The notes beneath the pieces are model-generated. The model was not told where the DNA came from. It was given only the letters and a program-made list of their open reading frames with translations, and searched no databases. A stretch of 64,000 nucleotides of DNA from IMG/VR virus record IMGVR_UViG_3300005366_000002, positions 32,001-96,000 of that record; one strand, written 5' to 3'. Numbering within the stretch: position 1 is the stretch's first letter; each line of letters opens with the position of its first letter. Positions 1 through 64,000 of the stretch are shown here, piece after piece. The DNA comes from a virus. The translations under genes were made by a program, and so were the position numbers.

Positions 1-110
1 AAAGGCCCCGTAGATCGGAAAGGCCCGGAATTGGTGTAGATCTCCATTCCGCAGGTCCAGGGCAGCCAGATTTTAGGGGCCTCAACGGGACACCTATATA
101 GGACGCACCA

Positions 111-446
111 ATGGCATTTCACCAACTGAACACGGCTCACGATCACGAGCTGAAGTGCGATCCCGAGCCATTCAAGGATCTTGCCGAAGGCCTCAAGAGC
201 TGCGAGATCCGCAAGGACGATCGCGGGTACTCCATAGGTCAGATCCTGTGGCTCCGGGAGACCAAGTACGACGCACAGACCCTGCGGGGTCTCCACCACT
301 CCTTCGGATCGATCTACACCGGGCGCAACCTCTACATGAGGATCACCCACGTCCAGCGTGGCTACGGTCTCCAGGAGGGCCACTGCTGTCTCTCGGTCGT
401 GCCTGTCGAGAAGATCGGCATCTGGATCCACGACTGCCGCCTGTGA
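111..446 (+). CDS. DUF3850/ASCH (PUA-like) domain protein
   Basis: HELKCDPEPF..LAEGLKSCEIRKDDRGYSIGQILWLRE matches the ASCH/DUF3850 pattern; AGGA RBS upstream. Confidence 0.7.
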   Translation: MAFHQLNTAHDHELKCDPEPFKDLAEGLKSCEIRKDDRGYSIGQILWLRETKYDAQTLRGLHHSFGSIYTGRNLYMRITHVQRGYGLQEGHCCLSVVPVEKIGIWIHDCRL

Positions 447-491
447 CACCACAGACACCACAGACACCCAAGTGAACTGAAAGGAGCCCAC

Positions 492-788
492 ATGAGTGGA
501 TTCAGAGAACCGCTGATCCTGACGATCAAGGAGAAGATGAAGGGTCGCTTCTCGCAGTTAGGGCCCGAAGCACGTGACCGCGTGCTGAACATGATGGGCG
601 CCTTCCACATCCGGGACGGGACTGCCAACGAGAGTTCTCCCATGGGGCGCATCCGCATCACGCCAGGAGAGCTCAACGATCTGCTGGCGTTCGCACTGAC
701 CTCCAACTCGACGACTTCGCTGGTGTCGGTCGTCGATGTGCGAACACCGGCCAACAAGACGCCACTGGAGAACCTGCGCGATGTTTGA
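492..788 (+). CDS. hypothetical protein
   Basis: AAGGAG RBS before ATG; phage-like codon usage. Confidence 0.6.
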   Translation: MSGFREPLILTIKEKMKGRFSQLGPEARDRVLNMMGAFHIRDGTANESSPMGRIRITPGELNDLLAFALTSNSTTSLVSVVDVRTPANKTPLENLRDV

Positions 789-1239
789 CACCGTCCACAG
801 CCATCACCACACCCACCACGGACTTCCATCGTATCCCACCAAGGTTGACGTGACTATCAAGGAGCACCGTGCTCCCACCGACGAGTCCGTGAAGCTCCTC
901 AAGGAGCTGGAGGACAAAGCGTTGTCGCGTATCCTCGGAACTCTCAAGTTGGAGTCCACGCCGTTCGACTGCCGCGTCTACCCGATGCTGAGCGTCCTGG
1001 GAGACGGCATCAAGTTCGTCGTGCTCTACAAGATCGGCGCTCTCGGTCCTTTCGGGCGCGCCTGGGACATGGACTCCATGCAGCGCCTGGAGCACGAGGT
1101 CTCCACCTGGGACAAGCCGAGCATGGACAAGATCGTCGAGTCGCTGCTCGACGCGCTCGCCAAGGACATCGCCAAGACGATGCTCCTGTCCGTCGCAGAA
1201 CCGCTGAGCCGCTCGCTGAGTGCCCTGCCCATCCGCTGA
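781..1239 (+). CDS. hypothetical protein
   Basis: ATG 781 overlaps previous gene end; GGAG RBS; GC3-rich codons. Confidence 0.6.
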   Translation: MFDTVHSHHHTHHGLPSYPTKVDVTIKEHRAPTDESVKLLKELEDKALSRILGTLKLESTPFDCRVYPMLSVLGDGIKFVVLYKIGALGPFGRAWDMDSMQRLEHEVSTWDKPSMDKIVESLLDALAKDIAKTMLLSVAEPLSRSLSALPIR

Positions 1240-1270
1240 TCCGCCCATTCCAAAACGAAGAGTACACCAC

Positions 1271-2128
1271 ATGAGAATCACTGCACGCATCGTCGCCGAC
1301 TCCGTGTCTGCCGTCACCGGAATCCGGTTGACCACCATGGAGCTCGAGTACCCGCGGTTCATCCACGCGGAGTTCATGACCCACCGGGTCTTCAGCCGCA
1401 ACGCCTCGTCGAGCCGGGCCATCCCGGTCAAGAAGCTGCTGGGCAAGGCGCTGGAAGACCCCGCCTTCTTCGTCCACATCGGCAAGAACCAGCCTGGCAT
1501 GCAGGCCAATGAGGAGGTCGATGCGACCACCAAGAGCATGTTCATGGAGGAGTGGGAAGAGCTGGCGCGGATTGCCGCCAAGTTCGCCACCCGCTGGGCC
1601 GACGAGTACGGGATCCACAAGCAGGTCGTGAACCGCGTGATGGAGCCCTGGCACCACATCAAGGTCCTGGTCACCGCCACCGAGTGGGACAACTTCTTCG
1701 AGCTGCGCAACCATCCGGACGCACAGCCGGAGATCCGTGTGCTGGCCATCGAGATGGCGAACGCGATGGCCTCGTCGGTGCCGCAGGTCCTCCAGATCAA
1801 CGAGTGGCACCTGCCCTACGTGGCCGCCGGCGACCGCCTGGAGCACAGCCTCGAGAAGTGCATCCAGTTCTCGGTGGCCCGCTCGGCTCGCACCTCCTAC
1901 TTCAACCACGACGGGACGAACCCCAACGTGGAGAACGACCTGAAGCTCTACACGCAGCTGGTCGGCGCCGTCCCACTCCACGCATCGCCGTCGGAGCACC
2001 AGGCGACGCCGAACGCCAACGCGGAGTTCGTCAAGAACTTCCGTGGCTGGACCCAGCACCGCGTGTTCCTGGAACGCGACCTCAGCTGGGACCGCCACCC
2101 TGCGGGTTCGACCACGAGCGGGAGCTGA
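1271..2128 (+). CDS. thyX: FAD-dependent thymidylate synthase (ThyX/Thy1), phage type
   Basis: RFIHAEFMTHRVFSRNASSSRAIP ThyX motif; HKQVVNRVMEPW; NFFELRNHPDAQPEI; HASPSEHQATP. Confidence 0.88.
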   Translation: MRITARIVADSVSAVTGIRLTTMELEYPRFIHAEFMTHRVFSRNASSSRAIPVKKLLGKALEDPAFFVHIGKNQPGMQANEEVDATTKSMFMEEWEELARIAAKFATRWADEYGIHKQVVNRVMEPWHHIKVLVTATEWDNFFELRNHPDAQPEIRVLAIEMANAMASSVPQVLQINEWHLPYVAAGDRLEHSLEKCIQFSVARSARTSYFNHDGTNPNVENDLKLYTQLVGAVPLHASPSEHQATPNANAEFVKNFRGWTQHRVFLERDLSWDRHPAGSTTSGS

Positions 2129-2130
2129 CC

Positions 2131-2397
2131 ATGGGTAACAGCCGCATCAACAGGTCCTGCACGAAGCCCAGAGCGGTCATCAAGGAGCTCCCGCAGTTCG
2201 GCATGGGTCACCGCGAGGCGACCATCCAGCTCAAGCCGGGCGAGCGCGTGCTGATCATCCACGAAGACCTCATGTACCAGTTCGACGGCGATCCGCTCGA
2301 TGACGTGCTGTCCGGCGACGCTGTCCTGGGCCTCCATCGCGTCGCCTGGGACAACCTCGAGCAGAAGTGGATGGACGTCGGGGAGAAGCAACCATGA
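2131..2397 (+). CDS. hypothetical protein
   Basis: GGAG RBS, ATG 2131, coupled to neighbouring genes. Confidence 0.55.
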   Translation: MGNSRINRSCTKPRAVIKELPQFGMGHREATIQLKPGERVLIIHEDLMYQFDGDPLDDVLSGDAVLGLHRVAWDNLEQKWMDVGEKQP

Positions 2398-3230
2398 GCC
2401 TGGTGACTTCGAGGATCGGGCCTCCCATCGAGGATCTTCCGCTCTACGACACGATGGAGATCATCTGTTCGATCGGCAAGCAGGGTCACCCGGGCCAGTA
2501 CATCATGGGCCGTCCAGAGGCATCCCGGTTGCCTCACGCTTCCGGGACCGGCAACGTAGTCGTCCAGATCCTGACCCACGACCCTGAAGACCCGAACAAC
2601 CTGCGGACCGAGCAGGAGTTCAAGGCGTTGGCCACGCAGATGTTCAGCAGGATGCTGGACGTCACGTGGGACCACATCCAGAGAAACCGTGCTGCGACAG
2701 CAGCGCAAGAAGCCGAGAAGGCAGAGGAAGAACAGATGAACCACGAGCACAAGCACATCGTCACCGACGAGGTCGCGGAAGACGAGCACATCGACCTGTC
2801 GAAGGGCGACCTCCCGGCCGACGCCGACGACTCCATCCTCGACACCGACGCGGACGCCGGCGACGAGGCCGTCGATGAACTCCCGCCGGACGCGGAAGAG
2901 GTGCAGATGGACGGCGAAGCCATCCCCGAGCTGGCCAAGAAGCAGGACTGGGGCGACGAGCCCAAGGCGCGCGTGGGCTCCGAAGGCACGTCTTCGTCCG
3001 ACGAGGTGTGCACCAAGGGCGACAACACGGCGAACCTGAAGCAGCCCACGACCGGCCGCACCCGCACCATGCTCCACGTCAAGGCCGGTGACGACCTGTG
3101 GTCTCCGACCGAAGATGAGCTGGCCAAGCTGAAGAAGCAGTTCGAGGACGCGGCCGTCGCCGACGTGGTGGTCGCGACCAAGCACAACGTCCACGTCGAG
3201 GTCACGCACTTCTTCATCGAGGACAAGTGA
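2394..3230 (+). CDS. hypothetical protein with acidic linker and small C-terminal domain
   Basis: ATGA overlap with previous stop; D/E-rich middle; C-terminal LHVKAGDDLWSPTEDEL segment. Confidence 0.65.
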   Translation: MSLVTSRIGPPIEDLPLYDTMEIICSIGKQGHPGQYIMGRPEASRLPHASGTGNVVVQILTHDPEDPNNLRTEQEFKALATQMFSRMLDVTWDHIQRNRAATAAQEAEKAEEEQMNHEHKHIVTDEVAEDEHIDLSKGDLPADADDSILDTDADAGDEAVDELPPDAEEVQMDGEAIPELAKKQDWGDEPKARVGSEGTSSSDEVCTKGDNTANLKQPTTGRTRTMLHVKAGDDLWSPTEDELAKLKKQFEDAAVADVVVATKHNVHVEVTHFFIEDK

Positions 3231-3232
3231 CC

Positions 3233-3583
3233 ATGGAACTCAGAGAACCCAAGGCAGGGACCGAGTACAGGTTCCTCTGCCTCCACGGTGGCTCGATGTT
3301 CCAGCACCTGTCCGGTACGCTCGTCTCGGACTTGCGCATCGAGAACCACGGTGAGGCCGGCCCGATCTACCACTTCACGTGCGACGACATGCAAGGCCAC
3401 ACCGCGGACGGGTCCGTGCTGTTCGAGAACACGCTCGCCGCGGCCGTGGCCGCCGAGCAGATCGCCAGCAACTGCGAGCAGATCGACCGGCTCAGGAAGG
3501 CCAACGAGGAACTCCTCGCAACCCACACGCTGCACGTGAAGCGTCGTCTCTGGCGTGAGGCCGAGACGTTCTCCAAACCCTGA
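3233..3583 (+). CDS. hypothetical protein
   Basis: ORF coupled to upstream stop; codon bias. Confidence 0.55.
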   Translation: MELREPKAGTEYRFLCLHGGSMFQHLSGTLVSDLRIENHGEAGPIYHFTCDDMQGHTADGSVLFENTLAAAVAAEQIASNCEQIDRLRKANEELLATHTLHVKRRLWREAETFSKP

Positions 3584-3597
3584 GGGCTCAGTTCATC

Positions 3598-3810
3598 ATG
3601 GTCTACATGAAGATCCGCTACCAGGGCATCTGGCCTACGACGTCCAAGCGCCCTGACGTGATCTCCCTGTCTCGCGTGCCCTGCCTTGGCGAGTACGTGG
3701 ACGTCGACAACATGGTCTGCCAGGTCACCTCGGTGATTCATATCGCGGCCACGCCGGGCGATCAGCGTGTTCCTCAGATCGTCGCACAGGTCTCCGTCCA
3801 ACCGACTTGA
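3598..3810 (+). CDS. hypothetical protein
   Basis: short ORF with codon bias, followed by a hairpin. Confidence 0.5.
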   Translation: MVYMKIRYQGIWPTTSKRPDVISLSRVPCLGEYVDVDNMVCQVTSVIHIAATPGDQRVPQIVAQVSVQPT

Positions 3811-3821
3811 GGCCTCCCCAG

Positions 3822-3856
3822 GAGAGGAGTGAGGAGCAATCTTCACTCCTCTCTTC
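3822..3856 (+). terminator. stem-loop, probable terminator
   Basis: GAGAGGAGTGA...TCACTCCTCTC 11-bp inverted repeat after the gene cluster; weak U-tail. Confidence 0.5.
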
Positions 3857-3868
3857 ACGTCTGGCTCG

Positions 3869-3877
3869 CAATTTTAT
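3869..3877 (+). promoter_or_regulatory. putative late/structural promoter motif CAATTTTAT
   Basis: one of 8 copies of CAATTT(T/C)A(T/G) seen upstream of structural operons. Confidence 0.6.
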
Positions 3878-3956
3878 GGTCGACATACATGCCGGGAGCC
3901 CCTTGAGGCTCCCGTGCTCTCTTGCTCTCTCATTCAAAGACCGTAGAGGACGCGAC

Positions 3957-5582
3957 GTGGAAACCTACAAGCTCACCGCTTCCCAGCTCACCAATCTCCT
4001 GCAGATCCTGGGTGCGCTGGTGGCCGACTACATCTCGAACCCCAAGGGTCCGATGAAGGCTGACCTGAAGCCCTACGTGAAGACGGTGCTCGACTGGGCG
4101 GCCCTGCCTGGCCTCAAGCCTGCCATCAAGGAGGCTCAGACCGGCGGTGACAAGCTCAGCGCGCTCTACAACCTGGGCGTGGAGCTCAAGGATGCGTTCC
4201 CTGACTTCAAGGGCAACCGCCAGTTCACGACGCCCGAGCTGAAGATGCTGAACGCTCTGCGGGCCTACCTGGCGACCGACAGCGAGAACGCGCTCAACTA
4301 CATCCGGGCCAACGCGCAGGTCTTCGGCTCCCCGGAGCTGGCGGCCGTGTTCGCTCCCCCGATCCCGAAGGCCGACAACGCGGCGCTCCGTCGTGTCGTC
4401 AAGTCGCTGGTCGGTCGTGACGGGACACACCTGACGAAGACAGAAGCCGAGATGCTGAAGTCGACGAACCCGAAGGAGTACGACCTCTACGTCCAGCACC
4501 GCAAGGCCCACAACGCCGAGTTCAAGGCCACACTGATCAACTACGTGCGGTCCCAGGGCGAGTCGAAGGTCGACTACGCGAAAGCCTACAAGTACCTGCT
4601 GAGCCAGGGCTTCACCCACTCCATGGTGCCTGGCTTCACCGGGCTCATCGACGACAAGGGCAACTGGTACACCAAGGACGGCGAGGCCATCGGCGGAGTC
4701 CCCAATCTCAGCACGTACACCCACGTGGTCATGAACGACGGGAAAGACCCCGAGGCCTCGTGGATCTTCAAGGCGTTCAAGCCCGATGGCGAGTACGCCT
4801 ACTGCTACACGCAGAACTTCCGCCGCTCCCAGAGCTCCGCGAAGTACGAGCACGTCGCCGAGCTGATGGCCAACATCGGGCACATCCAGAACGCGTGGCG
4901 CGCCAAGATCAAGAAGTGGAACCCGGCCGACAAGCTCTGCGTGTCGGCCGTCGTGCTGGAAATCCTGTACAGCTACGCGGCCCGGATCGGCAGTGCCCCT
5001 GGCCGTGGTGCGGGGACCTTGCTGGTCAAGAATACGAGCATCACGCAGGCCGGGGTCAACCTGGCCTACATCGGCAAGGACTCGATCCCGACCAAGCACA
5101 TCATCCGAAGCGCTGACTCCCCGGAGCATGCGCTGCTGGTCAAGCGGCTGAAGGAACTCATCGAGGGCAAGAAGCCCAGCATGTTCCTGTTCACCGTGAA
5201 GTCCGGTGAGAGGATGGCACGCGTCGGCCCCGGTGACGTCAACAAGGCGTTCCACACGTTCGGCGCGCCGGAGACCGTGACGGTCCACAAGCTCCGCACC
5301 TGCCGGGGCACCACGCTGTTCAAGCAGTTGATGGACAAGGACGAGCAGAACCGTCGTCCGCCGGCGACCGAGAAGGACGCCCTGCTCCGCTACAAGGACA
5401 TGACGGCCAAGGTCGGTGAGCTCCTGAACCACAAGCGTGGTGTCGGGACCGACAAGGAGTCCGTGACAGGGACCACGGCTGCCCTCTCCTACATCGACGG
5501 CGACCTCCAGGCCGAGCTCTGGGAGCGCTGGGGCTTCCGCCCGCCTGCGTTCTTGGAGAAGCTGCTCCGCGACGACTCCTGA
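3957..5582 (+). CDS. type IB DNA topoisomerase with long N-terminal extension
   Basis: catalytic R-K-R-H-Y set in order: AARIG, YIGKD, HKLRT, LLNHK, ALSYID; GTG start with AGAGGA RBS. Confidence 0.8.
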   Translation: METYKLTASQLTNLLQILGALVADYISNPKGPMKADLKPYVKTVLDWAALPGLKPAIKEAQTGGDKLSALYNLGVELKDAFPDFKGNRQFTTPELKMLNALRAYLATDSENALNYIRANAQVFGSPELAAVFAPPIPKADNAALRRVVKSLVGRDGTHLTKTEAEMLKSTNPKEYDLYVQHRKAHNAEFKATLINYVRSQGESKVDYAKAYKYLLSQGFTHSMVPGFTGLIDDKGNWYTKDGEAIGGVPNLSTYTHVVMNDGKDPEASWIFKAFKPDGEYAYCYTQNFRRSQSSAKYEHVAELMANIGHIQNAWRAKIKKWNPADKLCVSAVVLEILYSYAARIGSAPGRGAGTLLVKNTSITQAGVNLAYIGKDSIPTKHIIRSADSPEHALLVKRLKELIEGKKPSMFLFTVKSGERMARVGPGDVNKAFHTFGAPETVTVHKLRTCRGTTLFKQLMDKDEQNRRPPATEKDALLRYKDMTAKVGELLNHKRGVGTDKESVTGTTAALSYIDGDLQAELWERWGFRPPAFLEKLLRDDS

Positions 5583-5609
5583 GACCCGCTCTGTTCACAA
5601 GGAACTGCA

Positions 5610-5876
5610 ATGAAACTCGTGCTCCAAGCCAAGCAGCGTCTCCTGGCGCTGACCAAGAAGGTCGAGGCGGCCCCAAAAGGCTCCGACTTCCAGGTGAAGA
5701 TCAACTACGACGATCCGACCGGGAAGGGCATGGCGTCGACCAACGTGATGGTCCGCGACTGCCGCGATGCGGACCATGCCCGCAAGATCTTCAAGGAGCA
5801 GCACGCTCACCACTTCAAGAACGCGAAGATCGAGAAGGTGACGAAGCTCAAGGGCAACGGCCAATCCGAGGACTGA
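5610..5876 (+). CDS. small protein with N-terminal LQAxxRLxA tag (putative internal virion protein)
   Basis: MKLVLQAKQRLLA; AAGGA RBS. Confidence 0.7.
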   Translation: MKLVLQAKQRLLALTKKVEAAPKGSDFQVKINYDDPTGKGMASTNVMVRDCRDADHARKIFKEQHAHHFKNAKIEKVTKLKGNGQSED

Positions 5877-5877
5877 C

Positions 5878-6321
5878 ATGGGACAACGACTAGCTCTGCA
5901 AGCCAAGTGGCGCGTCCTCTCGTTCGCCATGATCTTGTCCAACAAGGCCCTCGACCAGTGGCTGACCCAGATGGCGCGCATGAGCGGCCCTCCGGCTGCC
6001 TACGATCAGGATGGTCGCCAGACCGTCATGGAGGCCCTGCGGGTCCATCGGGACCAGAACCCGGTGATCATGGTCGTCGGCGACGCGGCTGGCAACCCGA
6101 TCCACACGTTCACCCTGGGCACGTCCGGCAACATCAAGACCGACAGCCTCAACGGCACCTACGCGGCTGACCACAAGTACCGCGCAGAGATGGGCGATCC
6201 CCGTGGGACCACCAGCCGTGTCGAGCTCCGCGTGATTGCCGTCATCGACGTCGACGAGTTCATGGAGCACTTCGGCCACGAGACGGAGCACGCTCTGCAT
6301 CCGAACCTGAAACACGCCTAG
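5878..6321 (+). CDS. protein with N-terminal LQAxxRVxS tag
   Basis: MGQRLALQAKWRVLS; GAGGA RBS. Confidence 0.65.
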   Translation: MGQRLALQAKWRVLSFAMILSNKALDQWLTQMARMSGPPAAYDQDGRQTVMEALRVHRDQNPVIMVVGDAAGNPIHTFTLGTSGNIKTDSLNGTYAADHKYRAEMGDPRGTTSRVELRVIAVIDVDEFMEHFGHETEHALHPNLKHA

Positions 6322-6329
6322 GAGGCGCA

Positions 6330-7583
6330 ATGCCGCTGATCGACCGCCGTTCCAATCTGACGCCAGCCAATGGGCGCGCGGCTGACGTGGCGCACCGCCT
6401 GACCGAGGACATCATCCCGCTCCAACAGCAGCGCATGATGGCCGCGTTCCGTGTCCAAGGCGTGCAGGCCATTCTCTACAACCGGCTGAACACCGGCTAC
6501 GCGTGCCCCTGCAAGTCGAAGGAGAAGACCGTGGCCGTCCGGCTCGGCAAGGATGGCCGCGCTGACCCGGGTGCGATCAACGAGGTGCTGACTGGCGAAC
6601 CCAAATTCGGTGTTCGCCCCTACGCGCCTCTGACTCCCGACACCGAGTTCGAGGAGTTCTCCGACTTCGGTGATGGTCCCACGAGCCCCAACAACCAGGT
6701 CTCGCAGTTCATGGGTGACCTCATCAAGGGCGGTGAGGAAGACGGGTTTAACAACCTGATCACCACGGAAGCGTTCGTCGGTTCCGTCGGTCAGACCGAT
6801 CCGGAGATCGACGACCTCTACAAGGAGTACGACCTGGGATCCATCGGGCTCTCCGACGTCTCGTGCCCCATCTGCTTCGGCTCCGGCTACATCGGCGGCT
6901 ACACCCCGTTCCGTGCGTGGCGCCGTGTGGTCGCCGCCACCGAGATCGCGGAGACGTCCCAGACGCTCGACCTGCCTAGCATGGGCCTCCGCGCCGGGAC
7001 CCACAGCTTCGACCTGGTGCTGCCCCGCGGCGCTGTGGTCCTCGATGCGTTCCGCGTCATGAACGGCAAGCTGATCGTCCCTGCGCGCATCTTGATCGAC
7101 GGTACTGACACGGCGAACAAGCGGGTGCTCCAGTGGTTCGACGGGACACCACACAAGGTGACGATTGACTGCCCTACGGAGTTCACGCACTTCGAGGCGC
7201 AGGCAGGTCTGTCCAAAGAGCCCATCTACTTCGAGTTCCCGAAGCGTGGCCGGTCCGGTGACATCTCGCAGCTCGAAAAGATGGAGCCTTTCCAGATCAT
7301 CGTCTCCCCGGATGTCCCGCAGCTCGACACGCTGGACGTGATCATGGAGAGCCAGGAGGGGAAAGCGCTGGTCGTCCAGAGCACCAACCCATGGAACTCG
7401 CGGAACAACCAGTTCCTGGGCTGGGAGTGCATGGTCCGCGTGGCCCAACCGCAGGAGCTCTACTACCTGCTCCCATCCCGCAGCCCCTTCGCTGGCCAGC
7501 GGTCGACCAACGCGGTGGTGCCGAGCAAGCAGACGACCATCAGCGGTCTCTCTGCTGGCGGCACCCAGGGATTCACCTTCTGA
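6330..7583 (+). CDS. putative virion neck/head-completion protein with Zn-binding Cys motifs
   Basis: ACPC and CPICFGSGYIGGY motifs like myophage neck proteins; AGGAGG RBS. Confidence 0.5.
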   Translation: MPLIDRRSNLTPANGRAADVAHRLTEDIIPLQQQRMMAAFRVQGVQAILYNRLNTGYACPCKSKEKTVAVRLGKDGRADPGAINEVLTGEPKFGVRPYAPLTPDTEFEEFSDFGDGPTSPNNQVSQFMGDLIKGGEEDGFNNLITTEAFVGSVGQTDPEIDDLYKEYDLGSIGLSDVSCPICFGSGYIGGYTPFRAWRRVVAATEIAETSQTLDLPSMGLRAGTHSFDLVLPRGAVVLDAFRVMNGKLIVPARILIDGTDTANKRVLQWFDGTPHKVTIDCPTEFTHFEAQAGLSKEPIYFEFPKRGRSGDISQLEKMEPFQIIVSPDVPQLDTLDVIMESQEGKALVVQSTNPWNSRNNQFLGWECMVRVAQPQELYYLLPSRSPFAGQRSTNAVVPSKQTTISGLSAGGTQGFTF

Positions 7584-7600
7584 CCTACGAGGAGCAGTCA

Positions 7601-8968
7601 ATGCTCATTGAACCACAAGAACTGAAGGCCAGCTCTGCCGTGCTCCAGAAGCTCAAGGAGATGAGCGACGAGGAGCTGGCTCGTCACGTGACCAACGTGA
7701 ACTGCGCGCTCTCCTGGATGTCCACGCTGGGCCAGGGAACCAAGTCGATTGGTAAGCTCAAGACGATCACCGCTGCATCTGCTCCTGACTGGGACATCAA
7801 GTGCGTGATCGAGGGCCTCCACTGGCTGGGCTCTCTGGCACCTGCGACAGTAGAAGGGCTCACCGAGGTCTACGCGGTGCATGATCACGTGCCGGAGATC
7901 AAGCCTGGGCAGCCCCTGGAGATCGAGCCATCGGAGCCTCTGCTGTGCTGGTCTCCGACGAAGCCAGACCAGATGCGTGACCGCACGATGGAGCCCTCGA
8001 AGGACTACGTGCTGCGACTCCATGACCCGCTGGTCATCTTCGCCTACAACACCATGGACGACCTGGACTTCCCGGCCGTCTCGGTGATCCCGAAGATCAA
8101 CCCACTGCTGGTGGCCCTGAAGAAGCTGCGTGACCGCGCGGAGATCCTGCGAGCCGACCAGATCGTGGTGGTCTTCCACGGGCGTCGGCCGTTCCGTGTG
8201 GATGTCATGCCAGGTCTCGAACGAGAGGAGCCAACGGAAGACCCGGTGCACCAGCAGCTCACGGGTCCCGGCGAACCCATCGAAGAGCCGATCAACGCAT
8301 CTGCCACATCGTCCACTCAGCCTGACCAAGCCGAAGATGAACTCCTGTCCCGACTCATCCGCTCGACCAGCGAGCACGATTTCCACGGTCACGTGGTTCC
8401 TCGCTCCGATGGCTGTCGCGCTAAGTGCGGCGGCCCTCAATCCCGAGTCCTACGTTGCTCCGTCTGCGCCGCAGAAGCCGCTCTTCTCGCAGACGGCCGG
8501 CACCCGCTGAGCGACCCGGAGGTCTACGCGCACATCAGCGCGACGACCCGACGACTGGAGGCCCGCAAGCCGTTCTCGGAGCTGGCCCACAAGATCTCGG
8601 TGGACCTCGGATCGGCCGACGATGAACTGATGAGGTCGCTCGTCAACTTCCTGGGCGCCGTTGCCTGGTGCGGTCAAGTCGGCCACTCCGCGACGATCTC
8701 CATGTTCGTCGATGGTGACGGTGCCGGATCGCTCCGCATCGAAGGGCTGCCGGCTACCGATCTCAAGCTGGGTGCCGCGATGGCAGAAGCCGCGTCGAAC
8801 CACGGAGACTCGCTGATGGTCGAGGTCGGGCCCTCCTCCGCGTCCGCCTACTCGACGCAGTACGATGAACAAGATCGCACCTACTACACGCGCACCTGCG
8901 TGTTCCCGAAATCCGAAGAACCCTCTGAAGAACTCTCCAAAGAACCCAAGTCCAAGGACTCGCAATGA
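7601..8968 (+). CDS. hypothetical multi-domain protein (possible virion protein)
   Basis: GAGGAG RBS; several [ILV]-x-A-[AS] sites (LKASS, ITAAS, INASA). Confidence 0.6.
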   Translation: MLIEPQELKASSAVLQKLKEMSDEELARHVTNVNCALSWMSTLGQGTKSIGKLKTITAASAPDWDIKCVIEGLHWLGSLAPATVEGLTEVYAVHDHVPEIKPGQPLEIEPSEPLLCWSPTKPDQMRDRTMEPSKDYVLRLHDPLVIFAYNTMDDLDFPAVSVIPKINPLLVALKKLRDRAEILRADQIVVVFHGRRPFRVDVMPGLEREEPTEDPVHQQLTGPGEPIEEPINASATSSTQPDQAEDELLSRLIRSTSEHDFHGHVVPRSDGCRAKCGGPQSRVLRCSVCAAEAALLADGRHPLSDPEVYAHISATTRRLEARKPFSELAHKISVDLGSADDELMRSLVNFLGAVAWCGQVGHSATISMFVDGDGAGSLRIEGLPATDLKLGAAMAEAASNHGDSLMVEVGPSSASAYSTQYDEQDRTYYTRTCVFPKSEEPSEELSKEPKSKDSQ

Positions 8969-10170
8969 ACACCCAAGTGCAAGCCGCTGAAGGCAACCAG
9001 AACTTCCGCTCCATCGAAGAGGTGAAGCGGTATCTCAAGGACCAGGCTTCCGACATCGCCGAGTTCAAGACGGTGTTCGACAAGCAGATGACGCAGATGG
9101 CGCGCATGGTCGCCCGGGCCATCACCGCGTCCGGTGAAACCCAGATCCTCGACTTCTCGGGCTCCGGTGGACGTCGGAAGAAGACGATGAACGTCGACTT
9201 CCCCGTCGTCGAAGTGCCGAACAAGGAAAAGCTCCGCGAGCACTACAAGCTGGCCGAGCTGCTCAGCGAGCGCTACAAGAACCTGACGCAGGCCGAGAAC
9301 GCGATGCGCATGGACTTTGCTGGCGACCAGAGCCCGGCCTTCAAGGAGGCGATGGGCTCGTTCAACAAGCTGAAGTCCCACGTGGAGGCCATGCTGAAGG
9401 AAGTGTTCACGGCGCTCAACCAGATCGCCGAAGGCCACGCTCCCAAGCAGTACCTGAAGTTCGTGAAGGCGCTCGCCGACGAGCTGGAGGCCAACAAGCA
9501 CATCGAGTGCGACGGCCTCCAAACCATGACCTACGCGTCGCTGGACGGTGAAGACAACCTGGTGTTCGCCGGCTACATCATCCTCCTGAACGCCGTGTCG
9601 GACGACCAGAAGATCGTGCCGCACCTCTACATCGTGATCAAGTGGACCGTTGGCGGCAACGTCGAGCTGTTCATCGAGCACGACTTCGTGGCCCCGGGTC
9701 TGCTGAAAGGCGGGATCGTCATCGAGAGCCTGCGGGCCGCCGCATCGGCGATCGCCACGCAGATGGCCCTCGAAGGCTTCTCGTCCCAGATCGGCAACCT
9801 GCCGGTCTCCATGCAGATCAAGGAGCCGGCCGGTGGTCTCCGCAAGGAGGCGTTCTCGGCTGCCGACTGGATCGAGGACGTGAAGGGCGAGGAAGACGCG
9901 CTGGTCTTCGTCCTCAAGACGAGCGATCCCAAGCAGGTGTCGGAGATCCGTGCGCAGATCTACGCGCAGGTCCGGGAGATGCTGAAGCGCAAGCGCAGCA
10001 CCTACGTGAAGATCCACCAGGACGGGCCGAACGTGCTGCGCTACACGTTCTCCAACATCGAGCATGGCGGCGGGATCCACCCGCATGACCTGGAATGGCT
10101 GCGCGACAAGTACAAGCTGGACGACGCGCAGCTCCGCAAGATCGCGAACAACATCAACTCCGGGGAGTAG
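8965..10170 (+). CDS. putative virion structural protein
   Basis: strong codon bias; AAGGA RBS; VQAA and ITAS sites near N-terminus. Confidence 0.6.
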   Translation: MNTQVQAAEGNQNFRSIEEVKRYLKDQASDIAEFKTVFDKQMTQMARMVARAITASGETQILDFSGSGGRRKKTMNVDFPVVEVPNKEKLREHYKLAELLSERYKNLTQAENAMRMDFAGDQSPAFKEAMGSFNKLKSHVEAMLKEVFTALNQIAEGHAPKQYLKFVKALADELEANKHIECDGLQTMTYASLDGEDNLVFAGYIILLNAVSDDQKIVPHLYIVIKWTVGGNVELFIEHDFVAPGLLKGGIVIESLRAAASAIATQMALEGFSSQIGNLPVSMQIKEPAGGLRKEAFSAADWIEDVKGEEDALVFVLKTSDPKQVSEIRAQIYAQVREMLKRKRSTYVKIHQDGPNVLRYTFSNIEHGGGIHPHDLEWLRDKYKLDDAQLRKIANNINSGE

Positions 10171-10173
10171 GCC

Positions 10174-10716
10174 ATGCAGGTGCTCGCGGAGGATCTCAAG
10201 CAGTACCTGGCACGCCTCCGTGACGCGTTCGTCATGCTGCCCATGGGGCATGGCGCCTACGGAGTCGTCTACGACCACCCAAGCGATCGTGACATGGTGG
10301 TCAAGATCAGCGCCAACGATCCCGGCTACATGGAGTACGTGAAGTTCTGCATGAACAACAGCGGGAACCGTTGGCTGCCGGAAGTCCATGACGTGCATCT
10401 CCTGGACCTCGACGAGCCGTACGAAGTGTACGCCGTGTTCCTCCAGCGCCTGGAGAAGACGACACCACAGGCTGTGCAGCGCGTGTTCGCCCGTGAGATC
10501 GCTCCGTGGGTGACTTCCTGGGACACCTACAGTGAGCGGACGCGCCTGAGCTTTCCCGAGTGGAAGAACGTGCTGCGGACTGCCCCTGACCCGCAGACGC
10601 GGCGACTCGCCCAGTTCCTGATCACCCACTTCAACCGGCTGGATCTGCTCAACCAGAACTTCATGCAGCGTGGCTCCCAGGTCGTGTTCAACGATCCGCT
10701 GACGCCCATCAAGTAG
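10174..10716 (+). CDS. minimal protein kinase-like protein (T7 gp0.7-like fold)
   Basis: Gly loop MGHGAYGVVY, VVKI lysine, catalytic loop DLLNQNFM, then FNDPL. Confidence 0.65.
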   Translation: MQVLAEDLKQYLARLRDAFVMLPMGHGAYGVVYDHPSDRDMVVKISANDPGYMEYVKFCMNNSGNRWLPEVHDVHLLDLDEPYEVYAVFLQRLEKTTPQAVQRVFAREIAPWVTSWDTYSERTRLSFPEWKNVLRTAPDPQTRRLAQFLITHFNRLDLLNQNFMQRGSQVVFNDPLTPIK

Positions 10717-10726
10717 AGGACAGAAG

Positions 10727-11713
10727 ATGAACAAACTCAACGCGGAGTCCCGGCTCCTCACAGCAGGTCTGCCCATCGAGGAGCGGCTGGCCCGTCTCGA
10801 GAACCGCCGTGAAGGTGACGGGCTCATGACGCCCCAGACAAGCCGCCACGAGGACACGGCGATCGAGGAGCAACTCGACACGCCCATGCACCCGGTGGAC
10901 AACATGGACGTCCAGTGCGAGGAGCCGCTGCCTGTCGTGGCCAAGCCGCTGTCGCAGCAGGTGCAGGTCATGGACCAGAAGCTCCAACAGCAAGACCAGG
11001 CTGACGCCGAGTTCCAGGCCAAGGAAGGCGAGAAGAAGGCCAAGGCCAACCAGAAGGCGCGCCTGGGAGCGTCCGCCGAGGGCCACCCGATCTCCGAGTG
11101 GGACGTGCACCTGCCTGTCTCCTACAACGAGGACGACGGCACGATGAACATCCGCGTGCTCTCCGTGATCGCCCGTGGTGCCGAAGAGGCCGTCGAGTTC
11201 GCGGAAGCCAAGTGGAAGTTCATGCAGGCCTCGCCGGTTCAGCCGGTGAAGGCCGGTCGTGGCACCGGCTTCGGCGCTGGCGTGCTGCTCATGGCTGCTG
11301 ACACCGGCCGGATCTTCCTGGCCAAGCGGTCCTCCAAGGGCGATGAAGGTGGCACCTGGTGCTGCGGTGGCGGTGGCGTCGAGGACTACGAGACCATCGA
11401 AGAGGCGGCGCGCCGCGAGAACATGGAGGAGCTGGGCTTCGACCTGAAGGGCGTGCAGTTGCTCCACATGCACCGGTCCGTCCAGCCTGGTTTCATCTTC
11501 CACAACCACATGGCAGTCATCCCGCATGAACTGGAAGCGCGTCTCAACGACGAGCACAGCGAGTGTGGCTGGTTCTCCGACCTGCCCGAGCCGATGCATC
11601 CGAAGCTCATGGAGGCGATCAACACCTGGGCGGCCGCCCACGCCGACAACGAGCTGGTGAAGCAGGCCCAGGCGGAGGAAATGGCGAGCAAGATGGGCAA
11701 GGCAAACCAATAG
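10727..11713 (+). CDS. Nudix hydrolase with N-terminal tag and acidic extension
   Basis: Nudix box GGVEDYETIEEAARRENMEELG; N-terminus MNKLNAESRLLT. Confidence 0.85.
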   Translation: MNKLNAESRLLTAGLPIEERLARLENRREGDGLMTPQTSRHEDTAIEEQLDTPMHPVDNMDVQCEEPLPVVAKPLSQQVQVMDQKLQQQDQADAEFQAKEGEKKAKANQKARLGASAEGHPISEWDVHLPVSYNEDDGTMNIRVLSVIARGAEEAVEFAEAKWKFMQASPVQPVKAGRGTGFGAGVLLMAADTGRIFLAKRSSKGDEGGTWCCGGGGVEDYETIEEAARRENMEELGFDLKGVQLLHMHRSVQPGFIFHNHMAVIPHELEARLNDEHSECGWFSDLPEPMHPKLMEAINTWAAAHADNELVKQAQAEEMASKMGKANQ

Positions 11714-11726
11714 ACGAGGGTCGATC

Positions 11727-12740
11727 ATGCGTCTCCAAGAGGTCAAGACTTTCCTGACCAAGCGTGGCTTCAACGGCCTCCAGTATGTGTCGCATTCGGA
11801 GGAGACGAAGACCTTCAACTTCAAGTACACCGAGTTCAACGACTACCACATGGGTATCGAGCCTACGGTGGCCGCCAAGGGCCAGGTCGCGGTCTACAAC
11901 ATCCCCGAGGTCGGCAAGATCGGGGTGAGTCCCGCAAACCGGATGGTCCGGTTCATCGACGCCGGCAAGGCGATCGCCAAGAAGGCGGTCAACGACTCCC
12001 ATCTCGGATTCGTCGAGGTCACGCCGGAGCTCACCGAGTTGTTCAACAAGGCCGTGACCAACTCGACGCAGCGCGTGCCCTACATGAAGGCTTTGTGGCA
12101 CTACCTGAACACTGAGAAGTTCCAGGGCCGCATGCGAGAGCCGGAGTTGAAGACCGGTCCGAGGAGTGGGAGCCGCCACAAGAACGCCCGCGGTGTCTAC
12201 TTCTCGACGAACTGGCACTCGAACGGTCCTGGCAAGATCTGGATGGCCGACTTCATGTTCAACGCGCGCGAGCCGTTCTTCCTGGAGGTCTTCCTCCACG
12301 AGATGTGCCACCAGGCTGCGCGTGAGATCGACCGCGACAGCTCCTTCGACGAGCAAGGCCACGGTCCCGTCTGGCAGAAGTGGATGCGCCACGCTGGCCT
12401 CGATCCCCGCCGCTTCGACCCGACTGACGACTACGAGTACAAGAGCACCGACGAGACGATGCACCAGGAGGAGCAGCTCGACGAGCAGTTTGGGCCACGT
12501 CAGGACGGTGCTGCGCTGGCGAAGCTGAAGAAGCTCACCAAGTTCGAACCAGGCCCTTGCTTCTACGTCTACAAGTCGCGGGCCATCCGAGGCGTGCTCC
12601 AGATGGGCTTCGACGGCAAGTCCGTGATCTTCGAGTTCAAGAATCCGAAGGGGCAGACCCGCATGCTCAGCTGGAAGACGCTGAAGCTGTTCAACAGCGG
12701 CAAGCAGGGCGGTCTGATCCACTGCTACCATATCAACTGA
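11727..12740 (+). CDS. SprT-like zinc metalloprotease domain protein
   Basis: VFLHEMCH followed by GHGPVWQKWM. Confidence 0.75.
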   Translation: MRLQEVKTFLTKRGFNGLQYVSHSEETKTFNFKYTEFNDYHMGIEPTVAAKGQVAVYNIPEVGKIGVSPANRMVRFIDAGKAIAKKAVNDSHLGFVEVTPELTELFNKAVTNSTQRVPYMKALWHYLNTEKFQGRMREPELKTGPRSGSRHKNARGVYFSTNWHSNGPGKIWMADFMFNAREPFFLEVFLHEMCHQAAREIDRDSSFDEQGHGPVWQKWMRHAGLDPRRFDPTDDYEYKSTDETMHQEEQLDEQFGPRQDGAALAKLKKLTKFEPGPCFYVYKSRAIRGVLQMGFDGKSVIFEFKNPKGQTRMLSWKTLKLFNSGKQGGLIHCYHIN

Positions 12741-12749
12741 GGACTTCTC

Positions 12750-14231
12750 ATGAACCTCTTCGTGTTCACCAAGACCGCGGCCGACATCGTGAACCAGCTG
12801 AGCCCGCAGCTGAATCCGGGCGAGACCATCACGTCGATCACGCCTGCGGCTGCCACACCGGTGACGGCCAACTCGCCGTCGCTCTCGATCTCCAGCGGGA
12901 CCGCCGTGCCCATCCAGTTCACGGTGACTGGCGGTGACACAGGCGTGACCTACGGGTTCCCGCTGACCATCGTGACCTCGCTGCGCACGTTCGTTGTGAC
13001 GATCGCTGTGAACGTCCTGTCTGACACGTTCGACCCGTACCCGAACGCGGACCCCAACTCGTACCAGGACCTGGTGGGCAACATCCAGGCCGGCAAGACC
13101 GCGCTGTCCCGTACCGCCATCGTGTTCCCCCCGACCTTCGACGCCTCGGGCGCCTACGTCACGTGGGACATCCTCGACGAGGAGGGCACGATCTACGCCT
13201 CGGGCAATGCATTCGACCTGGTGATCAAGAACAACGGGATCGCCAACACAGTCATTGCCCGCTCCCTGATCAACATCCCGGCTGACATCCCGCCGTCGCC
13301 GGATGCCCCGTACCAGCTGCGATACACGCTGAAGGTCGCCGGCCAGAACTTCTACCAGTCCGAGGCGATCCAGGTCACCGGGCTCGTCGACATCCAGGTG
13401 GGGACCGTCGACCAGATCGAGATGCAAGGCGACCCTGCGCAGCTCTCGCTGGTCACTTCGGTGCTCTACCAGAACTACGTGATGGAGCTCCGCAAGGACG
13501 GCGACCTGATTGCGAGCCTCGCGATCACCCAAGACCCGGAGCGTGTCCAACAAGGCTACTGGGTCGGAGCCTCCATGGACACGACGGCCATGGTGCCCAC
13601 GTGGGAGCCCTACCAGGTCGTGTGGAAGTTCTGGAACGACCCGAACCAGATCTTCCGCGAGGCCAGCTCTCTGTGGATCGTCACCGACTCGATGATCAAC
13701 GCCATCGAGGACGTGAAGTCCAAGGTCAACAAGGCACGGCAGACCCTGTACGGGACTCCTGACTCGCAGTTCCCGTCCACCGAGATCTCGAAGTGGCTGC
13801 GGCGCGGCATGGACCTGTTCAACGGCTGGCAGGGTCAGTTCACGTCGTTCACCATGACCAAGGCCAAGGGCGTCGTCCGTGAGTACTGGCTGCTCTGCGC
13901 CGAGAAGTCTGCGCTGGAGGCCCAGTACCTCATGGAAGGCGAGAAGGCGTTCAACTTCGCGGGCGCCAACATCAGCCTGGACGTGGACCGCACGTCCTAC
14001 CTGGACAACATGGCCTCGAAGATCCAGTCGCAGCTCGACAACGATCTCAAGCCGATCAAGGTCAACCTCATCGTGAAAGGAAATACCAGTGGCGATGGTT
14101 CCGGCCCGAACGGCGATGGGAACTTCTCGGCTCTCCAGCGCGGTGCGATGGGCAGCGTGCATCTGACGTTGACGACTGCGTCCCTGTACGGCGGTGGTTT
14201 CGGCTGGGGCCGTGGCGGTGTTCCCTTCTGA
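12750..14231 (+). CDS. putative virion structural protein (Ig-like N-terminus; possible head-tail adaptor)
   Basis: T/V/I-rich beta-strand N-terminus, helical C-terminus; within structural cluster. Confidence 0.55.
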   Translation: MNLFVFTKTAADIVNQLSPQLNPGETITSITPAAATPVTANSPSLSISSGTAVPIQFTVTGGDTGVTYGFPLTIVTSLRTFVVTIAVNVLSDTFDPYPNADPNSYQDLVGNIQAGKTALSRTAIVFPPTFDASGAYVTWDILDEEGTIYASGNAFDLVIKNNGIANTVIARSLINIPADIPPSPDAPYQLRYTLKVAGQNFYQSEAIQVTGLVDIQVGTVDQIEMQGDPAQLSLVTSVLYQNYVMELRKDGDLIASLAITQDPERVQQGYWVGASMDTTAMVPTWEPYQVVWKFWNDPNQIFREASSLWIVTDSMINAIEDVKSKVNKARQTLYGTPDSQFPSTEISKWLRRGMDLFNGWQGQFTSFTMTKAKGVVREYWLLCAEKSALEAQYLMEGEKAFNFAGANISLDVDRTSYLDNMASKIQSQLDNDLKPIKVNLIVKGNTSGDGSGPNGDGNFSALQRGAMGSVHLTLTTASLYGGGFGWGRGGVPF

Positions 14232-14242
14232 GTGACGAGCGA

Positions 14243-14251
14243 CAATTTCAT
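14243..14251 (+). promoter_or_regulatory. putative late promoter motif CAATTTCAT
   Basis: copy of recurring motif, 27 nt before the GIY-YIG ORF. Confidence 0.5.
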
Positions 14252-14278
14252 CCTCAAAGGTAATGAAAGGGTCGCTTC

Positions 14279-15100
14279 ATGTCAGACTTCTACGTGTACG
14301 CACTGCTTGACCCGCGCAAGCCTGGGAAGGCTCGCTGTCCTGGCACTGGCAAGGTCCTCCCTTGCCTGCCCAAGTACATTGGCAAGGGCCGTGGCATTCG
14401 TGCTGAGCGGTCTGCCAACGTAGAAGATCATCGGTTCATTCGGTCGACCAAGGCCGCCTGGATGCGCCGCCTCACCAGTGAAGGGCACGAGCCCCAGCTG
14501 GTCATGTTGAAGACCAACATGGAAGAGGCGGCTGCATTCGCTCTCGAACGCGACCTGATCGCCCACTTCGGACGCAAGGATCTGAAGCTCGGGCCTCTCC
14601 TCAATCGCTCGCATGGCGGCGAAGGGGCTACCCACACAACAGATGAAGACCGCGACGAGTACGTTCGCCTGCTCAAGCCTGTGAAGGGCTTCCGTCTCCT
14701 AGGGCGCATGCACGGACGAGGCTGCTATGCAAAGCATGAGTGCAAGGTCCACGGTGTCGTGGAGACTGCACCATGTCACGTTATGACTCGTCTCAAGAAG
14801 GGCATCCCTCCATGCCCACGTTGCGGCGAGACTGCTCGCGGCCCACAGATCCGTGTCCATCGACTGGCAAACGGCGAGGCCTCCTACAAGGCCTACCTTG
14901 CCTCGAAGTTCAAGACCAAGCAGTACCGCCTCGACGGCCCTTACCTGGGCGCGGTCAAGCACACTGAGCATTGGTGTGCTGTGCATGGTCAGTTCAAGAT
15001 CACACCTTCCAACGTGAGACAAAAGCTCGACCAGGGGCTGACGCCTTGTCCGGCTTGCAACGCGGTCACGCAGAGGCATGGGCCTCGCCCAAGACTGTAA
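14279..15100 (+). CDS. free-standing GIY-YIG (LEM-3-like) homing endonuclease with two Zn-ribbon modules
   Basis: FYVYALLDPR...KYIGKG...R...E...N; repeated CxxHG...CPxC; atypical codon usage. Confidence 0.75.
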   Translation: MSDFYVYALLDPRKPGKARCPGTGKVLPCLPKYIGKGRGIRAERSANVEDHRFIRSTKAAWMRRLTSEGHEPQLVMLKTNMEEAAAFALERDLIAHFGRKDLKLGPLLNRSHGGEGATHTTDEDRDEYVRLLKPVKGFRLLGRMHGRGCYAKHECKVHGVVETAPCHVMTRLKKGIPPCPRCGETARGPQIRVHRLANGEASYKAYLASKFKTKQYRLDGPYLGAVKHTEHWCAVHGQFKITPSNVRQKLDQGLTPCPACNAVTQRHGPRPRL

Positions 15101-15103
15101 ATA
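15098..15103 (+). promoter_or_regulatory. putative middle/replication promoter motif TAAATA
   Basis: copy of motif before the glycosyltransferase-nrdAB operon; overlaps a stop codon. Confidence 0.45.
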
Positions 15104-15153
15104 CGTCACAGTGCCCTCTCCGGAGGGCTTCCGCACCTGCACAGGAAACCACC

Positions 15154-16278
15154 ATGAACTTCGGCCGTGCGCCTCATCACCACCCTGGACCACGCGTCCT
15201 CTTCGTCCTCAAGACCCGCCCCGGTGGCGCCTACGGGTCCTGGGGCTACTCTTCCAACGGCGGCCCCCTCCCGTCCGGCATGAGCGTCTCGGTCCAGCAG
15301 ATGGTCAAGGCGCTGGAAATGCTGGGCGTCGTCTGCAAGATGGTCCAGGTCGAGAACAACAACTTCATCAACCCGGAGATCGAAGCGTTCAAGCCGACGC
15401 ACGTGATCATCGAGGGCTTCTGGGTTGTCCCGGACAAGTTCAAGGTCCTGGAGGCCCTGCACCCCGAGGCCGAGTTCATCATCCGCTGCCACTCGAACAC
15501 CGAGTTCCTGGCCCACGAAGGCAACATGTTCGGCTGGACCATCGACTACCTGCGCAACGGGATCGCCGTCGCGTTCAACAGCCCGGAGGCGGCGCGCAAC
15601 TTCGAGGAGCTGAAGAAAGACGAAGGCCTGTCCGGCAAGATCCTGTACCTGCCGAACTACTACGACTTCAAGACCACCTCGTCGGTGTGCTGGGAGTTCC
15701 TGCAGAAGCTGGTCATCCGCCACTCCAAGGTCAAGCAGCACGGCGAGTTCCACGTCGGCTGCTTCGGCGCGATCCGTCCGCTGAAGAACCACATGAACCA
15801 GGCGCTGGCTGCGCTCCACGTGGCAAAGCGCATGGGCCTCACCCTGAAGTTCTACGTGAACGCGAACCGCGTGGAGAACAAGGGCGACTCGCTGCTGACC
15901 GCCCTGCGTTCCCTGTTCAACCGCATGGCTCCGCACCAGCTGATCGAGATCCCGTGGATGGAGCACGAGGAGTTCCAGGCGCTGCTGACCGACATGGACA
16001 TCGTGTCGCAGGTCTCCATGTCCGAGACCTTCAATATCGTCCTGGCTGACGCCGTGTCCGTCGGTGTGCCGGTCATCGGCGCCAACATCCCGTGGCTCGA
16101 CGACGACTACCAGGCCGTGCCCAACGACGTGCAGTCCATCGAGCGGGTGCTTCACCACACCTGGCTCAAGAGCGGCAACCAGACGGTGCAGCAACGCCAG
16201 CGCCGGACCCTCAGCCGCTACGTCCAGCGCTCCAAGGACCTGTGGGAGGACTTCCTCCACATGCGGCACTGCGACTGA
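15154..16278 (+). CDS. GT-B (GT4-like) glycosyltransferase
   Basis: GCFGAIRPLKNH and DIVSQVSMSETFNIVLADAVSVGVPVIG motifs; AGGA RBS. Confidence 0.75.
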   Translation: MNFGRAPHHHPGPRVLFVLKTRPGGAYGSWGYSSNGGPLPSGMSVSVQQMVKALEMLGVVCKMVQVENNNFINPEIEAFKPTHVIIEGFWVVPDKFKVLEALHPEAEFIIRCHSNTEFLAHEGNMFGWTIDYLRNGIAVAFNSPEAARNFEELKKDEGLSGKILYLPNYYDFKTTSSVCWEFLQKLVIRHSKVKQHGEFHVGCFGAIRPLKNHMNQALAALHVAKRMGLTLKFYVNANRVENKGDSLLTALRSLFNRMAPHQLIEIPWMEHEEFQALLTDMDIVSQVSMSETFNIVLADAVSVGVPVIGANIPWLDDDYQAVPNDVQSIERVLHHTWLKSGNQTVQQRQRRTLSRYVQRSKDLWEDFLHMRHCD

Positions 16279-16326
16279 GCTGCTGCACCCTGACAGATCA
16301 TCGACCAACTACCTGGATCCAAACAC

Positions 16327-18690
16327 ATGGACAAGACCGAATCGACTGCTGCCCTCTCGTTCGCTGGTGAACAAGGAGCCGCACCGGCTCCCAAGCCGAC
16401 GTCGAAGGGCCGCGTGACCAAGCGCAACGGCTCGCTGCAAGAACGGGACATCAACAAGATCCACGCCGTGCTGAACTGGGCGGTCAACGGTGACGAGAAC
16501 CTGCCACCCATCAAGGGCGTGTCGGTCGCCGACATCGAGGCCAACGCGGAGCTCAAGTTCTTCGACAAGATGAAGACGTCGGAGATCCACGACACGCTCA
16601 TCGCGTCGACGCGTGACCTGATCTCCGAGGACTATCCCAACTACGACCACGTGGCGGCCCGCCTCGTCTGGTTCAAGGTCCGCAAGGAAGCGTTCGCCGA
16701 CAAGAAGCCGCCGCATCTGAGCTACGTGATCGCGAAGAACGTCCGCATGAAGTTCTACGATCCGGCGATCTACGACCTCTACACGGAGGACGAGATCGAC
16801 CAGCTGAACCGCATGATCGACCACACGCGCGACGACCTGTTCCGCTACGCCGGCGCCGAGCAGATGCGCCTCAAGTACCTGTGCCAGAACCGCAAGACCC
16901 GGAAGCCCACCGAGTCCTTCCAGTTCCCGTACATCATGGTGGCCGCGACCCTGTGCTCCAACGAGCCGCGCGAGACCCGCATGCAGGCCATCAAGGACTA
17001 CTACGACGCGATCTCGACGCACCGCCTCAGCGAGCCCACGCCGGTCATGGCAGGTGTCCGCTCGCTGGTCAAGCAGTTCTCCAGCTGCGTCGTCATCTCC
17101 GCTGGCGACAGCCTGGACTCGATCGAACGGGCTGGTCAGGCGATCCTCCGCTACGCATCGAAGAAGGCCGGCATCGGCATCGACGGCGGCCGCATCCGTG
17201 CGGTGAACCAACCGATCCGTGGCGGTGAAGCGATCTCGACCGGCCAGATCCCGTTCATCAAGAAGTTCAACGGCGATCTCAAGAGCTCGGCCCAGGGTGG
17301 CGTCCGCGGTGCCTCTGCGACCTACAACTACATGTTCTGGCATCTGGAGCTGGAGTCGCTCATCGAGCTGAAGAACGAGAAGGGCACCGAGGAAACGCGC
17401 GTCCGCACGCTCGACTACGTGCCGGCCTTCAACCTCGTGTTCTTCGAGCGGTGGCGTGACGGTCGCGACATCACCCTGTTCTCGCCGGAGGACGTGCCTG
17501 GTCTCTACGATGCGTTTTACAGCTCCAACGTCGACGAGTTCCGTCGCCTCTACGAGAAGTACGAGGGTGACAGCCGGATCACCAAGCGGTCCATCCCTGC
17601 CGAACTGGTCGCCCAGAAGTTCGTGCTCGAACGGTTCGAGACAGGGCGCGTCTACTGCATGTTCGCCGACACGGTCAACACGCAGACGCCGTTCCTGGAG
17701 CCGGTGACGAGCACCAACCTGTGCGTCGAGATCTGCCTGGCGACCACTCCTGTGTCGTCGGAAGATCACAGCATCGGCCGCATCGCGCTCTGCACCCTGG
17801 GCGCGATCAACCTCGGCAAGGTCGACATCTCGACTGCCGAAGGCCGCGAAGCTCTGCGTCGCGACTGCCGAATCGCCGTGCGCACCAAGGATGCGCTCCT
17901 GACCTATCAGGACTACCCGCTCGAGGAAGCGCGTCTCAGCGTCGAGGAGTACCGTCCGCTGGGCATCGGCGTCATCGGGTTCGCCCACTGGCTCGTCAAG
18001 AACGGGCTGCGCTGGGGCGAGGCGAAGACCATCGAGGCGGTCAACCTGCTGTACGAGCACATCAGCTACTACCTCATCGAGGCTTCTGTCGAGCTGGCGG
18101 AAGAGCTGGGTCCGTGCAAGAAGGAGACCAAGTACAGCCGTGGCTGGTTCCCCTGGGAGTCGTCGAAGCTGGTGCTCCCGAAAACCCTGGATTGGGAAGC
18201 GCTTCGCAAGCGCATGATCGCCGCCGGTGGTACTCGCAACGCCACGCTGATGGCCGGCATGCCCAGCGAGACCAGTTCTCAACTGGCGAACGAGACCAAC
18301 GGCGTGGAACCTCCGAAGGACCTGGTGTCGACCAAGGACTCGAAGGACGGATCGCTCCCGCAGGTCGTGCCGGACTTCGCCAAGTACAACCACCTGTACG
18401 AGACCCTGTGGGACGTCAATCCCATCGCGTACCTCAAGACTCTGGCCCCGGTCCAGCACTACTACGACCAGGCCATCAGCGCCAACACGTCGTTCGACCC
18501 GATGAAGATGAGCCGCGATCCGGCGACCGACAAGGTACTGCTGTCCAACTTCGCCGAGGTGTTCTGCCTGGCCTACGAGCTGGGCTACAAGACGCTCTAC
18601 TACTCGAACGTGCGGAAGCCGAAGCTGGCTGACGGGTCCGAACCGGCAGAAGCCGACGACGGCTGCGAAAGCGGCGCCTGCAAGATCTGA
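16327..18690 (+). CDS. nrdA: ribonucleoside-diphosphate reductase class Ia alpha subunit with ATP cone
   Basis: VTKRNG ATP cone, KQFSSCV, AQGGVRG, TNLCVEI, MPSETSSQ, KTLYY, C-terminal CESGAC. Confidence 0.96.
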   Translation: MDKTESTAALSFAGEQGAAPAPKPTSKGRVTKRNGSLQERDINKIHAVLNWAVNGDENLPPIKGVSVADIEANAELKFFDKMKTSEIHDTLIASTRDLISEDYPNYDHVAARLVWFKVRKEAFADKKPPHLSYVIAKNVRMKFYDPAIYDLYTEDEIDQLNRMIDHTRDDLFRYAGAEQMRLKYLCQNRKTRKPTESFQFPYIMVAATLCSNEPRETRMQAIKDYYDAISTHRLSEPTPVMAGVRSLVKQFSSCVVISAGDSLDSIERAGQAILRYASKKAGIGIDGGRIRAVNQPIRGGEAISTGQIPFIKKFNGDLKSSAQGGVRGASATYNYMFWHLELESLIELKNEKGTEETRVRTLDYVPAFNLVFFERWRDGRDITLFSPEDVPGLYDAFYSSNVDEFRRLYEKYEGDSRITKRSIPAELVAQKFVLERFETGRVYCMFADTVNTQTPFLEPVTSTNLCVEICLATTPVSSEDHSIGRIALCTLGAINLGKVDISTAEGREALRRDCRIAVRTKDALLTYQDYPLEEARLSVEEYRPLGIGVIGFAHWLVKNGLRWGEAKTIEAVNLLYEHISYYLIEASVELAEELGPCKKETKYSRGWFPWESSKLVLPKTLDWEALRKRMIAAGGTRNATLMAGMPSETSSQLANETNGVEPPKDLVSTKDSKDGSLPQVVPDFAKYNHLYETLWDVNPIAYLKTLAPVQHYYDQAISANTSFDPMKMSRDPATDKVLLSNFAEVFCLAYELGYKTLYYSNVRKPKLADGSEPAEADDGCESGACKI

Positions 18691-18709
18691 TCGACGACCG
18701 GAGAACACA

Positions 18710-19789
18710 ATGCAAACCATGTACGCGACCCCCACCAACCTGTTCTTCGCGCCGGGCGGCAAGCCCATCGCTCGCTACGACAAGCCGCGCTACCCGATCT
18801 TCGAGAAGCTGAACAAGCTGATGCGCAGCTTCCACTGGGAGCCGGAAGTCATCCCGATGTCCGGCGAGCGACGGAGCTTCAACTCGATGACCGACGCGGA
18901 CCAGTTCGTGTTTACCTCGGGCTTGCAGCGAGCGATCATGCTGGACACCAAGCAGGGTGAGGAGCCGTCCCGCGTGTTCGGCACCGTCTGCACCGACCCC
19001 TCGCTGTCGAACTGCATCACGACCTGGCAGCAGTTCGAGACGATCCACAGCGAGTCCTACACGCACATCCTGCGCGCCATCTACCCGGACCCGAGCGCCG
19101 TCGTGGAGCAGATCCCGACGATCAAGGCGATCACCGAGTGCGCGGCCGCCATCAGCGACGCCTACGATCGCATGGTCGCCCATCCTTCGAAGGAGAACCT
19201 GTACCTGGCGCTGTGCGAGGCCAACGCGTTGGAGGCCCTGCGGTTCTTCAACTTCTTCGCCACGCTCTTCAACTTCAAGAAGCGCCTGATGGTTCCCGGT
19301 TCCGGCGACATCGGCAAGCTGATCGCACGCGACGAGAACATCCACCTGTCGCTGGTCATGCACATCATCAAGGCGCTGCCCAAGGACGATCCGGAGTTCG
19401 TGGAGATCATCGGCGACAACCGTGAACGGGCCCTCCAGATCTACCGGACGGCCGCGGAGCAGGAGAAGGCCTGGGCCCAGTACCTGTTCTCCCACGGCCC
19501 GATCATGGGTCTCAACGAGGGCATCCTCTGCGAGCACATCGAGTATCGCGAGATCAAGGCGACCAACGGCATGGGTCTGACCTCGAAGAAGCTGCCGCTT
19601 CTCAACATCAGCTACATGCGCGAGTACGTCGACGACTCGGACAAGATCCAGGCCGCTCCGCAGGAAGACGGCGCGCTGGAATACCTGTCGTCTTCGTCGT
19701 TGCACAACGACATGGAGAACTTCGTTCCCAAGTTCGGGACGGCCAAGCTGGACCTCAAGGCCCTGCTGGGCGTCGGAGTCGCCGCATGA
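18710..19789 (+). CDS. nrdB: ribonucleoside-diphosphate reductase class Ia beta subunit
   Basis: FHWEPE, MLD, ETIHSESY, LEALRF, IARDENIH, APQE motifs. Confidence 0.93.
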   Translation: MQTMYATPTNLFFAPGGKPIARYDKPRYPIFEKLNKLMRSFHWEPEVIPMSGERRSFNSMTDADQFVFTSGLQRAIMLDTKQGEEPSRVFGTVCTDPSLSNCITTWQQFETIHSESYTHILRAIYPDPSAVVEQIPTIKAITECAAAISDAYDRMVAHPSKENLYLALCEANALEALRFFNFFATLFNFKKRLMVPGSGDIGKLIARDENIHLSLVMHIIKALPKDDPEFVEIIGDNRERALQIYRTAAEQEKAWAQYLFSHGPIMGLNEGILCEHIEYREIKATNGMGLTSKKLPLLNISYMREYVDDSDKIQAAPQEDGALEYLSSSSLHNDMENFVPKFGTAKLDLKALLGVGVAA

Positions 19790-20208
19790 CCCAAGACCCG
19801 AAGGAGCTGATCAAGCTCAACGACGGGTCGGCTCCCAACGCAGTGGCGCCAACCAAGTGGGCGCCGGACCCTGCGCTGCGCCGCATCGTCTGCGCGGCCG
19901 TCCTGATCCAATGGGGCTCCAAGTCGCTGAAGCTGGTGAGTCCGCGGCACTGGGACTCGACGATGCATGATCAGCTTCAGCAGATCGTCGTGCTGGCCTA
20001 CCCTGCAGCGGAGACCTCGGAAGCCCAGTTCGCCGCCTGGGTCAAGGCCAATCTGGACATGGAGGGCCAGATCCAAGGCTTCGTCGACCAGTTCGGTGAC
20101 TTCTGGGATCGTAGTGACGCCTACTCGATCGCCCGGAGGCAACACCAGATCGTGCGGAAGACAGGCAACCAGGATTCCTGGGAGCTGTTCTCGGAGGACC
20201 TCTACTGA
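19786..20208 (+). CDS. conserved-type phage hypothetical protein
   Basis: RIVCAA...QGFVDQFGDFWDRSDAY...LFSEDLY; ATGA overlap. Confidence 0.65.
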   Translation: MTQDPKELIKLNDGSAPNAVAPTKWAPDPALRRIVCAAVLIQWGSKSLKLVSPRHWDSTMHDQLQQIVVLAYPAAETSEAQFAAWVKANLDMEGQIQGFVDQFGDFWDRSDAYSIARRQHQIVRKTGNQDSWELFSEDLY

Positions 20209-20711
20209 TGAAACCCGTGAAGCAGACGATCATCTACAACGACCAGACGATCGGCAACGGCGACTGCGTGACCGCCTGCTGGGCGTCCATCCTGGAGCTC
20301 CCGCTCTGGATGGTGCCTCCGTTCCACCAGATGTACGGACGCCCGGACTACAACGCACGCCTCGACGAGTACATGAAGCTCGTGCATCGCCTGCAGGTCA
20401 TCACAGTTTACAACGTGAACGTCCCGGCAGAGTTCGACAAGGACGATCTGCGGAACCTGCGTGATCTCCCGGAGTTCTACGTGGCGACTGGTCCTACGGT
20501 TCGCGGCGGTCACCACGCAGTCGTCTACGGCGGTGATCGCTCTGTGAGGGCCTCTGCAGGATCTTCCTGGCAGTCCATGTGGCCGTCCGACAGGCTGGTC
20601 CACGACCCACACAGCAGCGACGCAGGTCTGACATCCGTCTGGAAGATCATGTACCTGCGGCCTCTCGCCGCACCCGCCATCGACGTCAACAACGTCCCGG
20701 AGATCCTCTGA
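20208..20711 (+). CDS. hypothetical protein (possible papain-like fold)
   Basis: GDCVTACWASIL...HHAVV...VHDP. Confidence 0.5.
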   Translation: MKPVKQTIIYNDQTIGNGDCVTACWASILELPLWMVPPFHQMYGRPDYNARLDEYMKLVHRLQVITVYNVNVPAEFDKDDLRNLRDLPEFYVATGPTVRGGHHAVVYGGDRSVRASAGSSWQSMWPSDRLVHDPHSSDAGLTSVWKIMYLRPLAAPAIDVNNVPEIL

Positions 20712-20743
20712 ACTGGGACACCTGGAACTAGAAGGAGCAGCTC

Positions 20744-21121
20744 ATGGCTGACGATCAGAACACTGACACCACGCAGACCGCAACGGTCACCAAGACAGAG
20801 ACCGCCACAGAGACGACCACCGTGTCTGTCGAGGAGCAGCAGGTCTCCAAGGTTCTCCGCATCGCTGGCATGTTCTGGGACTGGTTCGACCAGCGGGACG
20901 TGGAGAAGCACCTGGTGGCCTTGTTCACCCTGTTCATGACGTTCATGGAGCTCCGCTGGGGCATGCACTTCGCAGAGGTCAACGAGGCGCGACCGGGCAC
21001 CGACATCGCCCTGGTTCTCGCTGCGATCGGCGTGCCGTTGACGGCCCTCCAGGCGGCTGTCATCAACTGGTACTTCACGGCGCGCACCGTTGCTGTCCAA
21101 CCGGCCTCGAAGGATCAATGA
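20744..21121 (+). CDS. small membrane protein with two TM helices (holin-like candidate)
   Basis: hydrophobic HLVALFTLFMTF and IALVLAAIGVPLTALQAAVINWYF; AAGGAG RBS. Confidence 0.5.
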   Translation: MADDQNTDTTQTATVTKTETATETTTVSVEEQQVSKVLRIAGMFWDWFDQRDVEKHLVALFTLFMTFMELRWGMHFAEVNEARPGTDIALVLAAIGVPLTALQAAVINWYFTARTVAVQPASKDQ

Positions 21122-21489
21122 TGGGACGCCGTCAGACCATCGTGAAGCCCATGCACTTCAAGATCGCAGAGTCGCAGGAGGACATCCTGCTGACCCTGCG
21201 GCCGCTTCCACCTGGCGCCCCTGTGGAGTCAGGCGACCGGATCATCAAGAACCGGCGGTGTCGGCTCGACGGGTTCACCGTGCTCGAAGATCCCAACTGG
21301 GCTCCTCGCTCCGAATGGGAGCTTCACAACCCGTTCATCGTGTGGAACGTGGAAGGTGGCCCAGTGTTCGTCGCAACCGACGACGAGCTGCATCGCCTCA
21401 CCGGCTTGGAGAGCTTGATGGTCCGTGGTGGTCTCCTCTCGTTCGCTTACCTGGATCGCAGGTACAACGGGTCGGACTGCCAGGGCTGA
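21118..21489 (+). CDS. hypothetical protein
   Basis: coupled ORF with AAGGA RBS. Confidence 0.55.
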   Translation: MMGRRQTIVKPMHFKIAESQEDILLTLRPLPPGAPVESGDRIIKNRRCRLDGFTVLEDPNWAPRSEWELHNPFIVWNVEGGPVFVATDDELHRLTGLESLMVRGGLLSFAYLDRRYNGSDCQG

Positions 21490-21506
21490 CCAACTCCTGG
21501 GGAACG

Positions 21507-21515
21507 CAATTTTAT
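21507..21515 (+). promoter_or_regulatory. putative late promoter motif CAATTTTAT
   Basis: copy of motif overlapping the HNH ATG and upstream of two tagged genes. Confidence 0.55.
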
Positions 21516-21876
21516 GTTCAACCGACGAAGGCCGTTTGTTCGCAAGAGCGCCAGCGGCACCGCCCGTATCCAACGTGATAGTTACTCCAACGATGCTCAG
21601 GGATGGTGGACGATCCGGGATGCGGTGTGGACTCGCGATGGTGGTCTCTGTCAGTCGCGTCGAGGTGGTGTGGTCTGTGGCAAACCTGGAAAGGAAGTCC
21701 ACCACATCATCCGACTCAGCGATGGCGGAACGACGACCATGGGAAACCTGATCACTCTGTGTCATGGCTGCCATGACGCGCGCCACACCCACCTGGCGCG
21801 CCAACCGGAGCGACAGAATGCCAAACCGAAGAACCCCTACGGGCGGAAGCCGAAGCTGAAACCCTACACACCGTGA
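21514..21876 (+). CDS. HNH endonuclease
   Basis: RDGGLCQ...C...EVHHIIRLSDGG...NLITLCHGCHDARH. Confidence 0.85.
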   Translation: MFNRRRPFVRKSASGTARIQRDSYSNDAQGWWTIRDAVWTRDGGLCQSRRGGVVCGKPGKEVHHIIRLSDGGTTTMGNLITLCHGCHDARHTHLARQPERQNAKPKNPYGRKPKLKPYTP

Positions 21877-21883
21877 GGTCAAG

Positions 21884-22102
21884 ATGACTCGTCGACTCGT
21901 CCTCCAGGCCAAGCAGCGCCTGGCTGAATCCAAAGTGATCGCCAAGATCGGACCGATCAAGCACGGCGACTTCCATCGCTGGCTCGGCAAGTCCGAGGAC
22001 GAGCCCATCACGGAAGCCGACATCGCCAAGGGCAAGGCCGCCGGCGGACACGCTGCCAAGATGGCGCAGTTCGCGGAGAACGCCAAGCACTGGCACCACT
22101 GA
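21884..22102 (+). CDS. small protein with N-terminal LQAxxRL tag
   Basis: MTRRLVLQAKQRLAE; GAGG RBS. Confidence 0.7.
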   Translation: MTRRLVLQAKQRLAESKVIAKIGPIKHGDFHRWLGKSEDEPITEADIAKGKAAGGHAAKMAQFAENAKHWHH

Positions 22103-22132
22103 AGGTCTGTGGAAGCCGAACAAAGGAACATG

Positions 22133-22753
22133 ATGCAAACGCTGAAACTCCAAGCCAAGGAACGACTGCTGGCGACTGCCGACATCGTGCAGGACACGGT
22201 GCCTCCGTCGTCTTACGTCGCAGCTGACGTGGACGAGGACGCGCGCACCGAGCTGGAACGCCAGCTGGGCAAGGCGGAACACGGCGAGCACGAAGCCGAG
22301 AAGGCCGGTGACGACGTCGCCGAGAGCCGCTACAAGGACCTGATGAGCGAAATGGACACCGCATTGTCGCACGGCTCCGATTCGGTCGCAGCCGTGAAGG
22401 CCAACGACACGTCGGATCAACCCGGCATGACGGTCGCTGATCCCGCGCTGCGTCCCCAGATGCAGCACGCACTGGGCCCGGAAGGCATGCTGACGCTCAA
22501 CGCCTCGCTGTTCAACGAGACGGAGCTGAAGGAGCTGGCCCAGCTGAACGCCAAGGACTCGCTGGTTCAAGCCGACACGGAAGACCCGATCTCCGACGGC
22601 GCCGCCTACGACCTGCTGGTCGATGGCGATCCGTCCGAAGAGGAGCCGGTCGTCCAGGAACTGACGAACAACGACGGCTCCACGGAAGCGCCGGACGATC
22701 AGCCCCTGCTGGTCGACGACGTGCCGCCTGCCATCCCGGTCATGAAGGCCTGA
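22133..22753 (+). CDS. acidic protein with N-terminal LQAxxRLxA tag
   Basis: MQTLKLQAKERLLA; AAGGA RBS; D/E-rich. Confidence 0.7.
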   Translation: MQTLKLQAKERLLATADIVQDTVPPSSYVAADVDEDARTELERQLGKAEHGEHEAEKAGDDVAESRYKDLMSEMDTALSHGSDSVAAVKANDTSDQPGMTVADPALRPQMQHALGPEGMLTLNASLFNETELKELAQLNAKDSLVQADTEDPISDGAAYDLLVDGDPSEEEPVVQELTNNDGSTEAPDDQPLLVDDVPPAIPVMKA

Positions 22754-22775
22754 TCGGAGCTCCAGGAGCGAACGA

Positions 22776-22782
22776 TAAATAG
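22776..22782 (+). promoter_or_regulatory. putative middle promoter motif TAAATAG
   Basis: intergenic copy upstream of the operon containing the SNF2-like gene. Confidence 0.5.
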
Positions 22783-22790
22783 AGGTCACT

Positions 22791-23480
22791 ATGGGTCCAC
22801 AGTCCAAACCGTTGGTGAAGCCGCCGGGTCCACTTGACTTCCCGCGGAACTTCAATCCGCACGCGGTCGCCATCTGGTTTGCCGCGTGCCGTTCGCTCCC
22901 ACAAGATACCAGGTCGGCCTGGACTACAGCCATTGCCCGTTACAGGGCCGGTTGCAAGTCCGCCGGCCTCAGTCCATTTGTGGACCCGAAGCAGGACACG
23001 GACATCGCGATCCGCAACTACCTGTTCATGCAGCGCACCGTCTTCGTCCGCGCCATGAACGTCACCGGGTTGACCAGGGACCTGAAGGTGATTCGGCTCG
23101 TCCACCGAGAGTGCCGCGTCGAGCCTTACGGGTTCTCGCTGATCGTCTCGGTGCAGTTTCAGATGGACGATCCCACCTGGATCAAGAGTCTGTTCAGGCT
23201 CAAGGGTGGCTATCGGTTCAGCCCTGCGCGTGATGTCCACCGTCGCTACTGCATGGAGCTTGACCCTGGGCTCACGGTGTTCGTCTACAACGACAGCATC
23301 AACGGGCCGCGTCGCTGGCACATCGGCTACGAGATCAAGTGCCCGATCGCTCCCATGTGGAGCTCCGATGGTCCTGCTGATGCGGCGACCAAGGAGCAGT
23401 ACGTCCTCGACAACCTGTGGGCGCCCCTGATGAACACGTACAGGGAGCGTCGACGCCTCGACAGGATTCGCCGGCTATGA
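22791..23480 (+). CDS. hypothetical protein
   Basis: GAGG RBS; coupled to next gene. Confidence 0.6.
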   Translation: MGPQSKPLVKPPGPLDFPRNFNPHAVAIWFAACRSLPQDTRSAWTTAIARYRAGCKSAGLSPFVDPKQDTDIAIRNYLFMQRTVFVRAMNVTGLTRDLKVIRLVHRECRVEPYGFSLIVSVQFQMDDPTWIKSLFRLKGGYRFSPARDVHRRYCMELDPGLTVFVYNDSINGPRRWHIGYEIKCPIAPMWSSDGPADAATKEQYVLDNLWAPLMNTYRERRRLDRIRRL

Positions 23481-23809
23481 GCAAAGAGCTGACCTTCACC
23501 TGGAACCGCGACGGTGCCGAAGGGGACGTCAGCGCTGTCTCGTTTCCTCAGGCGCTGGATCGCGCGAAGGTCCAGTTCCTGAAGAAGAGGGGCTGCGGTC
23601 CCGGGACCGCCAAGTTCCGCATCAACAAGGAAGAACTGCGCGATCGGTTCTTCAAGATCGGGCTCAGTCCGCTGACGTTTCAGCGGTACAAGGAGCTCTA
23701 CCTGGGCTTCAAGGAGGATCAGCTGAGTCCGGCTGACCTGGAGGAGCTCGCCCAATTCCAATCGTTCTACAAAGCAAGGTCTGCATATGAACACGAGTAC
23801 AAGCGCTGA
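23477..23809 (+). CDS. hypothetical protein
   Basis: ATGA overlap; codon bias. Confidence 0.55.
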   Translation: MSKELTFTWNRDGAEGDVSAVSFPQALDRAKVQFLKKRGCGPGTAKFRINKEELRDRFFKIGLSPLTFQRYKELYLGFKEDQLSPADLEELAQFQSFYKARSAYEHEYKR

Positions 23810-26800
23810 ACGCCAAGCTCTCGTCGAAGCCCACCTGGCGGTTCGCCCGATGACGAACCTCGTCCCGCACGAGGAGTTCGCGCTGACCAAGGAGCAGCTG
23901 AACAGCGGCTTCATGGGTGTCTTCAACTGGAACTATGAAGGCGATCCCCGCAAGACCCTGCTGAAGGTCGCGCTGGGTCCCATCATGGACATGACGGCCA
24001 TGATCACCGGCAAGATGCCGGTCGGCAAGACCGAGGAAGACCGCAAGAACCGGAAGCTGAAGAACCAGAGCCTCCGCAAGTTCGCCGAGAACCGCCTGAA
24101 GTCCAACCTGGCGCAGTACACGACGCTCCAGAAGGTCAACAAGGGCGACGACTCCTACTTCCTGGTCGGCCTCCCGATCGCGAAGTTCACGGGTCCCGAC
24201 AGCGCGGCTGCCCTGATCTCCCTGTTCGACGGCCCGGCCTTGACCGAGGAAGGTCGCGCCAACATCGAATCGTCCATGAAGAACGTGGACGAGAAGTCGG
24301 TGGCCGTGTTCCCCGCTGCCCAGGCCCTGAAGGGCGCTGGCCTCGCCCCGAAGGCCATGAAGGTCTTCAGCGAAGCTCTCGTCGACGTGCGCTACAAGAC
24401 CGTCCAGGGTCAGGGCACGATGATGTTCCTGACCCTGAAGCTCGACAAGGCTGCCGCGCAGTACATCACGAGCCAGGACTGGGTCGAGATCCGTCCGTCT
24501 GACGTGTACCCGCTGATGGTCGGCTGGGTCGAGGCCGAGTACGTGTCGGTCAACTACGGCAAGACGTCTATGTCGATGTCGAAGATCGCGACGACGCTGC
24601 CCAAGCACCTGCCGGGTGACGAGCGCGTCGACGCCTTCAACATCGGCATCCTCACCTCCGGCGAGCCCATCTGGATTCCCAAGGAGTGCGACAACACGGA
24701 GCGCTACGAGTCCATGTACTCGGCGGCCGGCTCCAAGGAGAACGGCGAGTTCGCGCTGCGTCAGCTGGGCCAAGAAGTCGAGCCGCATCTGCCGAACAAC
24801 ATCCCGATCCTCACCGACTGGGTCAACAACAAGTTCACGTACTCGAACTCCGTGGGCAAGCCGGTCATCCTCGACCTGGCCCACCTGCGCAAGTGCACCG
24901 CCTCGATGGCGCTCAACGTCCTTCGCCGGGACATGAGCGAGGACTACGTCAAGACCATCAGCTACTACGCGAAGGAGTGCCGCGTCTCGATCGCCGCAAC
25001 CGACTACGGCGCCACGTCGGTCCTCGGTGCCTTCGGCTCGAAGCCGAACCTCGAGATCGGCGACTACGCGGTCTTCGCCTTCAAGACCTGGATGGAGATC
25101 ACGAAGAGCGCGCACCTGCGCTACTACGACGTGATGGACAGCCTGACCCTGAAGGCTGACAACGAGGGCACGCCGGTCACCAAGGACTCGATCGTCGACA
25201 ACCCGGAGATGTTGCTCGAGCCAATCGCGCGGTTCATCAAGGCCCTCGTGCCGTCGATGATCGCCAACCTCGAGGCTCTGTTCGTCCGCTACGCCGTCAA
25301 GACCATGACGGAGCAGCTCGGCCTGCTGGCTCTCCTGGCCAACTACGGTGCGGACCTGACAAAGACGACGGTCGAGTCCAACACGATCAACAAGGCTGCG
25401 CTCCAGCAGGGCGTCCTGCCTGGGTGGACTCCGCCTCCGATCCCGCTCCTGACCTCGAAGTTCCAGTCGGAGAACGGCGGTCTCCTGCCTCACCAGCTGA
25501 AGATCCGCAACATCCTGCGTGACCGTCCTGACCTGGCTGCCCTGCCGGTCGATGCCGGTGGCGGCAAGTCCATGCTGGCCATCACGGATGTCCTGAACGA
25601 GGTGGCGGCTGGCGAGAGCGCTCCGTACCTGGTGATGTGCCCGTCCCACCTGGTCGCCAACTACGTGTCGGAGATCGTGGAGTTCACGGATGGCAAGGTC
25701 AACGTGATCCCGGTCACGACCTACAACATCCAGACGACTGGCCTCAAGCGCTTCCAGGAGATCCTGGAGACGGCGCCGATCAACACGATCCTCGTGGTCG
25801 ACTACGACTGCCTGAAGTACATGGGTCGTGCCACGGTCTACGGTACTTCGACGATCTACGTCTACCCGATCGTGGAGATGATCCGCCGCTTCAAGCCTGG
25901 CTACGTCTTCATGGACGAGTCGCACTTCCTGCGCAACGCCGGCAACGCCCGCTTCAAGGCGGTGATGACGCTGGTCGCTGACATCAAGAAGAAGCGCGTG
26001 GCGTCCGGTACGATGAACCCGGACAGCCCGTCTGACCTGCCGGGCCAGATGGCGATCCTCGACCCGACGATCTTCGGCACGCGTGCCCAGTTCAACGCGA
26101 AGTACGGCGACAAGGTCAGTGGCAACCGCGTGCTGTCCTGGAAGACGACGGGTCCTGACTCGATCAACACCGTGCTGCCGACGCTGCAGAACTCGGTGGT
26201 CTGGGCTCCGGCCAAGCGCAAGGAGTGGGCGTGCGCGCTGCCTCCGCGTCGCGACCGCTTCCTCGCCGTCACGCTGACGGACGCGCAGATGGCGGTCTAC
26301 GACGCTCTGTTCGACGAGATGGTGGAGTCGATCCGCAAGAAGGCCGAGACCGACAAGAACGCGAAGAAGCTGCTGGACAAGCTGACCGGCAAGGCCGCGA
26401 CCGCCGAAGACGAGGCCGCGTTCTCCGACCTGGGCGGCGACAAGGAGAAGGGCGACGCTGAAGGCGGTGACGACGAGGAGGATGAAGACGAAGAGGACGT
26501 GGGTCCTGCGCTGCAACCCTACCTCGCCAACATCGAGCGGTTCGTCAGCAACCCTGCGTGGCACCCGTACGCCAAGCATGGTTTCAAGGATCGCAACGGC
26601 AAGGTCCACCCACCTCTCTCCGGTGAAGACCTGATCTCGCCGAAGGCTCGCGAGCTGGCGAAGCAACTGAAGCTCTACCTGGACTCGCACGAGACCAAGG
26701 CGCTGATCTTCACGAACTACAACGAGACCACCGACTCGCTGTTCAACGCGATGCCGGAGGAACTCCGGTCCTGCGGTCTGCTGTACAAGACCGGCAACAA

Positions 26801-28739
26801 GACCGAGTTCGTGAACCGTTTCAAGACGGACCCGAAGATCCGCTGGATGATCGGCATCCGCAAGTCGCTCGAAGTCGGTCTGAACCTCCAGCAAGCCGGC
26901 TACCTGGTCCGCATGGAAGGCGTGTGGAACCCAGGCGAGCAGGAGCAGGGTGACTCCCGGATCGAACGCCCGAACTTCTCGGTTCAGGGCGACCAGCGGA
27001 CAGAGCTGCTGTTCGACACGATCGTGGCCAACTACACGATCGACATCACCAAGGCCGCGCGTCTGCGTGCCAAGATCGTGGCGCTCGCCAAGTTCGACAA
27101 CTCGCGGAACCCCGCGTACAACGACGAAGCGATCCCGCCGATCCCGGTCATCCCGATGAACCTGGAGACGATCAAGACGATGAACGACTTCAACTCGAAC
27201 CTGGCCAAGTACCAGTCGTCGATGAAGGCGCTCAACGACATCACGCAGGCCGAGTATAAGGAGTACAAGGAGCAGACGATCGCCGAGGGCGGCTTCAAGT
27301 TCACGCAAGTCGAGCAGGCGCCGGTTCCTCCGGGTGCGGCCATGCTGGCCCGCGTGCCTTACGCCCAAGGCACCGAGCTCTACAGCGCCAAGGAGATGGG
27401 GCTGATCCGCGTCGACAACTACCTGGGCATGGAGCTGACCCAGGAGGACGAGGAAGGCGACGACGAGACGCCGGAAGTCGAAGACGACAGCACCGACTCG
27501 GAAGTCGTGAAGGAGCAGCGCGCGAAGGTCATGGGCAAGCGTTGCCACTGCGAGTTCGGCGACGGTCGCATCAGCGGTGCGGCTGCGATCGGCGGCAAGG
27601 GCTTCGTGACCCGGATCAACGTGGCGCTCGACGACGGGACTGCGGCGGTCAAGCTGAAGGCGACCAACGTGTTCATCATGACGCGTACGGAGACCAACGG
27701 CATCGACATGCGGAACAAGCTGGCGCAAGCGGCCGGCCTGGAGGTCACTGCTCCGATCACCGTGCCTGGTACGGTCATCCGCAATCGTCGCATCACCCGC
27801 AAGGAGATCGAGGAGCGCGAAGCCGAGCAGAAGAAGCAGGCGGTGCAGAAGAAGAGCCTGTTCGTCGAGAAGAAGTCGAAGCTGGCGGTCAACCTCGAGC
27901 TGACGCTGATGAACGGCTACATCCGGCTGTCCTACGCGATGGGCGAGAACGACACGGCGTCCAAGGCGCTCCAGGCCCTGGGCTTCCGCAAGGATCCCAG
28001 CTACTACGAGACCCGCGTCCGCTCTGCGTCTCAGCTGATCAAGCAGGCGAAGCTCTGGGTGGAGCATGGTCTCGACACGACGAACGCGACCGACAACGAC
28101 GCGTTCGAACTGCTGTTCGACGAGCTGCAAGGTGGCAACCTCTCGCACCCGAAGCTCTACACGCAGCTGGTGTCGAAGCCAGGGTTCAACAACTTCATGC
28201 GCCAGGAGTTCAAGCCGAGCGCCGACAAGACCAAGCTCAACCTGTTCGCCCTGGTCGTCAACGACGGCCACACGAACATGGCGGAGCAGGCCGACGCGGC
28301 GAAGCAAGAGCGTGAGCCCTCCTACGGTGTGATCTATATGTGCCTGCCCGCAGGCCCTGGTCACCCGGCTTCGAAGATCGCGATCAGCCCGCAGATGAAG
28401 CACCCGTCGACCCGCTGGTTCCTCAGCTCGCCGACGCTGTCCATCTTCGTCAACAACTCCATGGGAGCGCGGAAGGTGCTGAAGTCCATCATGGACGCCG
28501 GCATCGTCATCGAGAACATGGACGAGCTGAAGCGTGACAACGCGCGCCTCAAGCTGGCACGCCTCGCCAAGGACGACGAGTTCATCGACGTCCACGCTGA
28601 TCCGGAGACCAACTCCGGTGATGACGACGAGGATCCGGACGAACGCCGCGAGCTCCAGCGCAAGACGAAGATGAACCGTGAGCAGGCTCCGAAGAAGCCG
28701 GTGAAGCCGGTGCCGAAGAAGCCTGCTGGTCGTCGCTGA
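23787..28739 (+). CDS. large SNF2-family helicase/ATPase (1650 aa)
   Basis: LLPHQ Q-motif, DAGGGKS Walker A, VMCPSHL, MDESH, ASGT, VGLNLQQA, WNPGEQEQGDSRIER. Confidence 0.85.
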   Translation: MNTSTSAERQALVEAHLAVRPMTNLVPHEEFALTKEQLNSGFMGVFNWNYEGDPRKTLLKVALGPIMDMTAMITGKMPVGKTEEDRKNRKLKNQSLRKFAENRLKSNLAQYTTLQKVNKGDDSYFLVGLPIAKFTGPDSAAALISLFDGPALTEEGRANIESSMKNVDEKSVAVFPAAQALKGAGLAPKAMKVFSEALVDVRYKTVQGQGTMMFLTLKLDKAAAQYITSQDWVEIRPSDVYPLMVGWVEAEYVSVNYGKTSMSMSKIATTLPKHLPGDERVDAFNIGILTSGEPIWIPKECDNTERYESMYSAAGSKENGEFALRQLGQEVEPHLPNNIPILTDWVNNKFTYSNSVGKPVILDLAHLRKCTASMALNVLRRDMSEDYVKTISYYAKECRVSIAATDYGATSVLGAFGSKPNLEIGDYAVFAFKTWMEITKSAHLRYYDVMDSLTLKADNEGTPVTKDSIVDNPEMLLEPIARFIKALVPSMIANLEALFVRYAVKTMTEQLGLLALLANYGADLTKTTVESNTINKAALQQGVLPGWTPPPIPLLTSKFQSENGGLLPHQLKIRNILRDRPDLAALPVDAGGGKSMLAITDVLNEVAAGESAPYLVMCPSHLVANYVSEIVEFTDGKVNVIPVTTYNIQTTGLKRFQEILETAPINTILVVDYDCLKYMGRATVYGTSTIYVYPIVEMIRRFKPGYVFMDESHFLRNAGNARFKAVMTLVADIKKKRVASGTMNPDSPSDLPGQMAILDPTIFGTRAQFNAKYGDKVSGNRVLSWKTTGPDSINTVLPTLQNSVVWAPAKRKEWACALPPRRDRFLAVTLTDAQMAVYDALFDEMVESIRKKAETDKNAKKLLDKLTGKAATAEDEAAFSDLGGDKEKGDAEGGDDEEDEDEEDVGPALQPYLANIERFVSNPAWHPYAKHGFKDRNGKVHPPLSGEDLISPKARELAKQLKLYLDSHETKALIFTNYNETTDSLFNAMPEELRSCGLLYKTGNKTEFVNRFKTDPKIRWMIGIRKSLEVGLNLQQAGYLVRMEGVWNPGEQEQGDSRIERPNFSVQGDQRTELLFDTIVANYTIDITKAARLRAKIVALAKFDNSRNPAYNDEAIPPIPVIPMNLETIKTMNDFNSNLAKYQSSMKALNDITQAEYKEYKEQTIAEGGFKFTQVEQAPVPPGAAMLARVPYAQGTELYSAKEMGLIRVDNYLGMELTQEDEEGDDETPEVEDDSTDSEVVKEQRAKVMGKRCHCEFGDGRISGAAAIGGKGFVTRINVALDDGTAAVKLKATNVFIMTRTETNGIDMRNKLAQAAGLEVTAPITVPGTVIRNRRITRKEIEEREAEQKKQAVQKKSLFVEKKSKLAVNLELTLMNGYIRLSYAMGENDTASKALQALGFRKDPSYYETRVRSASQLIKQAKLWVEHGLDTTNATDNDAFELLFDELQGGNLSHPKLYTQLVSKPGFNNFMRQEFKPSADKTKLNLFALVVNDGHTNMAEQADAAKQEREPSYGVIYMCLPAGPGHPASKIAISPQMKHPSTRWFLSSPTLSIFVNNSMGARKVLKSIMDAGIVIENMDELKRDNARLKLARLAKDDEFIDVHADPETNSGDDDEDPDERRELQRKTKMNREQAPKKPVKPVPKKPAGRR

Positions 28740-28752
28740 CCTGCGCAGTCCG

Positions 28753-28761
28753 CAATTTCAT
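28753..28761 (+). promoter_or_regulatory. putative late promoter motif CAATTTCAT
   Basis: copy upstream of the protease operon, followed by hairpin 28771-28791. Confidence 0.6.
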
Positions 28762-28812
28762 GAAGCACACGGGGCACCCTCGCGGTGCCCCTCCCAACAT
28801 CAAGGAACAACC

Positions 28813-29328
28813 ATGCTGACCCTGAAGCAAGCAATGATCGAAGCCGGACACGTCCTCAGCGAGGGCGAAGGCTTCCTCGTCTCCGAGTTCCAGAAGGTCC
28901 GCGACTTTCTCCACAGCTCGGGCTTCGCCCACATCGGCGACAACTTCCACCTCTACGAGCAGGAAGTGGCGAAGCGCGCTGCCACCGTGAAGACTGTCGT
29001 CGAGGACGACGTCGCAAAGATCGAGGCGGCTGCGAAGAAGGCGGCGGAAGAAGCGGAGGCCGCCAAGGCCAAGGCCGAACAACTGGCGGCGGAAGCCAAG
29101 GCTGCCGAGGAGAAGGCCGTCGAGGAAGCGAAGAAGCTGGAAGCGGAGGCCAAGGCTGCCGCTGAAGCTGCTGCCGCCGAGACGGCGCGTGTCGCCGCGG
29201 AAGCTGCCGCCGCTGCGAACGCCGTCAAGGACGAGGCGACCAAGCTGGCCGGCCCTGCCGCTGAAGACGCCGAAGAAGGTGCGGCGTCCGAAGAAGCCGG
29301 CGACGCCGACCAAGCCCACAAGGAGTAA
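28813..29328 (+). CDS. Ala/Glu/Lys-rich coiled-coil protein
   Basis: low-complexity EAAAK repeats; AAGGA RBS. Confidence 0.65.
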   Translation: MLTLKQAMIEAGHVLSEGEGFLVSEFQKVRDFLHSSGFAHIGDNFHLYEQEVAKRAATVKTVVEDDVAKIEAAAKKAAEEAEAAKAKAEQLAAEAKAAEEKAVEEAKKLEAEAKAAAEAAAAETARVAAEAAAAANAVKDEATKLAGPAAEDAEEGAASEEAGDADQAHKE

Positions 29329-29331
29329 ACG

Positions 29332-29751
29332 ATGGCCCGAATCATTGGCAACGCCGGTCCCGGCATGAACCCGACGCGCACTGGTTCGGGTATCGACAAG
29401 CGCCGTTCCCCGTTCGCCCGCATCACGATCATCGCTGACGAAGACGGCGACGTCTTCCGTCTCCCGTCGTCCGATCTGTTCCCGAAGTTCGCCCAGGTCT
29501 ACCAGGGCATCTTCGTGCAAGGCCAAGGGCTGACTGGTGGCACGGTCCAGGTGGACGCGACGCTGGTTCCCGCTGACCAGGCGCTGAACCCTGCGCAGGA
29601 CACGCCGGAGACCGGCGAGCAGTCCATCTGGCACGCGGACACCACGGTGGCCGTCGGCAACGCGATCTCCAAGCTGAGCTGCCCGTGCCCCTCGGCTCTT
29701 CGCATCACGTTCGCCAAGAAGGGCACGCTGCTCCACCTGGTGGGAGTCTGA
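29332..29751 (+). CDS. putative virion structural protein
   Basis: AAGGAG RBS; beta-rich; between coiled-coil gene and protease. Confidence 0.55.
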   Translation: MARIIGNAGPGMNPTRTGSGIDKRRSPFARITIIADEDGDVFRLPSSDLFPKFAQVYQGIFVQGQGLTGGTVQVDATLVPADQALNPAQDTPETGEQSIWHADTTVAVGNAISKLSCPCPSALRITFAKKGTLLHLVGV

Positions 29752-29752
29752 C

Positions 29753-30520
29753 ATGGGCTTTCCTCGACAATACTTCGACTCCGAAGAGCGAGCACGACTG
29801 CTGACGGCGGCTCAGCTCATCAAGGGCGTCGGCATTTCCCAGGAGCCTGCGGTCGATCTGGAGCACGCTCCCGAGATCATCAGCCGTCTCGACTTCGAGA
29901 CGTGGCTCCCGTTCGCGGCGAAGACGTACCACATCAGCCCGCGCATCGAGGACTACATCCTCAAGGCGATGCCGATCTGCCCGTCGGACTTCCCGAACCG
30001 CAACGGCATCGGGTTCCCGCTCGCCGAGCTGATCAAGTTCCAACCGCCGCCGATCAATCGACAGGTCTTCAAGGCCTGGACTGGCTGCCCGGTGCATCTG
30101 GAGCATGACAACGAGGACTGCACCAAAGCCTACGGTGTGATCTTCGACACGGCGCTGACGGCGATCTCCAAGTACGGCCAGGGCAAGCACTACAAGGTCA
30201 TGGGCCTCGTCGGGATCGACAAGACCAAGTACCCGGACATCGCGCAGGAGGTGATGGAGGGCAAGATCATCACCGGCTCCATGGGAGCGATGGCTGACGC
30301 GTTCACCTGTTCCGTCTGCGGCCGTGAAGCCCACGAGAACAAGTTCATGAACTGCGGCCACGTGGGCTCCACCAAGGAGGTCAACTGGCGGTACGTGGAC
30401 TACCAGGGCAAGCGCCACATCGCGTACCTCAACGCGCACGGCCTCTCGCCGATCGAGTACTCCCTGGTTCGCGACCCTGCGTGGGTCACGGCCCTGTCTG
30501 ACCACCAGATGAGCTGGTGA
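29753..30520 (+). CDS. putative prohead (capsid maturation) protease with Zn ribbon
   Basis: NRNGIGF..EL, PVHLEHD, TGSMG, CSVCG...CGH, EYSLVRDPA (HK97/assemblin-like pattern); upstream of scaffold and MCP. Confidence 0.7.
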   Translation: MGFPRQYFDSEERARLLTAAQLIKGVGISQEPAVDLEHAPEIISRLDFETWLPFAAKTYHISPRIEDYILKAMPICPSDFPNRNGIGFPLAELIKFQPPPINRQVFKAWTGCPVHLEHDNEDCTKAYGVIFDTALTAISKYGQGKHYKVMGLVGIDKTKYPDIAQEVMEGKIITGSMGAMADAFTCSVCGREAHENKFMNCGHVGSTKEVNWRYVDYQGKRHIAYLNAHGLSPIEYSLVRDPAWVTALSDHQMSW

Positions 30521-30561
30521 CCTGAACTCAACGACCATCATCGACCATCATCGAGGAACTC

Positions 30562-30744
30562 ATGAAGAACCCGTACATCCGCAAGCTCGACCTGCAGGCG
30601 AAGTCGCGTCTGCAAGCCAGCACCAGTCTCCACGGAGACGACTACACGTCCGTGCCCAACGCCGAGAAGAACAGCGTCGGGCAGAAGCTGAACAACGGGG
30701 GCTCGGAAGCCCAGAAGGTCCAGCTGGCGTCCAAGAAGAAGTAA
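30562..30744 (+). CDS. small protein with LQAxxRLxA tag
   Basis: MKNPYIRKLDLQAKSRLQAS; GAGGA RBS. Confidence 0.65.
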   Translation: MKNPYIRKLDLQAKSRLQASTSLHGDDYTSVPNAEKNSVGQKLNNGGSEAQKVQLASKKK

Positions 30745-30805
30745 CTCGACGAGCACCTTCAAGGGGCACGGAGGGAGGGACGTGCTTCACACTTGGTAGA
30801 AACCA

Positions 30806-31213
30806 ATGGGTACGACGCACTTGCAGAGGATCAGTGTCTCGCAGCGTGCGTACATCGCGATCGTGGTCGCGATGATGGACGGTCGTATGAAGCTGGACCA
30901 AGGACCAGCTTCTACCGTCGCGCGCTACCTGCGGGCTCACAGGCCGCCCGAAGGGGTCCTGTGTCTGGTGGGAGAGTCTTTCAACGATCCGTTGCCCTTG
31001 CACTGCTTCTTGACCCACGTAGATGGGCGGAGGCTTGCCGACGCGAACAGAGTCTGCCGCATCCGCGGCCGGTTCTATGATTGGAAAGACAAAACAGGGA
31101 AGGCGATGAGCGGAGTGATCACGACGAGGATCCACGTTCACGTGCTCTACGGAGGTCCTATGATCTCCGCTGCGGCACTCCGACAACGGAGGGCCACCGA
31201 CTTACGAACTTGA
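30806..31213 (+). CDS. hypothetical protein with atypical codon usage
   Basis: only sizeable ORF here; weak RBS. Confidence 0.4.
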   Translation: MGTTHLQRISVSQRAYIAIVVAMMDGRMKLDQGPASTVARYLRAHRPPEGVLCLVGESFNDPLPLHCFLTHVDGRRLADANRVCRIRGRFYDWKDKTGKAMSGVITTRIHVHVLYGGPMISAAALRQRRATDLRT

Positions 31214-31229
31214 GACACTGGAGTGGTCA

Positions 31230-31715
31230 ATGCTCAAGGCGCTGAAGAACTTTCCGAAGACGTTGGTTGTTCCGGGGATCGCGCTGTTCGTAGGCGCGGT
31301 CACTGACATGGCGATCAAGCCGGTGGGTCTTCCACCAGGCATGACGTTCTACGACCAGTCTGGTCTCCACGGATGGGGCGTGCTGCGCCTGATCTGCTTC
31401 GTCTGGATTGCCTTGTCCCTGGTGATCCTGGCAACGATCACGCAACGCGACGCCGGCGAACGACGGAACGAGGCGTTGAAGAAGCGAGGCTTCGTCCTCG
31501 CCAGCTTCTACTCCACGTTCGGTTGGTGGTGCTTCACCTTCAGCGGAGTGCTACTCCTCGGAGGTGATTGGAATGTCTACTCGTGGATCTTCGGGTTCGC
31601 GTGTTGCTTCACCGCTGTTCGTGCAGTTCTGATCTCCCTGCTCACCGCGTCGGAGATCTTGAAGCTGGAACGTCGCTGGCGCGCCATGCAAGACGAGTAC
31701 GTTCTGCGGGAGTAG
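31230..31715 (+). CDS. membrane protein (about 4 TM helices)
   Basis: four hydrophobic stretches; GGAG RBS. Confidence 0.6.
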   Translation: MLKALKNFPKTLVVPGIALFVGAVTDMAIKPVGLPPGMTFYDQSGLHGWGVLRLICFVWIALSLVILATITQRDAGERRNEALKKRGFVLASFYSTFGWWCFTFSGVLLLGGDWNVYSWIFGFACCFTAVRAVLISLLTASEILKLERRWRAMQDEYVLRE

Positions 31716-31745
31716 CGCTCTGCAGATGACCACAAGATGACAACG

Positions 31746-31778
31746 AAGCCGCACACCGGAAACGGGTGCGGCTTTTTT
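31746..31778 (+). terminator. Rho-independent terminator
   Basis: AAGCCGCAC...GTGCGGCTT followed by a T-run. Confidence 0.85.
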
Positions 31779-31830
31779 CTTGGCCTGACAAACTGGTCGA
31801 CCTGCCAAATCAGCCAAGAGTTGCGGGATG

Positions 31831-31839
31831 CAATTTTAG
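31831..31839 (+). promoter_or_regulatory. putative late promoter motif CAATTTTAG (variant)
   Basis: upstream of the scaffold-decoration-MCP operon. Confidence 0.55.
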
Positions 31840-31938
31840 TCTGCGGGCGAACAGCCTGATTTCTAGCTGAGAAGGTTAGGCCCTGTGGACTAGTACACAG
31901 AGCCTAGCCGACTCGTTCATTCAACACAAGGAGTGCTC

Positions 31939-33435
31939 ATGACCAAGACAGTCCGAGCCGCTTCCACCACGATGACGCATGACGGCAACGACCTCAAGCT
32001 GAAGGTGGAGCAGGGCGACCAGGATCTGGAGAACTCGCAGAAGTCGATGATGCTCATCGACCCTGACGAGCTCGAAAGCGGCTTCACGCATTCGACGGAG
32101 ACCCCCAAGATGCCGGGTGACAAGAAGGCGCCGACGACGGCTGCCGTCAAGAAGGTGGAGGCCACGGCCGCCAAGCCGGCACCGAAGGCCCCCGTGAAGG
32201 CCAACGGCGCACCCGCGCAAGACCTGGTGGACAAGGAAGTGCCGAAGGGCGCTCCCGACGGCACCGTCGAGCTCGCGGAGCTGCCGAACGAGGAAGATCC
32301 CTCGGCCGGCTACCTCGAGAAGGAAGCGGGCATGCCCGTCCTGAACAACGCGTCGGTCGACGACAGCGAGTTCCACGACGAAGGCGAGAACGACATCGAC
32401 AGCGCCAACGAGTTCGACGATCTGCCGAACATGACGGCCGCGCCGATGATGGACGAAGGCCTGGACGGCGAGTTCGAGGACCTGGGCACCGGTGAGCCGG
32501 TCGCCGACGAGAACGCGGTGGAAGCCGAAGGCATGGCCGGTACGCCGAACATGGCGCCGGCTGCCGAGTGCGCGGACTTCGCGTCCCCGGAATCGACCGC
32601 CGAGGAAATGCCGCTGCTGGACGTCGACGGCGTGCCGGACGACGAAGGCACCGACGACCTCGCGTTCGCCTGCGTGGCCGGCAACGTGCTGGTCCTCCGC
32701 AAGGACCGCGTGATCGCTTCGATGGGCCCCAAGCAGGCCAAGAAGATCGGCGCTGCCGACGTCTACGACGGCGAGCAGTACCAGGCCGTGACGGCGCACG
32801 CGATCGAGCAGAAGGGCCTCCGCAAGGGCCTGGTGCAGCAAGGCTTCGTCCTGTCCAAGGTCAAGATGACGGCCAGCGCGGCGACCGCCAAGGTCGTGGC
32901 CGCCAAGGTGGAAGCGGGCCTCAAGGCACGTCACGAGCAGCTCGCTGCCCGCGACAAGGCCCTGGAGCACTCCATCGCGATCGCCTCCGTCGGCATCAAC
33001 AAGCGCTTCTTCAAGGACGCGGAGAACCCGCTGAAGGACGCCCTGATCGCCGAGCTGAAGACCGCCGGCGTCCGTGGCGCCGAGAAGCTGGTCGCCAACG
33101 CGTTCGCCGAGCACGGCCCGGGCTACGCCAAGTCGATCATGACGCTGGCCAACCGCATCGTCGCTGCTCCGGAAGAAGTGCGCAACCAGTACGCTGACGC
33201 GCTGGACATGACGTCCGACGAGGACTTCATGGACGACGAGCCGGCGATGGAAGTCGAGGGCGGCGAAGGCTGCATCGACGGCGAAGACGAGTTCGAGGAC
33301 CTGGGCCACGGCGCGACCGTGACCGCTGCCCTCAGCGCTCCGTCGATTCGCAAGTACCCGGGCGCGCTGCTCGCCGGCATGAAGGACGCCGGCTCGCATG
33401 CCCTGCTCTTCGGCGACACCCCGCTCGTGGGCTGA
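31939..33435 (+). CDS. putative prohead scaffold/core protein
   Basis: very acidic, low-complexity N-half; many [VIL]-x-A sites; two genes before MCP; AAGGAG RBS. Confidence 0.6.
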   Translation: MTKTVRAASTTMTHDGNDLKLKVEQGDQDLENSQKSMMLIDPDELESGFTHSTETPKMPGDKKAPTTAAVKKVEATAAKPAPKAPVKANGAPAQDLVDKEVPKGAPDGTVELAELPNEEDPSAGYLEKEAGMPVLNNASVDDSEFHDEGENDIDSANEFDDLPNMTAAPMMDEGLDGEFEDLGTGEPVADENAVEAEGMAGTPNMAPAAECADFASPESTAEEMPLLDVDGVPDDEGTDDLAFACVAGNVLVLRKDRVIASMGPKQAKKIGAADVYDGEQYQAVTAHAIEQKGLRKGLVQQGFVLSKVKMTASAATAKVVAAKVEAGLKARHEQLAARDKALEHSIAIASVGINKRFFKDAENPLKDALIAELKTAGVRGAEKLVANAFAEHGPGYAKSIMTLANRIVAAPEEVRNQYADALDMTSDEDFMDDEPAMEVEGGEGCIDGEDEFEDLGHGATVTAALSAPSIRKYPGALLAGMKDAGSHALLFGDTPLVG

Positions 33436-33477
33436 TCGCAACCTCCCTCACCATCCGTTTCCCAACAGGAGATACAC

Positions 33478-34164
33478 ATGCTGTACCTGCCCCTCACGAA
33501 GATCGTCGACAGCGCCGAAGTGAACGTCGCCGCCGGTTCTTCCATCACCGCCGAAGGCCAAGCGCTGGTCCGCGCCGCCGGTGCCACCGCCTCGGGCGTG
33601 ACCCCGTCGCAAGGCACCGCGGGCGAGATCTTCGTCGGCTTCTCGTTCGCCGGCCTGTCGGCCGCGCCGCTGCCCATCAGCTTCGCGTCCAAGGTCGAGC
33701 AGTTCGTCGTGCCGTCGTCCGGCACCATCCAGCTGGCCTTCACCCCGCAGAGCGGCCAGGTCTACGTCTACGACATCACCTCCGGCGCCGGCGTGCCGAT
33801 CACCGGTGGCGTGACGCTCGTGGGCAACGCGATCAACGGCCTCACCGCCGGCGACAGCGTCCGCGTGACCTACCACTACGCCCTGTCGGTCGTGCAGGCC
33901 CGTGCCCTCCAGGGTGACGTGCAGCCCGGCGGCTACTCCGGCGCCTACGTCGGCCAGGTCGGCGCGATCAAGCGCGGCACGGTCTACACCGACTGCTTCG
34001 ACGCGTCCAAGGACTGGTCGAACGTCGCCAAGGACGGCATCCTGCTGCAAGCGGGCGGCTACCTGACGACCTCCGGTTCCGGCGTGGCCCTGACCGGCGC
34101 CTACGTCGTCGCCATCCCGACCCAGGAAGTTCCGTTCCTGGGCCTCGAGTTCAGCGCCGTCTAA
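33478..34164 (+). CDS. putative head decoration/stabilisation protein
   Basis: G/S/T/V-rich; directly upstream of MCP; extreme codon bias. Confidence 0.55.
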   Translation: MLYLPLTKIVDSAEVNVAAGSSITAEGQALVRAAGATASGVTPSQGTAGEIFVGFSFAGLSAAPLPISFASKVEQFVVPSSGTIQLAFTPQSGQVYVYDITSGAGVPITGGVTLVGNAINGLTAGDSVRVTYHYALSVVQARALQGDVQPGGYSGAYVGQVGAIKRGTVYTDCFDASKDWSNVAKDGILLQAGGYLTTSGSGVALTGAYVVAIPTQEVPFLGLEFSAV

Positions 34165-34203
34165 GCGTAGACGTCGACCACCCAACCACCTAGGAGCATC
34201 AAC

Positions 34204-35274
34204 ATGCAAAAGGCAACTCTCCGTGCCGCCAAGAACCCCGTCGTGCTGGCCACGGAGCTGAAGCTCGCCGGTTCCGACGAGTACGCGATCGGCCGCTTCG
34301 GTTCCGGCAAGGGCGAACTGAACGCGTCCAACAAGAAGGACCTGCTGGCCCAGCAGCAGAAGTTCCTGCAGGCCGCGTCGCAGGGCAACATGCTGGCGAT
34401 CACGGCGGCCCAGTCCAAGGACATGGTGCACGCCGCGTTCAACAGCCCGGAAGCCCACCGCGTCCTCGGCGAGAAGATCAGCGAGTCGCTGTACATCACC
34501 GCGAACCGCCAGGGCTTCATGCGCAAGTACCTCGCGAAGATCGACGTCCAGCAAGGCTCGATCCCGCGCTTCCCGCTGCGCACCAAGAACGTGACCGCCG
34601 TCTGGTCGACCTCGCCGACCAAGGTCGAGTCGCAGATCACCCGCGACAAGTGGTTCACGCCGCCCGAACTGTCGGTCGTGGCCCGCCCGTTCATCACGCA
34701 GATCGACCTGCACCAGTCGAGCGGCGACCTCCTGCAGGAGAAGTACATCGAGGCCGTCGAGGCCACGATGGTCGCCGAAGATCGCCTGTACTACAACCAG
34801 CTGCAAGCGCTGGTGGGCGTCGACAACAACCTGACCATCGTGTCGGGCCAGCTGACGCCGTACTCGCTGATGACGGTCGTCACGAACGTCACCCGCTGGG
34901 GCCTGAAGGGCGCGCACCTGCTGATGGCGACGGACCTGTGGCAGGACGTGGTCGGCAACTCCGACTTCTTCACCGCCATCGACCCGGTGGCCCGCCACGA
35001 ACTGCTGCTGACCGGCGAGCTGGGCACGATGTACGGCATGACCGTCACGTCGGACGCCTTCCGTCACCCGGAGCACAAGGTCCTGGGCCAGGGCGAGTTC
35101 TACGTGATCTCGGACGCGCTGAACCACGGCGCGTACTCGGATCGCGGCGGCCTCCAGTCGACCCCGATCGACATCTCGATGGAGAAGGTGCCGGGCCGCG
35201 GCTTCGTCGTGCACGAAGCGCTGGCCGTGTCGGTGGCGAACAGCCGCTCCTTCGCCAAGGGCTACCGCCTGTAA
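34204..35274 (+). CDS. major capsid protein (HK97 fold)
   Basis: 356 aa; strongest codon bias; order protease-scaffold-decoration-MCP; GELGTMYGMTVTSD segment. Confidence 0.8.
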   Translation: MQKATLRAAKNPVVLATELKLAGSDEYAIGRFGSGKGELNASNKKDLLAQQQKFLQAASQGNMLAITAAQSKDMVHAAFNSPEAHRVLGEKISESLYITANRQGFMRKYLAKIDVQQGSIPRFPLRTKNVTAVWSTSPTKVESQITRDKWFTPPELSVVARPFITQIDLHQSSGDLLQEKYIEAVEATMVAEDRLYYNQLQALVGVDNNLTIVSGQLTPYSLMTVVTNVTRWGLKGAHLLMATDLWQDVVGNSDFFTAIDPVARHELLLTGELGTMYGMTVTSDAFRHPEHKVLGQGEFYVISDALNHGAYSDRGGLQSTPIDISMEKVPGRGFVVHEALAVSVANSRSFAKGYRL

Positions 35275-35282
35275 GCGGATGC

Positions 35283-35329
35283 GGCTGGGGAGGGATGTCT
35301 AGCCGTCTAAACTAGCTCCCTCCTCAGTC
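35283..35329 (+). other. long stem-loop after MCP (attenuator or mRNA stabiliser)
   Basis: GGCTGGGGAGGGA...TCCCTCCTCAGTC imperfect inverted repeat. Confidence 0.5.
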
Positions 35330-35373
35330 GGTCCACTCATCAGGCCTCAACCCTCAGCTCCAAGGAGATCGAC

Positions 35374-35910
35374 ATGAAGTACAACGCATCGCTCGACGTG
35401 CTGGCGATGGCACTGCACGAGCTGGTCAAGGCCAACACCGGCAAGGCGAAGGACGCGGGCAAGGCTCGCACCCTGGCCGCTCGCCTCCTGGCGAAGGCTG
35501 CTGCCATGCCCGACGCGGAAGCCGCCATCGACATCATCGAGGCGTCCAACCGCCAGGCGCACGCCCAGCTGATGGCTTCCCGCAAGGAAGCCGAGAAGGT
35601 GGCCGCTGCCGCCAAGAAGGAAGGCGACGACAAGCCCGCCGCGTCCAAGACGACCGCTGCCGCCAAGCGCGTGCAGGCCGCCGAGGACATGGACGGCGCC
35701 GGCGAGTTCCCGATGGAAGGCGAAGGCGACGGTGACGGCGGCGAGGCCGTGATCGAAGCCGACGAGTTCGACGGCGACCCCGTGCTCGAAGTCGAAGACG
35801 AGGAAGAAGTCCCGGCCCCGGTCGAGGAAGTCATCCCCGCCAAGACGATGGCCGGCGTGCTGGCGCGCCTGGCTGCCAAGGCCGACAAGCCGAAGGCCGC
35901 GACGAAGTAA
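35374..35910 (+). CDS. Ala-rich/acidic hypothetical virion-associated protein
   Basis: AAGGAG RBS; VQAA and IEAD sites. Confidence 0.65.
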   Translation: MKYNASLDVLAMALHELVKANTGKAKDAGKARTLAARLLAKAAAMPDAEAAIDIIEASNRQAHAQLMASRKEAEKVAAAAKKEGDDKPAASKTTAAAKRVQAAEDMDGAGEFPMEGEGDGDGGEAVIEADEFDGDPVLEVEDEEEVPAPVEEVIPAKTMAGVLARLAAKADKPKAATK

Positions 35911-35935
35911 TTCGTCACCGCACCCTACCGGTGCT

Positions 35936-35962
35936 AGAAAGGGAGCTCCGTGCTCCCTTTCT
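35936..35962 (+). terminator. Rho-independent terminator
   Basis: AGAAAGGGAGC-TCCGT-GCTCCCTTTCT perfect 11-bp stem. Confidence 0.75.
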
Positions 35963-35996
35963 CCGTAATGGGACTCTGAAAAGCAGTCCCGTTCAC

Positions 35997-36005
35997 CAAT
36001 TTTAT
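35997..36005 (+). promoter_or_regulatory. putative late promoter motif CAATTTTAT
   Basis: upstream of the tail operon. Confidence 0.6.
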
Positions 36006-36016
36006 GGGGAACTGCC

Positions 36017-36673
36017 ATGACACAAGAGGCTGCACAGCAGTCGATCGAGCCGGTCGATGACCTTGTGCGGGCTGGGTTCATCCAGGAGTTGATGCGGCAG
36101 TTTCGGACGCGCAGTGTGTTCGTGACCAGCCCGGACATGACGGAGAACGTGAAGAAGATGTTCGGCAATAAGCAGCCGTCCTATCCGTACATGTTCGCCC
36201 TGATCACCAACACCTCGCCGAACCCGGACTCCTACAACTCGCGTCGCCTGTCGAGCCAGGGCGTACCTGTCACCATGAACCGTGACGGCAAGCAGTTCCA
36301 GGCTGCGCGGATCATCCCGGTGAACTTCGACGTGGAGCTCACGTTCATCACCAACAACTACGATGGGATGGACGTTCAAACGGTCAACGGTTTCATCCGC
36401 CGGTGGCATCTGAGTCGCCGGACCAACGCGCTCAACTTCGAGATCGAGTACGGCCTGCTTCGGCTGACCGTCGGCTCTACCCTCTCCGAGTCCCTGGCGG
36501 TTCCCAAGCGGGACAGCCCTGCTGACACGGAGTCGGTGTACCCCGTGATCGCCAACCTGACGATCCACGGCTTCGTCAGCGAACCGGCCTTGCTCACGCG
36601 TGGCCGGATCAACCAGGTCGTGCTCGCCGAGGACATCGCTGTCCCTCCAGGCGGGCAGTTCTTCCCCTTCTGA
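36017..36673 (+). CDS. putative tail terminator/completion protein
   Basis: position before sheath; PVNFDVELTF...ANLTIHGF beta pattern. Confidence 0.45.
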   Translation: MTQEAAQQSIEPVDDLVRAGFIQELMRQFRTRSVFVTSPDMTENVKKMFGNKQPSYPYMFALITNTSPNPDSYNSRRLSSQGVPVTMNRDGKQFQAARIIPVNFDVELTFITNNYDGMDVQTVNGFIRRWHLSRRTNALNFEIEYGLLRLTVGSTLSESLAVPKRDSPADTESVYPVIANLTIHGFVSEPALLTRGRINQVVLAEDIAVPPGGQFFPF

Positions 36674-36691
36674 CCAGACAACGAGGATCAC

Positions 36692-37006
36692 ATGGACGTG
36701 CTGAACATGAATGCGCACCAAGTCAGCGTGCGCTGCAAGGGCCCTGCGGGCATCAAGGACTACGTCACGGTCGCTCCGAAGCGTCGGGTCACCCTGCCCG
36801 AAGGCTACGCGGTCGACAACAACTGGCTGGCCCAGGCGGAGAACGTCTCCGTGTTCGCCGACAAGACTGCGAAGTCGCCGATCGTGCTCCAGGCCTCGTC
36901 CGAGGTCGCGATCGCACCGGCGTCCACCCAGTCCGCACCGGCGCCGACGGCTACCAAGATTTCGGCGAGCGCTCCTGCCGCCCCTGCGCCTTCGCCGGCC
37001 GCCTGA
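36692..37006 (+). CDS. small hypothetical protein with Ala/Pro-rich tail
   Basis: GAGGA RBS; directly before sheath. Confidence 0.6.
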   Translation: MDVLNMNAHQVSVRCKGPAGIKDYVTVAPKRRVTLPEGYAVDNNWLAQAENVSVFADKTAKSPIVLQASSEVAIAPASTQSAPAPTATKISASAPAAPAPSPAA

Positions 37007-37059
37007 ACGAAGAGCCGCTGAGCTACTGACATCCACCCTCCACCATAGGGCAGAATGAC

Positions 37060-38997
37060 ATGACCCAAATCATCAGCCGCGCGTCTGACGTTCGCGTCAC
37101 GGAGATCAACCTCTCGCAGGTGATCACTTCGTCGTCGATCACGGTGGCCGCGTTCCCCATCATCAGCGCGCAAGGCTCGACCAAGCCGATGCACTTCACC
37201 AACGGAAACGACGTGCTCAACGAGTACGGCAATCCGGACCCGTCGGTGTCGATGACGATCCAGTCGGCGCTCAACTACTTCTCCGAGGGCAACGATGCCT
37301 GGTGCCTCCGCGTCGTCGGCTCGGGCGCCATGTACGCCGGCATCCTCATGTTCCAGCAGGCTGGCGCGACCAACCTGGTGGGCCAGGCAACTGCCGATCC
37401 CCTCAACACCGACCTGAGCACCCTGGTCACGTCGGGTCAAGAAGCGATCGCGCTGTTCTACCCGATCCACGGTCCCGGCTCGTACGGCGACAACATCTCG
37501 ATCGCCATCGACACCGCCGTCATCGGCACGCCGACGAACCTGGATGCGAACGCGCAACTGGGCTCCGGCTCGATGCCTGCGACGACCTACTCGTACCAGG
37601 TCTCGGCCGTGGGCCCGAACGGCGAGTCGCTGGCCTCCAGCATCGTTCAGGTCCTCCTGGGTGGCGTGTCGGTCCCGGTGGCTTCGATCACCCTGACCTG
37701 GGATGCGGTCGTGGGCGCCATCGGCTACAACCTCTACGGTCGCCTGCACCCGAACTCGAGCTATGGCCTGCTGGCGCAGACCGGTGCATCCACCCTGACG
37801 TTCGTCGACAACGGCACGATCACGCCGGACAACACGAAGCAACCGATCACCGACATCGGCCAGGTCGTGGGCGGCGACGAGTTCATCGTCAGCGTGTACG
37901 ACAACACGAAGCCGAACCAGAGCGCCCTGGAGGAGTTCACCTGCACCCTGCGCGCACACGTGGACGGCTCGGGCGTGCAGACGGAGCTGGAAGATCGCAT
38001 CAACCCGTTCTCGTCCTACATCCAGGTCAAGTCGAACGTGCCGGCACTGTCCGACACGCCGGCGATCACCACCGTGGACGAGACGGCGATGGACGGTGGC
38101 GACAGCGGCTCCACGCCGACGTCGTACCAGATCGCGAACGCCATGCAGGTGTTCACGAACAAGCAGCTCTACAACACCAACGTGTTCGTCAACGGCGGCA
38201 TCTCCGATCCGGTGTACCAGCTGGCGATCGACACGCTGGTCCAGGGTCGTGGTGACGCGGTCTCGCTGCTGGACACCCCGCCGACGGCCCAGCGCTTCCA
38301 GGCTGCGATCGACAACCGCAACCTCACGCTGAACCTCCAGTCGACCTACAGCGCGATCTTCTGCCCGGACCTGCTCCAGGCGGACATGATCAACGGCAAG
38401 CAGATCTACTGCCCGCCGTCCGGCTGGGCCGCCGCCCTGTGCGCGCGTACCGACCGTGTCGCCAACAGCGCCTACTCGATCGCCGGCCTGAACCGCGGTG
38501 TGGTCAATGTGCTGAAGCAACGGTACACCTACGACGACGGACAAGCCACAGAGCTGTTCAACGCGCAGGTGAACTACTTCCGCACGTTCGTCGGCCAGGG
38601 CATCGCCCTGTGGGAGCAGCAGACGCTGACGGGCGAAAAGTCCGCCCTGCAGTGGCTGTCGGTCCGCCGTATCGTCAACGTGATCAAGGTCGCGCTGTAC
38701 AAGTTCCTGCTCTACTCCCTCCAGGAGATGGACACGGACGCGGTGCGTCGCCAGATCATCAACTCGTGCTCGCAGTACCTGGACACCGTCGTCAACAGCA
38801 ACGGCCTGTTCTCGTACACGGTCGAGTGCGACAACGGCAACAACACGGCAGCGACGGCCAACGCCGGTATCCTCGTGGTCAACGTGGTGCTCGTCCCGAA
38901 CATCCCGATCCACGAGATCCAGCTGAACGTGATCGTGTCCAAGCAGGGCGTCACGTTCACCGAGGTGCTCCGCCAGGTCAACGGCAACACGCAGTAA
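37060..38997 (+). CDS. contractile tail sheath protein
   Basis: VRVTEINLS N-terminus, PPSG..AA..ARTD, AGLNRG, LSVRRIVN, ECDNGNNT. Confidence 0.9.
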   Translation: MTQIISRASDVRVTEINLSQVITSSSITVAAFPIISAQGSTKPMHFTNGNDVLNEYGNPDPSVSMTIQSALNYFSEGNDAWCLRVVGSGAMYAGILMFQQAGATNLVGQATADPLNTDLSTLVTSGQEAIALFYPIHGPGSYGDNISIAIDTAVIGTPTNLDANAQLGSGSMPATTYSYQVSAVGPNGESLASSIVQVLLGGVSVPVASITLTWDAVVGAIGYNLYGRLHPNSSYGLLAQTGASTLTFVDNGTITPDNTKQPITDIGQVVGGDEFIVSVYDNTKPNQSALEEFTCTLRAHVDGSGVQTELEDRINPFSSYIQVKSNVPALSDTPAITTVDETAMDGGDSGSTPTSYQIANAMQVFTNKQLYNTNVFVNGGISDPVYQLAIDTLVQGRGDAVSLLDTPPTAQRFQAAIDNRNLTLNLQSTYSAIFCPDLLQADMINGKQIYCPPSGWAAALCARTDRVANSAYSIAGLNRGVVNVLKQRYTYDDGQATELFNAQVNYFRTFVGQGIALWEQQTLTGEKSALQWLSVRRIVNVIKVALYKFLLYSLQEMDTDAVRRQIINSCSQYLDTVVNSNGLFSYTVECDNGNNTAATANAGILVVNVVLVPNIPIHEIQLNVIVSKQGVTFTEVLRQVNGNTQ

Positions 38998-39060
38998 TCC
39001 TGAGCCTCAGCTCCGCCTCGCCAGCCAGCTGGGCGGGGCTCACCCTCACAAGGAACAGAC

Positions 39061-39579
39061 ATGGCACGTACCTCTTACCAACAGATCCTCAACCTGCCGG
39101 ATGCCGCGCAGTCGTGGAACTTCGACCTGTTCATTCCAACCATCCCGGGAGCCTCCGGCTCTTCGCAGTCGCTGACCTACAAGGTCCGGACGACCGCGCT
39201 GCCGGGTGCGAAGATCGAACCGGTGCCCATCGAACTCCACGGCGCCAAGAAGCAAGAAGCGGGTCGCGCGATCTACGATCACACCCTGCCGGTCACGCTG
39301 CTCGAGACGATCGACTGGGAGACGATCCTCAAGTTCCGTGCGTGGCGCGACTACATGCGCTCGTGGAAGAACAACAAGGGCTCGGACTCCACCGCCTACA
39401 AGGTGAACCTGGAGCTCGACGTCTACGACAACCAGGGCAACATCAGCCAGACCTTCATCATCGCCGGCGCGTTCCCGACGGACGTGGGCGACGTGCAGCT
39501 CGACGGCGCTGCCTCGACGGCGCTGGACGTGTCGATCACGTTCAGCTACGACTACATCAGCGACGGCCTGACCTGGTAA
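39061..39579 (+). CDS. tail tube protein
   Basis: 172 aa directly after sheath; GAFPTDVGDVQLD...ITFSYDY. Confidence 0.85.
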   Translation: MARTSYQQILNLPDAAQSWNFDLFIPTIPGASGSSQSLTYKVRTTALPGAKIEPVPIELHGAKKQEAGRAIYDHTLPVTLLETIDWETILKFRAWRDYMRSWKNNKGSDSTAYKVNLELDVYDNQGNISQTFIIAGAFPTDVGDVQLDGAASTALDVSITFSYDYISDGLTW

Positions 39580-39588
39580 GGAGTGACC

Positions 39589-39972
39589 ATGCACCTCCAA
39601 GCACGACAACGGGTGATCGCGCTCGACATGCACCCACACCTCGAACAGCAGACGGCGCTCGAGGAGAGCCTGCTCGAACTGTTCTGCGGCTCGGGCGCTG
39701 GCGAGCGCGGCTACCAGTTCGTCGACGCGTCGGACGTGCAGGGTGGCCGCTCGCTGAAGATCGACGCCACGGACGTGTTCCGTCTCGGCACTATGCTCGA
39801 CGACTACCTGGAAGCCCAGGGCTACGCCGTCGAGCCGTTCGAGAGCGCCGAAGATCTGAGCCGGCAGGCCACCTCGCTCCAACTGCGGAGCCCTGAATCG
39901 AACATCGTGATCTGGCTGACGGCCCACGCCTGCACGCTCGAGATCACGCTGTTCGAGTTCCAAGGAAGCTGA
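39589..39972 (+). CDS. protein with N-terminal LQAxxRVxA tag
   Basis: MHLQARQRVIA; AAGGAG RBS. Confidence 0.65.
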   Translation: MHLQARQRVIALDMHPHLEQQTALEESLLELFCGSGAGERGYQFVDASDVQGGRSLKIDATDVFRLGTMLDDYLEAQGYAVEPFESAEDLSRQATSLQLRSPESNIVIWLTAHACTLEITLFEFQGS

Positions 39973-39974
39973 CC

Positions 39975-40217
39975 ATGCGTCTCCTCGCACACGAACGGCT
40001 GCAAGCCAATACGTCCACCTACAAGGACGAGCAGGCCATGGACGACTCGATGGTCGTCCAACAAGATGCCCCTGAAGAGCAGCTGGAAGCGCGCGACGAG
40101 CAGCTCCTGGCTGACCAGCAGGACGTCTACCCGGACACGATGATGTTCGGCAAGCTGAACGCCGGTGAGCGTCTGCTGTCGATCAGCGCTTTTCGTGTCC
40201 ACTTCCACGGAGACTGA
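39975..40217 (+). CDS. small acidic protein with tag-like motifs at both ends
   Basis: MRLLAHERLQA ... KLNAGERLLS. Confidence 0.6.
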   Translation: MRLLAHERLQANTSTYKDEQAMDDSMVVQQDAPEEQLEARDEQLLADQQDVYPDTMMFGKLNAGERLLSISAFRVHFHGD

Positions 40218-40218
40218 G

Positions 40219-40887
40219 ATGCGCCTGATGGCAAAGCAACGTCTCACGGCAACTGCGCTGACCGACAAACTGAAGGTCGAGTTCTACATGGGCCTCCAGG
40301 AGGCCTGTCCTTACTTCAAGACCTGGTCGGTGGAGCACCGCACCGAGTTCCAGAAGAAAGGCGACTCCAAGAAGGTCGAGGCAAACGCCCTGAAGTACCT
40401 GCAGGAGCTCGGCTGGACGATCGAGAAGACGCCCAGCGCGCTGCCTGGTACGACGTTCCTCAGCCGTGGCGAACACAAGGACTGGATCGTCAAGGTCACA
40501 CGCTGGGGCTTTGGTGGTGCCTCGATGGTTCTCGTCGCTGAACGGTTTCGCAAGTTCAGCGACTTCCCACATGGTCACGAGATCGAGGAGGCTCTGCGGA
40601 GCCAAGGCCACAAGGTCAAGGAGCTGCCGGAGGATCCGTTGCAGCATCTCCGTGACGACGGCGCGATCCTCAAGATCTGGCGCGACAAGAGTGATCAGTG
40701 GTACACCTCCAAGGTCTACGAGGTCATCAAGGGTATCGTCGGTGCCCACAAGGACAAGACCCGTCCTGGCGCCCTCAGCCTCGAAGCCGGTCCGTGCACC
40801 TACACGGTGACCGCCGACGGTCAGGAGGTCACCGTGACCGTCTCCTACACCGATGACTACGTTCAACCTGTGACGAGGTGGCGATGA
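40219..40887 (+). CDS. protein with N-terminal LMAxxRLxA tag
   Basis: MRLMAKQRLTA; GGAG RBS. Confidence 0.65.
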   Translation: MRLMAKQRLTATALTDKLKVEFYMGLQEACPYFKTWSVEHRTEFQKKGDSKKVEANALKYLQELGWTIEKTPSALPGTTFLSRGEHKDWIVKVTRWGFGGASMVLVAERFRKFSDFPHGHEIEEALRSQGHKVKELPEDPLQHLRDDGAILKIWRDKSDQWYTSKVYEVIKGIVGAHKDKTRPGALSLEAGPCTYTVTADGQEVTVTVSYTDDYVQPVTRWR

Positions 40888-41546
40888 GCGATCCAGTGCA
40901 GTGCTTCATGCTCGAGATCGAGGAGATTCATCAGTGGTGGGTTGGCCTTCTGACCCGCGACATGAATCAGATCTGCCCTTCGACTGGCAAGCCTCATCGG
41001 CTGGACCTCGAAGTGCCGGAAGGCGTGTCGATCTCTGATCTGATCTCGCTGGGTGACGGCATGGCACTCCAACTGCCTGATCGCCTCGAGCCTATGGTCT
41101 GCGCCTGCGGCCTCAGGTTCACGCGTGAGAACTCGACGTCCCACAGCACCGAGTCGAAGCACAGGTTCCGCAACCCCAAGACCGGCAAGGTCGGCTCGTG
41201 CTACGAGGTGGCGACACCCGGTGCCATGTGGTACTGTCCGTGGCTTGTCGATCGAGACCTCGAGAAGCTGAAGCAGCTGGTCGCCGAGGGCAAGAACACG
41301 TACCTGTCGCCCATGTACGTGAACCAATGGATGGACAAGCGCGATCCGCTGTGTGTCATGTGCCCGGACGGTTCGCACTGGATGCCGGACGCTCGCTCGA
41401 CGAATGGTGATGGCTGGACCGTCATCGGCGAGGCTCCGAACATCACCGCCAGTCCTTCGATCCTCACCCCTGGCTACCACTCCTTCCTGGTCAATGGCGT
41501 CTTCGGCGCCGACCCCAACTGCAAACCCTGGACGCCAAGAACATGA
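40884..41546 (+). CDS. Cys-rich protein with C-terminal DUF6527-like domain
   Basis: GWTVIGEAPNITASPSI...YHSFLVNG pattern. Confidence 0.5.
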   Translation: MSDPVQCFMLEIEEIHQWWVGLLTRDMNQICPSTGKPHRLDLEVPEGVSISDLISLGDGMALQLPDRLEPMVCACGLRFTRENSTSHSTESKHRFRNPKTGKVGSCYEVATPGAMWYCPWLVDRDLEKLKQLVAEGKNTYLSPMYVNQWMDKRDPLCVMCPDGSHWMPDARSTNGDGWTVIGEAPNITASPSILTPGYHSFLVNGVFGADPNCKPWTPRT

Positions 41547-41986
41547 TGAAGCTTCAAGCCCGCCAGCGCCTCATGGCCCGCCCCGAAGTGGAACGCGTCA
41601 TGGAGGAGTCGGTCATCCGCATCGCCAACGAGCGGATCGCGCGCCTGGCTCGTCCGTGCGCAGCGCTCGGTATCTCCCAGGAGATGCTGACCACGTACTT
41701 CGGCGAGTACCTGCACGAAGAAGTGCTGCCAGGCATCGAGCACGGCGCCTACGACGCGCACAAGGCTGCCGAGGTCATCAACTCGATCACGGCACTCCAG
41801 ATCGCCCACCACTTCCTGATCTCCGGGTCCAAGCACTCGCCGGCCGAGATCCATCAGCACGGCAAGCTGATGGCGGACGACCCGGAGTTCAAGAAGAAGA
41901 TCCTGGCGAAGATGGGCCTGACGCCGCACGAGTTCCACGCGCTGTCGCTCATGATCCTCCAGGAAGCCAAGGAGACGATGCGATGA
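41543..41986 (+). CDS. protein with N-terminal LQAxxRLxA tag
   Basis: MMKLQARQRLMA. Confidence 0.65.
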   Translation: MMKLQARQRLMARPEVERVMEESVIRIANERIARLARPCAALGISQEMLTTYFGEYLHEEVLPGIEHGAYDAHKAAEVINSITALQIAHHFLISGSKHSPAEIHQHGKLMADDPEFKKKILAKMGLTPHEFHALSLMILQEAKETMR

Positions 41987-42681
41987 GCCGCCAGCTGGTC
42001 CTCCAAGCCCGCCAGCGTCTGCTGGCAGAGGTTCCCAAGCGTGATGACTTGAAACCTGCGACGAACGTTGTGGTTCACAAGTTTGCCGAGGCGGGCATCG
42101 AGGTCACACCCAACTTCAACTACGCATCCAACCTGTACCCTGACATCGGGTTCTTCTACCTGCCAGGTACTGGTCGCGATCTGGGAGATCGCTGGAACAT
42201 CCATCCCGGTCAGCAGGAAGGGCACATGATGGAGATCTCGGTCTCCATGGATGCCAGCCGCTCCAACGAGCTCTATCGTCTGGCTCAAGAAGGCCAGGAC
42301 CTGACGGATGCGAAGAAAGCCGTGCAGGCTGTGGCAAAACTGCTGGCCAAGACCGGCATCAAGTTCAAGCCAGGCAAGCCGAATCCGCACTCGCCGATCG
42401 ACAAGGCGCTCGGTGGCTCGCCCCGTTTCATTGGTGTCGTCGACATCACGGAAGAAGCCCCTGACTCCGACCCCAAGTCGAAGCCCTTGTGGGGCATTGC
42501 CGTCAAGGACACGCAGGGCAAGATCCACGTGTGGACCATGACGCCGCACTCGCGCGGCCCTTGGACCTACTACGAGGCCGAGCACAACATCCGTGACCTC
42601 CAGCAGCATCTGGAATACGACGACGAGTACAAGCGCGCCGACTACTTCAAGGTCGTGAAGGCCCCAAAGGAGAAAGCATGA
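41983..42681 (+). CDS. protein with N-terminal LQAxxRLxA tag
   Basis: MSRQLVLQARQRLLA; AAGGAG RBS; ATGA overlap. Confidence 0.65.
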   Translation: MSRQLVLQARQRLLAEVPKRDDLKPATNVVVHKFAEAGIEVTPNFNYASNLYPDIGFFYLPGTGRDLGDRWNIHPGQQEGHMMEISVSMDASRSNELYRLAQEGQDLTDAKKAVQAVAKLLAKTGIKFKPGKPNPHSPIDKALGGSPRFIGVVDITEEAPDSDPKSKPLWGIAVKDTQGKIHVWTMTPHSRGPWTYYEAEHNIRDLQQHLEYDDEYKRADYFKVVKAPKEKA

Positions 42682-43130
42682 AGATCATCTACGTGACCGC
42701 CAACTCGATCCCTGACCGTCTGATCCGTTACTTCGACGGCGGCGAGTTCAGCCACTGCGCGATGGTGTTCGGGGACAACGTAGTCCAGGCCATCCGACAA
42801 GGCGTGGTCGTCACGCCTCTCAAGAACCTGCTGGACATCTGCACGGTCACGAAGACGATCGACGTGCCCCTCAAGGATGAAGAGGCTGCGAAGTCCTGGG
42901 CGTACCACAAGGTCGGTGCGTCCTACGACTTCCTGGCCGTCGCGATCCTCGGCTGGCGCGACGTGTTCGGTGTCGCCCCTCGCTGGGACTCGAACGGCCG
43001 CTTCTTCTGCGACGAGCTGGTGCTGAGCGCCTGCATCGCCGGCGGTCTTCAGGAGCCGGAGCAGTACCCGCGCTTCTACGGGATCAAGCGCTCCTTCGAG
43101 TTCCTCTCCATGTTTGCCACCAAGGGGTGA
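42678..43130 (+). CDS. permuted papain-like amidase (YaeF/YiiX, C92 family)
   Basis: FSHCAM...VGASYDF...FFCDELV (His precedes Cys). Confidence 0.75.
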   Translation: MKIIYVTANSIPDRLIRYFDGGEFSHCAMVFGDNVVQAIRQGVVVTPLKNLLDICTVTKTIDVPLKDEEAAKSWAYHKVGASYDFLAVAILGWRDVFGVAPRWDSNGRFFCDELVLSACIAGGLQEPEQYPRFYGIKRSFEFLSMFATKG

Positions 43131-43137
43131 CCTGATC

Positions 43138-44094
43138 ATGCGTCTCCAAGCCAGTGCACGGCTCCTCGCTGAGGAGGCCGACGTCTCCTACGAGGACTAC
43201 GTGAAGGTCGTGGCGTCGCTGGCGCGTCCCGACAATCAGCTCGTGGCGTTTGACTTCAAGGTGCCGGGCGCCCTGAAGAAGCTGTGGTCGGAACTCAAGG
43301 AGATCGGCCAAGAGCTGACCGAGAGCGCAGGTATCGGCTGGGACGCGATCGTCAAAGCGTTCCAGGAGAAGTCCGTGTTCACCCTCCTCAAGGGGCTAGG
43401 CTTCTCCGTCAAGAAGCTGCTGAAGGCAGTGTCGAAGGCCTCGGCGATCCCTGCGCACGCCCTGTTCATCGCTCTCGACGAGTTGATCGAGGCGTTCGGT
43501 GACAGCGAGACGCTGAAACGTCTGAACGTGCATGAACGAGTTGAGCGCCTCGACGAAGTGATCAAGCGCCACCCGGTGCTGTCGAAGCTGACCGGTGTGG
43601 CTGTCGCAGGCTTCCTCATCTGGCAGTACCTGCACACGTCGAACACCGGTGACGTCCACTACGACCTCTCGCTGGTCGACACGATCCTGAACTGCATCAA
43701 GGGCGACTACTCCCTGGCGGACATGTTCGCGTCCAAGCAAGGTCTCAAGGACATCAGCGTGCTCTTGTTCGGACTGGCCTCCGGCGGCATGGGCCTCACC
43801 AGCTACGGTGCATCGCACGTGGAGCACGCGCTGACTTTCCTCGGCAAGCACGCAGGGACTGCCGCGTCGATCCTCCTGGCCCTGTTCTACGCGGGTGCGA
43901 AGAAGCTGGGCATGCACATCGACTACTCCCACGAGCCAGTGCATGCTGGCCTGTCGGTCGAGCAAGGCGATCCTGCAGGACGAACCCAACGCTGGTTCAA
44001 CCAGCTCAGCGGGCCTGAACGCGAGAAGTACCGGAAGAAGTATCCGGGCACCAAGTTCAACGACAAGACCAAACTCATCCTTCCGAAAGCCTGA
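43138..44094 (+). CDS. tagged helical protein with hydrophobic segments
   Basis: MRLQASARLLA; LTGVAVAGFLIW and AASILLALFYAG. Confidence 0.65.
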   Translation: MRLQASARLLAEEADVSYEDYVKVVASLARPDNQLVAFDFKVPGALKKLWSELKEIGQELTESAGIGWDAIVKAFQEKSVFTLLKGLGFSVKKLLKAVSKASAIPAHALFIALDELIEAFGDSETLKRLNVHERVERLDEVIKRHPVLSKLTGVAVAGFLIWQYLHTSNTGDVHYDLSLVDTILNCIKGDYSLADMFASKQGLKDISVLLFGLASGGMGLTSYGASHVEHALTFLGKHAGTAASILLALFYAGAKKLGMHIDYSHEPVHAGLSVEQGDPAGRTQRWFNQLSGPEREKYRKKYPGTKFNDKTKLILPKA

Positions 44095-44096
44095 TC

Positions 44097-44408
44097 ATGC
44101 GCCAACTCGTTCTCCAAGCCAAGCAACGTCTGATCGCCGCGCCGTTCGGCAAGAAGCCTGGTCGTGCTCCGGCTGGCCCGCGTGACCGCGAAGCCGACAT
44201 CGAGGCGCTGCTTCACCAGGCGTGGGCGGAGTGCCAGTCGGCCGCACGGCAGGATGGCGATGATGTGTCGCACTGGAACCCGGAGACGGCGGCCGACTAC
44301 CTGATCGGCTACGCTGAAGGCCGCCCGGAGTACCGCGAGCTCGGCATCTCTCCAGGCGAACTGGACAAGTACGCCGAGGCGTTCATCAACAAGGTGCAGA
44401 GCCGCTGA
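44097..44408 (+). CDS. small protein with N-terminal LQAxxRLxA tag
   Basis: MRQLVLQAKQRLIA. Confidence 0.65.
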   Translation: MRQLVLQAKQRLIAAPFGKKPGRAPAGPRDREADIEALLHQAWAECQSAARQDGDDVSHWNPETAADYLIGYAEGRPEYRELGISPGELDKYAEAFINKVQSR

Positions 44409-44419
44409 GCTGCACCACG

Positions 44420-44428
44420 CAATTTCAT
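44420..44428 (+). promoter_or_regulatory. putative late promoter motif CAATTTCAT
   Basis: intergenic copy before a strongly codon-biased gene. Confidence 0.6.
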
Positions 44429-44493
44429 GTCCTAGCGAATCCCGTATCGGATAGCTCTCATTGCGCACTGACGCTCACAATAGAGGAACTCTC

Positions 44494-45234
44494 ATGTTCA
44501 ACACCGAAACCGTTGCGATCACCGACTACCGCCTGATGACGCCTTCGCTGGCCAAGGTCATCGTCTCCTTCACCGGCAACATCGACCGCCGCTTCCTCCA
44601 CGAGAAGCTGACCGAGATGTTCGACGGCTGCGCTCAACCGGTGCGCGCGTCGTTCAAGCAGATCCAGGAAGGCGTGGCCGTCGGCTTCATCAAGGCCAAC
44701 CGCGCGATCCGCATGGTCGACGAGAAGCAACTGAAGGCCTACCGCCTGATGGGCTCGAACATCATGATGGACGAGTCGGACAAGAGCCTGTGGGAAGTCA
44801 AGACCGGCGCGTCCGGCAAGTACCTGGCCCGCCACGGCCAGGAAGACCTGCAGGCGCTGGTGCAGGCCTCGAAGATCACCCGCACCGACATCCCGCGCAT
44901 CGCTCACCTGACCATCGCCCGCGCGGCCGCCGCCGAGCTGGTGTCGTTCGTGGACGACGAAGGCGACGTGGATCACGGCTTCGCCTACCAGACCTCCGAG
45001 TCGCAGGTGCGCGTCGTCTCGTTCGCCCGCAAGATGCCCATGACGGTCGACTACGACGCCGTCGTCGGGATCGTGCCGATGGACGTGCCGGCCCACGTGC
45101 GCGCGCAGGTCATCGCCTCGATGACCCCGGAGGAAAAGAAGCAGGCCAACGCCTACTGGACGCGCCTCTACAGCTACGCGCCGGACTACATGCGCGAGAC
45201 GATCAAGCAGGTGAACGAAGGCACGTTCGCCTGA
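44494..45234 (+). CDS. putative virion structural/core protein
   Basis: strong codon bias; GAGGA RBS; own promoter motif and terminator. Confidence 0.6.
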   Translation: MFNTETVAITDYRLMTPSLAKVIVSFTGNIDRRFLHEKLTEMFDGCAQPVRASFKQIQEGVAVGFIKANRAIRMVDEKQLKAYRLMGSNIMMDESDKSLWEVKTGASGKYLARHGQEDLQALVQASKITRTDIPRIAHLTIARAAAAELVSFVDDEGDVDHGFAYQTSESQVRVVSFARKMPMTVDYDAVVGIVPMDVPAHVRAQVIASMTPEEKKQANAYWTRLYSYAPDYMRETIKQVNEGTFA

Positions 45235-45248
45235 TCCTGGTCGACATG

Positions 45249-45272
45249 GACGGGACCTTCGGGTCCCGTTTC
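45249..45272 (+). terminator. Rho-independent terminator with UUCG tetraloop
   Basis: ACGGGACC-TTCG-GGTCCCGT-TT. Confidence 0.8.
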
Positions 45273-45295
45273 TACAGCTCACGTAGAGGTGCAAG

Positions 45296-45586
45296 ATGCA
45301 AACACTGAAGCTCCAAGCAAAAGAACGGCTGGCCGCAGCTGATGTCAAGAGAACCGCGCCCGAGTGGTCCGGCATGCCGGTGGTCTATGACGCCATCCTG
45401 TCCATGTGCTCGCTCTGCCACGAGTGGGAAATCGCTGACGACGCGGTCAAGGCCTTGCGAAACAAGAAAGCCTTGGTGACCAAGAAAGAATTCCTGGCCA
45501 ACTGCAAGACCATGTGCGGCGAGCTGACAGATGCCATGAAGGGCCAGTACAGCGCCATCAAGGACATGGCTGACGGCGTGAAGTAG
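45296..45586 (+). CDS. small protein with N-terminal LQAxxRLxA tag
   Basis: MQTLKLQAKERLAA; first 12 aa identical to the 22133 ORF. Confidence 0.7.
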   Translation: MQTLKLQAKERLAAADVKRTAPEWSGMPVVYDAILSMCSLCHEWEIADDAVKALRNKKALVTKKEFLANCKTMCGELTDAMKGQYSAIKDMADGVK

Positions 45587-45720
45587 GGCAACCGAACAGC
45601 GGGCTCGCGAACCGGGCTCGTTGTGTGTGGTGTTTTGCTGAGGTCCGCCCGTCTCACACGCGGGCATGGAACGTCAGGGCTATAGAGGCCTCAGCTCCTT
45701 TTTCCACACGCAGAAACGAC

Positions 45721-45765
45721 GAAGGGCCCCACGGGATTCAGTTCCCGTGGGGCCCTTCTGCTTTT
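45721..45765. terminator. terminator at the convergence of + and - gene blocks
   Basis: GAAGGGCCCCACGGGA...TCCCGTGGGGCCCTTC 16-bp perfect stem. Confidence 0.75.
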
Positions 45766-45857
45766 CCGGCTCTGAAACCGCCGTTCTGGTTCGTCATACG
45801 GAATGCCCGATTTAGGCTTCATTCCAGACGTTGGCATCGCGGTCTAGCACCTGCTAA

Positions 45858-46169
45858 TCACGCGTATTCCTGCCTCGCGTGATCGTAGTCGATCGCCTTG
45901 AACAGTGCCCAGACGTCGCGCACAGGGACGCAGGTTGGACGCACCAGCTTCGCCTCCTGTGCTTCGATCCAGCAGGTGAAGCTGACGCGCCGCGAGAACC
46001 GCGAGCTCTGGGAACGCGCCAGTTCCGCGTTCCTGAACGCATTGAACGCCGTGACGGACTGCCTGAACTTCGGGTCGTCCCACTGTGGCAGCGTCAGGTC
46101 GTACTGGGCGGAGGTCTTGCCGCTGTCGCGAACGATCACGAGCCAGCGGAATGGGATTTCCTTGGTCAT
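45858..46169 (-). CDS. hypothetical protein
   Basis: last gene of - strand operon; coupled to upstream stop. Confidence 0.55.
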   Translation of the reverse strand: MTKEIPFRWLVIVRDSGKTSAQYDLTLPQWDDPKFRQSVTAFNAFRNAELARSQSSRFSRRVSFTCWIEAQEAKLVRPTCVPVRDVWALFKAIDYDHARQEYA

Positions 46170-46597
46170 TGGTCAGGAAGGTCGATGGTTGCGCGGTAGA
46201 CGAGTGACACGTAGGCCCTGCAGAACGCGACGAGTCGTGTGGGCCCGTAGCACATGATCTCCAAGTCCTTGCCTGTCGATCGTCCATTGTAGACGCGGAT
46301 CTCGCAGCACTGAATCCGGCCGTGCTGAGTCTCGGCATGCCAGAACGAGACGCCATCGAGGGCCTCGATGATCGGACCTGCCCAGTCCCAATCCTTCGTG
46401 GGCTTGAACGGAACGAACTCACCTTCGCTGTCGTAGCCGAGGCCGTGGAAGTTCTTGCCCAGGGAGTAGACCCTGTATTCACCGCTGCCAAGACGGCCAA
46501 CGCTGAAGAACGGCGCACCTTCACGCTGACCGTAGACGAGGGCGACGGCCGCGTCCAGTGCCGAGCCCTCCATGTGAATCACCAGATGTTCGCTCAT
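46166..46597 (-). CDS. DUF2591/NinX-like phage protein
   Basis: MEGSALDAAVA...FKPTKDWDWAGPIIE...GPTRLVAFCRAYV. Confidence 0.65.
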   Translation of the reverse strand: MSEHLVIHMEGSALDAAVALVYGQREGAPFFSVGRLGSGEYRVYSLGKNFHGLGYDSEGEFVPFKPTKDWDWAGPIIEALDGVSFWHAETQHGRIQCCEIRVYNGRSTGKDLEIMCYGPTRLVAFCRAYVSLVYRATIDLPDQ

Positions 46598-47913
46598 ACG
46601 TCCGCCAGATTTGCCATGGTCTCGGAGCTCTCTGTTGATGTGTCCGGCATCGACTCGACGGGCATGACACGCATCCACGCCCAGTGGAAGCCGACCTCGA
46701 ACGGATAGGAGCCGCTGTTGCGCGCCTTCGGTTGCTCGACCTTGATTCGGCCGATCTCCTTCTCGCGCTCTTCCTTCTTCGTGACCCAGATCCACGAGTT
46801 GTTCGAGTGCTCGCTGATGGCCTGCGCGTAGCGGATCTTGCCGTCCTGGTTGACCTGACACAGCAGCACGTTGACCGTGTTGGTGTTGTCCGCGTTGATC
46901 TTCGCAGTGCGAGCGATCGCACCCAGGGCCTGCCACGAGTCCTCACCGGTCGTGCCCTTCAGCAGCGAGATGTAGTCGATGATCCGCACGTCGCAGTCGT
47001 AAGCGTTGACCGCGGCCAGCACGTCCTCGATCGACACGTCCTCGTCCGGCTTGTAGATCGTGAGGCGGCCGCCCTTCTTCGCGATGTGCTTCATCCACCG
47101 CTGGAACTTGGCGTACCCTGCATCGCGTTCGACGTCGGTCAGCTTGCCGGTCAGGATCCGCGTGACGTCCACCTTGTTGAGGTTGGCGCCGATGCGGCTC
47201 ATCATCTCGTCCTTGGTCATCTCCAGAGGGACGATCACGACCTTGTAGCCCTGCTGCGCGATGTTCATCGCGAGCTGACAGGCCAGCAACGACTTGCCAC
47301 CACCGGACGAGGCGCCGACGGTGAACAGGCCGCCGCGAAGCAGACCGCCAGAGCGCTCGTCGAACGGTCCGATCATCGTGGGGATCACGTTCTCGGTCTT
47401 GTCACCGTAGAACAGGTTCTTGACGGCCTCACGGCTGTTGTTGTTCAGCCCGAAGTGCAGGAAGTTGTTCTTCTGCGACTTGTTGGCCCGAGCCGAAGCG
47501 ATGGTCGACGACGCCTGCTCCATCAGCTTGTCGATATCGCACTTCGATCCGCTCATCGCTTCGTCGATGGCGAACTTCAGCTCGTTCATCATCCGGTACT
47601 GCCGGTACGTGCTGAGGATCTTGACGGCCTTGCGCGCGTCGTCCTTCGTCTGGATCGCTGCCTCCGAGTCGCGGAAGAACGACCGCGCTTCCTCAGACAG
47701 GTCAGGGTCGGAGATCACCAGCTTGTAGAGCGGCGGCTCACCGGTGTCGACCATCTGCTTGCGGATGGCCTTCAGCACCTCCTTCGATTCGGGCGCGTCG
47801 AAGAACGACTCGTCCACCGAGCTGAGAATCGAACCGGCGATGACGCGGTTCTTGTTTGTCATCCCCCGCAGAACCATGAGTTCGGTGCGGGGGCTTACGG
47901 TCTTGACTGCCAT
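46594..47913 (-). CDS. replicative DNA helicase (DnaB/gp41-like)
   Basis: GASSGGGKS Walker A, PLEM, IIDYISL, LLCQVN, QPKARN. Confidence 0.88.
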   Translation of the reverse strand: MAVKTVSPRTELMVLRGMTNKNRVIAGSILSSVDESFFDAPESKEVLKAIRKQMVDTGEPPLYKLVISDPDLSEEARSFFRDSEAAIQTKDDARKAVKILSTYRQYRMMNELKFAIDEAMSGSKCDIDKLMEQASSTIASARANKSQKNNFLHFGLNNNSREAVKNLFYGDKTENVIPTMIGPFDERSGGLLRGGLFTVGASSGGGKSLLACQLAMNIAQQGYKVVIVPLEMTKDEMMSRIGANLNKVDVTRILTGKLTDVERDAGYAKFQRWMKHIAKKGGRLTIYKPDEDVSIEDVLAAVNAYDCDVRIIDYISLLKGTTGEDSWQALGAIARTAKINADNTNTVNVLLCQVNQDGKIRYAQAISEHSNNSWIWVTKKEEREKEIGRIKVEQPKARNSGSYPFEVGFHWAWMRVMPVESMPDTSTESSETMANLADV

Positions 47914-47934
47914 TGGCTTCCTCTCGTTGACAGT

Positions 47935-47941
47935 CTATTTA
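47935..47941 (-). promoter_or_regulatory. putative middle promoter motif TAAATAG
   Basis: 21 nt upstream of helicase start; overlaps upstream stop codon. Confidence 0.5.
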
Positions 47942-48673
47942 CAGGTCCAGCTCGCGGTACATGACGGACCCGTCGCGGGCGAAGGTGTAGAGGTAGTCGC
48001 CGTTCTGGGAAATCGACTCGTCCTCTTCGCCGATGTCGATGTAGACGCGGATGCCAAGGAGCTGGCCGATCATGCCGGACTCCTCGACCTCGGCGAACGA
48101 CGGCGGACAGCTCATGCACGTCATGATCGCCTTGGTGCACATGAGGCGTACCAGCACGCGCTTGTTGATCAGGACAGCGTTGACACCCAGGTTCGACGAC
48201 AGTGCCTGGAAAGCGCCCAGCGAGAACGTGAGAGGGAGGCCGCGCAATGCATCCTGGGAGCGCATCTTGGCGCGCAGCTCCTGCATGGTCGTCCGCTTGA
48301 CCATCGGGTACTCGACGAAGTAGGTGCCGCCGCCCACCGCGTGGTTCTTGACGACCAGCGCGCTCATGTGGGACACGAAGCGGCTCTCGGGCGTCAGGTA
48401 GGCGTCGGTCAGCATCTGGGTGTCGCCGATGTGGCCGATCTGGCCTTGCAGGACATGTCCGTTGTCCGCCGACTGGCGGATCATGCGGATCGTCAGCTCC
48501 TGCGAGCACATGAGCTCCCAGAGGCCGGCACCGACGACGATCGCTTCGACCTCGTCGTCTTCGGCCAGCTTCTTCAGGAGATCACGCGACCAGAACTGCG
48601 GCTCGGACTTCACGATGTCCTTGCCGTAGGTACGAGCTTCGAACTCGACGAGGGGTTTGACTTGAGCATTCAT
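47939..48673 (-). CDS. protein made of two MCP-like segments
   Basis: aa 43-100 align without gaps to MCP aa 237-294; second copy contains GMIGQLLGIRVYID. Confidence 0.6.
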   Translation of the reverse strand: MNAQVKPLVEFEARTYGKDIVKSEPQFWSRDLLKKLAEDDEVEAIVVGAGLWELMCSQELTIRMIRQSADNGHVLQGQIGHIGDTQMLTDAYLTPESRFVSHMSALVVKNHAVGGGTYFVEYPMVKRTTMQELRAKMRSQDALRGLPLTFSLGAFQALSSNLGVNAVLINKRVLVRLMCTKAIMTCMSCPPSFAEVEESGMIGQLLGIRVYIDIGEEDESISQNGDYLYTFARDGSVMYRELDL

Positions 48674-49251
48674 CAGATGATCTCCTGGACTTGCTTCACG
48701 CTGGTGTTGGCGAAGTAGGCGATGCCGTGGCAGGGCACGTGCAGCCGCGTTTGGGCAAACGAAATCGGGTCTTCGCCGGCGACGACCACGATCTTGGGAA
48801 CCGACGAGAACCGCTCGATGATGTCGCGGGCCTTGTCGTACTTGAGGTAGTTGGACTTCGTGCTCAGGTTCGAGATCACGATTATCGACGGACTGAGGTC
48901 ACGCTTGAGGATCGGGTTGTCATAGCCGTTGAAGACCGGCTCCCAGATCGGGTCGGCGTTGATGCCGAGGCGCAGCCTGTGGATCTCGACCAGGTAGGCC
49001 GCGAAATACTTGGCCTTCTCGTCGTCCGGTGATCCAGCAACAACGTAGGTCAGCGGAGTCCTCGGCGACCTGGTGAACAGGTCCAGCGAGTTCTGCTGTA
49101 CCTTGGCTTCGATGATCTTCTTCTCGCGCCGCGAGCTCTCGGTCATGAAAGCCTTCGGCTCCCAGAGCAGGCGCTTGCGACGGAACGCCGTGCAGTCCGG
49201 GAACATGGCGAGTGTGTCTCTCCCGACCTTGATGTAGTTCTTCTCGGTCAC
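48673..49251 (-). CDS. hypothetical replication-cluster protein (possible degenerate P-loop/loader fold)
   Basis: coupled ORF; alpha/beta pattern without an intact Walker A. Confidence 0.5.
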   Translation of the reverse strand: MTEKNYIKVGRDTLAMFPDCTAFRRKRLLWEPKAFMTESSRREKKIIEAKVQQNSLDLFTRSPRTPLTYVVAGSPDDEKAKYFAAYLVEIHRLRLGINADPIWEPVFNGYDNPILKRDLSPSIIVISNLSTKSNYLKYDKARDIIERFSSVPKIVVVAGEDPISFAQTRLHVPCHGIAYFANTSVKQVQEII

Positions 49252-49421
49252 TTCTTCGGCTCCCTGATGATCACGGTATGAGCGTTGAGCCTGCCGCTGA
49301 TGCTCGAGGGCTTCTGGTAGGTGAACAGGACGTGTCGCACGTCCTTACCAGCGCAGAACGCACAGCCACCGAACACCTTCGGGAACATCGAAGACAGGCA
49401 TCGCCCGCATTGCATCTTCAT
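49248..49421 (-). CDS. small Zn-ribbon protein
   Basis: MKMQCGRC...CAFC; GGAGGAG RBS. Confidence 0.5.
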   Translation of the reverse strand: MKMQCGRCLSSMFPKVFGGCAFCAGKDVRHVLFTYQKPSSISGRLNAHTVIIREPKK

Positions 49422-49429
49422 GGCTCCTC

Positions 49430-50959
49430 CTAGAGCTCGAACTTGGTGCCCATACCGGGCCGATCCTTCGCCTTGAAGTAGGCATCCAGCAGCGCCTGGT
49501 CCCGCTCGCCGATGTGCGGCTTGAGCTTGGGCTTCAGCACGTTGAAGAACTCGTTGCGCAGGCAGTTCCGGCGCACGTTCATGTTGTCGAGGAACAGGCG
49601 GATGACCGGCTGCGGCTTGTCGTCCATGGCGGTCAGCACGCGCATCATCCGCTGCTCCGCGTTCTCCTTGTTCGACGACATGGAGACCTCGTAGAGCATC
49701 GAGGCCCGCGGGATGTTGAGGCCGACGGACAGCTTCTTGGTCGTGCCCACCAGGATCTTCACGCGGTACTGGGTGGCCCTGGCCAGCGTCTCGTCCAGGA
49801 TCTCCTTCTTGATCCCACCGTAGTACGGGTACGCGACCTTGCGACCTGCCAGCCGGTTGATCTCGTCGATGCACTTCTGCACCGGCTTGACCTGCGTGAA
49901 CGGGATCATGACGAGGTGACCAGCCTCCATGTCCTTGACGGCCATGCGCGCGATCAGCTTGATCCGGTCCTTGTCGTTCTCCAGCGAGGAGACCATACGT
50001 GTCCACGGCACGTTGCCCTTGTAGGTCTTCACGTACTTGGTCGCCGTGACCTTGACCACCGGGCGCAGGCGTTCGACGATGACCTCGTGGATGATTCGAC
50101 CGACGACGTGACGGACCAGCACGAACTTGGCATCCTTGCGCGACGGAGTAGCCGACAGGCCGATCATCCAGCGCACGTTGAACTTGGCGAGGATGCCGAT
50201 GTAGCGATCAGCGGCACCCATGTGGCATTCGTCGATGAACATGACCTCGAACTCATCGCGCAGTTCATCGAGGATCTTCTGGCCCTTGTCCGAGTAGAAC
50301 AGGTTTGGCGTGCAGAGGCAGATGTCGTGGGTCTTGAAGTCCTCGAGGGTCTTGCACAGCTTGATCCGCTTCGGGTCGATGTCCGTCAGCTTGGGCGCCT
50401 TCTTCTTCGGGTTGCCGAGGAAGGTGTCGATGAAGCCGTTGAGCCACTCGCGCTGACCAGCGATGATCAGCGTCTTCCGCGAGAGCCGGCAGATGGTGGC
50501 AGTGCCACTGACGGTCTTGCCGGACCGCGGAGGCGCTTTCATCACGCCCTTCTTCTTGCGGATCATCGTCTCGACGGCCTCTTCCTGGCCTTCGCGGAAC
50601 GACCCTGTGAACTTGATCGGCTTGATCGGCTTGCGTGGGCTCTTGTCCCGAAGGTTGATCTCGTAGCCCTTGGCCTCCAGCAGGTGCTCGATCACCGGGT
50701 ACGACCCGACCGGCACCTTCAGGTACTTGTTCTCGCCGACCTTCTGCACCGTGCCCAGCTCGTAGCCGCTCTTGAACGCTGGACAGTTGTCGCAGATGTC
50801 GCAGTGCCGCTCCGCCAGCCACTCACAGCTCTTGCAGGCCTTCTCCTCGTAGAACTTGAAGGTCAGCTTCTCCTTGATCCTGTCGACGGTCGGCCGATCG
50901 AGGCTCTTGATCGGGATGAACACGCCTTCGCGCTTGGTGACGGTGAGTTCCTTGGTCAT
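49430..50959 (-). CDS. SF2 DNA helicase (UvsW-like)
   Basis: APPRSGKT, IDECH, GLSATP, SVGLNIP, EQRMMRV. Confidence 0.85.
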   Translation of the reverse strand: MTKELTVTKREGVFIPIKSLDRPTVDRIKEKLTFKFYEEKACKSCEWLAERHCDICDNCPAFKSGYELGTVQKVGENKYLKVPVGSYPVIEHLLEAKGYEINLRDKSPRKPIKPIKFTGSFREGQEEAVETMIRKKKGVMKAPPRSGKTVSGTATICRLSRKTLIIAGQREWLNGFIDTFLGNPKKKAPKLTDIDPKRIKLCKTLEDFKTHDICLCTPNLFYSDKGQKILDELRDEFEVMFIDECHMGAADRYIGILAKFNVRWMIGLSATPSRKDAKFVLVRHVVGRIIHEVIVERLRPVVKVTATKYVKTYKGNVPWTRMVSSLENDKDRIKLIARMAVKDMEAGHLVMIPFTQVKPVQKCIDEINRLAGRKVAYPYYGGIKKEILDETLARATQYRVKILVGTTKKLSVGLNIPRASMLYEVSMSSNKENAEQRMMRVLTAMDDKPQPVIRLFLDNMNVRRNCLRNEFFNVLKPKLKPHIGERDQALLDAYFKAKDRPGMGTKFEL

Positions 50960-51488
50960 GGGTTCTCGAGTTCTTCGGGGTCAGGGTGATCGTCGTTGGG
51001 GTCGATGCTGTCGAAGTGGATGACCTCGTTGTCGCGGTCGCGACGCGCCTTGGCAAGCAGCTCGTCCCATGCACGACGGTGGTTGAGCGCATCCGCACGC
51101 GCGAGCTCCAGCACCTCCTCCGACGAGTAGGACTTGGGGAACCGTGCTCGCATGGTCTCGGCCTTGAGCTGGAGTTCCAAGTCCGTCAGCTTGTACTCGC
51201 GCTTGCGCGCCGGTCGTAGGGTTGGACCGCCTCGTCGCCGCTGTAGGTTTGCCCTGCCTTTCCCTCCTGCTTGTCACGCAGCTTCTTCTGCGACCAGTAG
51301 TTCACTTGCAACGTGAACGTGTAGTTGCCGTACAGCATCGCGTTGGACATCCGCAGCGGCAGGATGAATCCCATGACCTCCAGATACTCCCTGTAGGCCT
51401 TGGACACGTAGCGCACCTTGGTCTTGCGTCGCCTGTTGGACTGCGAAGGGTAGGCGAACAGACCCTTCGGCTTGACGACGCGCTTCAC
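50956..51488 (-). pseudogene. hypothetical gene apparently split by a 1-nt frameshift near 51212
   Basis: codon bias switches frame at GACCGGCGCGCAAG; restoring one C joins ORFs 51186-51488 and 50956-51180. Confidence 0.45.
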
Positions 51489-52048
51489 AGCACGCGCCCC
51501 TTGCCCTCGCTGAGCAGAGCCACGAGGTCGCCCATGCGCTTGAGGGCGAAGCCGGCCGCGTCGATGTCCTTGATCAGCACGTCGATGTTGGACAGGAGGG
51601 TTTCGCCGTCGGCGATGTACTCGAGCGCCGGCTTGATGCAGCGATCTGCGAACGCCTTCTGCGCGGTGATCTGCCCGTACTCCTCCTTGAGGTCGTCCTT
51701 GTACTTGGTCAGGATGTGCTTGCGCATCGCTGCGATCGCAGAGCGGAGAGTCGACAGCCGCAGGTCCGACTTGACGCGAATCTCGGCCATGCGCGACCGC
51801 GCGCTCATGTCCTTGGAGTTGGCCTCCAGCATGGCCTTCGGGGAGTAGCGCGACTCGCCCACCATGTTGCGACTCGTCCGGCCGGCGTGCAAGCCCTGGA
51901 TCTCCTCGGTCATCTCCTCGATGTTGACCATCTTCTTGGCCTTCTCGTAGACGCCGATGAACTGGACGAACACCGGATCCTCGCGGATCTCGCTCATCAG
52001 GCTCTTGGTCCCGCCGGAACCACCGGTCTTCTTGCTTGTCGTTGCCAT
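51485..52048 (-). CDS. helical coiled-coil protein (possible UvsY-like recombination mediator)
   Basis: all-helical, close to the UvsW-like gene; function is inference. Confidence 0.5.
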   Translation of the reverse strand: MATTSKKTGGSGGTKSLMSEIREDPVFVQFIGVYEKAKKMVNIEEMTEEIQGLHAGRTSRNMVGESRYSPKAMLEANSKDMSARSRMAEIRVKSDLRLSTLRSAIAAMRKHILTKYKDDLKEEYGQITAQKAFADRCIKPALEYIADGETLLSNIDVLIKDIDAAGFALKRMGDLVALLSEGKGRVL

Positions 52049-52419
52049 CATTGTCCTTCCAGGATCTGTTGCATGTGGTCCGAGACCGCCGTCGAGATCG
52101 CCATAGCTCCACAGCCAGGGAAGTCGAACAACAGGAACTCGTCGCACCGTAGGATCAGTTTCCCCACATCGGCGCGTCCACGTTTGGTCTCCATGAAGGT
52201 CGCGATGTAGGCGCCTTTCGACTCGACCCGCATGCCTGACAAGAAGAAGTGACCTACCTTCTTGCCATCGCGCAGCAGGTCCCACATCTGGAACATGCAG
52301 ACCAGGTTGAACTTGTTGCCCAGCTCGTACTCACCGGGCTCTTGCGGGCTGCTGACGAGTGCATGCCCCTGGCCTAGCCTGTAGAACAGGCCTGTCGTCC
52401 ATGGGATTCGACTCTTCAT
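52048..52419 (-). CDS. hypothetical protein
   Basis: coupled ORF. Confidence 0.5.
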   Translation of the reverse strand: MKSRIPWTTGLFYRLGQGHALVSSPQEPGEYELGNKFNLVCMFQMWDLLRDGKKVGHFFLSGMRVESKGAYIATFMETKRGRADVGKLILRCDEFLLFDFPGCGAMAISTAVSDHMQQILEGQ

Positions 52420-52426
52420 CAGTCCC

Positions 52427-53500
52427 TCACTGGTTCAGGGCCACCAGCGCGTAGCCCCCGCTCAGCTTCATCGACAGGAACGCACCGTCGACCACGTTGA
52501 GCGTCAGCTCGTCGGAGGCCTTGGAGATCAGCTCCTGGATGTACTCGAGGTCGACACGGAAGCCCTTGGCCTTCGACGAGCCGCCAGCGATCAGCGACTT
52601 GACCTGACCTTGACCGGTCTTGACCAGCAGCTCGACCTTGTCGCCCTTCGTGCCCTTGCCGGACGAGACCTGGATCTCGGCGCGCTCCTTGCCGATGACG
52701 GCACGCGCGTTGTCCATGAATCCCAGCACGTCCTTCTGGCCGATCGTGAACGTGGTGGCCTTGACCGCCATCGCCTCCTTGATCTTGCCGCGCACGTCTT
52801 CGAGCGACGGGATCTCGTCCGTGTTCGGGATCGAGAGGATGACGTTGGTCAGCTTGTTCCGCACGCGGATGAACGATGGGGCGACCGAGATCTGGAAGTC
52901 GGAAGCGCCGAACACCTCGACGACCGCCTTCAGCGTGTCGATCGGCATGACGCATTCGAAGTCGCCCTTCACGTCCTTGTTGTTGACCCAGCTCATGTGC
53001 TGCGTGTCGTAGCAGCAGACGAAGCCGCCCTTCTCGGACAGCTTGACGCCCACCGGCATCCACGCCGAAAGGATCGCCGTCGGCTTGAGCGTCACTTCCT
53101 TGAGCGCCTTCTTGAGCCAGTTGGCCTGCTCGCCGGTCAGCTTCCAGTCCTTGGTCTCGTCCTTCGGAGCCTCGTCGGCAGGAATCACGTCCAGCGTTGC
53201 CAGGTCTGCCGAGTAGCCGCCGGCCGCGTTGACGGTCAGCGTGCCTTCCTTGTAGGTCAGCGTGACCTCCTTGCGGGCCTTCGTCGCGTCACGCAGGCTC
53301 TGCATGAGAATCGCGAACTCGCCGTCGCCCTTGACTTCGCAGGGCACGACGACCGTCGCGCGCGACAGGTCAGCGACCGAGTGGACGGTCAGACGGCCCT
53401 TGTTGGAACGGAAGGTCACTTCGCCTTCGAGCGGCGGAGCAGTCTTGGAGATCACGTCCAGCGCATTCTGGACCGCGTCGGTGTCTACTTGGATTTTCAT
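52427..53500 (-). CDS. DNA sliding clamp (DnaN/beta-like)
   Basis: 357 aa; MKIQVDTDAVQNALDVI start, CYDTQHMS, FRVDLEYIQELI; clamp loader in same module. Confidence 0.7.
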   Translation of the reverse strand: MKIQVDTDAVQNALDVISKTAPPLEGEVTFRSNKGRLTVHSVADLSRATVVVPCEVKGDGEFAILMQSLRDATKARKEVTLTYKEGTLTVNAAGGYSADLATLDVIPADEAPKDETKDWKLTGEQANWLKKALKEVTLKPTAILSAWMPVGVKLSEKGGFVCCYDTQHMSWVNNKDVKGDFECVMPIDTLKAVVEVFGASDFQISVAPSFIRVRNKLTNVILSIPNTDEIPSLEDVRGKIKEAMAVKATTFTIGQKDVLGFMDNARAVIGKERAEIQVSSGKGTKGDKVELLVKTGQGQVKSLIAGGSSKAKGFRVDLEYIQELISKASDELTLNVVDGAFLSMKLSGGYALVALNQ

Positions 53501-53540
53501 GGTCTAACGTGTGATGAGGTTGTTGAGGCGCCTAACGACT

Positions 53541-53547
53541 CTATTTA
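53541..53547 (-). promoter_or_regulatory. putative middle promoter motif TAAATAG
   Basis: intergenic, 40 nt upstream of the clamp gene. Confidence 0.55.
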
Positions 53548-53556
53548 CAGTTCCAG

Positions 53557-53619
53557 AACAAAGAAGGCCCCGGCAAGACAAGCTCACCAGGGCCTTGAAA
53601 CCCAGGCCGAGACCTGGGG
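53557..53619 (-). terminator. tandem hairpins/terminator after the structural gene pair
   Basis: on - strand CCCAGG...CCTGGG-TTT then AAGGCCC...GGGCCTT-CTTTGTT. Confidence 0.6.
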
Positions 53620-53630
53620 TCGTTGGGTTC

Positions 53631-54425
53631 TTACGCGACGGTCAGGTTCAGCGTGACCGCCGTGACCTGGCCCAGCACGTCGTACACGTTGAACGTGAAC
53701 GCGTAGGCGCCAGGGATGAGGTCGGCCAGCTTCATGATCCGGATCGAGTCGTAGACGACACCGTTGACGGTCGCTTGCGGCTTGCCGATCACGGACGCGA
53801 CCATCGGGGGCACCGTCGCCGGCGCGATCGGCGCGGGGTTCGACGTCACGACGATGCGCAGCGGAGCCGCCGTGCCGGTCGTCGCAGCGAACAGCGTGAT
53901 CCAGTTGAAGTCGAAGAACTCGCAGTCGCCGAGCAGCGACTCGTACTCGACGGAGGCTTGCCAGGTGATCGCGGCAGGAGTGGTCACGCCAGGTGCTCCC
54001 GGGTTGGTCGCAGGCGCGACGGTCAGGTTCATGCGGGTGCTCATGGCCGTCAGGAGCGTACCGAGGCCGAAGTTCAGGACCCACGTCTCCGCCGGCATCT
54101 GGTACCAGCGGAAGTAGCCTTGGTCAGCCGGCACCAGCGATGACGAAGCCCAGGGCTTGTAGTTGGAAGCCTTGCCTTGGCCGCCCACCGGGAACAGGGC
54201 AGCCATGTACTGGCCCACGCCGTTGCCGCTGTCGGTCGTGACCGTCGTGATCGGCAGCGTGATGTGACCGGCCGACGAGCTGTCCGGGACGTTGTAGGTC
54301 GTCTCCGTGCCGTCGAAGGTGTGCGCCGTGATCGGGAACCAGCCGTGGACACGACCGTCCCTGGTCAGCACCGGCAGGAGCGTCTGCGAGATCGAAGCCT
54401 TGAGAGGCTGGCCATACTTGTTCAT
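53631..54425 (-). CDS. putative virion structural protein (Ig-like, T/V/P-rich)
   Basis: composition; C-terminal GAYAFTFNVYD...VTLNLTVA; AAGGA RBS. Confidence 0.55.
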   Translation of the reverse strand: MNKYGQPLKASISQTLLPVLTRDGRVHGWFPITAHTFDGTETTYNVPDSSSAGHITLPITTVTTDSGNGVGQYMAALFPVGGQGKASNYKPWASSSLVPADQGYFRWYQMPAETWVLNFGLGTLLTAMSTRMNLTVAPATNPGAPGVTTPAAITWQASVEYESLLGDCEFFDFNWITLFAATTGTAAPLRIVVTSNPAPIAPATVPPMVASVIGKPQATVNGVVYDSIRIMKLADLIPGAYAFTFNVYDVLGQVTAVTLNLTVA

Positions 54426-54463
54426 CTTGCTTCCTTGGGTTGAACTGAACTGAATTGAAAGGG

Positions 54464-54835
54464 TCAGGGGCTGGTGGTGACTTGGATGTACTGGAGGTCA
54501 GTGCCTGCACAGCTGATGCCGCACACGCACTGGCCGTTGTTCGGATCCACGATGGTCTCGACGTCAGTACCGACGACCGCGGCCGACGTGACTCCGATGA
54601 CCTTGCAGAGGAACCTGTTGTTCCACGTGGCGCTGATCTGGTTCACGTCGTTCGACTCCGGGTAGAGGTCTCCCGGGATGTCACCCGTCACGTTCTGCAC
54701 GGTCACCAGCATCACGTAATCCGCGTCCTGCGGGCGCACGAACTGATTGCCGTCGAAGACCAGCACGTCGCTGCTGCCGAGCCCGAGATAGACTTTCTGG
54801 CCCAGGTACCAGGCTTCGATGACCGGTTGGCTCAT
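54464..54835 (-). CDS. putative virion structural protein
   Basis: beta-rich; ATGA overlap. Confidence 0.5.
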   Translation of the reverse strand: MSQPVIEAWYLGQKVYLGLGSSDVLVFDGNQFVRPQDADYVMLVTVQNVTGDIPGDLYPESNDVNQISATWNNRFLCKVIGVTSAAVVGTDVETIVDPNNGQCVCGISCAGTDLQYIQVTTSP

Positions 54836-55539
54836 GACTTGTCCTTCTTCGCCTTGCCTTTCCCTGCCGAGCTTAGGTACATGATGTCGAAGGACGGAAC
54901 GCCGGTCATGGACTGGATCGTCTCGGCATCATGTGTGGCCAGCATGGCAACCGCAGCCTTCAGTTCGTCTCCCATCAGCACGACCTCCTTCAGCTTCTCC
55001 AGCCGCAGGTTGGTGTTGAGAAACGACATCATGGCACGCCTGCTTGTCTTCGAGTTGAAGTAGGCCAGGGTGAACGCAACCGCCTCCTTGCGGAGCGAAT
55101 ACGGTTGGATTCGCAGGAGCTCAGTCTGGATCTTGTTGAGCAGCGAGGGCTTGGCGATCGTGTTGATGTAGTCCACGGGCGTCAGCTTGCTGACCTTCAC
55201 GGCCGTCAACTGCGCACTCATCAGCGCGATCTTCAGGGCCTCGTGAAGGCCTGCAGACGCTGAGAACGGCAACGACGGAATGTTGGTCACGCTGAGCGCA
55301 CCGTAGGATGCGACGATAAAATTGACCGCATGCGGCTTCACCGTCTTCAGCGTGTGAGTCACGTGCACCTGCCTCGGTTGAGGCTGACCCATGTCGATGG
55401 TCCGTGTCGGCTTGGTCTTGTCCCGCGGATCCAGCGTGTGGGTCACGCGCAAGGAGGCCAGTGCGTCGCTGATATCCCACTCGGAGTACGCCGAGCTGCT
55501 CCAGATCGCGATCTTGGTTGTCTTCAGGTTGGGTTTCAT
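54832..55539 (-). CDS. hypothetical protein
   Basis: coupled to the SbcC-like gene. Confidence 0.55.
   Translation of the reverse strand: MKPNLKTTKIAIWSSSAYSEWDISDALASLRVTHTLDPRDKTKPTRTIDMGQPQPRQVHVTHTLKTVKPHAVNFIVASYGALSVTNIPSLPFSASAGLHEALKIALMSAQLTAVKVSKLTPVDYINTIAKPSLLNKIQTELLRIQPYSLRKEAVAFTLAYFNSKTSRRAMMSFLNTNLRLEKLKEVVLMGDELKAAVAMLATHDAETIQSMTGVPSFDIMYLSSAGKGKAKKDKS
55316..55324 (-). promoter_or_regulatory. putative late promoter motif CAATTTTAT (intragenic)
   Basis: exact motif on - strand upstream of the two structural-looking genes. Confidence 0.45.
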
Positions 55540-57698
55540 AGAGCGCTCGGGTGCCCCTTCTTGATTTGAGCGCCACCTGCATCACGGAAGACCGTGTACT
55601 CGGCAGCGCCTTGGTAGCGTTCGTAGTCCTTCGGGGTCAGGACCAGGATCGACGGAATGAGGACCAGCATGTGCGGCAGCAGCGCGTGGAACCGTTCGAT
55701 CATGCCCTGCCCGAAGTTGGCGCACGGCTCGTCGAGGATCAGCAGCGACAGCCGCTTCTTCGTGGGTACGAACATGAGCAGCGAGAACACGAGCATCAGC
55801 GTGAACAGCTTCGACTCGGCACCGCTGAGGGTCCGCACGTCCGTCGGCGGCCTGTTGCCACGATGCACCAGCAGACGGATCTCCGTGTCCCACACGAACT
55901 CGAAGCGGAAGTCGTTGAACACGATGGCGCTCATCTTGTTGATCGTTGCCATCATCTTCTCGCTGATCGCCTCGACTGCCATCTTCTTCATGGCCTTGTC
56001 GTCGTAGGCCTCGAGTGCGAACAACAGGGCTTCTTCGTCCGCCAGCTCAGCAGAGAACTCCTGGAGCCGCTTGCGCATCGTCGAGGCTCTGGCCTTCACC
56101 GTGTTGTGGACCTCGAGCTTGGTCTTGGCCTTGCTCATCTTGTCCTGTGCGGCTTCCAGCTTGTCTGCGTCGAACTTGATGGCCCGCTGCTCGTCAGTGA
56201 GAGCACGAAGGTCCTTGATGGTCTGGAGGTTCTGCAGGCCCCACTCGAAGACGCCTAGCACCCGGTTCAGAGCTACCACGTCTTCGGGCTTCTCCGGTTT
56301 CTCGACCGGTTCAGGCTTGGCAATCCGCTGCCGCTTCTTGTACAGCGCGTGGTCTTCGCGGTACTTGTTCTGGATGCGCTCGGCGCGCTCACGCGCCTCA
56401 GCCTTGGGACCGTAGTCCTCCATCTCCTTGTCGTACTTGGCCTTCAGCTCGACGTAGCGATCCCACTGTTGCCACTCCATCTCCAGGAGCTCAAGCTGGG
56501 TCTTCAACTCGTCGATCTTGTCCGGGTCGTGGGCCTTCACAGGCTGACCACACTCGCCGCAGACACCACCCTTGAACTTGCGCGAGTGGTTGACCATCTG
56601 GTCGAGCCGGACTTCCATCTTCGCCATCTCGGCGCGCGACACGTCCGGCTTCTGTGCGCTCTGACGCATCTGCTTGAGCGCAGGCTTGTACAGCAGGTCT
56701 GGGCTGACCAGCTTCTCGTACAGCTTGAGCTCCGTCGTGGCCTCGACGAACTTGGCACTCCTGCGAGCCAGCTCATCGAGGTCAAGTGTCATGTCGAGGT
56801 CAGCCGTGGCCTCCTGGTACTGGACCAAAGCAGCCTTGTAGATCTTCCACTCGTCCATCGACTCGCTGAGGCGCCGTGCCCTGCGGATGCGCTTGCGCAC
56901 CTGGTCCACAACGTCCTCGTCCAGGGAGTCGATGTCGCACGCCGCCTCCAGCTCCTCGAGTTGGTTCTTGGAGAACCGCTCGAAGTCGAGCAGCGACTTG
57001 ATCCGCTGTGCCTCGTCACCACGCGACCGCAGGGCCTTCAGCCTGTCCTCGAGCTGCTCGACCTGTGCTTCCAGTTCGATGCGCTGGTCCTTGGTCAGCA
57101 TGTCGGCCTTGACGGCCCTGAACGTAGTGTCGAGCTCCGAGAAGCGCGCACGGATCTTCTTCAGCTCGTTGGAGTGGGCACTCAGCACCTTCTTCTCGGC
57201 ATCCAGTCGGTCGAGCTGGAAGAACGACGTGAAGAACGCCTTGCGTTCGAGGGTGGAACCGCGCACGAGCTTGTGCGGCACGTTCGCGTCGAGGTGGCCG
57301 TAGGTGCGGTACTCGTCTTCGCTGACCGTCCAGAACTTCGGGATCAGCTCCTTGGTCATCGACGGCGTGCGGCCTTTGCGCTCCTCGCCGTCCACGTAGA
57401 TCTTGAACCGCTCCGAGCGACCGACGTGCGACTGCTGGATCTGAACCTTCTTGCCCTCGCGCTCGAACTCGATGAAGCGCACGCCGGTCTTGGCCTTGTC
57501 CTTCTTGGTGCCGACGATGGGCGTGTCGTAAAAGATGCCGGCCACGGTGGAACCCAGCAGCGACTTGCCTGCCGCGTTGCCGGTCCCACCCATCAGCATG
57601 TTCTTCCCGTACACGTAGGTCACGCCGGGTCCGATCTTCAAGACGGACTTCTTGAAGTCGGCGATCCCGGACAGACCAATGGCGCGGATGATGTTCAT
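55536..57698 (-). CDS. SbcC/Rad50/gp46-like recombination ATPase
   Basis: GNAAGKS Walker A, coiled coil with CGEC Zn hook, LSGAE signature, LILDEP Walker B. Confidence 0.88.
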   Translation of the reverse strand: MNIIRAIGLSGIADFKKSVLKIGPGVTYVYGKNMLMGGTGNAAGKSLLGSTVAGIFYDTPIVGTKKDKAKTGVRFIEFEREGKKVQIQQSHVGRSERFKIYVDGEERKGRTPSMTKELIPKFWTVSEDEYRTYGHLDANVPHKLVRGSTLERKAFFTSFFQLDRLDAEKKVLSAHSNELKKIRARFSELDTTFRAVKADMLTKDQRIELEAQVEQLEDRLKALRSRGDEAQRIKSLLDFERFSKNQLEELEAACDIDSLDEDVVDQVRKRIRRARRLSESMDEWKIYKAALVQYQEATADLDMTLDLDELARRSAKFVEATTELKLYEKLVSPDLLYKPALKQMRQSAQKPDVSRAEMAKMEVRLDQMVNHSRKFKGGVCGECGQPVKAHDPDKIDELKTQLELLEMEWQQWDRYVELKAKYDKEMEDYGPKAEARERAERIQNKYREDHALYKKRQRIAKPEPVEKPEKPEDVVALNRVLGVFEWGLQNLQTIKDLRALTDEQRAIKFDADKLEAAQDKMSKAKTKLEVHNTVKARASTMRKRLQEFSAELADEEALLFALEAYDDKAMKKMAVEAISEKMMATINKMSAIVFNDFRFEFVWDTEIRLLVHRGNRPPTDVRTLSGAESKLFTLMLVFSLLMFVPTKKRLSLLILDEPCANFGQGMIERFHALLPHMLVLIPSILVLTPKDYERYQGAAEYTVFRDAGGAQIKKGHPSAL

Positions 57699-58435
57699 GG
57701 TTTCTTCTGGCGATCAGCGCCCTTGGATTCGAGGAACTTGACGAGAGGCGTGTAGAGCTCCGGGAAGGTCCCGGTGTTGGGCAGCACCTTGTCGTAGTCG
57801 TTCCAGAGGACGTGCTGCCATTCCGACTCGTGGACCTGGAGGTCGAACGGGACAGCGTGCATGCAGTCGGCACCATAGGCCAGCATGGTCAGCTGGTGCT
57901 TCCGGTCCATCAGGTCCCACTCCTGCGGAGCTTCTCGTCCGGAGAGCTGGAGCATGTGCTCCATGGACTTGTAGAACGGCTTGAGCCACGGTGGGTCCTT
58001 GCGGTGGACACCGAGGATCAGGCCGCCCATGCGGCGCACCGACGCCAGCTCGTTGAAGAAGCGCGTGTCGGTGATGACGACGGCACCGCCGAAGTTCTTG
58101 ATGCGACGTTCCAGCGACAGCACCCAGATGTCCGGGTGGAAATGGTGACGCATGGTCTCCGTCGCGTAGTTGACCATGACCCAGCGCGGCGTGATCGGCA
58201 CACCGATCGCGAGCCGGTCGGTCCACCATTGGTCCGCCGTGGACCTGAAGGTCCTGGACTCCTCGGTGAGGCCGTCAAGGAGCTCACGGTCCCACCCGAA
58301 GATGGCGGCCACGCTGTCCTTGACGGCACCAGCCCAGCTCATGCGCGTGTAGCCGTGATACTTCACGAGGAAGTCGCCGACCGTGTCCTTGCCTGCTCCG
58401 ATGACACCAGAGACGCTGACGATTTGCTGCTTCAT
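57695..58435 (-). CDS. deoxynucleoside monophosphate kinase (T4 gp1-like)
   Basis: SGVIGAGKDT, ITPRWVM, VVITDTRFFNE, HESE. Confidence 0.85.
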   Translation of the reverse strand: MKQQIVSVSGVIGAGKDTVGDFLVKYHGYTRMSWAGAVKDSVAAIFGWDRELLDGLTEESRTFRSTADQWWTDRLAIGVPITPRWVMVNYATETMRHHFHPDIWVLSLERRIKNFGGAVVITDTRFFNELASVRRMGGLILGVHRKDPPWLKPFYKSMEHMLQLSGREAPQEWDLMDRKHQLTMLAYGADCMHAVPFDLQVHESEWQHVLWNDYDKVLPNTGTFPELYTPLVKFLESKGADRQKKP

Positions 58436-58436
58436 G

Positions 58437-58811
58437 TCATTCGTCCTGGGCAAAGTCGTTCTTCGCGGCCCTGGTGACCTCCTTGGCGAGACCGGTCAGG
58501 ACAGCCGTCTTCGGCATGACTTTCAGCAGCAGGCGGATCATGCCTTTGATCTCGTTGCCGGTCGGCTCGTTCTTGAAGCTCATGCCATTGATGTAGTGGA
58601 CGGTCCCATCGCGCTTGCGGATGACCTGCTTGATCGAACGGAACTTGCGGCCGTCGCTGCACTTGGACAGCTGGGCTTCCCACTCGTGACCGTCCGTGAC
58701 CTGGAATGCGGCAACCCGCTTGTTCTCCCAGGTCACGCCGGTCTTGGCCTTCGTGTGCTTGACCTTCGAGAGGTCCGGGGCCTTGCGGGCCGTCTTCTTT
58801 GCTGTTGCCAT
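58437..58811 (-). CDS. basic protein, possibly PC4-like ssDNA-binding
   Basis: Lys-rich; DGRKFRSIKQVIRKRDG...NGMSF pattern; AAGGAG RBS. Confidence 0.45.
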   Translation of the reverse strand: MATAKKTARKAPDLSKVKHTKAKTGVTWENKRVAAFQVTDGHEWEAQLSKCSDGRKFRSIKQVIRKRDGTVHYINGMSFKNEPTGNEIKGMIRLLLKVMPKTAVLTGLAKEVTRAAKNDFAQDE

Positions 58812-58827
58812 CATGGCTCCTTGTTGG

Positions 58828-59226
58828 TCAGGGGAGGATCTTGCGGTACGCACACCATACGCGTTTCCACCAGGGCATGCGCTCCCAGGTGCGGAGATCG
58901 CTACGGAGGGTCGTGAACTTCTGGCACTCCTTCGCGTTCTCCCGGATCAGCTCCGAGATACGGCCTTCGAGTTCACGTCGTTCTTCCTCGAACATGAAGG
59001 TGTAGGCGCGCTTGGCCGTCTCGTCGTAGGCCACGTGGAACTCGCGGCCGTCCTCGATCCAGGTCCTGACCTCCAGGTGTTTGCGCACGTACTGGGCACG
59101 GACCGCGAAGTGATCTCCAGGGCCACGCGGCCGCTCGAACTCGTGCTGAAGATCCTGGACCGTAATGACCCCGCCTCGGCGCTCGTGCATTTCCTTGACG
59201 AGCCTGTAGACTTCGACTTGTGGCAT
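58828..59226 (-). CDS. hypothetical protein
   Basis: AGGAG RBS; TAAATAG motif upstream. Confidence 0.6.
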   Translation of the reverse strand: MPQVEVYRLVKEMHERRGGVITVQDLQHEFERPRGPGDHFAVRAQYVRKHLEVRTWIEDGREFHVAYDETAKRAYTFMFEEERRELEGRISELIRENAKECQKFTTLRSDLRTWERMPWWKRVWCAYRKILP

Positions 59227-59254
59227 GAACTCTCCTGTGTGGTGTAGCGTCGGT

Positions 59255-59261
59255 CTATTTA
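59255..59261 (-). promoter_or_regulatory. putative middle promoter motif TAAATAG
   Basis: 28 nt upstream of next start; overlaps stop codon. Confidence 0.45.
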
Positions 59262-59917
59262 GTGTTCGGCCCTGCGCCCCATTGACCGGGGTTCATCGTG
59301 AAGAAGACCGAGCCGTGGATCGTCGTTGTCGTCGGCTGGGGTGGCGGAGGAGGCGGGGCAACGTCGTCATAGTCCGTGATCAGATCAGACACGATCTCGA
59401 GGACGCCCAGGCCCTTCGTCATGTTGGAGACGGCCAGCGTGGCCAGCCTGATCTTCTCGTCGATGACCTCGTAGGCCAGGTTGCGGCGGCCGGTGGCCTT
59501 GACCAGGATCTTCTTGCGCTGGATCTCGAGCTTGTTTCGCTTGGACGTCATGTCGGCAATGCCAGCGCGAAGAGCGTTCTCATTGGCGCTCCGCGCTTGC
59601 CGAACCCAGGCCACGATGTTCGGCTGATCCTCGTCCACTGCCTTCGCGAAGTGCTGGTGCAGCCAGGTCTTGGCCTGTGCCTCCAGCTCGTCCTGCGTGA
59701 GCACCGACTCGCCCTTGTCGTAGGCGATGCGCTTCTGACCATCACCGAGCACCGACCACGCCTCGTTGATTTCCAGCATGCGCGCCGCGTGGTCGGGTTC
59801 GGTCGACACGTCAGGGTGGTACTTGCGGGCCAGCTTCTGGTACGCCTTCTTGATGTCGTCCTTCGACGAACCCTTGGCGACCCCCAGCACCTGGTAGTAG
59901 TCGCGCGCCCCGTTCAC
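59255..59917 (-). CDS. DnaJ (J-domain) co-chaperone protein
   Basis: DYYQVLGV...IKKAYQKLARKYHPD...INEAWSVLGD...YD; GTG start. Confidence 0.85.
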   Translation of the reverse strand: MNGARDYYQVLGVAKGSSKDDIKKAYQKLARKYHPDVSTEPDHAARMLEINEAWSVLGDGQKRIAYDKGESVLTQDELEAQAKTWLHQHFAKAVDEDQPNIVAWVRQARSANENALRAGIADMTSKRNKLEIQRKKILVKATGRRNLAYEVIDEKIRLATLAVSNMTKGLGVLEIVSDLITDYDDVAPPPPPPQPTTTTIHGSVFFTMNPGQWGAGPNTK

Positions 59918-60510
59918 AGCATGATCCTCGTCGGCTTCTTCACAATCATGGTGTTGACCTTGCCCTCGCGGTTCGTCGTGTTCCAGACCTTGCCGCAGGT
60001 CTTGCACTCACGCTCCTGGCTGTAGGTCCCTTCGGAACCAAAGTCCCACTGGCCGTTGATCATGATCGGCGTCTGGCTCTGCATGTCGTCGTTCTTGACC
60101 TTGATCTGGCAGCGCCCGAACTCGATGCACTTGGAGTCCGGGCGGACCGTCACCGGCACCACGATCTCGTCCTTGGTGGTCTCGTAGTTGTCGAGGATCG
60201 AGTCCAGCGACTTCAGCGCGGCCTTCCACTTGGGCATCGGCTCCGTCGTGTGCTCGGCCCAGAAGGCGTCCTGCTCTTCCAGCAGGGTGCGGTACTGGAG
60301 CAGGACACCGCGCATGCGGGGCGTCAGCGGCTCCTTCGCGTCGGTCTCTTCTACGTCGTGGAGCTCGTAGTTGAGGTCGCCGAGCATGGCCTTCCAGGTC
60401 TTCAGCGGATCACCTGGGAAGGGCTCGCGGCCAACCCAGGACTCGATCTTGCCTTGGACGATCTGCTTGGCGATGCCAAGGTGCTTGAGGACGTTGCGAT
60501 TGACTTTCAT
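59914..60510 (-). CDS. hypothetical protein with C-terminal Zn ribbon
   Basis: C..C and CKTCGKVW. Confidence 0.6.
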   Translation of the reverse strand: MKVNRNVLKHLGIAKQIVQGKIESWVGREPFPGDPLKTWKAMLGDLNYELHDVEETDAKEPLTPRMRGVLLQYRTLLEEQDAFWAEHTTEPMPKWKAALKSLDSILDNYETTKDEIVVPVTVRPDSKCIEFGRCQIKVKNDDMQSQTPIMINGQWDFGSEGTYSQERECKTCGKVWNTTNREGKVNTMIVKKPTRIML

Positions 60511-60761
60511 GTTCTATGCTCTACTGAGACTTCGACGTAGGTGATGGAGCCGCGAAGCGTTCGCTCGCGGTTGAAGAATTTGTTGTGGGTCGTGCAGCGG
60601 CAGACTGAACCGAAGTACGACTCTACGCGGGGCCGCGCGGTCTCACGCGGTCCTGTAGGAGCAGCAAACGAGGACTGCGATGCCACTGTCCTCTTCTTCA
60701 GCTCTTCGCGGACCAACGTGGCGATCACACAGGACTCACCAAGAGGGCACCTAGGCTCCAT
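60507..60761 (-). CDS. hypothetical protein
   Basis: coupled short ORF; start uncertain. Confidence 0.35.
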   Translation of the reverse strand: MEPRCPLGESCVIATLVREELKKRTVASQSSFAAPTGPRETARPRVESYFGSVCRCTTHNKFFNRERTLRGSITYVEVSVEHRT

Positions 60762-60960
60762 AGGAGCCGTCGTGCTCGTGTACCACGTAGTGCCCGAGGT
60801 CCTTGCTGCAGAACTCGCAGATGGCATGGTCGTGCGAGTCCCGATAGCACGCCTCGTGGTCGCATGCTTTCTGACGGACCCAGCGGACAAACGCACGCGC
60901 TCCGACGATCAGCACGATCGCAAAGACGCCTGCGAGAAAGCACTTCGAATCCGTGTTCAT
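60751..60960 (-). CDS. small membrane-anchored Zn-finger protein
   Basis: N-terminal TM helix, CDH...CEFC; GAGGAG RBS. Confidence 0.5.
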   Translation of the reverse strand: MNTDSKCFLAGVFAIVLIVGARAFVRWVRQKACDHEACYRDSHDHAICEFCSKDLGHYVVHEHDGSYGA

Positions 60961-60973
60961 GATGATCTCCTCT

Positions 60974-61651
60974 TCAGGTTGGATGAGCCTCTTCCCAGGC
61001 CTTCTTGACTTCGGTGAACAGGTACAGGCTCGTCGTCTCCCACGACTTGAACTCGTTCCGCTTGGCCTGATCCACTGCACGCTCCGTGTCCCAGACCGAG
61101 GCAAACGCCAGCGCATGCATCAGCGTGGGCTCCTGGAGCGCACGGGCCACCAGGTCCTTCAGGTTCGTGATGCCTGCCTTGATCGCCTCTTGCGCCTTCG
61201 CCTGGTTGAACCGCGCAAGCGAGTCGTCCATACGGCGGAACGAGTTGAGCACCGAGTCCGGCTCGGGTCCGATGACCGACACGTCGAGCCGAGGTCCGTG
61301 TGGGCCGTCGGAGGACAGGTGGATGGTCCACGCGTAGCGGCCATGCGGTTTCGGCTCTGCACCACGCAGCGTGAAGTCGTATGGGTCGCAGGCCACAGAG
61401 TCCACAACCTGGCCTCCGCAGTGCTCGGCCATCGCCTTGATCAACTCCTCGGCCGGCTTGGCCCCGTGGACCCATGCGACGGCGCACAAGTCGAAGTCGC
61501 GGCACAGGCTGCCGTGGACCATGAGGTTGTAGCCCATGGAGTCCGCCAGCTTGTAGAGCCCGCTGAGGAGAGCCATGTAGAACGCAGGGCGCCCACCGTC
61601 CTGGAACTTCTTGTTGCGTGGCTGTTGAATCTCCTTGTCGTCCATGGTCAC
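60974..61651 (-). CDS. hypothetical protein (possible nucleotidyltransferase-like N-terminus)
   Basis: VHGSLCRDFDLCAV matches a GS-x-DxD pattern. Confidence 0.55.
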   Translation of the reverse strand: MTMDDKEIQQPRNKKFQDGGRPAFYMALLSGLYKLADSMGYNLMVHGSLCRDFDLCAVAWVHGAKPAEELIKAMAEHCGGQVVDSVACDPYDFTLRGAEPKPHGRYAWTIHLSSDGPHGPRLDVSVIGPEPDSVLNSFRRMDDSLARFNQAKAQEAIKAGITNLKDLVARALQEPTLMHALAFASVWDTERAVDQAKRNEFKSWETTSLYLFTEVKKAWEEAHPT

Positions 61652-61839
61652 TCCTGCTTCGACAGAGCGAACTGGCAGGCCTCCATGAGGGACTCGATCT
61701 GCTCGCGGCCGCAGAGCATGGAGGACCCACCGAAGTTGAGCACGCTGATCTGCGGCTGCTCCGACGTGTCGGGATCCGGCTGGGACGCCGTGATCGCCAT
61801 GCAGGCATTGTTGGGGACAGCGAACGCTTTGGTCTTCAT
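61648..61839 (-). CDS. hypothetical protein
   Basis: AGGAG RBS. Confidence 0.45.
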   Translation of the reverse strand: MKTKAFAVPNNACMAITASQPDPDTSEQPQISVLNFGGSSMLCGREQIESLMEACQFALSKQE

Positions 61840-61847
61840 GGTTGCTC

Positions 61848-62105
61848 CTAGCGGTGTTGCTTGTGATGCCGTGCGGCCCAGACGAAGCGGTACGTCCGCA
61901 TGCGGATGCCGCTCTTCGACAGGTGGGAGTGCGAGGGCTTGGACTTCCGCGGCTCGAGGCGATGCTCGAGCTGACGGATCCGCATGACCTCTTCCTGGAT
62001 CTGCACGTTGATCTCCTGGAGCTGACTGAACAGCCACTTGAGTCCCAGGAGGAGTCCGCAGATCAGGAGGCCCAGCAGCAGGATCGGATCTTCACTGTGC
62101 AGCAT
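61848..62105 (-). CDS. small membrane-anchored coiled-coil protein
   Basis: ILLLGLLICGLLLGL TM segment then coiled coil. Confidence 0.5.
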   Translation of the reverse strand: MLHSEDPILLLGLLICGLLLGLKWLFSQLQEINVQIQEEVMRIRQLEHRLEPRKSKPSHSHLSKSGIRMRTYRFVWAARHHKQHR

Positions 62106-62108
62106 CGC

Positions 62109-63224
62109 TCACCCCTTCGCCGGCGGTTGTTGGTTCTTGATGAACCGGTAGACCTTCGAGGAGATCAGCGACTGCGCGTCCACCGTGAACTGCATGGACT
62201 CGGTCTTCAGCTGCACCGCCATCTCGAGGAATGCCGCGTAGGCACCCAGTGAGATCTTCTGGCCCTTGAGACCGTTGAGGGCAGCACGGTTCGACGGCAT
62301 CCAGATCACCTTCGACGACTTCTTGCCGTCGAGCACCTGGAGGTTCAGCAGGAACTGCGCCGCCCAGAGGATCTTGTTGATGACCTGGAACGGATCGCCG
62401 ATCTCCAGGACAGCCAGCTGAACCGGCACGAACTTGCCGATCAGGGCCGACGACACGATCTGGGCCGCCAGCTTGTCATCGTCCTGCTCCGTGGAACCCA
62501 GGGCTTCGATGAGCGTGTCCATCGACAGCTTCTTCGGCTTCTCGTCGAGACCTGCGTAGTAGTCGGCCACCGCCTGGATCGACGAGGCGACGCCGCGCAT
62601 GTCCGACGTGCCCTCGACGATGCGCTGGAGCAGCTCGTTGTCCTTGAGGAAGGTCAGTTCTTCGCCGACGACGATCCGCTTCGCCTGCTTCATGCGGTCG
62701 ATCTCGGTGTGCGGGCCCAGCACGAACTGGACGCAGCGGCCGGCGATGGCCTTGCCTTCCGTGGTCGACTGGAACTTGCCCGGATCCATCGAGCAGAGGA
62801 TCCAGATCGTGTCCTTGGTGCCAGAGTCCTCGATGGGCTTCAGCAGCGCCTGCGCGGCCACCTTGTTGGTCAGGATCGACTGCGCCTCGTCGATCACGAA
62901 GATCCGCTTGGCACCGCCCATCGGCTTGTGACGCGAGAGCTGCACGAGGTCGCGCACGTCCTCGATGGAGCGCTGCGATCCGCCGTCGAGCTCCTTGTAG
63001 AGGCCTTGGCGTTGCTGCTCCTCGATGGTCTTGCCATTGACCTGCGCGGCGATCGCGCGGGCCAGCGTGGTCTTGCCGGCCGCCGGGGCACCCGTGAACA
63101 GCATGGCCGAGGGCCAGTTGCCGTTGTTGATGATGCCCTTGAGACGGGTCACGGCCTGCTCGTGACCGATCATCTTGTCCAAGGTCTGCGGACGGTACTT
63201 GGTATGCCAAAGGGTCGAAGTCAT
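62109..63224 (-). CDS. clamp loader AAA+ subunit (DnaX gamma/tau-like)
   Basis: WHTKYRPQTLDKMIGHE, GAPAAGKTT, IFVIDEAQ, ALLKPIE, GRC. Confidence 0.88.
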   Translation of the reverse strand: MTSTLWHTKYRPQTLDKMIGHEQAVTRLKGIINNGNWPSAMLFTGAPAAGKTTLARAIAAQVNGKTIEEQQRQGLYKELDGGSQRSIEDVRDLVQLSRHKPMGGAKRIFVIDEAQSILTNKVAAQALLKPIEDSGTKDTIWILCSMDPGKFQSTTEGKAIAGRCVQFVLGPHTEIDRMKQAKRIVVGEELTFLKDNELLQRIVEGTSDMRGVASSIQAVADYYAGLDEKPKKLSMDTLIEALGSTEQDDDKLAAQIVSSALIGKFVPVQLAVLEIGDPFQVINKILWAAQFLLNLQVLDGKKSSKVIWMPSNRAALNGLKGQKISLGAYAAFLEMAVQLKTESMQFTVDAQSLISSKVYRFIKNQQPPAKG

Positions 63225-63260
63225 GTGGTGAGTTTCCGTTGTTGTCTGTGTGGAACCGCT

Positions 63261-63267
63261 CTATTTA
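63261..63267 (-). promoter_or_regulatory. putative middle promoter motif TAAATAG
   Basis: intergenic, 36 nt upstream of the clamp loader. Confidence 0.55.
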
Positions 63268-63272
63268 CCGTC

Positions 63273-63557
63273 TCAGCGGCGAATGCGGTCCATGTCCTTG
63301 GAGTGCTCGATCGCGTTGTTCATCAACTCGAAGCGGAGCCATGCGGCCTCCGGATGGTACGGGATGCCGTTGCGCTGGACCTCGCGCGCCGGGAGCTGGA
63401 ACATCTCCTGGCGCTCGCCTTCGCGCGACACGTAGATCAGTCCGTTCTCGAGAACGTAGTCCACGACTGCGTGATCGCCGGCCGCCAGGACGTGCTTCGG
63501 TGGCGGCAAGGGCCTGAACGAACTCGGCGAGTTGAACATTGCTCGGTGAGGGAACAT
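63273..63557 (-). CDS. hypothetical protein
   Basis: AGGAG RBS before MFPHR. Confidence 0.5.
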   Translation of the reverse strand: MFPHRAMFNSPSSFRPLPPPKHVLAAGDHAVVDYVLENGLIYVSREGERQEMFQLPAREVQRNGIPYHPEAAWLRFELMNNAIEHSKDMDRIRR

Positions 63558-63565
63558 GGTGTCTC

Positions 63566-63940
63566 CTAGCGGCGCTTGCGATGGCGCCCGTACCACGGGT
63601 GATTGGAACGCTGGGGTCCGCGGATGTCGGTCTGCTGGCCCATCAGCCGCACCTCGTTGTCCTTCGCACGCTCCATGATGAGTGCCTGGGCAATCCTGGG
63701 GTCGTTCTTGTTGTAGACCATCCCCTTGAGGCCCATCGTGTGGATGATCGCCAGGCTCAGATCATCGCGCACGATATACAGTGCCGCATCGGGATCAGCA
63801 CCACGCAGGAGATCGACGAGCAGCTCACGGGTCTTGGTGAACCAGCTCTCGAAGTTCTGACGGACAGCGAAGTCCACGTGGCCATCAGCTTCGTGGATCG
63901 GACAGCACATGCCGTCCTCGTCAATCCAGAACATGGGCAC
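63566..63940 (-). CDS. hypothetical protein (may begin beyond the window edge)
   Basis: codon-biased ORF at window end. Confidence 0.5.
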   Translation of the reverse strand: MPMFWIDEDGMCCPIHEADGHVDFAVRQNFESWFTKTRELLVDLLRGADPDAALYIVRDDLSLAIIHTMGLKGMVYNKNDPRIAQALIMERAKDNEVRLMGQQTDIRGPQRSNHPWYGRHRKRR

Positions 63941-64000
63941 TTCCGAGATCTTCAGCCTGGAATTGCCATACGTGTCGAGCAGCTCGAGGTGTTCGACACG

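Follow-up and report, generated by a model that had tools for sequence, protein, structure and literature searches.

A phiRSL1-like jumbo phage encodes a predicted tandem of diverged capsid A-domains in its replication operon

The replication operon of a phiRSL1-like jumbo phage encodes a 244-aa protein for which the identification as a tandem of two strongly diverged A-domains, each of about 122 aa, of the phrog_2522 type of major capsid protein (MCP) is well supported. Our confidence in the whole explanation is roughly 0.5, which weighs this identity together with a weakly supported mode of action as a capsid mimic. The gene was found in a window of 64,000 nucleotides (nts), positions 32,001 to 96,000 of the IMG/VR record IMGVR_UViG_3300005366_000002, a 104-kb viral contig with an estimated completeness of 44%. 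The MCP of this phage is 55 to 67% identical to the MCPs of Ralstonia phage phiRSL1, Burkholderia phages BcepSauron, Saruman, and BCSR5, and Achromobacter phage Motura, and is related to gp27 of phage G (PDB 6WKK). The closest relatives identified by MCP have 88 to 89% identity and are on contigs of up to 238 kb. The MCP of phage PaBG, which has an HK97 fold according to HHpred (PMC7412058), is more distant, with 49% identity over the A-domain segment. The features of the window discussed below are given in Table 1.

Table 1. Positions of the 244-aa gene, its parts, and related features in the window
Feature	Position (nt)	Strand	Basis
Major capsid protein (P0001), phrog_2522 type	34204..35274	+	phrog_2522, E = 4e-89; PDB 6WKK, E = 4e-11
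MCP stretch matched by the 244-aa protein, about residues 203-311	34810-35136	+	
Two-way terminator hairpin closing the minus-strand replication operon	45721..45758	.	16-bp stem
Downstream neighbor, DnaB-like replicative helicase	46594..47913	-	PF03796 and phrog_19
Gene for tandem A-domain-like protein, 244 aa (P0002)	47939..48673	-	ORF list; ORFan by sequence search
C-terminal domain, residues 123-244, more diverged putative second copy	47942..48307	-	N/C comparison, family profile, ESM Atlas
N-terminal domain, residues 1-122, MCP A-domain homologue	48308..48673	-	Family HMM, BLASTP, ESM Atlas
Core match, residues 42-109: strand, LW helix, G-x-[IL]-G, [ST]-D-A-[YF], P-E	48347..48550	-	HMM alignment
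AGGAG ribosome-binding site (48686-48682) and ATG overlapping the upstream TGA (TGATG)	48671..48686	-	Read from sequence
Upstream neighbor, 192 aa, phrog_20094	48673..49251	-	"DNA polymerase" or "exonuclease" in relatives' annotation
UvsW-like helicase, one gene upstream of the phrog_20094 gene	49430-50959	-	Domain match
Upstream minus-strand terminator at the other end of the block	53564-53596	-	Strong hairpin

The reading frame is intact over its 735 nt, and its GC contents at the three codon positions (0.61/0.38/0.89) are the same as those of the neighboring genes, a pattern that the alternative frames overlapping it do not have. The ATG is preceded, at a distance of 8 nt, by an AGGAG sequence. 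The minus-strand block runs from a 357-aa gene through small genes, the UvsW-like helicase, the phrog_20094 gene, the 244-aa gene, and dnaB to two small genes, and no minus-strand terminator-like site was found between the hairpins that bracket it. The hairpin at the dnaB end is perfect and GC rich, is followed by T-rich sequence on both strands, and is placed between the converging virion and replication blocks. The codon-position GC, the ribosome-binding site, the TGATG overlap, and the bracketing terminators together indicate that this is a real, translationally coupled gene of the replication operon. The gene is about 12.7 kb from the MCP gene and on the opposite strand. Thus, the original prediction was correct about the ORF and about its location, in a replication operon and on the other strand from the head module; of the two helicases said to flank it, the DnaB-like one is indeed adjacent, but the phrog_20094 gene intervenes on the UvsW-like side. 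Because it is encoded in the replication operon, the protein is probably made together with the replication proteins, ahead of the late head proteins.

By sequence search, the 244-aa protein is an ORFan, with no detectable homologue in the databases searched. There were no matches at E values of up to 10 in Pfam (with the whole protein or with either half) or in PHROGs, nor in phage genomes by tblastn with the same limit. PDB sequences, 2PK8 included, gave no match to the protein or to a three-sequence profile, and no homologue was found among 5.8e9 protein clusters or among 1.84e9 representatives; in the search of the clusters, the identical protein appeared on four contigs.

The relationship to the MCP was first proposed from an ungapped alignment of residues 43 to 100 with MCP residues 237 to 294, and recounting gave the same 11 identities in 58 positions. 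By itself, this pairwise sequence match is marginal (BLASTP E = 0.015; Smith-Waterman shuffle P of about 0.016), and the identity to the MCP is only about 20%. An HMM of the full-length MCP family matched the protein at positions 236 to 307 only, with a score of 4.1 bits versus 4.0 bits for the best of 1,000 shuffles. We compared the N-terminal half with four HMMs of the A-domain that were built without the 244-aa protein. It scored 10.4 bits (E = 3e-5) against the HMM of the phage's own MCP group, 14.2 bits when five more distant MCPs were added, and 23.8 bits (E = 1.7e-9) when three free-standing domains, from the proteins Motura gp073 and Lu11 gp106, were added too; the three free-standing domains alone gave 17.1 bits. 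In all four comparisons, the 1,000 shuffles stayed at or below 6.4 bits. For the family HMM that gave 23.8 bits, the best of the 1,000 shuffles scored 6.0.

The core of the protein aligns with A-domain profile positions 42 to 109, which are MCP residues 236 to 303, and its motifs are also present in Motura gp073 and in both domains of Lu11 gp106. When the A-domain profile was compared with all 1,018 six-frame ORFs of the 104-kb record, only the MCP (E = 1.6e-67) and the 244-aa protein (E = 4.3e-6) matched, and the next ORF had an E value of 5.9; no A-domain copy beyond these two was found in the record. Among the 65 genes of the window, the MCP profile and the profile of the 244-aa protein's domain are reciprocal best non-self matches. 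The best pairwise matches of the N-terminal half are domain 2 of Lu11 gp106 (BLASTP E = 7e-4) and Motura gp073 (E = 0.002), and both alignments agree residue for residue with its MCP register. Comparisons by hhalign remained weak (P of 0.043, 0.006, and 0.011), although none of 300 column shuffles scored as high as the real alignment. In a direct profile match to HK97 gp5, the expected register (gp5 residues 252 to 285) appeared but was not significant, gp5 being too distant. We conclude that the N-terminal domain is, with near certainty, homologous to the MCP A-domain. The original prediction went further and called the modules copies of the phage's own MCP segment; derivation from the MCP lineage holds up, but the data cannot show descent from this phage's own MCP gene.

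The second copy that had been proposed for the C-terminal half is probably also present, although the similarity is weaker. The two halves align locally (P = 0.005) with 21 identities in 120 positions (17.5%) and a constant offset of 122 to 123 residues; among the motifs, LWELMCSQ pairs with LVRLMCTK and GQIGHIGDTQMLTD with GMIGQLLGIRVYID. Against a family profile that included the N-terminal half, the score of the C-terminal half was reached by 2 of 1,000 shuffles, and the match was colinear over positions 34 to 90. The P value for the C-terminal half is about 0.002 to 0.005. The C-terminal domain is without most of the motifs, and we consider it a real but far more eroded copy for which each piece of evidence is weak when taken singly. 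A tandem two-domain architecture is therefore likely.

The structural evidence comes from ESM Atlas models because the confidence of AlphaFold2 was too low (pLDDT 30.6 for the protein without an alignment and 41 in another run). ESM Atlas contains its own model of the 244-aa protein (pLDDT 0.67), and every structural neighbor listed for it is a capsid protein cluster, aligning separately to residues 7 to 123 or to residues 125 to 243. A single-domain relative (P0124) from the locus that we call L006 aligned to capsid clusters with TM scores of 0.54 to 0.66 over 98 to 111 of its 116 residues, and its feature scores to the capsid and encapsulin families were 0.91 to 0.93. The putative assignment of the modules to the A-domain is based on the Atlas matches, on their size (about one-third of the MCP), on the phrog_2522 profile positions, on HK97 topology, and on the place of the matched segment after a long helix, modeled with low confidence at MCP residues 173 to 203.

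A complete HK97 fold consists of an N-arm, an E-loop, a P-domain with the spine helix, and an A-domain (PMC5701804). The alignments of the 244-aa protein cover only MCP residues 203 to 311 or so, and its modules have about 122 aa; the gene is also outside the head module with its portal, protease, and scaffold genes. As had been predicted, the protein consists of capsid A-domain-like modules and the rest of the fold is absent. Without an N-arm, E-loop, and P-domain, it would be unable to form a shell.

We compared the region that separates dnaB from the phrog_20094 gene in 50 loci, 4 from cultured phages and 46 from IMG/VR that were found by DnaB alignment. This slot is between 0 and 3.7 kb long. 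Motura, BCSR5, and several close relatives have nothing in it; it contains one 58-aa ORF in phiRSL1, and gp312 to gp317, including a Mom-like DNA modification gene (L003:5135-6970), in BcepSauron. Other loci have Dam-like, DnaQ-like, and kinase-like genes and many ORFans in the slot. Across the 50 loci, a counterpart of the 244-aa gene was present in the slot only in the closest relative, L006, whose DnaB, helicase, and phrog_20094 proteins are, respectively, 73%, 69%, and 66% identical to those of this phage. The counterpart (P0122), directly upstream of dnaB, has a single domain of 117 aa and is only about 19% identical to the 244-aa protein, versus 66 to 73% for the flanking genes. BLASTP with P0122 gave an E value of 0.008 to the 244-aa protein and 0.028 to the MCP, and the alignments among the three proteins all agree at a G-x-x-G...D motif. 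P0122 is itself an ORFan, with no homologues found in protein databases, and the MCP is absent from the L006 contig. Among the 46 IMG/VR loci, no other significant A-domain ORF was found within 5 kb of dnaB. Two ORFs starting with MNSHQRR and containing TG-x-[IL]-GT, in L046 and L018, were considered as A-domain fragments but were rejected (E of about 1 over 4,708 ORFs).

Several other features of the slot were observed. The basic heptapeptide MN[SA][HR]QRR starts six otherwise unrelated small ORFs (L012:4671-4979, L015:4485-4955, L016:4458-4679, L018:3740-3913, L024:4632-4964, which is BcepSauron gp317, and L046:4763-4960), five of which are the last before dnaB. This start could be a common leader or a recombination junction of swapped cassettes; the start of the 244-aa protein, MNAQ, is only a partial match to it. 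A second recurrent family, mostly of about 110 to 130 aa (156 aa in L015), has a motif like C-D-x-[ST]-N-N-P-P-x-V-V (L015:4485-4955, L018:3299-3625, L023:4626-4949, L025:4587-4982, L026:4634-4969, and L045:4610-4972), and no similarity between this family and the 244-aa protein was detected. In L018, a Dam-like DNA methyltransferase with FAGG...DPPY motifs occupies positions 3958 to 4827, apparently as two ORFs, and the slot seems to collect DNA modification genes. In L050, dnaB itself (2359-5693) is apparently split into an N-terminal part (2359-3186) and a C-terminal part (5019-5693) with a gap of about 1.8 kb, which could be an intein, an intron, or another mobile insertion.

Within a capsomer, the A-domains surround a 5- or 6-fold axis and pack against each other side by side. 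These interfaces would be retained in a soluble A-domain protein, and the tandem form could give a pseudohexameric ring as a trimer. Because it is through the A-domain helices that subunits contact each other in capsomer facets (PMC8346489), the 244-aa protein may oligomerize and may bind to partners shared with the capsomer core or with unassembled MCP. It could thus act as a soluble mimic of either, and it would bind whatever usually binds the MCP A-domain, be it a host capsid sensor or a capsid protein encoded by a rival phage or satellite. Several observations favor an accessory role or a role in conflict: the hypervariable slot, the anti-restriction-type genes that occupy it in relatives, the extreme divergence of the protein, and the lack of the gene in most relatives. 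Taken by itself, a mimic or conflict role of any kind has somewhat less than an even chance of being correct.

Many bacterial defense systems are triggered by capsid proteins, and a phage-encoded copy of a capsid domain is therefore a candidate for interfering with such sensing or with the capsid assembly of a rival. That the protein specifically blocks an immune sensor is nevertheless unlikely. CapRelSJ46 is activated by binding a capsid protein (PMC13728456), so a mimic might trigger the sensor and would have to bind without activating it. The mutations by which phages escape staphylococcal Thoeris are in the P-loop and E-loop, not in the A-domain (PMC12578639). Both findings make a simple titrating decoy doubtful, a role that the original prediction had put forward along with regulation of capsid assembly. 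The broader conjecture, that jumbo phages have repeatedly excised the A-domain and express it early, as one domain or as a tandem, to occupy capsid sensors without activating them, we likewise regard as a long shot. If true, a sensor-occupying A-domain mimic would be, as far as we know, the first anti-defense protein that copies the immune trigger itself.

The 244-aa protein might instead regulate or chaperone the phage's own capsid assembly, its modules binding newly made MCP and delaying or guiding capsomer formation. The interface-forming domain is common to both proteins, and the homologue in Lu11, gp106, adjoins head-related genes. However, most close relatives, with MCPs that are 65 to 89% identical, do not have such a gene in the slot, so it appears to be dispensable for assembly; in addition, the gene is in the replication operon, away from the head genes, and identity to the MCP has fallen to about one residue in five. 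We judge this role to be improbable. A role in replication, in which the capsid domain was recruited as a ring-forming accessory of DnaB or the replisome and has no link to capsids left, is slightly more doubtful. The gene is immediately upstream of dnaB and translationally coupled, and Motura gp073 is among exonuclease, PhoH-like, and clamp-loader genes; yet no nucleic acid-binding or loader signature was found in the protein with Pfam, and a conserved partner of the helicase is not expected from a slot that Motura, BCSR5, and several close relatives leave vacant and that others fill with unrelated genes.

That the gene is a relic in decay, left from an old partial duplication of a capsid gene and functionless despite its open frame, is quite improbable. 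Its ORFan status, its extreme divergence, and the loss of most motifs from the C-terminal domain would fit, but its frame is intact and has the genome's coding GC3, its start is coupled and is preceded by a good ribosome-binding site, four contigs carry the identical protein, and Lu11 and Motura have genes of the same architecture. Chance resemblance to capsid proteins, to which the single pairwise E value of 0.015, the low hhalign probability, and the lack of Pfam, PHROG, and PDB sequence matches might point, is very improbable given the profile E value of 1.7e-9 with 0 of 1,000 shuffles, the genome-wide E value of 4.3e-6, and structural neighbors that are all capsid proteins.

The reading as a tandem of capsid A-domains can be compared with several known systems. 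The phrog_2522 MCPs (the phiRSL1 ORF, PaBG gp80, and phage G gp27) are the source lineage and have motifs in common with the 244-aa protein at MCP residues 236 to 311; unlike it, they have the N-arm, E-loop, and P-domain with the spine helix and build a shell. Searching with the MCP A-domain segment by tblastn revealed extra matching sites in Motura and Lu11. Motura gp073 (YP_009903914.1, 116 aa, a hypothetical protein) matches its own MCP with an E value of 1.7e-14 and the MCP of this phage with 3e-8. Pseudomonas phage Lu11 gp106 (YP_006382636.1, 287 aa) has two A-domain copies, with E values of 1.5e-11 and 1.1e-7 to this phage's MCP. Both proteins match phrog_2522 only at positions 189 to 268 of the 318 in the profile, gp106 twice. 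Like them, the 244-aa protein has similarity restricted to the A-domain segment and a gene separate from that of the MCP, and it thus belongs with the free-standing phrog_2522 A-domain proteins. We found no published family name for such phage proteins, and the literature searched had no description of phage proteins that mimic capsids or serve as capsid decoys, or of truncated paralogues of capsid proteins.

Like the 244-aa protein, Lu11 gp106 is a tandem of modules that consist of only the A-domain, and its gene is separate from that of the true MCP (gp065). It differs in being much less diverged from MCPs, in having domains that are 38% identical to each other (versus 17.5%), and in adjoining genes for a head-tail connector and a phrog_17573 protein rather than dnaB. 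Given these neighbors, the free-standing A-domain class may have a virion-associated role. The phrog_17573 protein of Lu11, gp105 (L062:3090-3950), is encoded immediately beside gp106, and a phrog_17573 gene is also present in our window (44461-45234, plus strand), about 2.7 kb from the 244-aa gene; this pairing may be chance or a functional link. RefSeq labels gp106 (L062:3978-4841; NC_017972.1, 77477-78340) "major head protein," which is an annotation error since the true MCP is gp065. Motura gp073, like the 244-aa protein, is a free-standing A-domain protein encoded among replication and recombination genes in a phage of the phiRSL1 group, and it aligns with residues 8 to 92 in a consistent register. 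In contrast, it has a single domain and is at another locus, with PhoH-like, exonuclease, and clamp-loader genes nearby. Among cultured phages, no orthologue of gp106 was detectable and gp073 is a singleton; the only relatives of either are true MCPs. As the slot counterpart was found only in L006 and gp073 and gp106 are singletons, the class is patchy, lineage specific, and fast evolving. Annotation pipelines mislabel its genes, as with gp106, or miss them, as with the ORFan described here.

The closest cellular parallel in composition is the Family 4 or "A-domain" encapsulins (PF08967, DUF1884; PDB 2PK8), proteins of about 100 aa that consist of only the HK97 A-domain (Andreas and Giessen 2021, PMC8346489). 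They occur in hyperthermophilic archaea and two Bacteroidetes genera, have a single domain, are encoded in two-gene operons downstream of hydrogenase, OsmC, GAPDH, or DeoC, and have been proposed to self-assemble via the A-domain helices (PMC8346489). The 244-aa protein likewise appears, from the models, to have only the HK97 A-domain. It does not match PF08967/DUF1884, as the whole protein or as halves, at E values of up to 10, and it is encoded in a phage replication operon rather than in a two-gene enzyme operon of a thermophile. Family 4 encapsulins are cellular and single domain, whereas this protein is viral and tandem. We found no other published A-domain-only HK97 proteins. A viral counterpart of these cellular proteins is now seen: A-domain proteins of nonstructural jumbo phage operons, single and tandem, evolving very fast, and present in the cultured phages Motura and Lu11. 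What is new here is the viral, tandem, replication-operon form of an A-domain-only HK97 protein.
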